A stretch of DNA of 64,000 bases. It comes from Histomonas meleagridis 2922-C6/04-290x. Its lineage: Eukaryota; Protista; Parabasalia. Position 1 is the first letter of the stretch; each line of letters starts with the position of its first letter. Under the pieces are notes generated by a model. That model had not been told where the DNA came from. It made no database searches and saw only the letters and a list, made by a program, of their open reading frames with translations. The position numbers and the translations under genes are program-made. Positions 1-64,000 of this stretch are shown piece by piece. The stretch spans positions 1 through 64,000 of the forward strand of contig JAANOX010000244.1 in the NCBI GenBank assembly GCA_020184695.1. Reading direction: 5' to 3'.

Positions 1-3000
1 GTTTATTCAGTTTGCATTATTGCTGGGATGTCGCTAACTTCACTCCAAACCATCATCGGAAATATCGTATAAATAATCTGAAAGTCCAGATCAAAGTTCT
101 ATTATCATATGAATTTGAGTGAGAAGCGTCTGGAATTCATTCATCGATCAATTTTTGACTTTTGTGTTTATTTCAGACATCTTTTTGTTTTGCATTGTTT
201 ATCTTGTTTTAACGTATAACAACCGCATTTTTAAGACGTTGCTTTTATTATTGTGATCGTCTTTGGTTTGGGTCGAGTACTTTTGCACACAATGGGTCGT
301 CATTGCTCGTTGCTACCTTTGCTGAGTGCACCATAAGTATCCCGCTTCTGCCGGTGTTTTCCCAGATCTGATACTCCAACGTTATCGAAACTTTGGTGCC
401 GACGAGCCAGCTGATTTTCCCTGTTAGTGTATATATGAGCCGGGCAAACGTTTACTGCCGGCTCATTGTGATGATAAACTCAAGCCGTTACGCAGTGAGA
501 TAATCTGATTAAAACTATCGCATCATGCTCCAATCTTCGCGATACGCCATTTGCTCACGTCGACGGATTGCTTTCCACCGCAGTTTGAATGAACTTCAAA
601 CGGTGTGATCATCTTCGGTAATAAATGCGTATAGTTTCCCGTGTTAACCACCCTGTGCGTCATCTGGTTCATTTTAAAGGATGGTCACAAAAAGACATAT
701 GAGTACCGCCGTGCATCGATGATTTGGGAATCAAAGGTTATCGTTTCATCAAAGGTTGGTTTCACCATACATACTGCAAGAATACGAAAATATACACTTT
801 GATTAAAATTGGTATTGAATGCTGGTAACCACATCATTAAAGTACTATCACTTGCGTGGTCCAGTCGAAGCTAACAAGAAGTTGAATGCTTCCCTAATCT
901 TGTGTTTATGTAATTCTTACAGAAAAAATAATGATATTAGTACGTAAGAATATAATCTCAAAATGATCTGAAACAAAAAGTATAATCGAAAAGTTCACAT
1001 ATGTTGCTTTTGTGGCAGTGCTGTTTCAAAATGTTAAACATATGCTCTAAAATTATTAAACATATTCAAATTGTTAAAATGCCTGAGAATTCCTTCTTTA
1101 TCTAAATATATTCCTGGGTTATTTCTCCTGATTTTGGAAGCAAAATGGCAAATATTTTTGGAATCAGTTGTTGGAAAACATTTAACAGGATATACGAAAA
1201 TTTCACATTATTGCTTTTGATTCATTTGTACTGACATTAATATATAATTCCTTTTTCTTTAAATATAAAATATCATAGTTATCTTTTGAATACAAAGATC
1301 GACTAAATAATGACTTTAGATGTTTTGCTTTGATTGTATTTTCTATTTATTATCATGGCTGTTTAAGATATCATTTTGAGTGAATTCTGTACTGTTTCAT
1401 ATGCTTTATCAAATAAGTTGGTTTTGTTACCAAATATAGATTAGTTTCTACATTTCCTACAACTACGCACTTTCTATTTTCATTTTATGAATGAATTATT
1501 TCTGTTCATTGGATTGTCCTTCTTAGATATCTTCTTATGAAGTTCCCAATCATTCTTGATGGTTGTATTATCCAAAAATATTTTACTTTTGGATCCATTT
1601 ATTAAATCAATAATTTTGGTTGAGTTTTCTTTACCTGTTTATAATGACAAATATTTGAATGAATATTTTGGTAATACTTTTATCAAACATGTTTGTTAAT
1701 TAGTTTCTCAGTTAAATAATATGATTCTTGTGCCTGGATGCAGATGATTTTTGATAATTGATATTGATTGAAGATGTTTTATTATTTATACCCTTCTTTG
1801 GTTTTTGAAGTGCTTTAAAATTGTAAATATCAGTTGTATTTTGTGATGAAAATGCGTATAAACGATGTTTACTTATAATAGTATTAATGTACAGGATATT
1901 TGAATCGAATAATTCAATATTTTTTACGGACGGCTGGAAGTTTTCTTCATTAGCTGAATATATTTTCTCAAAGCTGATTAGAATTTCAAGCTGGGTTGGT
2001 GTTATTCAAATTGCATCTACTGTGTTTATGATATTAGTCACATTGGTCGTCATTTGGAAATTGAACAAAACATGGAAGGTTAATAAAAACAAATATAGAC
2101 AGAAGAGAAAAAAAGAAGAGATAGACATTAAAAATACCCAAGTGATCGTGAAAATTTAAATTTTATCTTTATATATACAATGTATAATTAAGTATAAATA
2201 TAAAACCACCATCTCTGTGTTTATGTTATTTTTGTTTTTATTTGTCTGGTTTATAATAAATAGTTGGATTTTGATTAATTTTAATATGATTTTTTATGAA
2301 ATCTGGAAGCTACTGAAACTTTTTGAGGCGCTAATCAAAACCGTCACTATATCTATTCAAAAAAAAGTGATTCTCAGTAAAATATCTTGATATAATAAAT
2401 AATATCATTGATAATTAAAAATTTTATCTAAAAATTATTCGATGTTTGAAATAACGACTCATACTTGTAAAATTGTGGTGCATGAAATCATCAAATGTTT
2501 CTTGAAAAAGATAAGTCAATATCAGTTTTCAAAATAGATTTGGGACCTAATAAAATTCTGCAATGATATTTTCCATACAAGCAAGGAACAACAACTTGTA
2601 AGAGACCTAAAAATCTCTATATTCTGAATCTGTGCAATCAAAAGAAGAATTAAAAATGATTTACGCATGTGAATGTTGTTTTTTATTATAATAGATGTCT
2701 TTCACTGATTAATATGAGCAACAATCTGTGTATACTAATAAGCAAACTAATAGATGTTATATGCCAAAAGTTAATATTACCGATTGAATTGAAAAAAAGC
2801 TTGGTTTGAATCAGCAGGTACCTTTTAATGGAAGCCAAGCGTAAAAGCATGAACAATTAAGCAAATTAAGAAGGCAGGAACTTCAAAATTCAAAAGCCAG
2901 AGCTTCCTATTCCCAGCAAAAGCCTAATCTGAATATAAAGCCCAGTTCAATAGTTTTGTTAAACGTAATGATTACAAGATCTCAAGGATCTGATTATCAG

Positions 3001-6000
3001 ACAAGCATCCTGTAAAACTTTGAAGATAACCTGTGTTGGCTATGTTGATCTTCATTAGCAGAAACAAGAATTCAAACACTGGTAATCATTCTTTATCCTT
3101 ATTTAAGCCAGTGAGCGTCAGAACAACTATCACCCCCTAGGACTTCCTTAAGAGGAAAGCGCTCATTGTCTTCAGGAAGTTGAGCTATGAATCTTGCTTA
3201 AGCAGGCGTAGCTTAGTAAAACATTTTTGGACCCAGGAAATCTTTGTTTTGTTTTTGTAATTATTTTAGATCATTGAAATCTATAAGACTGATGACAGTT
3301 TCCACTTCTTTATTGTTATCCCATTGTATTGAAATGGTTATAATAACTTCATTTTTATTTGATTAAAAAGATCTGATATCTGTTTAGAAATTTTTCTTCT
3401 CAGTTTTATACTCAGTTTAGATGATTTCGTTAACCGATCAATGATATGCTGTTTGAAAAACAATTTGTTTTTGAGAATTTTGATATCGATAACTTAAGTA
3501 ACATTGTTGAATTGATGGATTTTATGAAATACATTTCTATTGGATATAGATGGTATCACCAGCCTTAGCCACAAAGGTGGATATATCATTGATTCACGAA
3601 GAAAGGGAAAAAGAGTTGTGAGCTTTGACTTCTATTTATTATTTTATGAATAGGATATTTAAAAAAAAAAAAAATTGTTGATGGGTTTGAGCATTATTCC
3701 AGATTGAAAATTTAAAAATAACAAAAACTCATTTAAGGATCAATTTTTTGTAAAGTATAATCTGCTCAGAATTTTGAAAGTTTTGAATAGTTTTATTTTA
3801 GAAGAATATTCACTTTGAATCGAAGTATATTTTAAAAGTTCTTCAATCAGTTTTTAATAAGGGTTCTGGCACCGGTATGGTATGTATGTCGATGATGGAT
3901 CTTCGATGTAATATACGTGAGCACTCAAACAGTCCGCCCAATGCGTATTTAAATCGCCATCGCTTACGATAAATAAATTCTGTTGCGATGTGTTTGAACT
4001 GTAACAGCTATAAACAATATTTCTTCATGTTACATTTTGGAGGTGGTTTGGATATAATTACATGGATCAATCTTAAACATAAACTTTCTCCCATTTCAGT
4101 GCTGTGGAAAATTCTATTTGATTTTTTCTATGCAGTATATTCATGTTTTGATCTCTCAAATATAATAAGATCATCGATGTTAGTTGTGAAAGATACTTTT
4201 CCCGTTGTGGTTATAGAAAGTTCTTTTGTTATTAGTTGTGAAGGTTCTTTTTTTCGTTATTAGTTATTAAAAGTTCTTGCGTTGGTATTAGAAAGTTCTT
4301 TTTCGTTAATTGTGAGAAGTTGTCTACAATTCCCAACTGTTGGTCTATTCAGTATTGTAAAATCGGAATCATGTGTGGATAGCCTGATTTGCTTTCACGT
4401 ATAACATATTCGCTGTCGACATCTTTCTGGGCTTTCAAAGTGTTTTACAAAAGAGAGATGAATAATATTATCTTGATTCATGCAGTTGGTCCTCATGAAA
4501 AATCAATCTTTTTTATGCTTGCATAATCAAATGCTTTAGCCAGTCAACTCATTTGGTTCTTAGGTTTTGCAATGAAGCAGTAAATGAAAATATAATTTGC
4601 TTTGATTCAAGAGATTCTGCTAACTTTAAGATATGCTGGTTTAATGTCAAAACCGTTGAATTTGACAAAATTTTGAATGCTTGCGGTTAGCTGTAGGGGT
4701 TAAATAAATTCGTTCAAAAAAGGTTTAAAACGATTATTTCGTCTGCCATACGGCTGTCCAAAAAAGTGACATCTCTTCAATCGATTGAAGGTGATTTAGT
4801 TGTATAGCGGTATAAAAATTATCATTTGTTAAATGAACATCACTGGAAAAATTTAGGACAGTTGTTGCTACTGAACGTTCAAATTTTGAATTGTTGATCT
4901 TACGTTTGGTGGATGACTCAAGTTAAATCAAATAACTCTTTTACAAAATCAGCGATAAAAACTTTCTCGATATTCTATCGTTATCGGATTTTATCGTCTA
5001 AACTATAACGGTTTTTATCATACCAACAATTAATAATGGATTGAAAGTGTTTTCCAGATTAAATTGAATTTCAATGTACAGTGTAATTTATTCCATTGGT
5101 TGAAGAAAGTCAATCATTTAAATATATGAAACTATGTACTAGATTTTTTTTGGTACTGCTTTTTATTGATACATATTCAGTTCATCCAAACTTTAAATAG
5201 CCTTCCAGCATGCCAATTTTCACCATAACTAAACAAATTGTTAATAGCCTTAAGCAATTTCTTTTTCCTATTGCATGTGTAATGACACTTTTTATTTTTG
5301 TATGTAACATGTATTATTTGGGTCAAAAAAACTGGTGATAAGCGTCTAGTGTTGTTATGATATATCAATAAGTCAGTTCCTTTAATAGACGAAAAGATTT
5401 CACTTGGTCTTATAATTATATTGAACCTTCTCTAATTTTATTCGTTTGGAGGATCACGAGAATTTTCCGGTGCTACAAGACTAGTTAGTAAGATCCGTCA
5501 GTCTGAGTTTTTGTGCCACGTCATACTCTTCGTAATTGTTTCTAATTAATTTCTCATTTCATTATTAACCACCGTGTCGTCAATTATTTGAGATCGCAAT
5601 TCCTGTTGGATTGATTTTTACTTACGTTCGTGAAGAAATTGCGGATTTACAATGATAATTTTAATACTTTTTGTCGATATATTAACTTGATTCAATTGGG
5701 CCAAATATCTACATCATCATCGCAATGACAAAACAAATTGCATATACATTTAAAATGTCAGAATCAATTCAGTTCAATTTTCGAGAAAAGTCGAAAATGA
5801 AAGGAAACTTTGTGAATTATATACAACAAATGAATCATTGCCATTTAATATTATTATTAATTTCATTAATATCTGTTTGATGTTCATGGGGACTCACTTA
5901 CAAATAATATTAACATTAATTAAAATCGTACAAATATAATTTTCAGTTATTCAATATATGGCGTGTCATATTATCTGAACGTATCATTCATGGTTTATTA

Positions 6001-9000
6001 TTTGGGATTTTATAATTTAAATTCTTGTGATAATTTTGTTTAATTTCTTTTTATGCATCTTCCGATGTGTGGCCTTTAAGTTTGATGATCCATATTATAA
6101 TGGATTCAGTGATATTAGTTGGTTCAAGATTTTACGTGTATGTAGAAATAAAATGAATCATTTTGGCCTTTAATTGAGCAATAATGAAGTATTAAATAAT
6201 TCAGATAATATATAAATTAAGGTGATAATAATTGATTGTACGCATTAATTGAGTTATATTATTTTAAGAATTATTTTGTTGAGTTGGTGGTTCAAGAATA
6301 TGTTATTATTGTACTTTTAATTATAATATACTTTAGATTTGTTAGAATTGTTTCATTCTCTAATGAGAAGTATAATACTTTGGGAATTGGATATTGTGTA
6401 ATCATTAAGATTTTATCTTATTAATAATTCAAATGTAATGATCGAAATTAGAATGAAAAGAATATGTTTTAGTAAATTTTCGGAATTTTTGATATAATAC
6501 GTGAATAATTTTGTTTGTATTGGTTGAAATTTAAGTAACCTTTTATTTTTGTGTTTTGTCATCTTCAAGTGAATATTTTGATTTTATACACTAATAATGA
6601 AAGTATCATTAAAGTTAACAATGGTACTGGCTATTTAATGTGTTTCAATTGAATGAACTTTCGATTTTAAAATACATTTAATCAGACAGTCAAATATCTT
6701 AGACTTACAGTAGAATTATTAAGATCTTTAATTTCATTTCAAACATTGTTCTTTATTTATTACTAATAAAAATGAATAAGTATGAATAAAATCGAACTCA
6801 ATTTCAATATATTGTATCTTATTCATTTCAGTGATTTTGAGTTTATTCAATTGTTTATTTCTTCCTTTTTCTCAGAGATAAATTATCAGTTGGGTTTAAT
6901 GTTTGTTTTTGCAATTCACACATTTTGTTTAGCCTTATCAAATATTCTTGGAACTATATTCGAATTTATCTTTAATGAAATTAATAAAATTCTTTGTAAA
7001 ATCTTTTTGTAGTTTCAAATCATTTCGAAAAATGTTTTATCTTTTCCTTAATCTTTTCTTTTACAAACAACATGTTAAAGTTTGTAAACTTAAATAATTT
7101 TGTAGTTAATATTATTATTGTATTAATTTATATAAAAGTTTGTTATGTTAAAATGAAAGACAAAAAACAAATTTTAAACTTTTCTTTATATTAAATCTTT
7201 GTATTTCAAAATAGTTTTAAGTCATTAATATTTGAATTTGATTTTCTCAAATTCTGGTAATAAAGTAAAAGTCGAAAATCAATTTCAGGTGAAAGAAATT
7301 GATTAGAATGTGATGACTTTCTCTTTATCGATGAATTCGACATTATGATTAAATATTGGTTCGATTAATTGGAATATGAGTTATTAATATTAATATTAAT
7401 AATTTCTCGAAATAATTTGAAAAAATGTTTTTAGTGTGCTTCGAATAATAAATCGTTCCATTTGTTTTATTTAGAATATTCAGATAAAAAACGCGTAAAT
7501 TTTTAGGATCTTCTTCATATAATGCTAAGTTACAACATATTGGAAACAAATCTGTATATTCTTCGATTTGTGAGATTAAAGCTTTAAATAAAAATGGGTT
7601 TAAATCCATTTTATTATTAAAATAATTCGAGAATACTAATGAATCTTTAAATGAATCTGGTTGTGATAATACTAATATTGTCGGAATTAATAATGTTAAA
7701 ATATTATTTTATTAAGTTTACCATTCGGTGTAGTTGTTTTCGTTATTTCTGGTATTTATTTCTTAAATAATATTTTATGTTTATGTGATAATTGTATAAT
7801 GATTTGTAAATAAAAGATAATGATTATTAATCTGTCTTCGATGTTAATAATGATTTTAAATGTATTTTGGATCATCTTCATTAAACTTATAATATGTTGA
7901 ATAAGTGTTTTGTATAACTTCATGAATTATTAAATATTAAATAATTGTTTTGTAAAATAATAAAAATATTTAAATAGACTTTTTCTTTATTATCTTTTGT
8001 GATTTATTAACATGTTGTTTTAATGATTAAATATTATATTGGACTATCACATTTAGTTAATAAATCAATTAAATATTAATTCTCAAGAAAAACTCTTTAA
8101 TTCTTTATTATTATGGTTAAATATATGAATATAATATGAAATATACTTCTGTTGAATATTTTTCTAATTTTCTCAGCAAAGTTTAAAGTTTATACATTTT
8201 CTTCAGTAAGTATTCTTGAATTAATTCATTTTTTTGTTGTTTAAGTAATGATAAATATTCTAAATTCATATAGTTTAATGATTAAATATCTAATTAATAT
8301 TGTTAAACCATTTAATAAAGGGTTTTGTGTATTCGAAATGAATTATTATTTTGTTGGAAAACTTTAATTTCTGTTGATTTAATCGAATATTTTTTGATTC
8401 CGCATAAATGATTCGTTTAGGTATTGTTGATTATAATTTGTATTGTAATCATGTTTAGATGAAATTAATTCTTATGTAATTTTTATCAATCGATTAATAT
8501 TGTTAACTTTAATGAGTAAGAATTGTTCTTTTGGTATTATAACATAAAAATAATTGATTCAGAAACTTTGATATTTATTTTTTATAGTTATATTTTGAAG
8601 AATCGATAATTTACGTTCTATTTATCAAATACATTCATTATACTTTTTCAGAATAAATTATTTTCTATTTTAAAATCTCATCTGGAATCTATCTAAACAA
8701 ATTATAATTCTTTTTAGAATCAGCTATACAGTTATATATTAGGCTGACTGCTAGATTAATTGATTAAATGTGTTATCAATATTAAGTCAAAAGTATTAAT
8801 GATCTTGTTGATTCAAAAAATTCATGCAATACTATAATCCCGATGTAATATGTTGGATATGTGAAACTAAATATTTTTTTCTTCATTATTTTTAATCAAG
8901 TTATTAATATATTAATTATGTTTTTATATTATCTTTGAATGTATAGTCTAATTATATGCAAATGAATATGATGAAAATAATTTATTCATTTCCAAATTAA

Positions 9001-11500
9001 TGATAAGGATAATGTAGGTTTTGTTCTTCGCCTTAGCAAGTTAGGATATAAATCATAGCCATTAAAATTAAAACTTTTAATTCTTCATTATAACTTAAAA
9101 ACTTTAATAAGATTTGGATAATTTTGGTATATAGTTGATCTCAGTTATATATTTCAGATATTAATGGGGAATTCATTACTTTGTAAGTTGTTTTTACATT
9201 GTTGTTGTCATTTAATTACAAGTAACGATATAATATTCAAAAATTGTGATATCATGTTAATAGTTTGGTTTTTGTTTATTGAATGTTGGTTAGTTAGTAG
9301 TGTCATTATTATTATGCTTTTATTATTTTATCAATATTCTGCAAAATTCAGTCATATTATTGATGATTTAATGAATTGTTCAGATTATTTGTGTTATTGA
9401 ACAACGTGTCGATCAACGATTCAAATCGAATCTTCGTTGGAAATACCATTCAGATATAAAATATTAAGGTATGTCATTCTTGTAACTTCTATCAACTAAT
9501 TTCAAATTTTATTATTATATGTTTTATAATTAATTTAGTTATTTTTATATAATATTTTAATTGTTCAGTTCAGATTGTTTCTATCTGATAATTATTATCT
9601 TGATTAAAATATTTTAATAAATAATTAAAAATCATTTTTGAACTTAATGATCTAACATAACTAGAAATGATCTACTGTCTTTTTATCGTTGTTCTTGTTA
9701 ACCATATAAATTCAGTTAAGTAATCACCATCAAGTGTGATGGCTGATCTTTGTAACCTTTGCAGATGCTGATAAAACAATAGTTTGGTATGTTCAATTCT
9801 TTATTCAAGTTAACATCAACTGATTTGTATTTGGTGATAACTCTGAGTGTTCGTTTGTGTGTATCAGTTTTGTCAAACGAAATAAAAGCATTAATGATGT
9901 TCAAATAAATATATTCTGTTATTAAAAATTGATGTTTATGTTCAGGAGTTGTCAGTATATTTTCTGTCTTTTTTTGTCAGTTTAATCTTCTTCACCAAGA
10001 GGAATTGTATTAAATTTGTTAATAGTTTCTCATATAAAAAATGAGTGTTTACATTAATAAACTCTGATTAATTTATTAGTTATCTATTTCTTCTTTTATT
10101 ATGTAATATATTATTATTTGACAATTATTATAGTAGTAGTTAAATACACTGAAAATGTATCTGTAATTAGATGTTTTAATACGAACAAAAATTCATATAA
10201 AAGATTCAGTCTTTTCAAGAGTTGTTGCATAAAATTCTTAATGTTTCCAAATTATTCTCTTGACGGAAATTGGTTCGTTAATTCTCTATATCTCCGGATA
10301 ATATCAATTCCTTCAAATAATTGTGTGTTTTCCTATCGTATACTTTTATTGAAAATTAGATAGAAAGTAGTTCAAATGTTCTACTAATGTTGTATCAAAA
10401 TATTTCAGTTTGTTTACTTGTTTGTATTATTCATCTGTGTTTGCATTGGATGTGTGCTTTCATTGTTCATTCATATCTTGGATGGAAAAAGTTCGAAATA
10501 AATTTTGCGTTGTGGATGATTCTGAAAATATTGTAAATGAAGTCACAAATCTTTTGACTTTTAGATTCCTGTCATGATTCTCAATACTTTCAATAAGGTT
10601 TCTTGTTTTCATCATTGGATTTAATGTTCACTCACTGATCAGGTAAATTATTGTTGAAACTTAAGGATTCATGAGTCATCAAATTGGGTAGTTTTATTGA
10701 AACTCGGTGATCCATCTCTATAACCAGTAATATCTGAAAGAATCTGGATCACTTGTGGTCTCTGCCCAACGATCTCTGGAAAATACTGGATTTAGTGCGT
10801 TGTTTCTGGATTACATGCTGAGCCATATCTTCATCACTTTCTAATCTATAATCAGGAATCTTTATCCATGTTCCAATATAAGCTTCAAAAAATACTTTCT
10901 TATAACAGGCACCAGAAATTTGAACAGTTTTGATTATAAAAATCTGATATCAGTTTGGCGTCTATTCTGGACTTATACTCTAGTGTAAAAAAACCATTGG
11001 AGGTACTCAGGATCTAACTTAAATTGCTCTGTTGTTTTTGAATTGGTTAAAATCTGGGTCCTCAAAGATCTAAGATGATCTTGGACTTGCTTTGTTTTAG
11101 AAGGATTACTGACCCAAAGTGGATGTCTTTAACAATGGGATCAGAAGTATCTTGAGTTTGAAATCGAGCTTCTTTACTATCGATTTGGGTTCATTGTATT
11201 GACGCTTTTGAGTTGCATTTTACTTGTTCGTCTCTTTTCATTGCAGTGAACAGGGGGTCATAAGACAACACACCCTTAAAATCAATCTGACCATTGGTGT
11301 AGCATCATGTGGTGAGGGTATGCGTTCGCATTTGGTAATTCTCACATGAGAAGAGGAGCATGTAATCAAGGTTCTTGTTCCAATAAGTTTTTATAATCTC
11401 ATGATAAATCACTCTTGGTCTCCAATATCTTTTAAAATACATTGATTTCGAATGCTATTATGAGTCGTATATTTTCCCCAATTTGAAAAGTACAAACTAT
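1..11500. other. Decayed, ORF-poor region; relic coding DNA of unknown origin (possibly a large transposon or virus-like element)
   Basis: No ORF above about 91 aa in 11 kb. Hand translation gives runs of protein-like sequence broken by stops and frameshifts, mostly on the minus strand (e.g. 7349-7609, 10620-11340). No diagnostic integrase, polB or ATPase motif recognised. Confidence 0.3.
960..1720 (-). pseudogene. DUF3447-type/ankyrin gene relic with one spacer-split ankyrin junction
   Basis: Minus strand gives SKNDWELHKKIS and FDKAYET remnants, then ...CAT [51-nt spacer, 1028-1078] GAA ACA GCA CTG. Same layout as the 13.7-15.8 kb gene. Confidence 0.55.
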
Positions 11501-11599
11501 AGTCATGTGATGATAAAGATCTATCAAAGACCCTTTATTGTTGATTTACAGGTTGTGTAATGGTACGTCCATTATTTCTGAGCTAGATATAATAAAAAT

Positions 11600-12930
11600 A
11601 GATTTTTAAGACAAAATAAACGAGATATCTTTAGTGACACTATCACCCTTCTTTTTCAAGAAGTAATTTAACTATTTCTGTATGCCTATATCAGATGCAT
11701 CCATGAGTTGCTGTATATTAAATAGTTCAATAATTTTCCCGAATATTATTTGAAATATCATCTTATTCCAAAATAAAATATCAAATCAAAACAAATAAAT
11801 ATCTTTAGCTTTGTGAATGTCAAATTCCTGTGTCAAATACGTATTCATCAGTTCGATGTTTCCTGATCTCAGTCTGCAAAATACTCAATATATCATGCGA
11901 ATTAGATATGCTCTTTAAGATATGTTGCTGCTTCGTAATATTATCTCCCTCATCATTGGTTGTTCATGCTGCTTAAAGTAAAAATGAAAACTATGTGCAT
12001 AACTCTGTTATAAAGATGCATAGCTTTCCTGATTCTTCTAGATTATTTATTTTTACTAGTTTATTATGCATAAAATAATGAAAGGATATCATTTCAATGG
12101 ACTCGATTGCAGTTTCATATGCATCTCAAAGTGATGGATGATTCTTCGTTTCCACCAGAAATTGCATATATTTAACCTGTATTCTTTACTTATGCGCCAG
12201 TCGTAAGTAAATGTAAAACATTTAACAGAAGGATGCTGCATGGAAACTCAGTTGTGTCACGTATATTGAATAAATGGGCATCTTTCGCATGAGGTGTGTG
12301 TTGCAATTCGTCTGATTAAAATCAAAATCATTTGTGATGATGTATGTTGAAATTTTTCTATTTCATAATTTCGAATTATTTCGAAATTTCATTTGGATTA
12401 TGTCCCTCTCTAATTAATTTCTTATGTAATTCCCAACTTTCTTTGAGAGTCTATCATAATTTAAGGAAAATCATTAAATAGTATTTCCTTATAATGCTAA
12501 TTCTTCTTTAGAGACCTGTAGTGTACAAAATACAGAACTCTGATTGTTTTACAAAATGTTTGGGTTCCAAGAAGATGATATGGATTCATGTCTTATGTTT
12601 TATCATTAAGAAATCGATCCAAATATATTACGATATATTAGATTTGATTTTATTACTCATCTGATCAAACATGTTCTTATCTCTTATAATATTCATAAAG
12701 TCTACTGTATTTTAATGGTCAAAGGAATGATCTATCAATTTGAATAATAATTAAATCATAAGATAAAAGGATGGATTTCATCAAATTTGTTGATTATTAA
12801 ACTTAAAGATGCAGAGAAATTTTTCTTCATTCAAAATAAAAATTGCTTGATTTATTGATAGAAGTGTTTCTCAGTCATAATGTTCCTTTAGTCTCGTGTG
12901 GAAAAATTAACAGCAAAAGTTTTATCCATG
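11600..12930 (-). pseudogene. DUF3447-type/ankyrin gene relic
   Basis: Frameshifted remnants of SWELHKKLIREGHNPNEISKIIR, KYAISGGNEE, AKDIY-spacer-TA..HTEIVKLLLEKEG. Confidence 0.65.
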
Positions 12931-13726
12931 AAACCGTTTTTTAAATTCAAATTTATTCTTGAAATATTTTCTTGAATTGTTTTTTGTGAAAGTTAATTTG
13001 CGCCTTTTGCACTTGTCAACATACATTCCCAAATCGTTTAGTTACATCTGTATTACTTAATACATTAAATACTATAGCTGAAGATCAACCACAAAACATT
13101 ACGTTATCTATTATTATTAATGTTAACAATATAACAAATACTAAACGCATAATTACGCTTAGTAATTATGATGAAATGTTAAATAGTTTCTTACCAGAAG
13201 TTGTTGGAGCATTAAAAGAACATGAATCAAAAACAAATAAACAAGTTAATGAATGTATTTTAATATGTTTGATATGTTTTAAAGATACTGATTCTAATCT
13301 GAGATCAGAAATATTTCATTGTGTATTGTAATTTTCAAAAACATTAATTTCTCAACTACCCAAATTTGTTAAATTTTCCCAAGTTGGTAATACGATAATA
13401 CTTTGGAATTAGCTTTATAACCTGTTTCATGTTTAGCTACAAAAATACCTAGATATTCTTTATAAGTACCTGTAGTTTTAACTGATGGAATACAATCAGT
13501 TGATGTTGTATTTGTAATATATTTACCTTCATTTGTTAAAGCATAAACATTACCTGTTAAAAATACTGGTGAACCAATTGTGTTAAATCTTCAGTAACAC
13601 TCTTTAAGACCACTAATTATTATCAAAAAATTCTTCTTTATTTTGGTAAATTTTATATCAAAACATGCTTCATTTCCATTTTTTATTGAAAATGAAGATT
13701 TGATGTTTGTAGAAGAAGACGCTGAA

Positions 13727-15780
13727 TTATAATTTTTTAAGAAGTAAATTTACTATTTCTGTATAACCTTTTTGCTGTGAAATTTGTATTGCAGTCAAAT
13801 ATTGTTAAAACATATTCTAAATTATTCAAATGAATATTTTTTGCATTAACATCAATTCCTTTATCTAAAAGTAATTTTACTATTTCTATATTATTATATC
13901 TAACTGCTATATGAAGTGCTGTTTCAAATTATTAAAACATATTTCAAATTATTAAAACTTATATAAAATTATTAAAACATATTTCAAATTATTAATACAT
14001 ATATAAAATTATTAAAACATATTATAAATTATTAAAACATAATCCAAATTATTAAAACATATAAAAAATTATTCAAATGAATACTTATTGCATTAACATC
14101 AATTCCTTCTTTATCAATAAGTAATTTTACTATTTCTATATTGTTATTTCTAACTGCTATATGAAGTGCTGTTTCAAATTATTAAAACATATTCTAAATT
14201 ATTAAAACATATTCTAAATTATTAAAACATATTCCAAATTATTAATACATATATAAAATTATTAAAACATATTATAAATTATTAAAACATAATCCAAATT
14301 ATTAAAACATAATCCAAATTATTAAAACATATTTTAAATTATTCAAATGAATAGTTTTTGCATTAATATCAATTCCTTCTTTATCTAAAAGTAATTTTAC
14401 TATTTCTATATTATTATATCTAACTGCTATATGAAGTGCTGTTTCAAATTATTAAAACATATTTCAAATTATTAAAACATATTTCAAATTATTAAAACAT
14501 ATTAAAAATTATTAAAACATATTACAAATTATTCAAATGAATATTTTTTGCATTAACATCAATTCCTTTATCTAAAAGTAATTTTACTATTTCTATATTA
14601 TTATATCTAACTGCTATATGAAGTGCTGTTTCAAATTATTAAAACATATTTCAAATTATTAAAACATATATAAAATTATTAAAGCATAATCCAAATTATT
14701 AAAACATATATAAAATTATTAAAGCATAATCCAAATTATTAAAACATATTTCAAATTATTAAAGCATAATCCAAATTATTAAAACATATATAAAATTATT
14801 AAAGCATAATTCAAATTATTAAAACATATATAAAATTATTAAAGCATAATCCAAATTATTAAAACATATTTCAAATTATTAAAGCATAATCCAAATTATT
14901 AAAACATATATAAAATTATTCAAATGAATTGTTTTTGAATTAACATCAATTCCTTTATCTAAAAGTAATTTTACTATTTCTATATTTCCTGATTTAACTG
15001 GTTTCCACCTGCAATTGCATATTTAGATGTATTTTTGATATTCGAATTATTTAATAACAAATATTTAAAACATTTAATCGAACCAAAAAATGCACAATAA
15101 TCAATTAATGAAACTTTTTTTTTGTTAACAAATGAGCATCTTTCATAAATTGATGGCCTAATTATTTGGTTGAAGTCAAACTCATTATGTGATGATATTT
15201 CTTGAAGCTTTTCTAAATCATCATTTTGAAGTACTTTAGCAATTTCTAATGGATTAACTCCTTCGTTTACATATTGCATATGAAGCTTCCAATCATCTTT
15301 TGATAATTCATCAAGTGCTGAGATGAATTCTCCAATGAGTTTTGGTCTTGAAAATTTGTTCATTAATTTGTTTATTTCTTCTTTTGTTTTGTATTGAGAA
15401 AAATATAATGTATTCATGTTCTTTACTGAAGATGGTTCAATTATTTCTTCTTCTATCATCTTTTCAAGAAGGAAATATGATTCTTGCTTTTCTATTCTCA
15501 GTAAATATTTACAAAAGATTTGAACAAGATTAGCTTCAGTTTCACTTTTGTTTTTATCTTTTTCATCTTCTTTTTCTTTTAAAGTTAATAAGTATTTAAT
15601 ATATATATTTTCATTATTTGTTTGGGAAACAAAAGCTGAATAGATAAGTCTAGAAACAAGATAGTTAAATGTATATGGCAGCCTATCTACAAATAAATTA
15701 ATTGTTACTTGAACTGATGTTTCTAAATTATTTTCGTTGAGATTAAAGACAATTGATTCTAGTGATTTCGAGAGTTGCAT
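13727..15780 (-). pseudogene. DUF3447-type N-terminal domain plus array of ankyrin cassettes split by non-canonical spacers (pseudogene or processed gene)
   Basis: ORF 14980-15780 has LIDYCAFFGSIKCFKYLLLN...KYAIAGGN, typical of trichomonad DUF3447-ankyrin proteins. It is fused out of frame to a partial ankyrin cassette. Cassettes follow at 14537-14632, 14347-14445, 14077-14175 and 13830-13925, and a terminal repeat ends in TAA at 13727. Confidence 0.8.
13926..14923 (-). repeat. Blocks of 20-bp tandem repeats (about TTTAATAATTTGAAATATGT) filling the spacers between ankyrin cassettes
   Basis: Plus-strand unit caaattattaaaacatattt with variants. Spacer lengths are 151, 171, 91 and 291 nt, all 11+20n. 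Confidence 0.9.
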
Positions 15781-16050
15781 CAATTAAATAATTTTTTGTT
15801 GAGCTTTTTCTTGGTCTTTTTCAGAAAGGGTGACAAGTACGTTTATCTTGAAAAAAAAATCCATTCCTGAAGGCTTTTTCTAATATATTAACTCGAGGAA
15901 AATCCTCATATTTACATTATATCAGATTCTTTTTTAAAATGGATCAATTTGATTTCATTATTTTTTTTTCCTCATTTTCAAATCTAATTTTAGTTTCTAA
16001 TTTTTTTACACAGAATAAAATTAAATTTTTTTGTAAAAATATTTTATCAT

Positions 16051-16600
16051 TTATTTTCTGATCAAGTCATTCACACAAGAAGCACTTCTCCAATCTGGAA
16101 AGTCAAACAAAAAAATTCTCAACGCTTTGTGTTAAATCTCCATTTAAATCAGCAACAAACTGGTATCTATTTCTAAGGTCACAATCAATCGCATTAAGTT
16201 GCCTTGAAGTATCTGTAGATTCGATAGATTTTGCAATAAAATCACCATCATCATATACACGAGAAATAGAATCAATTGTTTCAAATAGCGTTTCTTGGTT
16301 CATTTTTATTTGGTCAATAAGTGAACACAATGGGTTATTAGTAACATCATTTTCATCAATTGGAATAGTTGCAAGCATAATATCATCTTTTTGATGACTC
16401 AGCTGTTCAAAGTCAAATTTAGGCAGATCATATATTTCTTGCCTATCATCATCAGTGATTGATGGTTGCCTTGAAAAATGAGTTGGACTTCGAGTCTTTT
16501 GAGGCCGCATATTATAGTAATCATAATTTTGACTGGAATGACCACGGGGTCCGAATTCTCTTTCATATGAAGGTTGGAAGTTACGATTGAATCTAGACAT
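16051..16600 (-). CDS. Hypothetical protein (about 180 aa); probable homopolymer frameshift near 16110
   Basis: ORF 16103-16600. Removing one T from the T-run extends it through ENFLFDFPDWRSASCVNDLIRK to a stop at 16051. Confidence 0.55.
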
Positions 16601-16814
16601 TGATACCGTTTAAATTAACGTTTTTTTGGTAGGATCTTTGAATGAAAAGTGCTAAAAAGCATGAACCATTTGATTTCACATAAATTCCATTACTTTAACA
16701 ATAAATACAGAAACACTTTACCAAAACAATAAAAATTTAATATATAAATTTTTATTTCAATTCTTTTTAATATGAAAAATCAAAAGTCCCAAACTTTTTC
16801 GATCTTATTAAATC

Positions 16815-16915
16815 ATAATTTATATTATTTAGCATCTGAAAATGGTCATACAGAAATAGCCAAATTACTTCTTGAACAAGGAAATATTGATATTAGTGCT
16901 AAAAATATTATTTAT
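16815..16915 (+). pseudogene. Orphan single ankyrin cassette
   Basis: ASENGHTEIAKLLLEQGNIDISAKNI, flanked by T-rich sequence on both sides. Confidence 0.7.
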
Positions 16916-17063
16916 TTCAATAATTTTATATTTAAGAAAAATTTTCTTCTTGTTGTAAAATAAACGTTTTTAAGTATCTTCACAGGGCATCCCAATTGCC
17001 AAATTCGTGAGAACGTTTAGGGAAAAAAATTTAATCCATTCAAATTTCAATTGAAATTTAAAA

Positions 17064-17213
17064 TTAAAATTTGAGAATCTGCTCACATCGACTAGTCAAA
17101 AAAACAGACCCAAATTCACCTGCACCAACAGGTCGTTTGAAGTGGTAATGGTGTTCTGGCAGAACTTCTTCGATCTCTGTTAAGCTGATTTGGTGTCCTG
17201 AGTTGAGGAGCAT
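17064..17213 (-). pseudogene. Protein kinase 5-prime fragment (Gly-rich loop only)
   Basis: MLLNSGHQISLTEIEEVLPEHHYHFKRPVGAGEFGSVFLTSR, then a stop. GxGxFGxV motif present; no VAIK, HRD or DFG downstream. Confidence 0.55.
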
Positions 17214-17379
17214 CTGGAATTCTGGAAAATTTTCTCAAATTTCCAAGCTTCAAAAAAACGACACTAAGAATTAATTCAAAAATCAACTTTTGTGAGTAAA
17301 CAAACTTTTGAGGGGGATATAGAATCGATTTTTGAATGATTTACGCAACAGCATTTCAATTGAATTTCATTAAAATTGT

Positions 17380-20300
17380 TTACTTATTGGGATCTCTTGA
17401 AAGCGGCGGTGGTATTGTAAACACAGGCTTTTTTGCACCAATTGGTGGAGGTATCACCACATTTTTCTGTTGGCTTGGTGCGATCGGCGGTGGAATGTTC
17501 AATTTCATCGAAGTTGTGCCAGTCAACGGCGGCGGGACAATTATTTTTCCCGGCGAACCAGGCGCCGCAGTGATTGGCGGAGGTATTTTTAGAAGCACTG
17601 AAGACTTTGGTGACGAGGAACTTGTAGCACTAAATATTGGTAACAAAGGGGGCGTATTACTTTTACTTCCTCCTACTATTGGACTATCTTCTCTCATAAT
17701 ATCATCGTCATCATCATCCGGAATTAGCTCTGATGTAACAGAGCCCTCATAGATACTTGAATTATCATCAATGATACTTTTATTATCATCATCATTTATG
17801 TTGAAGTCATTTGGTTTAGTTAATAATGTACCACAATAATTCTTACAAAGCTTTTGGAAATATGAATTTTCTTTTTGATCATTTTCATTATTTTCTTTTG
17901 AGGGATATAATGGTAAAGGTTTAACTTTAATGTTTTCGGTATCTTTCTTTGATTTTAATGAAGAAAAACTTTTACAATATTTCCGTATAATTGATAAAAC
18001 TTCTTTCTGTTCTTCATTATAATCCTTTGTCATATTATCCATTTCATTCATATCATAAACATCATTAAATGTTTCGACGTCTTCTTGTTCTTTATCTTTT
18101 TCATCCATTTGTAAGTTAGGCAACGCTGTTAAATGTAATGGCTGATATTTCATTAATTCCTTATTATTACTCTTATCATTATTAAGAAGTTTCAATTCAT
18201 TTAATTCGTCATTTTCTTCGAAGTTAAATGTCGAATCAGAAAATCGACTTTGCGTACCAGAATGTGATGTCGTTGTCGAATCTTTAGTTGTGAAAGCAGT
18301 AGATAATGTATTTGTATTTTGAATTGTTGAAGCTAAAGTCATTGTAGTTAAGAAATTCGTTTGAATATTAGTTATACCAAATGTAGTTTGAGTTAATGCT
18401 GTAGATACTGCTTCTAAAGCATTTGTTTCAGATAGCTTCGAAAACTCATTACATTTAGCTTTAATAATTAATATACTTTCATTATTAATATATTTCGGTG
18501 GTTGTGGTATATCATTATTATTAGGAAATGGATCTTCTTCATTTTCAAATGATTTAAATATTTTATTTAATGTATCAATGTTATTTAATACTGGTAAAAA
18601 TGAAGGACGTAAAAATGTTGAAAATTGTTTTAATACTTCTTCAACATTTGTTTTATCATCTTTTTCATTTTCTTCATTGTTTTGAGTCATGTCAATAGCA
18701 TTAGCATAGTTCCGACAATTACGTAAAGATTTAGGAATATGATATTCATTATTAGGTGGATATGAAGGTGTTACATAAGGAGAATCAAACAAAAATGCTT
18801 GATACATACCAAAATATTTTGGTGTTGATGTAAATTTAAAATCAAATAATGAATGTGGTATTGAATTTTGTTGTTCGATTATAGTTAAATCATATTTATC
18901 ATTATCATCAAAGTCAACTAAAAAGTTTTGTGGAAATGATTTATAATAATCAAAAAATGCTGATGCCAAATCTAATGAATTTTGATAAAATGCTACACGA
19001 TGAAATCTTAAACTTGGCTTCTTTTTAAGTGTGAAATATAATTTAAACTTTGTATATCGATTAAATTCTTCAGATGTTTTAATAATTCGATCAATATCAA
19101 CTAAAGGCCTTTGAATAGATTCTAACTTTAAAACATTAGTTAAACGTTGGTATGCACCATACAACGCTTGTATATCTGATATTTGTGTTGCATCCATTGA
19201 TATTTCATGGATTAATTTAAGTGAAGCATCCATCATATCAAAGATCTTCTTTAATGACGTATTCGTTATTTCTTGATTCGATATGTTCAAATGTTCTAAT
19301 GAAGGTAATGATGATAATGATTTAAAGACATCAATGATTTTGTCTTTGAAATAACATTTATTAGTTCCATGTAAATCAATTCCCCATAATCGAATTTTAC
19401 TTAAATGTGTTAATATTTGTTGTAATATTTTAATGTTCGAATCATTAAAGATTTCTGCAATGGATAAAAATTTAAAGTCCGGATTTGATAAAAAGATTCG
19501 AATAAATTCATTTAAAAATGTTTCTGGTAATGGATTACCTGTCCAATCTAATTCTATTAGATTTGTTAAGGTTGGAATTTTTGTGGATTCTTTATAAAAT
19601 GAATCCCATGACTTCTGATTAAGATGTAAATGATTTAATGATAAAGTAGCATTTTTCTTATTAATTTTAGAAAATGAATTTAAGAATGTAATTAATGAAG
19701 TAGAACTCATCGTAGCATTCGGAAATTCTAAGTTTGTTAAGTTTTGTGGAAATTCATATGATGTTGTAATACCTGCAAGATTTGCATGTGATAATTTGAA
19801 TGATCGTAATGAATCACATTTACATAATAAATACGAATTCTTATGATCTGGTGGTACTAAAATAATTGGATTTGTCCAGTCTGTAAATGATATGGTATGT
19901 AACATGGGCAAATGTGAGGTGACGGAAATCAACGAATTAGACACGTTCGCCGTCTCTTCGCTTGAGGTTTCAACTTGAATTGCGCTAAAGACTTCCATCG
20001 TACGGAAACAATGGCCCTTGACAATGGATCGAGCAATGGCATCGGCTATTTTGACATTCAATGGAATATTAATGAAATTTAAGGTTTGAATATCCCCTTG
20101 ATATTTTCGAAACTCCCATAAAAGTAATGGAAATCGTTCTGGATTGCCATGGAAGGTATGATTGAAGGTCCATGAAACTGCAGTTGGATTTGGAATTGTT
20201 TCAAAGTTAAATTGTTCAAATCTCATATCAAGATAATTCTCAAGGATAATGGTGGTTAAGGATTTGGAATATTTTAAAAGACTACGAATAAGCTTACAAA

Positions 20301-20961
20301 CAAATGTTGGGGCATTCCCATTGAAACGAACGATTGACAATTTTTGTTCACATAAAAGAGGATAAGTTATAATCTTATAATGAAATGGAGTAGATAAAGT
20401 AGATGGAAAGGAAATATATGTTCTTGGTGTGGTTTCGAAAACTTCAAATAATCTTAATAAATCTTCATAATCATCTTGTTGATATTTAGCGTTAATAGCC
20501 ATGGATCTCTCCCTAAGAAGGCCTGGGGGTTGTGAAGTTAATTGTTGTACTTGTGGAGGTTTAGGAAAACCTTCAAAAGTTAACGGATGATCAATTGGAG
20601 AATTATATTCAATATGAGTTCGAAAATGAATTAAACATTCTATGATGATATCAAAGTTAGAACATTCAATTTGACGAATACCATCACCATATAAAATAAT
20701 GTAACAATTTTTCGATAAGTATTGTATGGATTTAATATCAATAATAGAAATAAATAAATATAAAGAAGTAGAATGACCAATGCTTGGAGGTCTTAAAAAA
20801 TATAAACCTGTTTGAGCGAAAATTAAGTTATAAGATCTCGTTTTCCCATGAGATGATTGCGTTTTACACGAAACACCTGCAACTGGGATCCTGCCTAAAG
20901 AACGAATAAATTCTCTTGCTTCATGACCATCTTTAATAAAATAGAGAGTTTTCTTTTCCAT
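17380..20961 (-). CDS. PH-like plus leucine-rich-repeat protein with Pro-rich tail (CARMIL/LRRC16-like architecture)
   Basis: 1193 aa from ATG at 20961. LRR segments (LTNLIELDWTGN, LEHLNISNQ) and C-terminal repeated IPPP motifs. Confidence 0.6.
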   Translation of the reverse strand: MEKKTLYFIKDGHEAREFIRSLGRIPVAGVSCKTQSSHGKTRSYNLIFAQTGLYFLRPPSIGHSTSLYLFISIIDIKSIQYLSKNCYIILYGDGIRQIECSNFDIIIECLIHFRTHIEYNSPIDHPLTFEGFPKPPQVQQLTSQPPGLLRERSMAINAKYQQDDYEDLLRLFEVFETTPRTYISFPSTLSTPFHYKIITYPLLCEQKLSIVRFNGNAPTFVCKLIRSLLKYSKSLTTIILENYLDMRFEQFNFETIPNPTAVSWTFNHTFHGNPERFPLLLWEFRKYQGDIQTLNFINIPLNVKIADAIARSIVKGHCFRTMEVFSAIQVETSSEETANVSNSLISVTSHLPMLHTISFTDWTNPIILVPPDHKNSYLLCKCDSLRSFKLSHANLAGITTSYEFPQNLTNLEFPNATMSSTSLITFLNSFSKINKKNATLSLNHLHLNQKSWDSFYKESTKIPTLTNLIELDWTGNPLPETFLNEFIRIFLSNPDFKFLSIAEIFNDSNIKILQQILTHLSKIRLWGIDLHGTNKCYFKDKIIDVFKSLSSLPSLEHLNISNQEITNTSLKKIFDMMDASLKLIHEISMDATQISDIQALYGAYQRLTNVLKLESIQRPLVDIDRIIKTSEEFNRYTKFKLYFTLKKKPSLRFHRVAFYQNSLDLASAFFDYYKSFPQNFLVDFDDNDKYDLTIIEQQNSIPHSLFDFKFTSTPKYFGMYQAFLFDSPYVTPSYPPNNEYHIPKSLRNCRNYANAIDMTQNNEENEKDDKTNVEEVLKQFSTFLRPSFLPVLNNIDTLNKIFKSFENEEDPFPNNNDIPQPPKYINNESILIIKAKCNEFSKLSETNALEAVSTALTQTTFGITNIQTNFLTTMTLASTIQNTNTLSTAFTTKDSTTTSHSGTQSRFSDSTFNFEENDELNELKLLNNDKSNNKELMKYQPLHLTALPNLQMDEKDKEQEDVETFNDVYDMNEMDNMTKDYNEEQKEVLSIIRKYCKSFSSLKSKKDTENIKVKPLPLYPSKENNENDQKENSYFQKLCKNYCGTLLTKPNDFNINDDDNKSIIDDNSSIYEGSVTSELIPDDDDDDIMREDSPIVGGSKSNTPPLLPIFSATSSSSPKSSVLLKIPPPITAAPGSPGKIIVPPPLTGTTSMKLNIPPPIAPSQQKNVVIPPPIGAKKPVFTIPPPLSRDPNK

Positions 20962-21034
20962 CGACAAGTTGTATTCGTCACTTTTTGTTTTAATTGTACG
21001 TCACTTTTTTATACTTTAAATTTTCAAGTAGTAA
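20962..21034. promoter_or_regulatory. 73-bp bidirectional promoter
   Basis: Two GTCACTTTT copies (about 20977 and 21000). On + they read as the Inr TCACT; on - they read as AAAAGTGAC, resembling the Trichomonas M2 motif. Located between divergent ATGs. Confidence 0.6.
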
Positions 21035-22255
21035 ATGAAAACTTCTTGGAACAAAAAATTGGATAAACAGATTGAATCTATCAGGAAAAAATTATTGGAA
21101 CTTGGAAAAACTAACCAAGAACGATATCATTCTTTTACTCAAGGAATTTCGATGAATAAAAAAAGATTTCAAGAAAGAATCAAATTATTGGGTATTGACA
21201 TCGACGAACAAGGTGTTGATTATATTTGGGACAAAATTGGAGTTTCTGGTAAGTTTATTAGGTTTGATGATTTTACCAAATTAATGATGAAATCATTAAA
21301 TTTAAGTTTGGTTACTGACCAACCCATAAGTCTTATTGATGCTTTAAAGAACAATACAAAACTATTTTTAAATAGTTGTATTGATTATGATCCATCTGTT
21401 ACTGGCTTCATATCATATCGTGAATTTATAACAATTGCAAATTTTTTAGCAGGATCATGTGACTCATCAGAACTCGAAAATACACTTTTGAAATATGACA
21501 CTCGAGAAAATGGTTTAATTAATTATTTTTATCTTTTAGGCGATATATCAGAAGAAATCAATTTATCACCTCGCCGTAGTGTTCCATCTACTCCATCACC
21601 ACGACAAAGCAGAAGGTTAATTGATTCACCTCCCAATGATTTTAATTCTTATTCTACCCCTACACGTGGGCGTTCTTATTCAAGTCGAGAAAGAATAAGT
21701 TCGCCTGTTGACCTCATTCGTACCCCACGCAAGTCACCTCCACCATTAGATCCTAATCTTTCTCAACCAACTCCTCACAAACCCAGGTCGCCCGTTAACT
21801 TTGAAAACGTTTTCAAAACTCCATCAAAGCAGCTTAACGGTCGCCTTGAGACTCAACCGTTAACGGTTCCAGCAAAGGGACGAAATTTATTTGAGACAAA
21901 AGATCAACCACCAAAGCATAAAGAACGTCTTTTTGATTATAGTAATGCTGAGCGTGTTGATGGGCTTTCAACCGCTGAATATATTGAACTCATTGCAAAA
22001 CAAATCTCATGCGGAAGTCGAGAATGCTTCATGAAATGGCGTGGACAACATATGTACGTTGATGCATATGACCTTCGTAATGGATTTGCAAAAGATTCAA
22101 ACATTATTATTCCTTATAAAGAGGCAAAAGCAATTGTAAGAACATATGGAGGCAAACTGACACTTAGTAGTTTCGTTCGAATGCTTGCTGATGGAAATAG
22201 ACTTGCAGAACTGAACAAATCTAAGAATGTAGGAAGTGATTATTCTGATTTTTAG
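21035..22255 (+). CDS. EF-hand-like protein with central Pro/Ser-rich linker
   Basis: 406-aa ORF. Degenerate EF loops DYDPSVTGFISYREF and YDTRENGLINY. Confidence 0.55.
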   Translation: MKTSWNKKLDKQIESIRKKLLELGKTNQERYHSFTQGISMNKKRFQERIKLLGIDIDEQGVDYIWDKIGVSGKFIRFDDFTKLMMKSLNLSLVTDQPISLIDALKNNTKLFLNSCIDYDPSVTGFISYREFITIANFLAGSCDSSELENTLLKYDTRENGLINYFYLLGDISEEINLSPRRSVPSTPSPRQSRRLIDSPPNDFNSYSTPTRGRSYSSRERISSPVDLIRTPRKSPPPLDPNLSQPTPHKPRSPVNFENVFKTPSKQLNGRLETQPLTVPAKGRNLFETKDQPPKHKERLFDYSNAERVDGLSTAEYIELIAKQISCGSRECFMKWRGQHMYVDAYDLRNGFAKDSNIIIPYKEAKAIVRTYGGKLTLSSFVRMLADGNRLAELNKSKNVGSDYSDF

Positions 22256-22442
22256 CTTTGTAATAAACTTTTCTTTTTTGTATCATTCATTTTGTTATTT
22301 TTATTATTGTGTTTATCAAATGAAGTAATTAACAAAAGATTATTAAAAACGAGCAAAAGCATTTCCGAATTAATGATAGAGATTTCTGAGGATATCGTAT
22401 CAAAACGCATTCAAAACGTGTATCGTTAATTAAAATCTTTAT

Positions 22443-23766
22443 TTATTTTGTTTTTTCTGTTTTTCTTTTAATGCATAATTTTCTAGTAAATCTAGAATAG
22501 TCTGATTTTCCAAGCAAATCCTCGCTGTTTCCAATATAGTTTTACCGTTTGCGGCCACCATATTCAAATTCGGATGTTGATCCAACATTAATTGGATTAC
22601 TTTTGGATCCGGGTTTTCCTGTAAAATATAATTTTTTAATGCAGTTGATCCGTTATTATCAGCAGCATTAATATCAACTCCAGCTTTAAACAGTATATCT
22701 AAAATCTCATAATGACCATCAGGCGGCGAATCATTTCTTCTAATTGCAAAAAATGTCGGAAATTTAAAAAACTCAAAAAAATACCATTAAAAAGCACAAA
22801 AAAACATTATCAGGTATAAGTGGGCTCACACCGCAATCTAGAATCAAACGCAAAATATTCGGATCGCCTGAAGCAGCAGCCCAATGAGCTGCGTTTTGCC
22901 CAAGGTTATCCACTTGGAATACGTTGATTCCATAGTCGATAAGTAACTGAACAATTTCATATGACTGTTGGAAGCATGCAGTATAAAGCGCGTTCGTACC
23001 TTTCGATGTCGTATATGATACATTCGCACCAGCATCTAATAATAATTTAACAGAGTCATAGAGACGTAATGAAATGGCTTTCATTAAAATGGATAAGTCT
23101 TTGTTGTCACTTCCTTGGATATTAAACCCGTGTTCGATTAATAGCTCAAGCGTTTCAATGTCTTTAAGTAAAATGGCATTCATAAAGGGAGAGCGATCTG
23201 AAAATCGGACATTCGCATTGACAGTGGCACCGTTTTGAAGTAACAAACGTAAAAGTTGTGGTGATTTGGAACATGAAGCATAAAAAACTGGTGTATAGCC
23301 ATCAACAACAGAATTAACATTAACACCATGTGAACAGAGAAATGAGGTAACTTCTAAGGAACCACCATAGGCTGCATAATGAATGGGCATGAAAAATAAA
23401 ATAAATAAACTTCATATGAAAAATTGAAATATTGGCTGTCTTGAGATTGACACTTACACCCTGATCATAGATGTACATAAAACATTCAAGAGAATCAAAA
23501 AAAGCAGCAATGTGAATTAATCCAATGTTTTCTTGTGGAATTCGATTTGGTTTAGGTAAACTATGTGTTAGATATTATAATGATGGATCAATTTATATTA
23601 TTGATCCATCTCAAAAAATATACTCTGAGACTGATAAAGAATATGTACATGAAGTTAAATATTCTTTTCCTCCATCAAAACATTGAACCCGTATTATATC
23701 ACGTAGTTTTTCAACTTGGTTTTCTTTGATTGCACTTACAAGTTTTTCTTTTACTAATGTTCGCAT
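22443..23766 (-). CDS. Ankyrin-repeat protein with one canonical intron and two 37-nt non-canonical spacers
   Basis: ATG at 23766; intron 23561-23623; spacers 23394-23430 and 22766-22802; about 9 ankyrin repeats (e.g. DGYTPVFYA, KGTNALYTA, LGQNAAHWAA, NGSTALKII, NGKTILETA); probable 1-nt homopolymer slip at about 22624; TAA at 22443. Confidence 0.8.
23561..23623 (-). other. Canonical parabasalid-type spliceosomal intron, 63 nt
   Basis: 5-prime GTATAT and 3-prime TCTAACACATAG, matching the Trichomonas ACTAACACACAG fused branch-point/acceptor. It contains in-frame stops, and removal restores the frame (TCA GA|T TTA CCT). Confidence 0.85.
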
Positions 23767-23849
23767 TCTAATATAAATTCAAGAAACACTTTTTGTAAAC
23801 GGATTCAAAAAGTGGTGTTCCTTTTAGGAAATTCATTATTAATATTAAC

Positions 23850-25027
23850 ACCAAAGAATCATATTATATAATAGAGAAAATGATTGAAAAAAATTTAATT
23901 GATTCAAAAATTACCAAAAATATTTTTGTACAAAACAGAAGAAGAAAACAGAAAAAAAAATTGGTTCTATGGAGATCCCTTTGAAAAAACTTTTTCAACT
24001 AATTATGATAAGTTATCAAAGAATGATTGGGAACTCCACAAAAAATTAATTAAAGAAGGAGTTAATCCAAGTAAAATATCAAAAATCATTCGATATGATG
24101 AAATCGAAAAACTTCAAGAAATAACATCACAAACAAATTTTAATCAAACAATTGAGCCATCACTTTATGAAAGATGTTCATTTATTAATCATAAAAATGC
24201 TTCATCAATTGATTATGCAGCATTTTTTTCTTCAGTTAAATGTTTTAAATATTTACTTGTGAATAATGCAAAAGTAGAAAAAAACAGGTAAATATGCAGT
24301 TGCAGGTGGAAACGAAGAAATTATTCATTTGTGTGAACAAAATCATTCATCATTTGAAGATGCATATGAAACACCAATTAAATTCCATCAAAATGATATT
24401 TATTAAATATATTTATGAAAATAAATTAGAAGAAACTAATTTACAAAATTCTCATAAAATAGAATCCAATTAGGATTTGGAAAATCAATATTTTCGAATG
24501 ACTTGGGATGTATATGTGTGAATGGTGGAAATTATGAAATTCTTTTGTTTTTGCTTGGAAATGGGATGAAAGTTAAGGAATATATCATCGGTACAGCAGC
24601 AAAAATTGGTAATCCTTATCTAATTAAATATTTTCTCCAAAATTATCAAATTCAAAACAATATTTTAACAATATTACATTTAAATCAGTAGTAGAAACTT
24701 TTGAAATATTTAAATATCTTATTGTTCAAGAAGAAATTAATGTTAATGCTAAAGATAATATTTATATAATATTTCAAAATAATATTTGGAAATTCTTTAA
24801 ATTATTTTAAACAGCACTTCTGGAAGCATCTAGAAATGGTCATACAGAAATAGTTAAATTACTTCTTGAACAAGGAATTGATTTTAATACTAAAGATATT
24901 TATTTGTTTTATTTGTTATTTATTTTAGTAATTTGATATTTCAAAATAATATTTGGAAATTATTTAATAAAGCACTTATTTTAGCATCTAAAAATGGTCA
25001 TACAGAAATAGTTAAGTTACTTCTTGA
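23850..25027 (+). pseudogene. DUF3447-type/ankyrin gene, frameshifted, with spacer-split ankyrin cassettes
   Basis: DWELHKKLIKEGVNP, IDYAAFFSSVKCFKYLL, KYAVAGGNEEII, then cassette 24808-24903 and a 62-nt spacer at 24904-24965. Confidence 0.8.
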
Positions 25028-25293
25028 AAAAGAATAAGGATTGAATGGTTGCAAAATAACATTTTAAAAGGCATAAAAGTCGTCACCCCCACATTTTGCT
25101 GTATTCAATTCTTTCTGAATGAAGCTTTTTTGATTCATGTAGATCACATTTTGCTTCAATAAGCGTTATTAAAACTCTACAGATTGAATTGTTACAAACA
25201 TTCTTTAGTACCTTTGAAATATTTTGAAACGAATCTCTTTTTGTAATATCATAGAGAATAAATGAGCCAATTGCACCTCGGATTTAGGAAATT

Positions 25294-25881
25294 TTAATGT
25301 GCTTCTCCAAAATGGTAGTAAAACCAATAGTTTCCACAATTAATTGAATAAATAAGCGATAATATATAAAATATTACCACGATTACAAATACAATTATTT
25401 TTGTTATTTTTGTTTTAAATGGAGTATGGTAAAGAGATTTGTTAATCCCTGAAATAAAACGATAAATGGTAAAAGCGAAAAACAAATTTGTTAAGAAAAT
25501 TGTAACAAACCAATTATGGAAAAATTGACGAATAACTTGAATTGGAATATAAAACATATCTCCGAGTAATAAAAATAAAAATCCATGTTCATATGCTTTA
25601 AAACAAAATTCTAAATCTGGTTCGACATCATAATTCCATGTGCATGTTCTTCTATGCAAAAATTTATTTGGTAATTTGAAAACTTTGTTTAATATAACCC
25701 AATAGAAAGAAGAAAATAAAACGCCAATAATAAAATTATCAAAAACTACAAAAGAAAAGCAAGTATAACATAATGTCTTGATATTATAACTTGTCAAAGG
25801 GAAAAGATACCAAATCAATGCAACTATTACTGAACATACAACTTGCTGAGGAATTGGGTTAAATATTTTCTTTTTTTCCAT
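25294..25881 (-). CDS. Hypothetical multi-pass membrane protein
   Basis: ORF from ATG at 25881 (MEKKKIF) with several hydrophobic segments. Confidence 0.55.
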   Translation of the reverse strand: MEKKKIFNPIPQQVVCSVIVALIWYLFPLTSYNIKTLCYTCFSFVVFDNFIIGVLFSSFYWVILNKVFKLPNKFLHRRTCTWNYDVEPDLEFCFKAYEHGFLFLLLGDMFYIPIQVIRQFFHNWFVTIFLTNLFFAFTIYRFISGINKSLYHTPFKTKITKIIVFVIVVIFYILSLIYSINCGNYWFYYHFGEAH

Positions 25882-27335
25882 TTTCACAGAAAACCGTTTC
25901 GGTGACTTTTTTTTTCTAAATCTAATTTGTATATATCTATCAATAAAATAAAACAATGAAATATAAATAAGATAACCAAATAATAAGCAGAAAAAGGAAA
26001 AAAATTAACAAAGTTTTAGATAAACTGGTGGAAAAAAATCGGCAGTATCGGTTCCACTTTTTGAACGTGATTCTATTAGACCGATCGAAAAGTGCTGCCA
26101 ATTTTCCACAACAAGTTTAGATAAAATTTTATTAAGGTGTTTTTCAAATTCATTACAATTATTAGTTTTTGTGAATTTAAATAATGATTTAATTTTATAT
26201 GATCGTTTTTAAATATGTTAGTACATTATCATGAATCGAGAAAGAATTCTTCTTTTTTTCTGTTGGCATTTATTTCCTTTTTCTAGATTATCCACTCAAT
26301 GAGTTCTTTTTTAAATTTCTTTTTGTTTGCTCACCGAACAACGCGAAGCTTATGATTATATGTATTTTTTGGTTGATTCAGTACAAAAATGATGACAAAT
26401 TATTAGTTCATGCAAGTTAAATCAGTTGGTAAACAAAAGCGCAGCCGTTTAGAGTATTACTAGGGGAGCTCCCCAAAATTCAATACGTATTGGTATTGCT
26501 GTTAATTGTGTCGAAGCAAACTTTTTGAGCGTTTTTCTTTCATAAGTCGGTTCGTTGTCGAACGATATCACTTTCTTTCTTTCATTTTTTTTTTTTTAAA
26601 CAACAACAATTTTTGTTTTGGCAATTGAAATGAGGGGACTTTCTGTCACTTTTCAATAAAAATATTACGTTTTCAGCTTTGTAAACAGCTTCCGATCGCA
26701 AAAACAACAAAACATGCATCAACAAATGTTAAACCAATGAACCGACGAAAACGCGCCGTTGTTGAAACTCTCTGTATCGTTTTTGACTGATTTATTAGCA
26801 AGTTTGTCAAGTTTTCTCGCAAATGTGTTCTTACTTTTTGGCTTTACCCATGTGTTTCTTTTGCTCATTACAAACCTCTCCAAAAAATTCAGGTTCAAAG
26901 ATTTTTAGTGATCAATTATCTATTTCTCAAACTCTCAAACATTCCACTTATTTCACTTTAGAATCCAAAGGGCATACATGTTTACCTATCTCATCCCATA
27001 ACAAAGAGTGTGTATCCATTAAAGTCACAAATTATATTATGCTAAAAGCGAATGAATCAAATACATTTAATTATATCACAGAAGAATATCAGCATCATTC
27101 CTCTTTATTAAAGTTACCGATGTCATATGTTAAACATTATTTCAAATTCTTTTCTTTGACATTTAATCATTTTTCATTAAAAACTCATTTACCAATTTCA
27201 ATGAATAATAATTTCATGAAGAAAATGTTCAAATTCAATGAAAATGCTCAAGTTCTAATGTATAACTTTTTTATTTTGGGATTTTTTTTATTTTATGAAA
27301 TCAAATTTTTAATGAATAAATTGAAAGCAAACGAA

Positions 27336-28575
27336 AAGAAAAAACATAAAAATATTTTTGTATTTTTTCTGTTTTTCATGAATTCTTATCAAATATATAA
27401 TGAAGATAATTTAACACTTACAATCATATATTCAAATGAATTTAATGAAATTTCTCAATATAAAAATATTGTGAAATATATAATTATCAGTGAAAATATT
27501 TATTCAATTCCAAGTGGTTCATTTTCAGAATGGTCATCAGTTGTTTCAGTTAATTTTGGTAATTCAGTATCATCTATTGGAGGTTATGCATTTTCGTCAT
27601 GTTCTAATTTAGTTACGATTATAATTGGAGAAAATGTTACAGAAATTGGTGGTTCAGCATTTTCAATGTGTTCATCAATCAAAAACATTACAATTCCAAA
27701 TTCAGTTACAACAATTGGAAGTTATGCATTTTCATCATGTTCTAATTTAACTTTATTAACACTTGGCTATGGAATAAAAAATATTGAAAGTTCAGCATTT
27801 GGTAATTGTTATAATCTTCAATGCATTTATTATTATGGAGATTCAGAACCAGAAATTAGTGAAAATGCATTTTATAATGTTTCAACAAGTGTTATCACAT
27901 ATCCAACATATAAAGGAAGTAAATTTGGAAGTTTAGATGTTGCCAAAGACAACACAGAAGGAATATGCGAACCACTTCCAACGCATTCATTTAGTCAATC
28001 AAATACATATGCACAGTCAGATTCAATATCATTATCAGAATTATATTCATTTAGTCAATCGAATACATTTTTCTAATTCAAATACATTTACTGCATCACT
28101 TCAATGTGATATTTCATTATCATTTTCATTTTCATACACATTAACAATTACATTATCAATTATACATTCGTTAACTATTTATGAAACAAAAACGAAATCA
28201 TTTTCATTATATATAAATAATTCGACATTTTCATATATTGAAACAGAATTTATTTATTACAATTACACGATTGTTATTTATTCGACTTATTATAATTATT
28301 ATTCCAATTTCTTTACAATGTTTTACACTTCCAATGAAAATTCGCCAAATGGAATTACGACAAATGCTTTGATTGGAATTATTTGCGGATCATTTGCATT
28401 TGTTTTGGTCATTGTTGGAATTGTTATATTTTTAGTGAAAAGTAATAAGAAGAAAGAAAAATCGATATCAAAGTTACAATTTAAGGACACGACGACATCA
28501 AGTACAAAGCAAATCGAAGAAGTAAATAGTTTAGTTGAAGATATTGTGAAAGAAGATGAAGACAATTGGCTATGA
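27336..28575 (+). CDS. BspA-like (TpLRR) surface protein, copy 1; homopolymer frameshift at about 28070
   Basis: Repeats of [35 protein letters not shown] and [16 protein letters not shown]; Ser/Thr-rich stalk; TM ALIGIICGSFAFVLVIVGIVIFLV; tail ending EDNWL. An upstream open frame from 26823 is fused in frame, function unclear. Confidence 0.8.
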
Positions 28576-29313
28576 ATAAAATGTGTAATAATGAAATTTT
28601 TTTGATTTAATGTATATATAAAAATTATGTGTTGTAATATGAAATAAAATAAATTCATATTAACGGTAATATAATTTTGACTTTAAAATGTTTTGAATTA
28701 GTTTGTTTAAATATGAAATTTTGAATTTTATGATGTTTAAATAGTATCACTGACTTTAAATATAATAAGGTAAATATTGTTGCACAACGATCAATAATTT
28801 TGAATTCTGATTGTCAATACATTAAATGTTCAAAAGCTTTTGAATGAAATGTGATAAACTTTACTTGAGTTCATTATTCTCAAAATCAAAAAATATCTTT
28901 TAAATTAAAGATACAATGTAATTGATTATGTACATAAAGAGCTCTTTATATTTTGTTTATTATATATATAATAATAAACTATAAAAGCAAGAAATAACAG
29001 AATTGCCAAGGTATTAAAAAAAATAAAATTTCTAATGATAAAAACATTATAGATAAATGAACGGCACACCAAATTAAAGCATAAATTCCGTTCTATAACA
29101 TATATTCATTATGTTATTTAAAAGTGTATTTAAAATGTTATAAAGCTGTTTCTTTGATTGTCGTCTTAAAAAATCGATACAAATATTTCAAAATTGGTTA
29201 GAAAAACGACAATAAAACAACAGGTTTTTAAAAGTTTAACCGTGAGATTTTAAACTTTTGAGATAGCCGATGTATAATTGGTGAAGGTCTATAGATATAT
29301 TACAAGCTGAAAC

Positions 29314-29919
29314 ATGAAGATCTTTCTTTTGTCCAGCATTTTGATCATGATGAAACGATTTATAACCGATACAAAGCTTATTACACCTTATATCATTCAA
29401 AAAGAAATATTAAAAATACAAAACCACGCAAACAAGAAAGGCATGACTTTCAAATGTGATGAAGATGTATCAATTAATGAAATTATGAACAAAAAAATTA
29501 AAAGATTTAACAATAATTATAAAGTTTTGATAAACAAATTATTTTTAAATTTGATACCAAATAATGAATCTACAATAGTTGTACATCAGAATTTTAATAA
29601 CAAACAAAAAATTCCAAGAACATATTTTTCAAACATTTTGGGAAAATACTTTGAAATTGATATATTTGTCAAAAATGGTAAATTTTATAAAACATATAAC
29701 AAATCTTATGAAGATGTATATCCTATAAAACGTGAATTTGCCCATTTTTTGATGATGCGAAACTACAACGAAGAAGGACCAAACATTTTGAATGTTTTAC
29801 TTCATTTAACCATCATTTTTTCAATGATATTTCCGGTTATTTATATCAAATTTTATCAGAAAAACACAATTTCAGTTCAGAAAATATTAACGACCAAATA
29901 TACATTGAAAGTAAAAGTT
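29314..29919 (+). CDS. Hypothetical protein with signal peptide and C-terminal TM, running in frame into BspA copy 2
   Basis: MKIFLLSSILIMMK... LHLTIIFSMIFPVIYIKF; no stop before the duplicated segment begins. Confidence 0.45.
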
Positions 29920-31191
29920 AAGAAAAAACATAAAAATATTTTTGTATTTTTTCTGTTTTTCATGAATTCTTATCAAATATATAATGAAGATAATTTAACA
30001 CTTACAATCATATATTCAAATGAATTTAATGAAATTTCTCAATATAAAAAAATATTGTGAAAATATATAATTATCAGTGAAAAATATTTATTCAATTCCA
30101 AGTGGTTCATTTTCAGAATGGTCATCAGTTGTTTCAGTTAATTTTTGGTAATTCAGTATCATCTATTGGAGGTTATGCATTTTCGTCATGTTCTAATTTA
30201 GTTACGATTATAATTGGAGAAAATGTTACAGAAATTGGTGGTTCAGCATTTTCAATGTGTTCATCAATCAAAAACATTACAATTCCAAATTCAGTTACAA
30301 CAATTGGAAGTTATGCATTTTTCATCATGTTCTAATTTAACTTTATTAACACTTGGCTATGGAATAAAAAATATTGAAAGTTCAGCATTTGGTAATTGTT
30401 ATAATCTTCAATGCATTTATTATTATGGAGATTCAGAACCAGAAATTAGTGAAAATGCATTTTATAATGTTTCAACAAGTGTTATCACATATCCAACATA
30501 TAAAGGAAGTAAATTTGGAAGTTTAGATGTTGCCAAAGACAACACAGAAGGAATATGCGAACCACTTCCAACGCATTCATTTAGTCAATCAAATACATAT
30601 GCACAGTCAGATTCAATATCATTATCAGAATTATATTCATTTAGTCAATCGAATACATTTTCTAATTCAAATACATTTACTGCATCACTTCAATGTGATA
30701 TTTCATTATCATTTTCATTTTCATACACATTAACAATTACATTATCAATTATACATTCGTTAACTATTTATGAAACAAAAACGAAATCATTTTCATTATA
30801 TATAAATAATTCGACATTTTCATATATTGAAACAGAATTTATTTATTACAATTACACGATTGTTATTTATTCGACTTATTATAATTATTATTCCAATTTC
30901 TTTACAATGTTTTACACTAATGTTTATGATAATCAAAACAACGATAATGAAACAACAATTATCATCATTTCTGTTTGTGTAATCGTTATAGTAATAGTCA
31001 TTATCATTATATTAATTATATTAATGAAACATATTCGAAATAAAAAAGAAGAAATTTATGAAAATGATGAATCAGAACAAAATGAAAACGAAACGACGAA
31101 TACATTTACTACTGGAATAAGTAACATAAATATTGAAGAAGATCCATTTGCTGAAGATTTTCAAGAAGAAAAATTTATTGAACAAATATAA
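29920..31191 (+). CDS. BspA-like surface protein, copy 2; several homopolymer frameshifts
   Basis: Same LRR and stalk as copy 1, but [24 protein letters not shown] and tail ending [18 protein letters not shown]. Confidence 0.75.
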
Positions 31192-32529
31192 TTTTCAATA
31201 TTAGATATTAGTAAATTTTGTAATGACAATTATAAATATTATATGAATCTTATGAAATAAAATATTTCGATGATACATAACATTAATGCATTACATCATC
31301 TTAAAAATAACTTTAAAATATTTGTAATGATATTAAATGGATATGATCAAATATATTTAATACATTCAATACAAGGAAGAATGAGGTATAAATATCAAAC
31401 AACATATGGCTTAAAAAACATCACAGAATATAACTCTCACGCTTACACTTTATTGACATGGAACTAATCATCAATCAATAAAAAAACAAGTGCCAATGGT
31501 AAAATAACTTATTTAAAAAGTAAACCGAAAGTAATATTACTTCAAGAAGCAAATCAAATTATAAATGATGAAGAAAATTAATGAGTTCAATATAAACAAA
31601 AAATTAATGATATAAATAAAAATGAAAATAAATTTTAAAATGTTTATTTACTGTAAAACTATTTTTGAAATGAGTGTTTTGAAGCATAAATATTAATGTA
31701 AATAACGTAAATCTAACATTCCGTTTTATTTGTGTTGTTATTTTAATAAAAGTATACTCGTTTATAAGCAAACTGAACCACACTCATTATAATATGTTAT
31801 TTACGATAAAGAACAAATTCAAGAAATAAAGATAAACATATCAAATTTTACGAATGAAGAATGTTTAAGTGTATGAAAATTCTCAAAATATAATATTTAT
31901 GAAGCAGTTATTTTTCTATTAGAAAAAGATAAAACTAATTAAAATAATTTAACTATAAAACAAAAAGAAAAGATAAAAATTCAAAAATTCTGAAAGAATT
32001 TAGTGGAAGATTAAATTTTTTTGAGATAGCAAGTTTGAATGATAAGTAACAACAATGAAGAAAAAGCCATAAATTTCCTTCGATGATTTGATATTAATAA
32101 CCATTAAATAACTTTAACATTAGTTTTTCAAATTAATTTAACTATACTTTTTTTTTAATTTTTTGCAAAATGTTAAATCACAAATACAAAAGTGCTAATT
32201 TTTAAAAAAATAACCAAACAATTTTCAACTTAGTCAATTAAATTGTATATCATTCAAATGTGGCAACTATATCTCTCAAATATGACAACAAAATTAGTGA
32301 AATACCGTGGTCCTTCGGGTTAAGAACTTATCTTCATTTATTTTCATTTTTATTACAAATTTTTAAAAATAGAAATAATGTTTCTACTCATGCGGTGGAA
32401 AGAGCTTCCAAAAATCAAACGAAACATTAATTATAGTATGTTTTAATCGAAGAATGAAAAAAGTGACTTTATATGATAACAACTTTTTGTGATTACGATA
32501 ATAACCGCTCCGATGGAGTTTTTGTGTAG

Positions 32530-32900
32530 TCACTTTTTAAAAAATGTGTTGCCGTTTTTTTGATTTCAGGTAGCAATGAAAGAAGTAATTTAACTATTTC
32601 TATATGTCCATTTTCAGATGCACATATAAGTGCTGTATTAAATAATTTCCAAATATTATTTTGAAACATTAAATTATTAAAATAAACATAAAATAAAACA
32701 AATAAATATTTTTGGTATTATCATCAATTCCTTCTTATTCAAGAAGTAATTTAACTATTTCTGTATAACCTCTTTCAGATGCTAAAATAAGTGCTGTATA
32801 AAATAATTTAAATAATTTCCAAATATTTTTTTAAATAATAAATTATTAAAATAAATATCAAATAAAACAAATAAATATCCACTTTTTCATATTCATATGG
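32530..32900 (-). pseudogene. Two orphan ankyrin cassettes with conserved spacers
   Basis: DIY [70 nt, 32801-32870] YTALILASERGYTEIVKLLLE*EGIDDNTKNIY [62 nt, 32640-32701] NTALICASENGHIEIVKLLL. Confidence 0.8.
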
Positions 32901-32982
32901 ATTCATTCCTGCAGACATAAGTTTATTTTATATGTTCAATTTAATGATGGAATATTTAAAAAAATGAAAAACAAATTTATGT

Positions 32983-33345
32983 TCAGAGAATCTTTACTTC
33001 AACCTTTGACTTTTCTTTTCTTGGAATTGACAATGTCAAAACACCGTCTTTAAGAACAGCTTCCATTCCTTCGGTTTCAACGTTTGAAGGAAGATTAAAT
33101 TCTCTTGAAATTGTTCCATATTCAATTTCAGTGTGGATTTGTTTTACACTTTCATCTTTCTTAAGCTTCTTGGTAGCCGTAATATTTAATATCCCTTGAT
33201 CTAAATCGATAGTAATATCATCTTTCTTTACGCCAGGTAATTCCATTTGAATTTCATATCCCTTCTTAGTTTGAAAAACGTCTGCAAGTGGGTAATATGG
33301 CATGCTGAAAAATCCGCGATTAAAGTTCTTGAGGCAGGATAACAT
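32983..33345 (-). CDS. Small heat-shock protein (HSP20/alpha-crystallin family)
   Basis: PLADVFQT..YEIQMELPGVKKDDI, EIEYGTISREFNLP, AVLKDGVLTLSIPR. Confidence 0.9.
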   Translation of the reverse strand: MLSCLKNFNRGFFSMPYYPLADVFQTKKGYEIQMELPGVKKDDITIDLDQGILNITATKKLKKDESVKQIHTEIEYGTISREFNLPSNVETEGMEAVLKDGVLTLSIPRKEKSKVEVKIL

Positions 33346-33598
33346 TAAATGATTAAATTTAGCCGGCCATTTTTAAGTTCAACGTTTTCAATTAAAGTGA
33401 TCACTTATTTCAATGGATTATCTCACTTTTAATCTAACACATCACCTGTGTTGCAATCCGAGAAAAACCGTAAAAACGATCACCCAACGTTCCAAATATT
33501 TGGAACCCAGACGATTAAAATATATTCAAAAATGAATTACAACGATTTGACGTTTTACAATTAACTCCTCACTTAAATAACGGAAACATAAAAATTAT

Positions 33599-34303
33599 AT
33601 GTTTTTGCACATACTGTTAAATCTATGCGCATTTGGGAGATATTTTAAAAGCCCTGTTCTTGAACTAACGGAATCTAATTTTTCAGAAATTGTTGATAAA
33701 CGTAGTAATAGTTCTGTTATTTTTGTTTGCTTCCATGCAGGAATGGGACCAGTTCGTCAATCTTCACTTCCAGGTTTCAATATAGCTGCGAAAAAACTTG
33801 AAGGAATGGTGACATTTGGTGCAGTTGACATTTCTAAATATCGTGATGTTACCCCACGCTTCCAAATCAACACTCTTCCCTCATATCGTATTTTCCATTC
33901 GCATGGAGTTGCACATTACCTCAATTTATACCGCAATGAATCTGCATTCATTAAAGCATCAAAGGCATATCTTCCCAATTATAGTGAAACACCTGACGCA
34001 TCATGGATCTCCAATGGTGAAAGTGCGGCCATTTTATTTGTTGACTCTGGTGAAATTCCAATTTATTGGTTATCGATTGGTTGCAATTTCCATGATTCGA
34101 ATGATTCGAATGATTCACGCATTCACATAGGATTTACTAATGAAACATCAGCTTTCAAGCAGTTTCACATCGCTCGCAATGAAACCGTTTTATTATCTAA
34201 AAATGGATCAACAAAACAAATACCAGGAAATGTTCCATTCAAGGAATTGCTCACTTCTATTAGGAGTTACTTTAAAGAAGAAGAGCAAGAAAAAGAACTT
34301 TGA
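33599..34303 (+). CDS. Secreted/ER thioredoxin-fold (PDI-like) protein lacking CXXC
   Basis: Signal peptide, VLELTESNFSEIV, GMVTFGAVD, FQINTLPSYRIF, and acidic C-terminus ending KEL. Confidence 0.7.
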   Translation: MFLHILLNLCAFGRYFKSPVLELTESNFSEIVDKRSNSSVIFVCFHAGMGPVRQSSLPGFNIAAKKLEGMVTFGAVDISKYRDVTPRFQINTLPSYRIFHSHGVAHYLNLYRNESAFIKASKAYLPNYSETPDASWISNGESAAILFVDSGEIPIYWLSIGCNFHDSNDSNDSRIHIGFTNETSAFKQFHIARNETVLLSKNGSTKQIPGNVPFKELLTSIRSYFKEEEQEKEL

Positions 34304-34399
34304 TTTTTATCTTCAATAAATTTTTTAAGTTGTTTTTTCTTTTAAATGCTACATAATGTAATTTTTTTCATATTTAAATATTCGAGTGAATTTGCTATG

Positions 34400-35253
34400 G
34401 TCTAATATCGGTACTATAAAATAATCATATATGTTGTTTTTTCATCAATTCCTTTTTGCTCAAGAAGTAATTCAACACTTTTAGGTGCATATATAATTGC
34501 TGTTTCAAATCATTTAAATAATTTCCAAATTTTATTTTGAATTTTTTCAAAGTATCAAAATAAATTTTATGTAAGGCAAATACATATATTTGCGATATCA
34601 CTATTGGTTCCTTCTCCTTAAAGAGTAATTTTACTATTTCTTCTTATCATTCATTTTATAAAAATGTTCTTCAATACTTTCACTGTACCAATCTTTACTT
34701 TCAATATTTTAATCATTTTCTTCCAATTTAATGATATCATTTCGATGAAATTTAATTTCTGCTTTATACAATCCGATAAATTTGGAATGATTTCGTTCGC
34801 ATGAAATTTCTTTATTTCCACATGCAACTACATATTTACCTATCTTTTATTTCCTTTTGTACCATTTAGAAGGAAACATTTACCAGAACTAAAAAATACT
34901 GCATAATCAATTAATGTAACTCAATATTCTTTATTCACAAATGAATATTTTTTGTACACTGATGATTTAATTGTTTGATTAAAATCATTTTGTGATGATA
35001 TTTTTTGAAGTTTTTATATTTCATCATTTAGAATTATTTTTGTAATTTCATTCGGATTAACTCCTTCTTCAACCAATTTTTTACGAAGCAACAAATCATT
35101 CTTTGATATGTGGATGCAATTTTTCGTATCATTAATTAGATGAATTAAATTAAATTTAATCATGTTGTTGAGAAGATATTTTGACTCTTGAGAGATTTTT
35201 TGAAGAAGAAAATGCTCAAATACATCTAATATTTTTGAATTCATATGAATCAT
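34400..35253 (-). pseudogene. DUF3447-type/ankyrin gene relic
   Basis: KKLVEEGVNPNEITKII, LIDYAVFFSSGKCF, and a spacer of about 73 nt (34507-34579) ending TTTGGAAATTATTTAAATGATTT before GAA ACA GCA. Confidence 0.7.
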
Positions 35254-35368
35254 TTTACTTCCTTTTTCTCAATTTACAATTCTTACACATTAAGTCATCA
35301 AATATATTTTCCGTTAACATCACAAATTAAAAAAAAAAAAAAAAAAAAAATTATTTCAAAGAACTCTT

Positions 35369-37426
35369 TTAATAAACTCGGTTCCACAACGGGTCATCCA
35401 ACACCTTATAAATTCTCACTATCCAATTTTTAGAAGTGAAAGCTTCTTGGAAGGAATACAAGTGGAAGTTTATATCCTTCACCTCTCCGTATCTCATCAT
35501 ATCTGTACCTTTTGGAATTGACGGGTGGAATTGGAACCTATTAAAGTTATAATAACAAAACTTATACATCATTGATTGCGTCATATTATGTGTTGCAGTT
35601 GGCGTCACTATATTACCTTGATTTCTTGGTGTGTACATATCGCCGCTAATGTTTGTGAATGTTTGATTTGCGATTCTCGGCATCCATAAGAACTTATTAA
35701 TATCATCGCCATCATAACCCGAAGCGCCACCGAATATTACTAACATATAATTCGCATCCATCAAACGCGCAAGACGCCATGCAACAGGCTCCGGAGAACT
35801 CATTGTCATTCCAATGATACCAATGTGCGTAAAGTTATTAGTGTTACCATCAGCCATACATCCGCGTCCTCCCATAGATGTGATTTGATATCCATAATCC
35901 CACCAACTCATTACGCGTTCATCTCTTTGCGTGTTAGTGTATAACCATCGATATGCTTCGCGATAATCATCACTCATTTCTGGGCCTAACGCGGTACGCA
36001 CATAGAAATGGATGTGATCACCAGAATATCCATACGCACTAAACCAAACTGAATGTAAGACAGTGAATACTAACGTGATAAATATTGTGAAGCGAATGAA
36101 ATATGATACTGTGGATGTACTACGGAATGATTTCCGTAATACTTTTTGGATGCCATATGAAACAACAAAGACCATTGATGGAGTAAACACTAATACTAAA
36201 CGAACCATAATAGAAGCAAAATATAATGTCGACATTCCATAGATTAATAATAGGAAAAGTCCTTCAGTATGTTCACTTAAACCAGAACGTAAGATGAAAT
36301 AACAGCCAACAGGGAATAAGAGAATTAAAAATCCACAATCCATGAAATACATGCCCCATGATGATGGCTGATGTTCGGCAACAGATGCAATAATTGGAAT
36401 GTTCTTCGTTGCATATGATGGATCAAACATTTGCATCAATCGACCACTAAAGCCTCCAAGAATTCCGGTGGAAATACCAACGGTAATGAAAAGAAGTAAA
36501 AGAATAGGCATGGACATAAGGGATGTAACAACAGTGGTGTTGTATGATGGCGGTGAAAGGATTTTCTTAATCCACGTGAAAAGTCCCCATATTTGTAATA
36601 CAATAAACGTTCCCAAAAGTGCAAAGTGCTCCGGCTTTTTGAGTACTTTATCTCCAATGAATGGAACTGAGGCAGAAATTAAAGTGCCAACAATTGCCCA
36701 GATAGAATATGAGATGTGAAGACGCCATGAATAATGACCAAGAGCTACAAGGCCGGCTGTAAATAATGGGATACAATTGGAAATAAATACATAACCACCC
36801 CATGTAAGTGACATATAACCATAGAAAAGACCTGAAAAGACAGACATGAATATAGAGCCTGTCTTAAGTGCTAATACAAATGTGTATAAACAACCAACTA
36901 ATATGAATAAGGAAATACATTCATAATCATAAGAACCTGCCATCGAACGGGAAATCATACCTGGAATAAAGGATGTAATAGCGGCAAATAAACAACCTAA
37001 TGAGGAATCTTTGATTAATTGTCCAAAGAGAAATGCTAAAAGTGTTGAAAGAACAGCAAAAACAGGACCAGTAAATACGCAAATATCAAGAAGATCAATC
37101 ATAATGTGCATTTTTTGAAGAGTCCATTTAATGATGGCTGATGTATACATTAAACCTGGATATGCTGTTTCACCAACTGGACGTCCTTGAGGATACCATG
37201 AAATATTATCAAACCATCCAAGGAACTCGTACAAACCATGTTCATTGATATATTGAGTGCAACGCCAATTGAAATGTGGATCAAACTCATGAATATATGG
37301 TTCACCAACAATGTTTGAAAACGTTCTAATACAAAAAGCAAGAACGCAAGATAATAATACAATCGTAAATCTTAGGAAATGAAGGATTTGTTGATATTTT
37401 ACCTTCATAAGTTTGGTTAGATCCAT
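35369..37426 (-). CDS. STT3: Oligosaccharyltransferase catalytic subunit STT3
   Basis: IHEFDPHFNWR, WYPQGR, SRSMAGSYDYE, IIASVAEHQP and MSWWDYGYQI motifs; 685 aa. Confidence 0.97.
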   Translation of the reverse strand: MDLTKLMKVKYQQILHFLRFTIVLLSCVLAFCIRTFSNIVGEPYIHEFDPHFNWRCTQYINEHGLYEFLGWFDNISWYPQGRPVGETAYPGLMYTSAIIKWTLQKMHIMIDLLDICVFTGPVFAVLSTLLAFLFGQLIKDSSLGCLFAAITSFIPGMISRSMAGSYDYECISLFILVGCLYTFVLALKTGSIFMSVFSGLFYGYMSLTWGGYVFISNCIPLFTAGLVALGHYSWRLHISYSIWAIVGTLISASVPFIGDKVLKKPEHFALLGTFIVLQIWGLFTWIKKILSPPSYNTTVVTSLMSMPILLLLFITVGISTGILGGFSGRLMQMFDPSYATKNIPIIASVAEHQPSSWGMYFMDCGFLILLFPVGCYFILRSGLSEHTEGLFLLLIYGMSTLYFASIMVRLVLVFTPSMVFVVSYGIQKVLRKSFRSTSTVSYFIRFTIFITLVFTVLHSVWFSAYGYSGDHIHFYVRTALGPEMSDDYREAYRWLYTNTQRDERVMSWWDYGYQITSMGGRGCMADGNTNNFTHIGIIGMTMSSPEPVAWRLARLMDANYMLVIFGGASGYDGDDINKFLWMPRIANQTFTNISGDMYTPRNQGNIVTPTATHNMTQSMMYKFCYYNFNRFQFHPSIPKGTDMMRYGEVKDINFHLYSFQEAFTSKNWIVRIYKVLDDPLWNRVY

Positions 37427-37494
37427 TCAATTATTGATTATGTCTGTTTCGTTTATATTATTGACAGTGACTGTTAATTTTTTTGAGTGAAAAA

Positions 37495-37938
37495 ATGGAA
37501 GACAAAAACAAAAATAAACTTGATGAACAAGAGATAATCAATCTAATTCAAACAGATTACACAAAAAAGATAGAAGATGTATTAGCTAATGCTAAAAATG
37601 ATTTTGTAAAATCCATTAAATCAAAAATTATTAAATATATTTCAAGTGATACAAAAGTTTTAAAATCTTGTAAAGGACCTAGTGACAATAATGAAGAAGA
37701 TAATAATTTACAACAAAATTCAATAAATTTTCAAAGTGATAAATTGGAACATGATTTTGAAGAACATTCTAACAATAGCATATCAAATAAATCTGATCAT
37801 CAAAGCGAATTATCAGAAGACAATAAAGGAAGTGAAATTACACCAGAAATGAGTGTTAAAGATACAAAATCTGAATCTGAAAATGATGATTTCGATGATT
37901 TTAATCTGGAAAATGAAATTTATGATGATTTTAAATGA
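37495..37938 (+). CDS. Hypothetical acidic protein
   Basis: ORF from ATG at 37495; low-complexity D/E/N/S C-terminus. Confidence 0.5.
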   Translation: MEDKNKNKLDEQEIINLIQTDYTKKIEDVLANAKNDFVKSIKSKIIKYISSDTKVLKSCKGPSDNNEEDNNLQQNSINFQSDKLEHDFEEHSNNSISNKSDHQSELSEDNKGSEITPEMSVKDTKSESENDDFDDFNLENEIYDDFK

Positions 37939-38001
37939 ATTTAAACAACACATTGTATGTAAAAATAAAATTAAACTGTTCTATAATTTTTATTATTTTG
38001 T

Positions 38002-38796
38002 CTACACTTTAATTCTTTTTATTCTTTGGAGATTTGATGTATTTGTTTTTGGTTTATTTTTAGTCTTTTTCAACTCTTCGATTTGTTTCAGCAATTTTTC
38101 TCTTTCTCTATTTAATTGTTCGATCTGAAGGGAAAGTTTTGCATGTGTTTCAGCATTTCTTTGTTGTAAAAGAATTAATTCTTTTTCATAATTAATTTGT
38201 TCTTCCTCTTCTTTCGCTTTATTATTCACTTCTTGAACAAGTTGTTTACATCTGTTAATGAAATCGTTGTTTGTTTTACACCCATAAAAATAACTATTAT
38301 GAGTAACGATTTTTAATACATGTCGATCTTTATGTGTATCTTGATATGTGCTTTCTGGTTCAGTTAATCCTGTGAGTTGAAGCAGATACTCATATTCAAG
38401 TCCTTCGACTTTTTTGAGATTATATCCGCCATTAAGTAATTCAGAAAATAAAGGTATAATTTGCTGAATTAAAGATTGTTGCTGTTGAATAATAACTTTA
38501 AGGTCATTATTTTGATTTTCAATATCTTCATTTGTTGATGAGTAATTATCAATTACATTATTATATGCTTTAGTCTTGGCTTCAATATCATTGACAATTT
38601 GTATTCGTTCGTTTCTTAGTTGAGCATTTTCTGTTGAAATTTCTTCAATTTCTTTTGACAATGATTCGATTTGTTTCTGTAAAGTTTCTAGAGAAATTCT
38701 TGATTTCTTTCGTTTTATCTGTGGAGCAGGTGTTAAAGGCGCTGTTTCAAAAACATATGGAATTCCTTTTGAGGTTAGAAGGAAACTATCGTCCAT
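38002..38796 (-). CDS. Hypothetical coiled-coil protein
   Basis: 264-aa ORF with heptad-rich E/Q/K/L segments. Confidence 0.6.
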   Translation of the reverse strand: MDDSFLLTSKGIPYVFETAPLTPAPQIKRKKSRISLETLQKQIESLSKEIEEISTENAQLRNERIQIVNDIEAKTKAYNNVIDNYSSTNEDIENQNNDLKVIIQQQQSLIQQIIPLFSELLNGGYNLKKVEGLEYEYLLQLTGLTEPESTYQDTHKDRHVLKIVTHNSYFYGCKTNNDFINRCKQLVQEVNNKAKEEEEQINYEKELILLQQRNAETHAKLSLQIEQLNREREKLLKQIEELKKTKNKPKTNTSNLQRIKRIKV

Positions 38797-38905
38797 TTAT
38801 TGCGTTAACGGTCGATAAGCACTTTTTTTAATAAAATGTCTAATTTCTCAAAAAAAAAATTGAGTAAAGTAAGTCTTATAAGTACTTTTATAAAATACCA
38901 GTTGG

Positions 38906-39199
38906 TTAATTAAACTGAGAAAGAGATTTTTGCATTCTTTGAACATTTTGCACAAAATCATTGAATTGTGGAATTGACATTGTGATTGGATATGATAAAA
39001 AGTTTCCATTCCTATCAACACCTTTGAACACCAGGGAAACAAATGGAGAAGGGCTTTGATCACCTGCACTATTACCAACACTCATTCCAATTTCCCAATC
39101 AACAGAATAATACATGGACTTATTTTCGAGTTGAGCCATTGAAAGAGATGTGACCTCGTCTATGAGATTTAGTTTTCCTTTAAGTTCCTCAGCGCTCAT
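38906..39199 (-). CDS. COMM-domain protein (short, COMMD6-like)
   Basis: VDWEIGMSVGNS...PSPFVSLVF...ITMSIPQFNDFVQNVQRM matches the COMM domain pattern, with no N-terminal helical domain. Confidence 0.75.
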   Translation of the reverse strand: MSAEELKGKLNLIDEVTSLSMAQLENKSMYYSVDWEIGMSVGNSAGDQSPSPFVSLVFKGVDRNGNFLSYPITMSIPQFNDFVQNVQRMQKSLSQFN

Positions 39200-39295
39200 C
39201 TTTTGTTCAGTGTTTTTTGCCTCTTGACTGATTATTTTGAATTAAAATAATTGGCACATTTTTTTCAATTCAATTTTCCATAACGGATATTCGTT

Positions 39296-41560
39296 ATGGA
39301 TGAGTTTGAAGAAGAAGAACAAATCGAAGATCATTTATTAAATGTTAGTATTGATTATAGGCAAGTGCAAGATATCCTTTCTGAACTTTTCTTCAAGATT
39401 GATGAATTAAATAAAAAAATCATTGAAATTAATGAAAAAAATGAATTTGATAAATTAGAACAAAAAATAGAAAAATTATCTGAACAAATTGATCGAATAA
39501 ACTCTGCCCCGGAAGTTCAAAAAGCAGATCCAATGCTTATAGAAGAAAACATATATGATGAAATGGATAAGCGAATCAATAATCTTAAAAAAGAAATCGA
39601 AGTAAATAATCAAAAAACAAAGAATGAAATTAGTAATCATGTGAATGATCAAATTTCACAGTCAACAAAAACAATTGATAATCTAAAAAAACAATACATA
39701 AGTTTAGATCGATATAATACTCTTTTATCAAGAATCAATAAATTAGAAGGAGGAACACCACAAGACGTCAAAATATCCACAAACCCCGTAACAATAAGAG
39801 AAGTTAATCAAAGTTTAGATCCAACATCAATTACAGATTCCATTGAACATATTAAAAATAGAATCAATGAAATGGATAAAATTCAAACATCGAACTCTAA
39901 ACGAATTCAATCTGTTGAATCAATTGTATGTAATCTCATTAATGAAAAAGACGTTGATCATTTGAATGATCAACAAAACGAACAAATTCCAAAATCAAAA
40001 AACGAACAAAACTTCAAACAAAAAAGTGATCAAAGCACAAAACAAAAAAATGAACAAACTCCGAAACATCTTAAAACAACAGCACAAAAATCATCATTTA
40101 AAAGTTCACCAAAAACTCACCATAACCAAAAACAAATAATTAATGTAAATGAATCATCAACTAAAAACATTAATAAAGGACAATCAAATCAATTTGATCA
40201 ATTTCAAGCCGAAATTCAAATGTTAAAAGAAGCGCAAAAAGAACTTCAACAACAAATTATGAAACAAAACAAACTCATTACAGAACTAACGAAAAATAAT
40301 ATTAATTCATCATCATCTTCAAGTTTTGGTAAATATATAAATAATGAAACAAAATCAAACTCAAATTCACATTCGTTTAATCATAGATTTAATACGAATA
40401 ATAATAAAAATAATAATAATAACTATGATGGTGGAAAAACAATAATATATCGTTTGTCACCACCACCAAATGTTCCTAAAGATAAAAATGAAGAAAATGA
40501 AGAAGAAATTGTTAAAGATGATAATGATAAAAATTCTAAAATAGAAAATATCAAAAATGAAAATAATATTAAAAACGACAATTTAAATAATTTCAGAAAT
40601 GAAAACTTTCAAAATGTTAAAAATGAAAAAGGAAAAATTACTGAAAAAGATAACACAAAGCAATTAAATAATAATATAGAAATTAATAATAAAAAAGAAA
40701 TTAATAACATTGAAAATAATCAGCAATATAATAATCAAAATGAAGGAAATGATAAACAAATTGAAACAACTCAATCAAAAAATAAAATGATTCCAAAAAT
40801 AATTTTAGATGTTCCAAATATTAAAATAGCAGACGACCGTTTAGATCGCGATCGAAAACCGTTAAATAATGAAAACGAAACCCATTGTAATGAAGGAAAT
40901 AACATTATTAATGCCAATATTGATGAAATTAACAAAATAGAAGAAACAATAAATTGGATATTAGATGAAATAGAAGATCTTGGAAATAAAACAGAAAAAT
41001 TAATGAAATTTACTCATATGGGAAAAGGAGATGAAACTTTACGAGAAATGCTAAACCAAGTTAGGTTCGAATTCAACCAAAGACTTCTCGGACTTACTCC
41101 AAAAGAAGTTGAAGATATGACAAGTTTTGCTCCACTCGCTGTTGTTAAACAAGTTTCCAAAAACTTTCAATCATCAATTGATGGTGTTGAAAAACAAATC
41201 TCAATGTTAAAAGATTTTTTGAAAAATCTTGTATCAAGAAATGATTTGCAAGCGATGATGGAAAAGCTAAACAGCATTGAAATAGGGAATGCAAACGAAA
41301 CTGCTGGAGGAAGGCTTGGAATCAGTTGTTTGTTATGCGGAAGACCAGTTCAAAAAGTTACTGGAATGATCACAGAAGGAGACGTTGCAAGGTTATTAGG
41401 AACGCCTCCTGGGAGTATAGCAGGAATAAGCAGGGGCAGCAACAAATATGTGTTAGTGTATGGAAATGAAGTTATGAAAAACAGTAAAGCAAAGAAAAAG
41501 ACACAACTTCCTCCCATACAAAAGCCACCGAACGGAGGGCCTTCTCCACATGAAAAATAG
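39296..41560 (+). CDS. Coiled-coil protein with Asn-rich middle and C-terminal CxxC (DUF4795-like) region
   Basis: 754-aa ORF; TAGGRLGISCLLCGRPV near the C-terminus. Confidence 0.55.
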   Translation: MDEFEEEEQIEDHLLNVSIDYRQVQDILSELFFKIDELNKKIIEINEKNEFDKLEQKIEKLSEQIDRINSAPEVQKADPMLIEENIYDEMDKRINNLKKEIEVNNQKTKNEISNHVNDQISQSTKTIDNLKKQYISLDRYNTLLSRINKLEGGTPQDVKISTNPVTIREVNQSLDPTSITDSIEHIKNRINEMDKIQTSNSKRIQSVESIVCNLINEKDVDHLNDQQNEQIPKSKNEQNFKQKSDQSTKQKNEQTPKHLKTTAQKSSFKSSPKTHHNQKQIINVNESSTKNINKGQSNQFDQFQAEIQMLKEAQKELQQQIMKQNKLITELTKNNINSSSSSSFGKYINNETKSNSNSHSFNHRFNTNNNKNNNNNYDGGKTIIYRLSPPPNVPKDKNEENEEEIVKDDNDKNSKIENIKNENNIKNDNLNNFRNENFQNVKNEKGKITEKDNTKQLNNNIEINNKKEINNIENNQQYNNQNEGNDKQIETTQSKNKMIPKIILDVPNIKIADDRLDRDRKPLNNENETHCNEGNNIINANIDEINKIEETINWILDEIEDLGNKTEKLMKFTHMGKGDETLREMLNQVRFEFNQRLLGLTPKEVEDMTSFAPLAVVKQVSKNFQSSIDGVEKQISMLKDFLKNLVSRNDLQAMMEKLNSIEIGNANETAGGRLGISCLLCGRPVQKVTGMITEGDVARLLGTPPGSIAGISRGSNKYVLVYGNEVMKNSKAKKKTQLPPIQKPPNGGPSPHEK

Positions 41561-41922
41561 GATCAATGAATGAAATGTTTGTATTTGTGTCTTCATATTG
41601 TTTATAAATTTTGCCTTTGAGATATCTTCACCAATGTCTTTTCTTTGAACGTTGAAATGTGTACGATCAGTTCATTTCATTAGAGGACATATTTCTAAAA
41701 CTATCAAACTTTAGAATCTGCCAATAATCCAAGAAAACTGTTCCAATGACCGGCCATAACCGTCTAAACTTTTGAATAAATATTTCCAAAACGATGTCGA
41801 TATTTCAACTTTTTAAGTGTTTCAATAGTTTGGACAAAGATTTGTATGGATGCGGTTGTGATTCATGAAATTGAGAATATTACAACTATTTTGAGGATAA
41901 CCAACCCACGCCCATTTTAGTT

Positions 41923-42510
41923 ATGATTCCAGTTCAAGATCCTATGTCAAAAAGAAATAAAAGAGGTAAAAAAGAAAAGGATATAGTGATCGAAAGGATG
42001 GTTTTATATGGTGAATATCTACCTGAAGTTATGGATGCATTCTTATCTCACAACTTAAAAGAAGCAAAATTCATGAGACACATACAAAAAGCTGTTTGTC
42101 AAAAGTTCAACATATCAACTGATCGTGCTGCTTGGAGAACAAAAGCAGGAATGAAAGGATGGTTTTGTATGCATTGGCCATCTATAAAAGAATTTGTAAG
42201 AGACTTCGTTGGTGAACTCGGAAAACAAGAAGATATAGTTGCTTTAAGGAGTAAGAAAAATAGGAATAACAAATTTAGTATACATACTTATGATGCTCCT
42301 TGGATAAACGAATTAAGGAAAAACGAGAAAACAACATTGCCACCAATAAGTACTCTTCTTGGTGCTGATATGTTTTCTTTTGGCCTAACAAATAACAATT
42401 TCGAACAGGATAATCGAAATTCATATATATTCCATCCTATCAGCACTGGATCTTTTGATGATTTGCCTTTGATTAATTCTCTAAGGCATAATCATGTTCA
42501 CAAGATTTAA
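41923..42510 (+). CDS. Hypothetical protein with small basic trichomonad-type domain
   Basis: 195-aa ORF; RAAWRTKAGMKGWFCMHWPSI segment. Confidence 0.5.
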   Translation: MIPVQDPMSKRNKRGKKEKDIVIERMVLYGEYLPEVMDAFLSHNLKEAKFMRHIQKAVCQKFNISTDRAAWRTKAGMKGWFCMHWPSIKEFVRDFVGELGKQEDIVALRSKKNRNNKFSIHTYDAPWINELRKNEKTTLPPISTLLGADMFSFGLTNNNFEQDNRNSYIFHPISTGSFDDLPLINSLRHNHVHKI

Positions 42511-42879
42511 AACAAATACTGTAAACATTTGATTTTTCGTTAAATTTCTATTTGGAAAAAATTGAGTTTGAAGATTCTTCGCTTTGTTATAATATGTTGC
42601 ACTCTTTTTTGGCAGACCATCTGAGATTTTTCGTTAAAAAAATTGCAGGGATTTTTTTTAAAAATCTCATGTTGTTTTTCGAAAAGAGGCTGAATTTGAA
42701 CAAACTCAACATCTCTTTTAGATAAAATATGAAATTTTATTGAATAAAAGAAGACAACAAACAGCCAATCTATCGTTACCTGAAATGACAAAAATTTAAT
42801 CGTTTTTTATTCTGGATATTTTGTTCTTTCGAAAGAAGTGCAATTGAAAAGTGCGGCTAAAGCCTTAAGGCTTGCATCT

Positions 42880-43509
42880 TCTTATCCATTCATTAAATAA
42901 GTTATTCGGATTATGTCCTTCTCTAATTATTTGTTTTTGTAGTTCCCAATCATTCTTCTTTGAAAGTTCTTCATAATTATCTAAAAACTCATTTCCAAAT
43001 GAACAAGTATAAAATCTAAAATATTTATTAAAGAATTTTTCTAATTCTTCAAAAGATTTGTGATGAAAAAATTTAATGGTTCTTCTTTTTTTTGAAATAA
43101 CAAAAGATCAATCAAATTTTCTTTAAACATTTTTTCAAAAAGATAATGTGATTTTTGTGAGTTATCCTTAGGAAGAAAATCTCTAAAGCCATTAATAAAT
43201 TCATAATTATGAATTCATTGATTTCTTTTTCTTTGTTATCAATTTGTTTCAAAAAATTTAAATGTATGTTAAAGCCTTTCTTTTGCGAAAGAATTGATGA
43301 ATATCATTTGAATGAGAATAAAATTTGAATAAGATGACAATTAATCATTACTTAACAGACATATGATAGTATCAATAGATTGAAGAATGTTATCTTTACT
43401 CAAGCTAAAAATAATTTCTTCAAGAGATTCTAAATCTTGTATAAACTTGGGAATATAAATAATACTGTATCAATGTTTTTGTTTCATCTTAATTGGTATT
43501 ATTGTTCAT
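42880..43509 (-). pseudogene. DUF3447-type N-terminal relic
   Basis: FYTCSFGNEFLDNYEELSKKNDWELQKQIIREGHNPN remnants with stops. Confidence 0.6.
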
Positions 43510-43678
43510 TATTGAGTTTTAATATTAATATTTAAAAATTACTATAATATGATACACCAAGAGTTGCAAAAAAATAAATTTTGTGGGTTTTTGTGAAACA
43601 TGAAATTAAAATATGTCATTTATTAGTTCTGAAAAATTTGTGTCAAATATTTTTTATCTTTTTTTTTCAACTTGAAAA

Positions 43679-46600
43679 ATGAAAAAAGGATTTTTCCGAA
43701 ACTCATCCAAGGATAAAAAACAACACAAAACAGAATTACACCCCATTGCATATTTGCTTAAAGCTCGAAATTCCAAATTTCACGATTTCTTTCCTGAAGG
43801 GTGTGTTGAAAATGATTTATCCATTTTGGAAAAACTTCCTTTTTTTACACCTCAATGCATCCAAGATTTATCGAACTACTTAAAAGAAGGTCAAACACTT
43901 TATTATTCAATTCATCAAGTTAATTTCTCATATCATTTTTCCACCACGGAATTAACAGATTTTTTAACTAAAACTGATAATGCAAGGCCTCTTACAATTT
44001 CCGAAACCATATTATTTATGTTTAATTGTTTAGCGTGGCTTAATGATATTCCAACCAATACAGATATTGTAGATCTTAAAATTTTTGGAGACATGATTAA
44101 CTTGCTAAACATAACACTAACCAATTTCAATCAAGTTTATTATCTCCATATCTTTTTTGGTTTAATGACAGTTTATATCACTCAAGATTTGTTTCCATTT
44201 TCCAATCATATTATAATGATTTTTATTATACACATTTTAAAGAATCAATTAATAGATGATTCGTATTCTAATATAATTCTTTCACTTACACAAAAATGTC
44301 TTGAAACTGAAGATCCCGAAGTGATCAATTCCATTTTATCAACGATTTTATATTTATTAGAAAAGCGAAGTAAAACGTTTCAAAGTTTAAATAGTTCCTC
44401 ATTAATTAAAACCATTTCCAAACAAATTTATGATTTTGATAAGACTGCGTTAGGAATTTTATTTATTGTTGAAAAGAATTCCACGAATTTACCCGAAATT
44501 TATAATATTTATAATACATTTTTTGAGATTTTTTTGATACATTTAATGCGTAAAAATTCAATTGAGTTTCCAATTGAAGAAGTAATGAAAGAAAAAGAGA
44601 ATTCATTAGTTGTTGGCGATAGTTCTGACTTCAAAATTCCACCAGAAGAATTAATACAATCGAAAACTGATTTAAATGAATCCTTAAGCACCAAAATCAA
44701 AGTTAATTCATATGAAATAAAATTATTCATCAAAAATTCGACTGATGAATATCTTTCAATCTTATCAAACACTATTAAAAATTCGCATGATTTAATATAT
44801 AAATCAGATTATCAAATCGATTTAATGATTATTTTATCATTACTATTAAAGACATTTAAAAAACGTAACTTAAGTAATGAATTAATATCATTAATATTTA
44901 ATTCGATTTTGTTTTCAACAAATAATTCGATTTTTTCCGAAAAGCCAATTAGTGATAAGTTAAATATCATTCGAAATCATATTTTTAATGAGATAGCTAA
45001 AGTTGATTCGACTTATTTCACTCCGATTTTAGGTAAATTCTCTTCAAGTCCTTATTTATTTGCCGAATGTATAATGAGATTAACTTATATATATGGGAAT
45101 TCATTCTTTGCAAACTCTGATATATTATATGATATGATTTGTGCTGCAGGAATATTGCAACAAAATTTTACGTTTTATGGTTCTGGTGAGAAATCACTTG
45201 CATTAAAAGTCATTATGTCTGTTTTGATATCATTATTAGAAAATTATGAAATTTCGAAAATTACTTTTTTTAATGATAAATTCTTTTCTTTTTTGATTAA
45301 TATGTTATCAGATCCGCCATTATTTAAAATTGTTTTTAATTCATTTATTAATTGTTTATCTAAATTCGATGATTTACCTGTGCAAATTATGGATTTCTTA
45401 AATATGTTATTAGAACATTGTTTAATCCATAAAAATGATAAATATTTTTTGGATATAGCTAAAGAATTTATTAAAGGAATTTTACATGTGATATCTCATA
45501 ATATATCATTAGGTAATCGATTTTCACCTATTTTAAATCATTGTTTAATGTTATTAAATGAATTTTCTGATAAAGAATCATTAGAATTCGGATATTCTTT
45601 ATTGTCTTATATATCACAAACAGATCCAACATTTAAAATATCATCGAAACGATTTAATTTAATTGCTGATTTAGTATTAAAAATTGAAGGTAATGATCCA
45701 TCTGAATCAACGTTCCAATATTTCATTAATTTTTTAAATGCTTCAACAAATTTAGCAAAAGGTCAAATGTTTTTAATACAAATACCAAGTTTTATAACAT
45801 TAATATTTACATTATTTTCAAATCAATTAAAGAAAACAATTGATTTGTTCATCCAAATTTGTTTACATTCGACACAAAATATTATAAATTGTCATAAAGG
45901 TGAATTAGATTATTTTTTGTTGATGTCATTAAAAGGAGAATTTATATATAAAAAACGAAAAATTTTATTGAAATATAATGATGAATTAATTGATGATGTA
46001 TTAAACTTATTAAAAATTATGACTTCTGTATGTTCATCAGTTTTAGTTAATAATACATTTATATCATTAATATTTCCACAAGATGGAAAATTCTTACCTA
46101 TAGCTACTAAAGTATTACAATCAATACATTCAGTTTTATCGAATGTTGATGATTTAGGATTCCAAATATGTTCACCAAATCCTGTATATATTGTTAATGA
46201 AATAGATCCTAAAATTATAGAAAATGGATTTGTTTTTACATTTTATGCAAAAATTGATGTTTCATATGCACAAAAGTTTAATGGATCATTTGACTTTTTA
46301 CATATATTTGATAAATCTAATCAATATATAGATATATCACAAAAACAAGAATCATTCATTGTTCGATATGAAGGAATTAAATATCGAACTACAGCAAAAC
46401 TTAAATTACCAATTCCTGATAATAAATGGACATTTTTTGTTGTATTTATTAGAAGGGAATTAGAAACGAATCGAATCATAGTGTATTTTAAAGTTAATGA
46501 TTCATATTCTGATCGAATTATATTTAAAGAAAATGAATTCGAAGGAAAAGTTAAAATTCATATTGGAAGAACTTGTAGTTCATATTTAGATGAATATTCT

Positions 46601-49600
46601 CCAGTATCGATGCGAGAATTTGCATTAATATTAAGTCCTTATGAAGAAACTCAATTTGATCAATTATATTCAACACGATTAAATGATTTATCACAATTCA
46701 AAAATATATTATTTTCGAATGTAAGTCAAAATTCTCGATTAAATATTACTGCTAAAAAAGAAAACATTTCATTACCTTCATTAATGCCAAATCATTTATT
46801 TATCGAAGATTTATTTCCAATATTTCGAAACATTCAACAACAAACGCCTTTATTTATTGAGATGATATTATTTGTTATACAAAAAGGTACAAATTTTGCA
46901 AAAAAATCAATTTCAAATAATTTATTTTTATCTTATTTGGATGACGATAAGACAATGCCAAAATTCTTTTTTGAAATGACTGGATTTCCATTAAATTTCT
47001 TTGATAACTTTTTACCAGATGATGAAAAGATTTCATTCATATTAAGGATGAGTGAAATAACACAAATTATATCATATTTATTTAAGGCGAATTTTTTAAG
47101 TGAGCCATCAGTAATATCAAGTATATTACAAACTATCGAATCAATTAGTGATCCGAATATGAAAATCGAATTATTAGAGAATTGTATATTAAATGTTTGG
47201 TTATGGTGTAATTCATCACAAAATAATATTTATCGAATCATTCGATTGTTGGTTAATTTCTTTTCACATTTTAAGACACCAGTAGCAGGTAATCATTTAT
47301 TTATACAATTTTTAATACAAACTTATTGTTTGTTTTATTATTCATCGAAAGATTTTTCCATATTAAAATCAAATTGTTTTCGTGTTTTGGATTCTTTACC
47401 AATTGGTGATAATTGTATTAATACTCTTTATTTGATAATTAAAAATGATATAATTAATAATCGAATTGAATCAAATCAATATTTGGAATTTTTGTTTAAT
47501 ATCGTCGAACAACAAAAAGTGAAATTAAGTTTCGATATTTTGATCTTATTAACTGATTTAACTTCAATTGTTGAAGATGTTTCATTTGTTAATTTGATTG
47601 TTTTAATTATTTTATCAAATCGTGTTGAAAATTCCAGAAATTATTTGATGCAAATTGCTCTTAAATGTAAATCAATTTCAGTTTTGGATTGTATTAATGA
47701 TCCTATTGCTGATATTGTAATCATTAAATCTTTACGAGAAAATAAACAAATTAATAAAAATATGTTAACTCAAATTGAGTTACATTTTCTATGGTTTATG
47801 TTTCCGATGATTGCAATTTTGAAAGGTTTATTCGACGATATACCGTTTATATTAAATATATTATTTAAGTTCACAGCTGATGGATTTGTTAAGAATTATA
47901 CACGAATATTAAATTATATAATGATATTAAGGGCTTCTAATTTATTCCCTACAATTAGAGATTTCGAAGCAAGTATTGTATCAGATGTATTAATCTTTGT
48001 TAATTCGAATTCTGAAAAGTTTAATAAAAATCAATTGATATCAATCATTGCGAGATCATTAATAAGTTTATTCTTTAAGTTTACTGAGAAACGTACACAT
48101 TCTAAAGCAATATTACGAATATATAATAATGAAAGACAAGAAAATAAAAACAATGAAAATATAAACAATTTGTTTTCTATTGAATTATTAAACCAAATAT
48201 TTAATGATAAATTATTAAATTATGAATCCAAATTTTGGTTATCACATACCAAAAAATTTAATGAACATTTATTAAGGCAAATTGAAACATTATTAAAGTT
48301 ACCATATTTTAATGATAATGATAGTAATCCAATTATTATAAAGTTTATTATTAAATTTATACAAAATCGAACGCCAACAAAAACATTTCCTAAAATATCA
48401 TTAAAATTATTTTCATATTTACAAACTATTGCTAAAGATATTGATAAACAAACATATAAATTAGTCACTGAGATACAAATGTTTCTATTTCCTAAAGCAT
48501 CAATTAATTTACCAATGGAATTATTATCAAATCAAATCCAAAAAGAACGATTTCGATTTAAATCATTAATATCATATTCGAACATTGATATACCATTACA
48601 AATACCGAATGTTTCACCACAATATTTACATTTCCCATATCAAATCCGACCTAATTCCAAATGGAATCAAAACAATTATATTGAAGAACCGATTGAATTT
48701 ATATATAAAATATCTACGAAAAATACTAAAAATGAAATTCCAATGTTTTTTGCACAATGTGTTTTAGTCACATTAAAATCACGTAACTTAGTTACGTTAT
48801 CATTATTTGCTAAAGAGATACAAATAATGGAAATAGCTAAGCCGAGAATTATAATACCATTTCATACAATATTAACTATCTCTTGTATATCAAGTGAATT
48901 CTTCGAAATATATACAAGTGGTTGTTCAGCTTATTTAATTAATATGGAATCAAATGCTATGAATCAATTCTTTAATACTATAAAATTCCCTTTTAAAGTA
49001 TTACGAAATCAATTATTAGAAATTAATAAAATTATAAAATGTTGGAAAAATAGGAAAATCTCAAACTTCGATTTAATCATAGCATTAAATTTAATTAATG
49101 GTAATTCATTTAATGTAAGTACAAATTATCCATTTATGCCAATTATATTTGAAAACACTTTTATTTCCAAATTCGAAAAAATTAATTTCCAACAAAAAAA
49201 TGAGTTATTTAAACAATGGATATATAATAATTATGATGATAATGAAACGAAAATTGATTTCATTCAAGAATTCGATCGATTTAAACAAGTTAATTGTATT
49301 CTTCCACAATTTTATTATTACTTTAATAATTTATTAACTAAATTTGATACATTTAATGAATCGGAATTAATATATTTAATGTATGAAAGTCGAAAACAAA
49401 TCGAAACGAATAATATTAAAAATGATTTAATCGAATGGACACAAAAACAATTTAATGTTACATTACAATCAATAAAAGATAAGAAGAAACAAAAGAAAAA
49501 CATTTTAACATTAACAATTTTATCAGAAAATCGAATTTTGTTTTCGGAATTCTTTAAATCATCGAAGTTATTATGTATAATAGATAAAGATAATTCATTC

Positions 49601-50395
49601 AAGATCATTCATTATTATTGGCTATTTAATAACATTGGGATTAAAACTATTTTAAATATTAATCAAAAATTCTTTAAATCTGATTCATTAAGAATTTGTA
49701 TCTTTAATTCTTATGTTTTAATTTTGGATTCTGTAAATCGTTTAGGGTATCGAATAACAAATAATTATCAATTTGAATCTTTTGCATGTATGTTAAACAT
49801 TACATCTTTTTGTAGTATTAATAATTGTTTTGTATTTGTGCTCGATAAAATGTTAATAGCATTATCGAATAATAAAGAATTCCCTTTAAATTATGATATT
49901 ATAACATCTGAAACTGATGAAATTAAAGAAATAATTTCTTGTGATAAATTAAATTTAATCGCTTATAAAACGAATAAAAATAAAATTACTATTTTCTCAA
50001 TAAGTCATTCGAAAAATATTAAAAATATTTTGTTCGAAAAAGAGAAAATTCAAAAATTCATATTCACTAATGAATTCGGTTTTCTCGTTTGTATTACTAA
50101 TAAATTTTATTACGTGTTCGCTCCAAATGGTCACATGTTACTAAAGAAGAAATTCAAAATTTGCGTTTTGAATTTGTTCGCTTTTACTGATGAAAAATGG
50201 ATCGATCGAATTGTTTATGTGGATGACAAATATAACATTGTGTGCTTCGATGTGTTGTACCCACAAACAGATAAACATTTGTGTAATTTGGGTTCGGTGG
50301 CTTCAATTTCGTTCTGTAAATCAAAGCAAACTTTGGTAGTGTTCACGAACGATGGAAACTTAAACTCAATAAGATACCCACAAAGAAAAGAGTAA
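43679..50395 (+). CDS. Large BEACH-family-like protein (ARM/ConA-like region, PH, reduced BEACH, WD40-like tail)
   Basis: 2238 aa. IPDNKWTFFVV is ConA/LamG-like; WKNRKISNFDLIIALNLINGNSFNVSTNYPFMPII matches the BEACH start motif. Confidence 0.7.
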   Translation: MKKGFFRNSSKDKKQHKTELHPIAYLLKARNSKFHDFFPEGCVENDLSILEKLPFFTPQCIQDLSNYLKEGQTLYYSIHQVNFSYHFSTTELTDFLTKTDNARPLTISETILFMFNCLAWLNDIPTNTDIVDLKIFGDMINLLNITLTNFNQVYYLHIFFGLMTVYITQDLFPFSNHIIMIFIIHILKNQLIDDSYSNIILSLTQKCLETEDPEVINSILSTILYLLEKRSKTFQSLNSSSLIKTISKQIYDFDKTALGILFIVEKNSTNLPEIYNIYNTFFEIFLIHLMRKNSIEFPIEEVMKEKENSLVVGDSSDFKIPPEELIQSKTDLNESLSTKIKVNSYEIKLFIKNSTDEYLSILSNTIKNSHDLIYKSDYQIDLMIILSLLLKTFKKRNLSNELISLIFNSILFSTNNSIFSEKPISDKLNIIRNHIFNEIAKVDSTYFTPILGKFSSSPYLFAECIMRLTYIYGNSFFANSDILYDMICAAGILQQNFTFYGSGEKSLALKVIMSVLISLLENYEISKITFFNDKFFSFLINMLSDPPLFKIVFNSFINCLSKFDDLPVQIMDFLNMLLEHCLIHKNDKYFLDIAKEFIKGILHVISHNISLGNRFSPILNHCLMLLNEFSDKESLEFGYSLLSYISQTDPTFKISSKRFNLIADLVLKIEGNDPSESTFQYFINFLNASTNLAKGQMFLIQIPSFITLIFTLFSNQLKKTIDLFIQICLHSTQNIINCHKGELDYFLLMSLKGEFIYKKRKILLKYNDELIDDVLNLLKIMTSVCSSVLVNNTFISLIFPQDGKFLPIATKVLQSIHSVLSNVDDLGFQICSPNPVYIVNEIDPKIIENGFVFTFYAKIDVSYAQKFNGSFDFLHIFDKSNQYIDISQKQESFIVRYEGIKYRTTAKLKLPIPDNKWTFFVVFIRRELETNRIIVYFKVNDSYSDRIIFKENEFEGKVKIHIGRTCSSYLDEYSPVSMREFALILSPYEETQFDQLYSTRLNDLSQFKNILFSNVSQNSRLNITAKKENISLPSLMPNHLFIEDLFPIFRNIQQQTPLFIEMILFVIQKGTNFAKKSISNNLFLSYLDDDKTMPKFFFEMTGFPLNFFDNFLPDDEKISFILRMSEITQIISYLFKANFLSEPSVISSILQTIESISDPNMKIELLENCILNVWLWCNSSQNNIYRIIRLLVNFFSHFKTPVAGNHLFIQFLIQTYCLFYYSSKDFSILKSNCFRVLDSLPIGDNCINTLYLIIKNDIINNRIESNQYLEFLFNIVEQQKVKLSFDILILLTDLTSIVEDVSFVNLIVLIILSNRVENSRNYLMQIALKCKSISVLDCINDPIADIVIIKSLRENKQINKNMLTQIELHFLWFMFPMIAILKGLFDDIPFILNILFKFTADGFVKNYTRILNYIMILRASNLFPTIRDFEASIVSDVLIFVNSNSEKFNKNQLISIIARSLISLFFKFTEKRTHSKAILRIYNNERQENKNNENINNLFSIELLNQIFNDKLLNYESKFWLSHTKKFNEHLLRQIETLLKLPYFNDNDSNPIIIKFIIKFIQNRTPTKTFPKISLKLFSYLQTIAKDIDKQTYKLVTEIQMFLFPKASINLPMELLSNQIQKERFRFKSLISYSNIDIPLQIPNVSPQYLHFPYQIRPNSKWNQNNYIEEPIEFIYKISTKNTKNEIPMFFAQCVLVTLKSRNLVTLSLFAKEIQIMEIAKPRIIIPFHTILTISCISSEFFEIYTSGCSAYLINMESNAMNQFFNTIKFPFKVLRNQLLEINKIIKCWKNRKISNFDLIIALNLINGNSFNVSTNYPFMPIIFENTFISKFEKINFQQKNELFKQWIYNNYDDNETKIDFIQEFDRFKQVNCILPQFYYYFNNLLTKFDTFNESELIYLMYESRKQIETNNIKNDLIEWTQKQFNVTLQSIKDKKKQKKNILTLTILSENRILFSEFFKSSKLLCIIDKDNSFKIIHYYWLFNNIGIKTILNINQKFFKSDSLRICIFNSYVLILDSVNRLGYRITNNYQFESFACMLNITSFCSINNCFVFVLDKMLIALSNNKEFPLNYDIITSETDEIKEIISCDKLNLIAYKTNKNKITIFSISHSKNIKNILFEKEKIQKFIFTNEFGFLVCITNKFYYVFAPNGHMLLKKKFKICVLNLFAFTDEKWIDRIVYVDDKYNIVCFDVLYPQTDKHLCNLGSVASISFCKSKQTLVVFTNDGNLNSIRYPQRKE

Positions 50396-50777
50396 TGTGA
50401 AATAGTAAATGTTTTATGTTTTTTATTTTTGTTTTGTTTGTTAAATCATTTATAAATGTAATAGTCAAAAATATTGTTCCTCAAAATAGAATTTTAATAT
50501 TTTTATTTAGAAAAAATGTTTTCATAAGGTTCTTACATATTAAAAATTTTTGTTCCAGATTTATACTTAAATATTTCAATATATATTTTGAATAATAATA
50601 TAATATTCAATTTCCTTTAATAAATTATTTTTGCTTGTCGAAATTATCATATATTTGATAGCTTAATATATATTAAAGAGAAATTAGCGACAAGTTTTCA
50701 TTTTTTGTTTTTAATTATGAATTTCGAATGTTCAAGAAAAGGAAAATTTTTTTTACAAAATAATTTTATTAACATCC

Positions 50778-51386
50778 TTAAAAATTAACGCATGATTTCT
50801 TTTTGTTTTTAGGTGCAGGTTTATTATTATTTCGATTTGCAATTACAGCGCGAATTGAAGAATATATTACATCCATCATCGATTGTTTATCCAATACTGT
50901 GCATTCGACGTAATCATATGCACCGATTATATTTTTCATTTCTTCTCCATGATGTGCTGAAACAGGATGAGTAGGATAATCAAATTTAGAAGATATTGAA
51001 TTATATTCATCCCGAAGATCTCTTTTCATCCCAACTAATATATACGTTGCATATGGGCAATTGGATTTTATTTCTTGAATATAAATATTTCGGATGATTT
51101 TAAGTGATTCTGACCAAATTAGTGAAAAACATAACACAAAGACATCTGGCTTGAATTTTTCATATAAATATTTGCGCAATAATACCCGATCTTCAGTATA
51201 AGTACTGTCTATTATTTTAATAGCAAATTGGATTTTTTTATATTTTATGTTGGTGGTAAACATGTCAACACATACAGGCACATACTCACCTAGTGCTCTA
51301 TTGGCAAAGCATGAAAGTATAAAGGTTGATTTACCAACAGTATTACCACCAACGAACATGACTTTGATGGAGTTTTCTTCTTCCAT
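50778..51386 (-). CDS. Divergent Rho/Rac-family small GTPase
   Basis: GGNTVGKST P-loop, EYVPVCVD, DVFVLCFSL, LVGMKRDLR, YVECTV, and CaaX KKKSCVNF. Confidence 0.85.
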   Translation of the reverse strand: MEEENSIKVMFVGGNTVGKSTFILSCFANRALGEYVPVCVDMFTTNIKYKKIQFAIKIIDSTYTEDRVLLRKYLYEKFKPDVFVLCFSLIWSESLKIIRNIYIQEIKSNCPYATYILVGMKRDLRDEYNSISSKFDYPTHPVSAHHGEEMKNIIGAYDYVECTVLDKQSMMDVIYSSIRAVIANRNNNKPAPKNKKKSCVNF

Positions 51387-51414
51387 TACCTCAAAATGGC
51401 GTTATTAGCTGGCG

Positions 51415-54102
51415 GTGTGATCTTTAATTCAAATTTCGGCATCAAAGACCTCATAGAATATTTTGAATTAATGCATTGAGATGATTCTTTCAGAAAAAGT
51501 GGACCATCTAGAGGGATCCCTCAGCTGCCCAGACGTCAGTTTATATTTTTTTATATGATTATTCAAAGAAGGAGTATAAAGCCAAAGAATAATTACTTTA
51601 TTTTTGATATTGAAGAGGACCAAGATCGAAAAGAAGTAACGAGTGCATCATTAGGAAGTACCAATGTTATGTTACATAGAATGCATCGAATTTCTCTTGC
51701 TGATGGATGGGATGTTTTTAAGCTTCTCAATTTTCTTTCTTATTTTCCTGCTGATTTTTCATCAGAGAAAGTTCAAAGAACGACCAAAGATGGTTGCAAC
51801 AAAGTTATTAAAATTAAAAAAGAAAATGTGATTTACTTTGAAGTTTATGTAACAAATGGACTTGAAAAGCAAGCAGTATTTCTAAAAAATTGGGTTAATT
51901 GGATTGAACGAAATGGTTTTCATTATTGTGTAAAACAATTAAAATGGTCCCTTGAAAAAAATACTCATCATCTTTTATTAATATTTGCAAAATATTTTGC
52001 ACATACTGATAGAGCACCTTGTTATATTTTTCATGCTGTTTTTAAAGGATTATTCAAAAGGCCTGGAAGATATGATAAAGATCTTGCAGAAGAAACTGTA
52101 GAAGGAAAATTACAAAATATAGCAAAATCTTTACCAGGGTATGTTGAAATTGTTCTTCAAGATTATGTATAAAATGGATTCATTGTTGAAGATGGAAAAG
52201 TACTTCAAAGATTCACATGGGTTTGTTCATGGGTTGAAAATAGAATCAAACAAACTCATTATATCGAATTAGATGCATCCTTCAAGGCCACGAAGCCTTA
52301 CTGTTATTGTTGCATCAATAGTATTCGGAACAATGAATCGGTTCCAATAGCTTTATCAATTGAAATGAAAGAAAATTCACATCTTTACGAAAATGTTTAC
52401 TGTAGTATTGAGTCATTTGGTATTAGTTCTGAATTATTAAATTCCATTCCAATTTTGTCAGATATGGGAAACGGAATCATAAAATATTCAAAAAAAAAAA
52501 ATTTAACACATTTCTTTCGTCATCGACATATTCTTGAGATTTTTGGCAATCCAATTTTAAGGAACTGGGTACTCAGATTGCTTGAATGTGTCAAAGAAGA
52601 ACAATATATCCGACTTTGCCCTCAAATTTCAGAAGAAATGTTGATTTGGTGCAGTCAATTGGAACCTGAATCAATACCAGAAAAAATTAACTTAATATAT
52701 GAGATGCTTGACATCAATTCATCTCATTTACAATATAATGTAAAAAAATGGGCCTTATGGGAAAGAATCGGATTTCATGTAGGTCGTTGCACGAATCACA
52801 GTGAATCCTTTCATCATGTAATTAATTCACATTGTTTCATTCGAAATAATTTTTTGGATAGAGTAATAGGCATTACTAAAATGATAATTAAAAAATATAC
52901 AGAACAAGGAGAAGTTCATGGACGAACAATAAAGGATCGATTTTGGAAATATTCGCAATTTAAATCCACAGCAATAACAAAAGGATGGGATTTTTCTAAG
53001 TATTCATTAGATCATTGTGAGTGTGATTGGAATGATTATTATTCAAGTATCTTAGGTGTGAGATTTCCATGTATACATGAAATTTATAATAATATATTCA
53101 ATAGAGCACCATCACCACCAGAGCTTATTATAGAATCTTATTCACAAATAAATGAAGTAAAATTAATAGAAACACAAAAAGTAAGAAATCTTCCGAGAAT
53201 ATCAAATGAAATAGATACAACAAAAATGCCATTATAATCTAATGATGAAGAAATATCTCACAAGGTTTCAAGCTTTGTATATGAGGGTCCAAATACAAAA
53301 TATGCCAAAGAAGAATTCTGGAAAGTGGTTCGCGAACTGAAGGTGATGTATAAAATTGATAAACATGATGCAATTGATATTGTTATGAATGAGTTTGCGC
53401 AGTGGGGATTAAATGATGAGCAAACTGCTTCAATAACTAATATTGCTCATTTTAGAATTTCTTGTTGGAGTGTTGGGATTGAGTTTAAGGAAAAAAGAGA
53501 TAAAAGCCAACGACAGGGTAACAGTGATACACATTCTTAAAGTCTTTCACATATGAATAAACATCGAAGGTGAATAACAAATATTTTTGTTTCAATACAT
53601 AGTTTTGAGATTTAGTAATATACTTTCAATGACAAATGCATTCATTGCACGATAAAAAGAACAGAAAGCTCAAGGAAGATAAATAAATATTTTCATTCTA
53701 ATAAAATAGTATATAAAAGCTTTGAAATATTCAGATTTGGTGATAATACAATTATCTTTGGCTCTTCAAAGCCTTGTTTTGGTCTGAAAACGAGTGACAA
53801 TCAATTTTAAAACACTATGGTAGATAGTTAACAGAAACAGCAAGTATAATATTTCGTTAAATACTTTTGTGTTTAAAGCGGCGTTCATATTTAGCTCTTG
53901 GTAAACAAAAAGGTTCTTTCATTATTTTCTATAAATCTTCGTGAAGTCCAATCATTTGATAAGTCCGAGAAACATGTTTTAGAAGAAATGGTTTTTGGCG
54001 CTCAATAAACCGCGAACGAACTATCAGAAAAAATATTTCAATGCATTAATTCAAAATATTCTATGAGGTCTTTGATGCCGAAATTTCAATTAAACATCAC
54101 TC
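51415..54102 (+). mobile_element. Mutator-like (MULE) DNA transposon with about 65-bp terminal inverted repeats
   Basis: Left TIR 51415-51479 and right TIR 54038-54102 differ at about 3 positions (core AAATTTCGGCATCAAAGACCTCATAGAATATTTTGAATTAATGCATTGA). They enclose a transposase frame. No clean target-site duplication seen. Confidence 0.85.
51555..53540 (+). pseudogene. MULE DDE transposase, one frame with two internal TAA stops
   Basis: ORFs 51555, 52365 and 53325 share a frame. Motifs YIELDASF, ILSDMG, FFRHRHIL and CTNHSESFH. Stops at 52170-52172 and 53235-53237. Confidence 0.8.
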
Positions 54103-54387
54103 GTTCTTATCAAAAATAAATAAATGTGCATTCAAAATTGTCATAAGTTTGGAAATTTCTTTGTTCGAACATAAAGTCGCATAAACTATACAAAAATCAA
54201 TTTTTCATCACAAGAAACCATAATAATACTTGTAAGTTCCAAAGGTTAATGTTTTTTATAATATACCCGTTGAACGCCTTCACAGTATTTATTTTTTATT
54301 CAACTATAACACAATCCTAATATTTGATATTTAATCAGATTACAGAATCACACACATCAATAAAATAACACAAGCATTTTTTACAAT

Positions 54388-55413
54388 CTATTTGTCTATT
54401 TTATCATCCAATAGTTCTTCACAGTCTTCTTCTTCCCAGATATAAGACGATAGTAAATCAGTTATGACAAAAGCGCCTGACAAAACAGCAAAAGTGTACG
54501 CGATGTAAGTGAAAAACCTTTTTGACTCCGCCCTCACAACAACTGTGTAGGGCGTAAACTGGTAATCGAAGTACAACCCAGGAGCATTCCCCATTCCAGG
54601 AAGCGAAACGGTACTTGAAGGTATAACTGTGCAATCAAAACCATGATCTTTAATTTCTCCATTTTTAATGTATGTTACAGGTGTAGCCATTACGTAATAA
54701 TGATAATGTATTGGAAGTCGACTTCGCTGTACAAGCCTTACACCTTCAAGAGGTTGATAAGTTGTTGGGATTTTTGGGCCAAATCTGATTCGTTCGATTT
54801 TATGACTAAGATCAAAATGTGGAATCCGTCCAGAAAGATCATGAATATGACTGCCAACACGATCAGAGTTCTTTCCAGGTGCAATATGGAAAATTCCTCG
54901 AACTTTATTGACAGTGATTTTTCCTTTGATTAAACATTTTTCATCTGGAGAAATTCCAAGTTTTATCCGATCTAAACAATCGGTTTTTGGTTTTGGCCTC
55001 TTTCCCATAAGAAATGATATAATGTCAAGTTGATCTTCAACGCATTCATCTGCAAGTGAATGATTTGATATTCCGATAAATTTTCCAAATTTATTCAAAC
55101 GTCGCAAAGAAACTGTATTTGGTCCCATTTCCCCAAAACCAATTGTGTCAAATGAATCAACATGAAGATAAAAACATGGCATATTAACTATAATTGAAAT
55201 AGAAATATTAACTTTCTCATATGCATTAACTTCACTTTGCAATTGAATCCCTCTGTAAATTTTTGGCCTAATAAATGAAATAAACTCAGCAAAAATTAAT
55301 ATTGTACATAATACACTGAATAACCCAGAAAGCATGAAACTACGCTTTGAAGAAACGCGATCTTCTGAGTTTTGAAGCTTATCAAATAGGTCAAGCTCCT
55401 TTATAAACGACAT
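54388..55413 (-). CDS. ER-Golgi intermediate compartment / COPII cargo protein (Erv41/Erv46/ERGIC family)
   Basis: IKELDLFDK, NMPCFYLHVD, CLIKGKITVNKVRGIFHIAPG, FDLSHKIERIRFGP and PGLYFDYQFTP; two TMs. Confidence 0.9.
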   Translation of the reverse strand: MSFIKELDLFDKLQNSEDRVSSKRSFMLSGLFSVLCTILIFAEFISFIRPKIYRGIQLQSEVNAYEKVNISISIIVNMPCFYLHVDSFDTIGFGEMGPNTVSLRRLNKFGKFIGISNHSLADECVEDQLDIISFLMGKRPKPKTDCLDRIKLGISPDEKCLIKGKITVNKVRGIFHIAPGKNSDRVGSHIHDLSGRIPHFDLSHKIERIRFGPKIPTTYQPLEGVRLVQRSRLPIHYHYYVMATPVTYIKNGEIKDHGFDCTVIPSSTVSLPGMGNAPGLYFDYQFTPYTVVVRAESKRFFTYIAYTFAVLSGAFVITDLLSSYIWEEEDCEELLDDKIDK

Positions 55414-55666
55414 GTTCCGAGTTCTTTTTTTTCAATTTTTTGTGAAATGAGCTTAACGGTCGCTAATTTGGAGATAAAAAAATTTTTCTTTTGAATTAAG
55501 AAAATGATTTAGAGCTTAAACCTCAATGTCAATATCGCATAGAATGATTGTATCATGAAAGTATGCATATATTCATTTTAATCAAAAATTTAAATTATCA
55601 TATATGATCAAACATTAAAAATAATATTTTTGCATTTTTAAATATTTCGCTTTAGAAAAAAACCCA

Positions 55667-56320
55667 TTACTCTGCTTCGCGCATTCCTGCACTTTCATTT
55701 GGTTGAACAAATATAAGGAATAGAATATTAAAAAGAAGAAGGGCAATGTATCCTGCCAGATTCACTATAGCACAATAGATGGCTAACTCTGGAAGATGAT
55801 TATCCTTTAATTCTTTCAAAACACTTGTTTTACATCCTGTAATATTAAATTCTACATCATCCTCCCAAACCATTCTCTGCTCAGCATAAAGTGGACTTTC
55901 TGGTGACACGTAACATTGGTACGTGAATGTAATGGTATTAATAACAGATTGGAATTCGTGCGTTTCAGAAACATTTCCTATGGTATAATTTGCAGCAAAT
56001 TCGAGATTTTCTGCAGCTGAATAGTTTAGTGCTGAAATAATTGTCATTAAAAATATGAAAAATGTATAAGATCCTTGCCAGCATGTGTTAACCTTTGAAA
56101 TGCCTGTTAATCCCATTGGAACAATGAATAGAGAGAGAATTACGTTCATTAGTGTTGTAGGTTTGTAAAGCCAGAAAACTAATCCTTCCCATACAGTATT
56201 TGGTATATTTAAAATAGCTACAGCTCCACTAATAATAATAAGGACTGCAGAAACCGAGTAAACAGGGATTAAAATTTGTGCCAGAGCTTTTGAAGTCAAA
56301 GTAAACCTCTTGAACCCCAT
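55667..56320 (-). CDS. Tetraspanin-like four-TM protein
   Basis: Three N-terminal TMs, a large loop with QCY and GC cysteines, and a fourth TM; 217 aa. Confidence 0.55.
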   Translation of the reverse strand: MGFKRFTLTSKALAQILIPVYSVSAVLIIISGAVAILNIPNTVWEGLVFWLYKPTTLMNVILSLFIVPMGLTGISKVNTCWQGSYTFFIFLMTIISALNYSAAENLEFAANYTIGNVSETHEFQSVINTITFTYQCYVSPESPLYAEQRMVWEDDVEFNITGCKTSVLKELKDNHLPELAIYCAIVNLAGYIALLLFNILFLIFVQPNESAGMREAE

Positions 56321-56360
56321 TTGAGCTAAAATTACAAAGGTTAATCGGGGTGCCCTGTTT

Positions 56361-59300
56361 TTGTCATTTGTTTTGAGTAATCAAACAGAAGGAGGAATCG
56401 ACGAAGAACTTTATAGCCGTCAAATCTATGTGTTGGGACTTGATGCAATGAAAAGGATGGCCAATTCAAATATCTTAATTTCTGGTATGGGAGGACTAGG
56501 TGTTGAAATTGCAAAAAATGTAATCCTTGCTGGTGTTAAATCAGTTACAGTTAATGACACAAAAGGAGTCGAAATGATTGACTTAGGATCACAGTTTTAC
56601 TTAAAGGAATCAGATATTGGAAAAAATCGAGCAGAATGTTCTCTTCCTCAACTAATTGAATTAAACCCATACGTTTCAGTTGCAGCATCTCAAGAAGAAG
56701 ATATCATGAAAATAGCCAAAAACTTTAATACAATAGTAGTTACAGAACCTCTTTCAGAAAAAAGATTAATCGAGCTTTCTGAATTTTGCCACAGTAACGG
56801 TATCTGTTTCATATCGACAGAGGCACGTGGCGTTTTTGGTTATGTTTTCGACGATTTTGGTGATTCATTTATTGTAAATGATCCACGTGGAGAAACTCCA
56901 TCTCGATTCCTCATTGAATTTGTTACCAACGCCAAAGAAGCAGTTGTTACATGTGCTGAACAAGCACATCATAATTTAACTGATGGAGACTTTGTCAGAT
57001 TTGAAGAAGTTTCTGGAATGACAGAGCTTAATGGAAACTCATACGAAGTCTCAGTCATTAATTCATACAAATTCTCAATCAAATGTGATACAACAAATTA
57101 TCATCCATATGAAATTATTGGTAGTGGAGGTTATGGAAATCAAATCATTTCACCACAGACCCTCAAATTCAAGACATTCTCTGATAATCTTAAAGATCCT
57201 CAAATTCTTGATCTTGATTATTGTAATTTTGGACGTGATCGACAAGTTCTTCTTGCCTTTAATTCTGTTCATCGTTGGATGGATAGTAATCCAAACAAAT
57301 TACCAACAGAATCTGATATTGATTCTGTTCTCAAGATATCAAATGAAATTAACACTGAATCAAAAATTGTTGACAAAATCGATGAAGAACTTATTAAGCT
57401 TCTTGTTAAAGAATATAAAGCCGAGATTTCACCAATGGCAGCTATATTTGGAGGTATTGTTGGCCAGGAAGTACTCAAATCGATATCTGGCAAGTTCCTT
57501 CCTATTCAACAAATTATGACACTCAGTTACATTGAATCTCTTCCTGACAGTGTCAAATGTCAATTGAAAGGCGACCGTTACGATGCCTATCGTATCGTTT
57601 TTGGTAATGAGCAGCAAGATAAAATGGAACAACTTCGTTATTTCATGATTGGTGCTGGAGCTATTGGTTGTGAAGTCCTTAAGAATTGGGCACTCATGGG
57701 AGTTGGATGTTCTGGACATGGTAAAGTTATTGTTACTGATATGGATCGAATTGAAAAATCGAATCTCGCAAGGCAATTTTTATTCCGCTCCAAAGACATT
57801 GGAAAAATGAAGTCAGAAGTTGCATGTGAAGCTGCATCAAAAATGAATACATCACTTAAAGCTGAGGCATTAACCAAATGCCTTGAGCCTGAATCACGTG
57901 ACTATTTCTCTGATGAGTTCTATGATAATTTGGATGGTGTTTGTAATGCACTTGATAATGTCAAAGCTCGTCTTTATTCGGATTCACTTTGCGTTTACTA
58001 TAAGAAACCTCTTTTAGAAAGTGGTACACTTGGTCCTAAAGCTAGTTTCCAAGTAGTTGTACCACATCTTACTGAGTCATATCAATCAAGTGCAGATCCT
58101 CCAGAAGAAAACATCCCAGCTTGTACCCTCCATAACTTCCCATCAATCATGGACCATTGTTGTCTTTGGGGCCGTGATGTTTTTTCTGGATTGTTTGAAA
58201 CATCTCCTGAAATTGCCCAAAAATACATTGATAACCCTGATTTCATCGAACAAACACGTAAGCAAGGCAACTTAGCACTTCTTGATTCTCTTAGTTCTGC
58301 TTATTCAGTCTTATCAAACATCCCAAAGTCGTTTGAGGACTGTGCTCATTGGGCCCGTTTAAAGTTTGAAGAGTTATTCAATTTCAAAATCAGAGATTTA
58401 CTTCATTTGTACCCTAAGGACCATCTAACGGCCGCCGGCATTCAATTCTGGAGCGGTTCTAAACGTGCTCCTGACCCATTAGAGTTTGATAGTACCAATC
58501 CATATCATTCCGAATTTATTATATCTGCCTCCATTCTTTATGCACATATCTTTGGCATCACTCCAGGGACTAATGAAGACGCCTTAAAATATGCAAATGA
58601 GACGATTGTTCCTGAATGGAAACCTACTGACAAAGAAATTCCTAAGAATGAAAACGAAGCAGAAGAGAAGAAAGAAGTTAATGACAATGATCCACGCATC
58701 ATTGAACTGATCACATTATTACAAAAAATTGACACCAAAGGAATCCAATTACATCCCGAAAAGTTTGAGAAAGATGATGAAACCAATCATCATATGGACT
58801 TCATTGCATCAGCCTCCAATTTACGTGCCTTAAACTACAAGATCAAGACTAACACCAAATTAGAGATCAAGCGAATAGCCGGAAAGATCATTCCAGCCAT
58901 AGCTACGACCACTGCATTAGTGTGCGGCTTCATCTGCATGGAGATGTACAAGGTCCACAACATATCCGCGAAGAAACTGAGCGACTTCAGGTCCGGTTTC
59001 ATTAACTTAGCCATCTCAATGTTCTCGTTAAGTGAACCGATCTCGTCGCCGATGAAAAAGTTCGGCCAAACGGGTATAGAGTTTTCGCCTCTGTGGGACA
59101 CGTTGGATATAAGCGGAGATATAACTATCCAAACATTCATTAACAAAGTGAAGGCGGATTGGGGAGTAAGAGTAATGACTATGACAATCGGTAAGTATTT
59201 GATATACTCCTCTTTCATGTCAGCAGCGAAAAAGAAGGAAAGAATGAATAAGAAAATCACGGAGGTGTACGAGGAGGTAAACAAGAAGCCGATAATGAGC

Positions 59301-59399
59301 TCGTGCAGGAAGCTGAGGCTGGACTGCGTGTGCTACAATAACGATATGGACGAGGTGCCGTCGCCGAGCTTCATGATCTTTTTTAGAGATGAGCAATAA
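56361..59399 (+). CDS. UBA1: Ubiquitin-activating enzyme E1 (start codon uncertain)
   Basis: IDEELYSRQIYVLG, GMGGLGVEIAKN, GAGAIGCEVLKN, catalytic IPACTLHNFP, FEKDDETNHHMDFI and IIPAIATTTA. Confidence 0.96.
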   Translation: MSFVLSNQTEGGIDEELYSRQIYVLGLDAMKRMANSNILISGMGGLGVEIAKNVILAGVKSVTVNDTKGVEMIDLGSQFYLKESDIGKNRAECSLPQLIELNPYVSVAASQEEDIMKIAKNFNTIVVTEPLSEKRLIELSEFCHSNGICFISTEARGVFGYVFDDFGDSFIVNDPRGETPSRFLIEFVTNAKEAVVTCAEQAHHNLTDGDFVRFEEVSGMTELNGNSYEVSVINSYKFSIKCDTTNYHPYEIIGSGGYGNQIISPQTLKFKTFSDNLKDPQILDLDYCNFGRDRQVLLAFNSVHRWMDSNPNKLPTESDIDSVLKISNEINTESKIVDKIDEELIKLLVKEYKAEISPMAAIFGGIVGQEVLKSISGKFLPIQQIMTLSYIESLPDSVKCQLKGDRYDAYRIVFGNEQQDKMEQLRYFMIGAGAIGCEVLKNWALMGVGCSGHGKVIVTDMDRIEKSNLARQFLFRSKDIGKMKSEVACEAASKMNTSLKAEALTKCLEPESRDYFSDEFYDNLDGVCNALDNVKARLYSDSLCVYYKKPLLESGTLGPKASFQVVVPHLTESYQSSADPPEENIPACTLHNFPSIMDHCCLWGRDVFSGLFETSPEIAQKYIDNPDFIEQTRKQGNLALLDSLSSAYSVLSNIPKSFEDCAHWARLKFEELFNFKIRDLLHLYPKDHLTAAGIQFWSGSKRAPDPLEFDSTNPYHSEFIISASILYAHIFGITPGTNEDALKYANETIVPEWKPTDKEIPKNENEAEEKKEVNDNDPRIIELITLLQKIDTKGIQLHPEKFEKDDETNHHMDFIASASNLRALNYKIKTNTKLEIKRIAGKIIPAIATTTALVCGFICMEMYKVHNISAKKLSDFRSGFINLAISMFSLSEPISSPMKKFGQTGIEFSPLWDTLDISGDITIQTFINKVKADWGVRVMTMTIGKYLIYSSFMSAAKKKERMNKKITEVYEEVNKKPIMSSCRKLRLDCVCYNNDMDEVPSPSFMIFFRDEQ

Positions 59400-59420
59400 A
59401 AATTAATGAAGTAATCAGTT

Positions 59421-60462
59421 TGAAAATGTAAATAGTTGTGATATTATTAATGAAAATGTAAATAGTTGTGATATTATTAATGAAAATGTAAATAGTTGTG
59501 ATATTATTAATGAAAATGTAAATAGTTGTGATATTATTAATGAAAATGTAAATAGTTGTGATATTATTAATGAAAATGTAAATAGTTGTGAATTTATTAC
59601 TGAAAATGTAAATAGTTGTGATATTATTAATGAAAATGTAAATAGTTGTGAATTTATTACTGAAAATGTAAATAGTTGTGATATTATTAATGAAAATGTA
59701 AATAGTTGTGATATTATTAATGAAAATGTAAATAGTTGTGATATTATTAATGAAAATGTAAATAGTTGTGATATTATTAATGAAAATGTAAATAGTTGTG
59801 AATTTATTACTGAAAATGTAAATAGTTGTGATATTATTAATGAAAATGTAAATAGTTGTGATATTATTAATGAAAATGTAAATAGTTGTGAATTTATTAC
59901 TGAAAATGTAAATAGTTGTGATATTATTAATGAAAATGTAAATAGTTGTGATATTATTAATGAAAATGTAAATAGTTGTGATATTATTAATGAAAATGTA
60001 AATAGTTGTGATATTATTAATGAAAATGTAAATAGTTGTGATATTATTAATGAAAATGTAAATAGTTGTGATATTATTAATGAAAATGTAAATAGTTGTG
60101 ATATTATTAATGAAAATGTAAATAGTTGTGATATTATTAATGAAAATGTAAATAGTTGTGAATTTATTAATGAAAATGTAAATAGTTGTGATATTATTAA
60201 TGAAAATGTAAATAGTTGTGATATTATTAATGAAAATGTAAATAGTTGTGATATTATTAATGAAAATGTAAATAGTTGTGAATTTATTAATGAAAATGTA
60301 AATAGTTGTGATATTATTAATGAAAATGTAAATAGTTGTGATATTATTAATGAAAATGTAAATAGTTGTGATATTATTAATGAAAATGTAAATAGTTGTG
60401 ATATTATTAATGAAAATGTAAATAGTTGTGATATTATTAATGAAAATGTAAATAGTTGTGAT
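59421..60462. repeat. 30-bp minisatellite, about 35 copies (TGAAAATGTAAATAGTTGTGATATTATTAA)
   Basis: Near-perfect tandem array with variant units ending GAATTTATTAC or GAATTTATTAA. Confidence 0.98.
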
Positions 60463-60822
60463 TTCAGTGAATGTAGAAAATTGTTGTTAAGTTAATTATA
60501 ATAATTAAATTTGTTTATTGTTGCTGTTATAATAATGAATATATAATTAATTTTAAAATTATTATTCTTAGAGTCTACTAATATAATGAGTTATCTATCT
60601 GTTGATTTGTTCTAAAGTTTTAATAATTAGCTGTTCCTTGGAAATATATTTCTAATGAATGATAAAATAAGGGAACTCTGCTAAAATAATATTGTAGGAT
60701 ATAACATCATTTATCTTTCCATTCAGCCTGCTTCTATCCAAACTAATGCCATTTGACTTAGCATTAAATCATATTTTGAGCATTTTAAAACTTCGATTTC
60801 AACTAAATCAATAAAAAATCAT

Positions 60823-62085
60823 TTAGTTATATTGCATGTAACTTGGCGTCGCTGAGAACTTAGCGTAACCCTTTATAACCTTATTAATACTGCTCAAGAA
60901 GTCCTTTTCGGTGATTGCCTTTCTCCTTGCTCTTATTGCTATTATTCCTGCCTCTGTACAAACGCTTCTTATGTCTGCACCGGTCGCATTCGGGCACAGC
61001 CTCGCCAGCAAGTCGAAGCGGATGCCTCTTTCGACGTTCATTGACCTCGTGTGTATCTTGAAGATTTGGACGCGTCCCTCCAAGTCGGGCACCGCAAACT
61101 CTATCTTCCGGTCCAGCCGTCCCGGGCGGAGCAGCGCCGGGTCGAGCGTGTTCGGCTTGTTCGTCGCCATCAGCACTTTGACGTTGCCGCGCGAGTCGAA
61201 TCCGTCGAGTTGTGTAATCAGCTCGAGCATTGTGCGCTGCACTTCGTGTTCAGCACTGTCAGAATCGGAGAGCCGTGTGCCGCCAAATGCATCGACCTCG
61301 TCGAAAAAGATGATGCAGCTCTTCTTGGAGCGTGCCATTTGGAAGATTTCGCGGACCATTCGGGCGCCTTCGCCAATGTACTTCTGAACAAGCTCGCTTC
61401 CAATGACGCGGATGAAGACGGACTCAGTACGGTTGGCAATGGCGCGAGCTAAGAGGGTCTTGCCGGTGCCGGGTGGGCCATATAATAATACGCCTTTTGG
61501 TGGATCAATGCCTAAGGTCTCAAATTTCTCAGGATGTAATAGGGGCATCTCAATGATTTCTCGGAGTTTCTCAATTTGTTCGGAACATCCTCCGACATCA
61601 GTATATGTAACATCGGGTTTTTCTTCTACTTGCATCATGGTGACAATGGGATCAATACGAGGTTGTAAGGGAAGTTGAATTGCATAACGTCGACGATCAA
61701 CTCCAACTCGACTTCCTTCGGTGATATCAGAAGGTGCAACATTTTTGCCTAAGCCAACTACAAATTTGGCGACATGGGAGATGGATATGATGTATCTTTG
61801 CTTTTCATCATTAGGTGGAAGAGCTTTTTCACATTGAGCAACATTTAATGGTTCTTCAGTTGCAAGCATATTTCGGTCACCATCAAAATCCCACTGATTC
61901 ATAGGAGCTAATCCAGTATCGCTTTCTCTTACACCTTTAATTAGATCTACTCGTTTTGCAATATCTTGAATATCTTTTTCAGTTTCAGATATTTCGCGTG
62001 TGTAAGGTCCTTTAGAGTAAGCACCAAGAATTGCATAGTCATTTTCGTCCATGTTTTGAAGGTTTGAATCTTCTTCGTCTCCCAT
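60823..62085 (-). CDS. RPT1: 26S proteasome AAA-ATPase subunit Rpt1/PSMC2
   Basis: ATG at 62085 (MGDEE). [30 protein letters not shown] and [17 protein letters not shown]. Confidence 0.96.
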
Positions 62086-62167
62086 GTTATGTTGGCACTT
62101 TTTAAGTTGGTTTCGATAAAAAGTGACCGTTTTTGAATTGGGAGTGGCGGTTTGGCCGACCTTTTGG
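62086..62167. promoter_or_regulatory. 82-bp bidirectional promoter for RPT1 and RPL18A
   Basis: On +: M3-like GACCGTTT (62125) and GGCGGTTT (62146), and M5 CCTTT (62160-62164) just before the ribosomal-protein ATG. On -: Inr TCACT (62122-62126). Confidence 0.7.
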
Positions 62168-62695
62168 ATGCTCAAGAATTACGAGGTTATTGCTCGTCCT
62201 TTACCAACTGAAGCTGTTCCAAACCCTGCAGCAATCCGTGTTCAAGTTTTCGCTCCTGATGAGGTCATCGCAAAATCCAAATTCTGGGGTGTTGCACGCC
62301 GTATTGCTCGTCTTAAGAAATCTCATGGTGAAATCCTTGCTGTCAAACACGTAATTGAACCAGAACCAGAACGCGTTAAAAACTACGGTATTTGGTTAAC
62401 ATATCGTGCAACAAATTCAATCAATAACATTTACAAGGAATTCCGTGATACAACTACAGAAGGTGCCGTCCTCCGTCTTTACCAAGAAATGGCTGGAACA
62501 CACAATGTACAAGCAAAGAATATTTCCATCATTCGTGTAAGTGAAATTAAAAACGAAGATGTTGTTCACCATAATCTTCGTATGTTCCTGAATGATAATG
62601 TAAAGTTCCCAATCCTCAAGAGACCAATTCGTCCAGCTCATTCATCACAAAAGAAGATTCTATCTACCAAACGTCCAACAGTTTGTGGGTTCTAA
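62168..62695 (+). CDS. RPL18A: 60S ribosomal protein L18a (eL20)
   Basis: [46 protein letters not shown] and LYQEMAGTH. Confidence 0.95.
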
Positions 62696-63784
62696 AATAT
62701 CCAATATTTAAGTTTTTTTTGTAGAAAAATCTTTTTTTTCCAGATGAACAATACGAATGACTTTTGGTAATGATTTCTTCAAAATCGACATAATTTATTT
62801 CAACATGTTTTCAAAATCACAATCCAATGTCTCTGTTTCTGATTGCTAGAATGGGAGTTTAACACACTTTTTTCAGATAATGCTCGGTGACAATTTAACA
62901 TGCTTTTTAATGTTTGATGTCAATAAATATTATTTTTGGATTTTTATGATGTCTTAAAAACTTAAAATGATTTTAAAATTGGACAAATAACTGATAAATA
63001 AGATGTGGTTAGTATGTTTTCTTCAATTTCATTGTGCATATTTGCAAGTAGCTAAATTCTTTCTTACATGAAAATTCTCTAAGAAAATTGATTGTTTTCA
63101 AAACTATTTTCTAAATTTATTGATTAATGAAACTTTTCAATATTGCATGTGTAAAAATTTAATATTTTGATGTCTTCACTCAACACTAATTTTTTCACAA
63201 GTATTAAATTTGCTAAATTATATCTGAGTTAAATACATTTTACTTATGATTAATAATTTGAATCATGTTTACAATTTTGATTTTGTGTTTTTCATATTCA
63301 TATATTACCATACATTTATGCTTAGCATTTACATTCTATGTAACTGTTAATCATATTTAAATTCATTTATTAATAAATTGATACAATGCTTACATACGTT
63401 TTAGCAACATTTAAATTATATGAGCATAAAATTAAAATTCATTCATTTCTATTTTATTTTGATTTACAAAAACATAGACTATAATCTAATAAGTAATTAA
63501 AAATCAACGTTAACAAATTTATAACCTTCATGATAAAATATATCGAATATTAAACTTATTTATCGATCAGAATTTCGTTTACGGAACATGAAAAAAAATT
63601 TTGGAATTTATCAAACATACAATCGTAATATTTTATAATTAAATTTTTAAATTTATTTAGAAAAATTATTGTTAAAATGTAACAACTTAAAACTAATAGT
63701 ATATTTCATGAACTAAATATCAAAAACATAAAGTCTTTTTAATACAATTGAACAAAACGCATTTTATTTAATCATTTCGCATAT

Positions 63785-64000
63785 TTATTGTTTCGTTGGC
63801 CTTAAAACACAAATATTTCCTTCTTTCGTCAAAACGTAGAAATTCGATTTATTATAACAAATTGAAAGCGGCGGAGATTCCAACGCTTTTACTGTTTTCG
63901 GCAGCAAATACGAATTTATGAAAACGAATGTTAACTCTGTTGATTCCGATGATCCAATCAGCAAGACGCCTCGTGGCTTCATCGCGCATAAAGTTTTTTG
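63785..64000 (-). CDS. 3-prime end of a gene entering from beyond the window (beta-propeller-like C-terminus)
   Basis: Frame is open to the window edge: KLLCAMKPRGVLLIGSSES...NFYVLTKEGNICVLRPTKQ*. Confidence 0.45.
   Translation of the reverse strand, partial: QKTLCAMKPRGVLLIGSSESTELTFVFINSYLLPKTVKALESPPLSICYNKSNFYVLTKEGNICVLRPTKQ

Follow-up and report, generated by a model that had tools for sequence, protein, structure and literature searches.

A conserved, expressed ankyrin gene of Histomonas meleagridis is broken twice by T-rich spacers that lack normal intron signals. RNA contigs remove a net 34 nt at each break while retaining three or six letters that touch neither exon, which fits a so far undescribed kind of tiny intron. 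The gene lies on the minus strand of the window, i.e., the whole 64,000-nt stretch of contig JAANOX010000244.1 analysed here (28.1% GC, matching the 28% given for H. meleagridis; PMC8529796). In our preferred reading, which we hold with moderate confidence, each spacer consists of two adjacent 17-nt mini-introns around a templated micro-exon, inferred to be GAA at the first junction (A) and AATGGT at the second (B).

Gene structure and the two interruptions

The gene (ATG at 23766, stop at 22439) comprises four coding pieces, one canonical 63-nt parabasalid intron and two frame-shifting spacers at the same position of an ankyrin repeat, between the D-x-x and the x-T-P-L-H. Its parts under the preferred parse are as follows, all on the minus strand.

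23624–23766: exon 1 (ATG at 23766), ending in phase 2; RNA contigs cover 23624–23754.
23561–23623: canonical parabasalid intron, 63 nt, GTATAT...CTAACACATAG.
23431–23560: exon 2, first ankyrin repeat, ending ...KTAN (AAT).
23414–23430: mini-intron A1 (inferred parse), 17 nt, ATTTCAATTTTTCATAT; its boundary can slide 1–2 nt to the left without changing the mRNA.
23411–23413: inferred 3-nt micro-exon A, GAA (Glu), at the ankyrin hairpin Gly position.
23394–23410: mini-intron A2 (inferred parse), 17 nt, GTTTATTTATTTTATTT.
22806–23393: exon 3, six ankyrin repeats, FMPIHYAA...LIPDN.
22789–22805: mini-intron B1 (inferred parse), 17 nt, GTTTTTTTGTGCTTTTT, containing no A.
22783–22788: inferred micro-exon B, AATGGT (Asn-Gly), in which GGT (22785–22783) is the ankyrin hairpin Gly.
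22766–22782: mini-intron B2 (inferred parse), 17 nt, ATTTTTTTGAGTTTTTT.
22439–22765: exon 4 with stop codon (TAA, 22441–22439), KFPTFFA...QNK; covered by RNA contigs.

The interruptions reported in the initial annotation are confirmed. They occupy 23430–23394 (spacer A) and 22802–22766 (spacer B), both are 37 nt long and 62–70% T, and both shift the frame by +1. Spacer A starts with AT, ends with TT and contains no GG, and the His-to-His spacing across junction A is 32 residues instead of 33. One correction applies at B, where RNA contigs break after AAT (22806) and not after GTT (22803) as had been assumed, so that this interruption is better described as 40 nt (22805–22766) with six retained letters; in the alternative parse, in which GTT is exon, the insert is 22802–22786. 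The flanking pieces are ankyrin repeats: the 197-aa product of exon 3 matches PF12796 (Ank_2, E = 2.2e-34) and PF00023 (E = 7.7e-30), exon 4 also matches Pfam ankyrin models, and exon 2 falls below threshold. A search of Rfam returned no hit in the window.

Presence in DNA and conservation in related species

The pattern is neither chance nor an assembly artefact, the latter having been named in advance as grounds for rejecting the observation. A 97-nt stretch centred on spacer A, in which every 31-mer touches the spacer, was fully present (share 1.00) in two DNA runs from two samples and absent (share 0.00) from four RNA runs of the same organism.

Absence of the spacers from orthologs had likewise been specified beforehand as counterevidence, and here too the outcome favours the observation. 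A word-index protein search with exon 3 recovered only two orthologs, both at 59% identity and on contigs from gut metagenomes (termed L001 and L009), and no transcript-derived protein of the organism itself; the C-terminal piece found nothing, a HMMER search against all representatives was swamped by giant ankyrin proteins, and a scan of JGI metagenomes returned only generic ankyrin genes at 34% identity or less. In both related species the gene is interrupted at the same two codon positions, by spacers of 38 and 37 nt at A and of 40 nt between the AAT/AAC and AGG codons at B, and eight independent contigs of one species carry identical spacers. All four coding segments are conserved (56–61% identity overall, dN/dS 0.08–0.22): exon 2 is 61% identical to the ortholog over 38 aa, exon 3 is 55–60% identical to the orthologs (dN/dS 0.19–0.22), and exon 4 is 56% identical over 103 aligned residues. 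For exon 3 the full dN/dS range of 0.08–0.22 was obtained with saturated dS of 1.3–1.7. Coding pieces that lie in different frames are therefore all under purifying selection, and the spacers must be got rid of in all three species. The canonical intron is 63 nt in the window but only about 27–40 nt in the two related species (L001 about 2799–2826, L009 about 237–263), where it is of the GT..TAACAC..AG form; it sits at the same phase-2 position and has a TAACAC motif in all three.

Transcript evidence

Placing transcript sequence across both junctions had been proposed as the first check on the initial annotation, and contigs of four RNA runs from two studies were aligned to 21000–26800 for this purpose. 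In contigs of runs X1, X2 and X3 the canonical intron is skipped exactly (23560 joined to 23624 with no letters between), which shows that these contigs are RNA-derived and that the aligner places junctions precisely. The same contigs join 23431 to 23393 across spacer A with three other letters that match neither neighbour, a net removal of 34 nt. Across spacer B, the contig of run X5, which stems from a different study and strain, joins 22806 to 22766 with five letters between and a T aligned to 22766, again a net removal of 34 nt. Contigs of X2 and X3 stop at 22806, X3 also ends at 22766 and X2 at 22771. The alignments gave piece coordinates but not the letters at these low-depth joints, the joint tables being filled by a multi-copy family at 24400–25000, so that the identity of the micro-exons is inferred from piece boundaries and from conservation; only assembled contigs, which drop rare variants, were examined. 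The elements satisfy the broad definition of an intron, i.e., present in DNA, absent from mature RNA and with exons joined in frame.

Removal of spacer B is incomplete. The X1 contig (record 1, 21232–23754) retains it while lacking spacer A and the canonical intron, a form that would give a protein truncated after ...PDNVFLCFLMVFF. This contig is identical to the window over 2.4 kb and runs into the neighbouring gene of a convergent pair (21035–22255, plus strand; 22439–23766, minus strand) only 183 nt apart, which ties it to this locus and indicates that the 3' ends of the two genes probably overlap or read through. It also argues against derivation of the processed RNA from another, spacer-less copy or allele, with the copy in the window a decaying pseudogene or the spacers assembly errors. 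Joined forms were not sought in the DNA runs, but given the DNA evidence, the eight ortholog contigs and purifying selection on the exons we consider this explanation very unlikely. Programmed DNA elimination of the ciliate IES type is left undecided, as the DNA runs contain spacer A and B-retaining RNA exists but a mixed DNA population was not excluded, DNA reads not having been aligned here.

If a single contiguous stretch of 34 nt were removed, the retained letters would adjoin one exon or the other and the aligner would have extended into them. Consequently, the first retained letter at A cannot be A and the last cannot be T, whereas at B the first cannot be G, the fifth cannot be T and the sixth is T. 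Enumeration of all two-cut parses left nine allowed at A and six at B, and the symmetric parses, 17|GAA|17 and 17|AATGGT|17, are among them; GAA is the only parse at A with two equal introns. The chance that both symmetric parses would be allowed is about 0.04. No single contiguous excision fits. A single 34-nt intron with shifted boundaries is nevertheless conceivable at B, where a GT..AG pair lies exactly 34 nt apart (AAT|GTTTTTTTGTGC...TTTGAG|TTTTTT, giving Asn-Phe-Phe-Lys) and the X2 contig ends at 22806 and 22771 coincide with the two ends of that interval; at A the equivalent would be a non-canonical 34-nt intron leaving Phe or Ile. Against this reading stand the unplaced letters at A (three runs) and B (X5), the lack of a usable GT..AG at A, where all canonical solutions give stops or the wrong frame, and the orthologs, which lack GT at B (L001) and have no AG at all in A. 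It also fails to explain the invariant central GGT. We regard it as unlikely, although it may exist as a minor isoform at B only. An AG-ended 21+2+19 parse of B fits the two orthologs but is rejected by the window sequence, which has no AG there, and by the net removal of 34 nt seen in RNA.

Comparative support for 17-nt units

The comparative data agree with the 17-nt parse. At B, both orthologs have 17 nt, GGT and 17 nt, with GGT lying 17 nt upstream of the next exon in all three species and being the only conserved non-T feature. At A, the orthologs have 18+AAT+17 and 17+AGT+17, so that one ortholog has 18 rather than 17 nt in A1; the second half is 17 nt in all three species, and 15 of 17 bases match in each ortholog, all starting GTTTATTTAT. 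The central triplets hold 5 T of 18 bases against about 70% T in the spacers, and only 46 of 200000 shuffles are as low. Across the twelve mini-introns of the three species, position 1 is a purine in 12 of 12 (G 7, A 5), positions 2–3 are T in 12 of 12, position 4 is T in 11 of 12, and the last three positions are T in 11, 11 and 12 of 12. The orthologs share ancestry and these counts are thus not twelve independent events; the shifted parse of B1 in the orthologs was chosen by analogy with the window. A scan of the window for removable 17-nt RT...T units between long ORFs recovered spacer A but showed no excess over control lengths of 14–20 nt, so that the class was not demonstrated outside ankyrin genes here.

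Interpretation

The most likely explanation is that each spacer is a pair of adjacent, U-rich intervening sequences of 17 nt (5'-RUUU...UUU-3', without AG or a CTAAC branch motif), both excised from nuclear pre-mRNA around a tiny templated micro-exon, which would be GAA at A and AATGGT at B (or GGT, if the preceding GTT is exon). The mature mRNA would read ...KTAN-E-FMPIH... and ...PDN-NG-KFPTF..., restoring the frame and the 33-residue repeat length. What the data demonstrate is the net loss of 34 nt from RNA at each site, the retention of three and six letters not contiguous with either exon, the presence of the spacers in DNA and the conservation of the architecture under purifying selection; that the retained letters are the central templated ones, that the two halves are excised separately, and the nature of the excising machinery are inferred. 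The termini carry very little information, so how the sites are recognised is unexplained, and B1 has no adenosine for a lariat branch. A fixed length with low-information ends suggests a ruler-like mechanism, and our guess is a spliceosome-derived or ruler-type activity that measures about 17 nt from a 5' RUUU. A spliceosomal origin was not tested, and a non-spliceosomal endonuclease plus ligase is not excluded.

The interpretation offered in the initial annotation is partly supported. It held that the spacers are not the gene's normal intron type and that an unusual processing route exists; both points stand, as the spacers are removed from RNA and the mature transcript carries one more codon than a plain 37-nt deletion would leave. 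It further proposed three routes. Excision of the whole spacer with non-templated or guide-RNA-templated insertion of G is not formally excluded, because contigs do show letters between the exon ends that do not match the adjacent DNA, but it is not needed and appears very unlikely: the required codon already lies in the DNA at the centre of each spacer (GGT at B in all three species, GAA/AAT/AGT at A), the pattern at B would require removal of 39 nt and addition of five letters, and no such nuclear system is known. Ribosome bypass, or programmed frameshifting over spacers retained in the mRNA, is not supported and is contradicted at A. Retention of spacer B in one RNA contig would be compatible with it, but spacer A is absent from RNA contigs of all runs checked, a processed form of B exists in X5, and no take-off/landing codon pair or structure was found; we consider it highly improbable. 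A single excision leaving Phe or Ile is not supported, as the retained letters are not contiguous with either exon. The predicted hairpin residue is Gly at B, as had been guessed, but at A it is probably Glu.

Comparison with known systems

The units fail every defining feature of canonical parabasalid spliceosomal introns (types A and B) that we could test. Their termini are AT..AT (A1), GT..TT (A2), GT..TT (B1) and AT..TT (B2), and in three species 5 of 12 units start with A and 12 of 12 end in T. No spacer contains the (A/T)CTAAC branch motif expected a few bases upstream of AG, although the 63-nt intron of the same gene has CTAACACATAG. At 17–18 nt per unit under the preferred parse they are below the 23-nt minimum (PMC12316389), and even a single-unit reading of 34 nt lacks the motifs. 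The closest counterparts are the type B introns of Trichomonas vaginalis and T. stableri (23–25 nt; PMC12316389), which belong to the same phylum, have a nearly fixed length, a poly-T body and a GT(A/T)(C/T) start, and also occur in repeat-protein genes. However, those always have GT...AG with a (T)CTAAC motif next to the AG, and splicing is reported as at most one intron per transcript in T. vaginalis, whereas the units described here occur in adjacent pairs around 3–6 nt of exon.

Ultra-short introns of Stentor coeruleus (15 nt) and the Bigelowiella natans nucleomorph (18–21 nt; both as cited in PMC12316389) are of comparable size, with a tight length distribution that suggests a length-measuring constraint. 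Those are canonical GT-AG spliceosomal introns spread over all kinds of genes; the present units lack AG and, in this window, are seen only in ankyrin loops. The 3-nt micro-exons of animals and plants similarly retain a single codon between two excised segments, but lie between long canonical introns and depend on exon-definition factors, while the flanking segments here are 17 nt each. Euglenid nonconventional introns are nuclear pre-mRNA introns without GT-AG borders, but are longer and their ends pair into a stable stem. Folds of four spacer regions were no more stable than shuffles (z-scores −0.7 to +2.6), which argues against euglenid-type, BHB/tRNA-type or Ire1-type recognition. None of the U12-type AT-AC features (5' ATATCC, the TCCTTAAC branch site, 3' AC) is present in the spacers. 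In the translational bypass of phage T4 gene 60 a short non-coding gap inside a reading frame is also skipped, but it stays in the mRNA, whereas here the gap is missing from the RNA. U insertion/deletion editing in kinetoplastids and U-appendage in diplonemids also remove or add letters in U-rich tracts of RNA, but are mitochondrial and affect U only; here A, C and G are removed too, in a nuclear gene, and no added letters need to be assumed.

No description of such elements in Histomonas, Dientamoeba, Tritrichomonas or Trichomonas was found in the literature searched, and a real chance remains that the mechanism is categorically new. If confirmed at read level, these would be among the shortest intervening sequences known and the first in parabasalids without GT-AG or a branch motif, and they would flank exons of only 3–6 nt. 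This bears on how little information an excision machinery needs and on whether something other than the canonical spliceosome acts on nuclear mRNA in this lineage. The published Histomonas genome description reports scarce introns and at most one per gene (PMC8529796); a large set of ankyrin genes in this poultry parasite and in its human-gut relatives is therefore probably mis-annotated as fragments or pseudogenes. A more far-reaching reading, which we consider about as likely as not, is that the Histomonas/Dientamoeba lineage has a previously undescribed class of roughly 17-nt, U-rich, non-GT-AG intervening sequences (5'-RUUU...UUU-3'), excised from nuclear pre-mRNA by a length-measuring, possibly non-lariat mechanism and able to isolate single codons as micro-exons. 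In this view they would have spread, partly by 20-nt tandem duplication, through the hairpin loops of very many ankyrin genes that are currently unannotated or look like pseudogenes. Generality here rests on other loci of the window that were only partly parsed, as described below.

Related repeats and transcripts in the window

At 13736–14998 (minus strand), ankyrin cassettes (ETALHIAVRYNNIEIVKLLLDKGIDVNAKN) are separated by arrays of a 20-nt tandem unit, composed of a 17-mer such as ATATGTTTTAATAATTT plus three variable bases; TRF gives a period of 20 and 48.8 copies. In the phase set by the flanking exons, the 25 variable triplets that we parsed are all sense codons (GGA, GAA, TAT, ATA and others), so the loops would read like YGEGYEYGEGYGYE, although no RNA evidence was obtained for this locus. 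The first 17-mer of each array matches spacer A1 of the ortholog L009 in 15 of 17 bases, which suggests that 20-nt duplication (mini-intron plus codon) is how such spacers grow.

Dispersed GHTEIVKLLL-type ankyrin cassettes at 24760–24810 and 24898–24970 (plus strand) and at 32690–32800 (minus strand) are separated by related T-rich spacers of 51–77 nt, for example 17+TAT+17+AAT+17+GGA followed by AATTATTTAATACAGCA. The last segment does not fit the 17-nt consensus, and a 17+3+17+3+28 parse that keeps Thr-Ala-Leu is equally in frame; RNA contigs here come from many paralogs and were not assigned to a locus. Summed word depth at 24100–24900 is extremely high in all RNA runs (up to about 10^5–10^6, against about 20–100 for the target gene), reflecting a large, highly expressed multi-copy ankyrin family. 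At 24270–24300, the plus-strand gene with a trichomonad ankyrin N-terminal region changes frame at an A7 run (24278–24284), where family RNA contigs often lack one A; this could represent a frameshifted copy, a sequencing error or slippage. Finally, a 30-nt minisatellite of 34.7 copies with 96% matches occupies 59421–60462.
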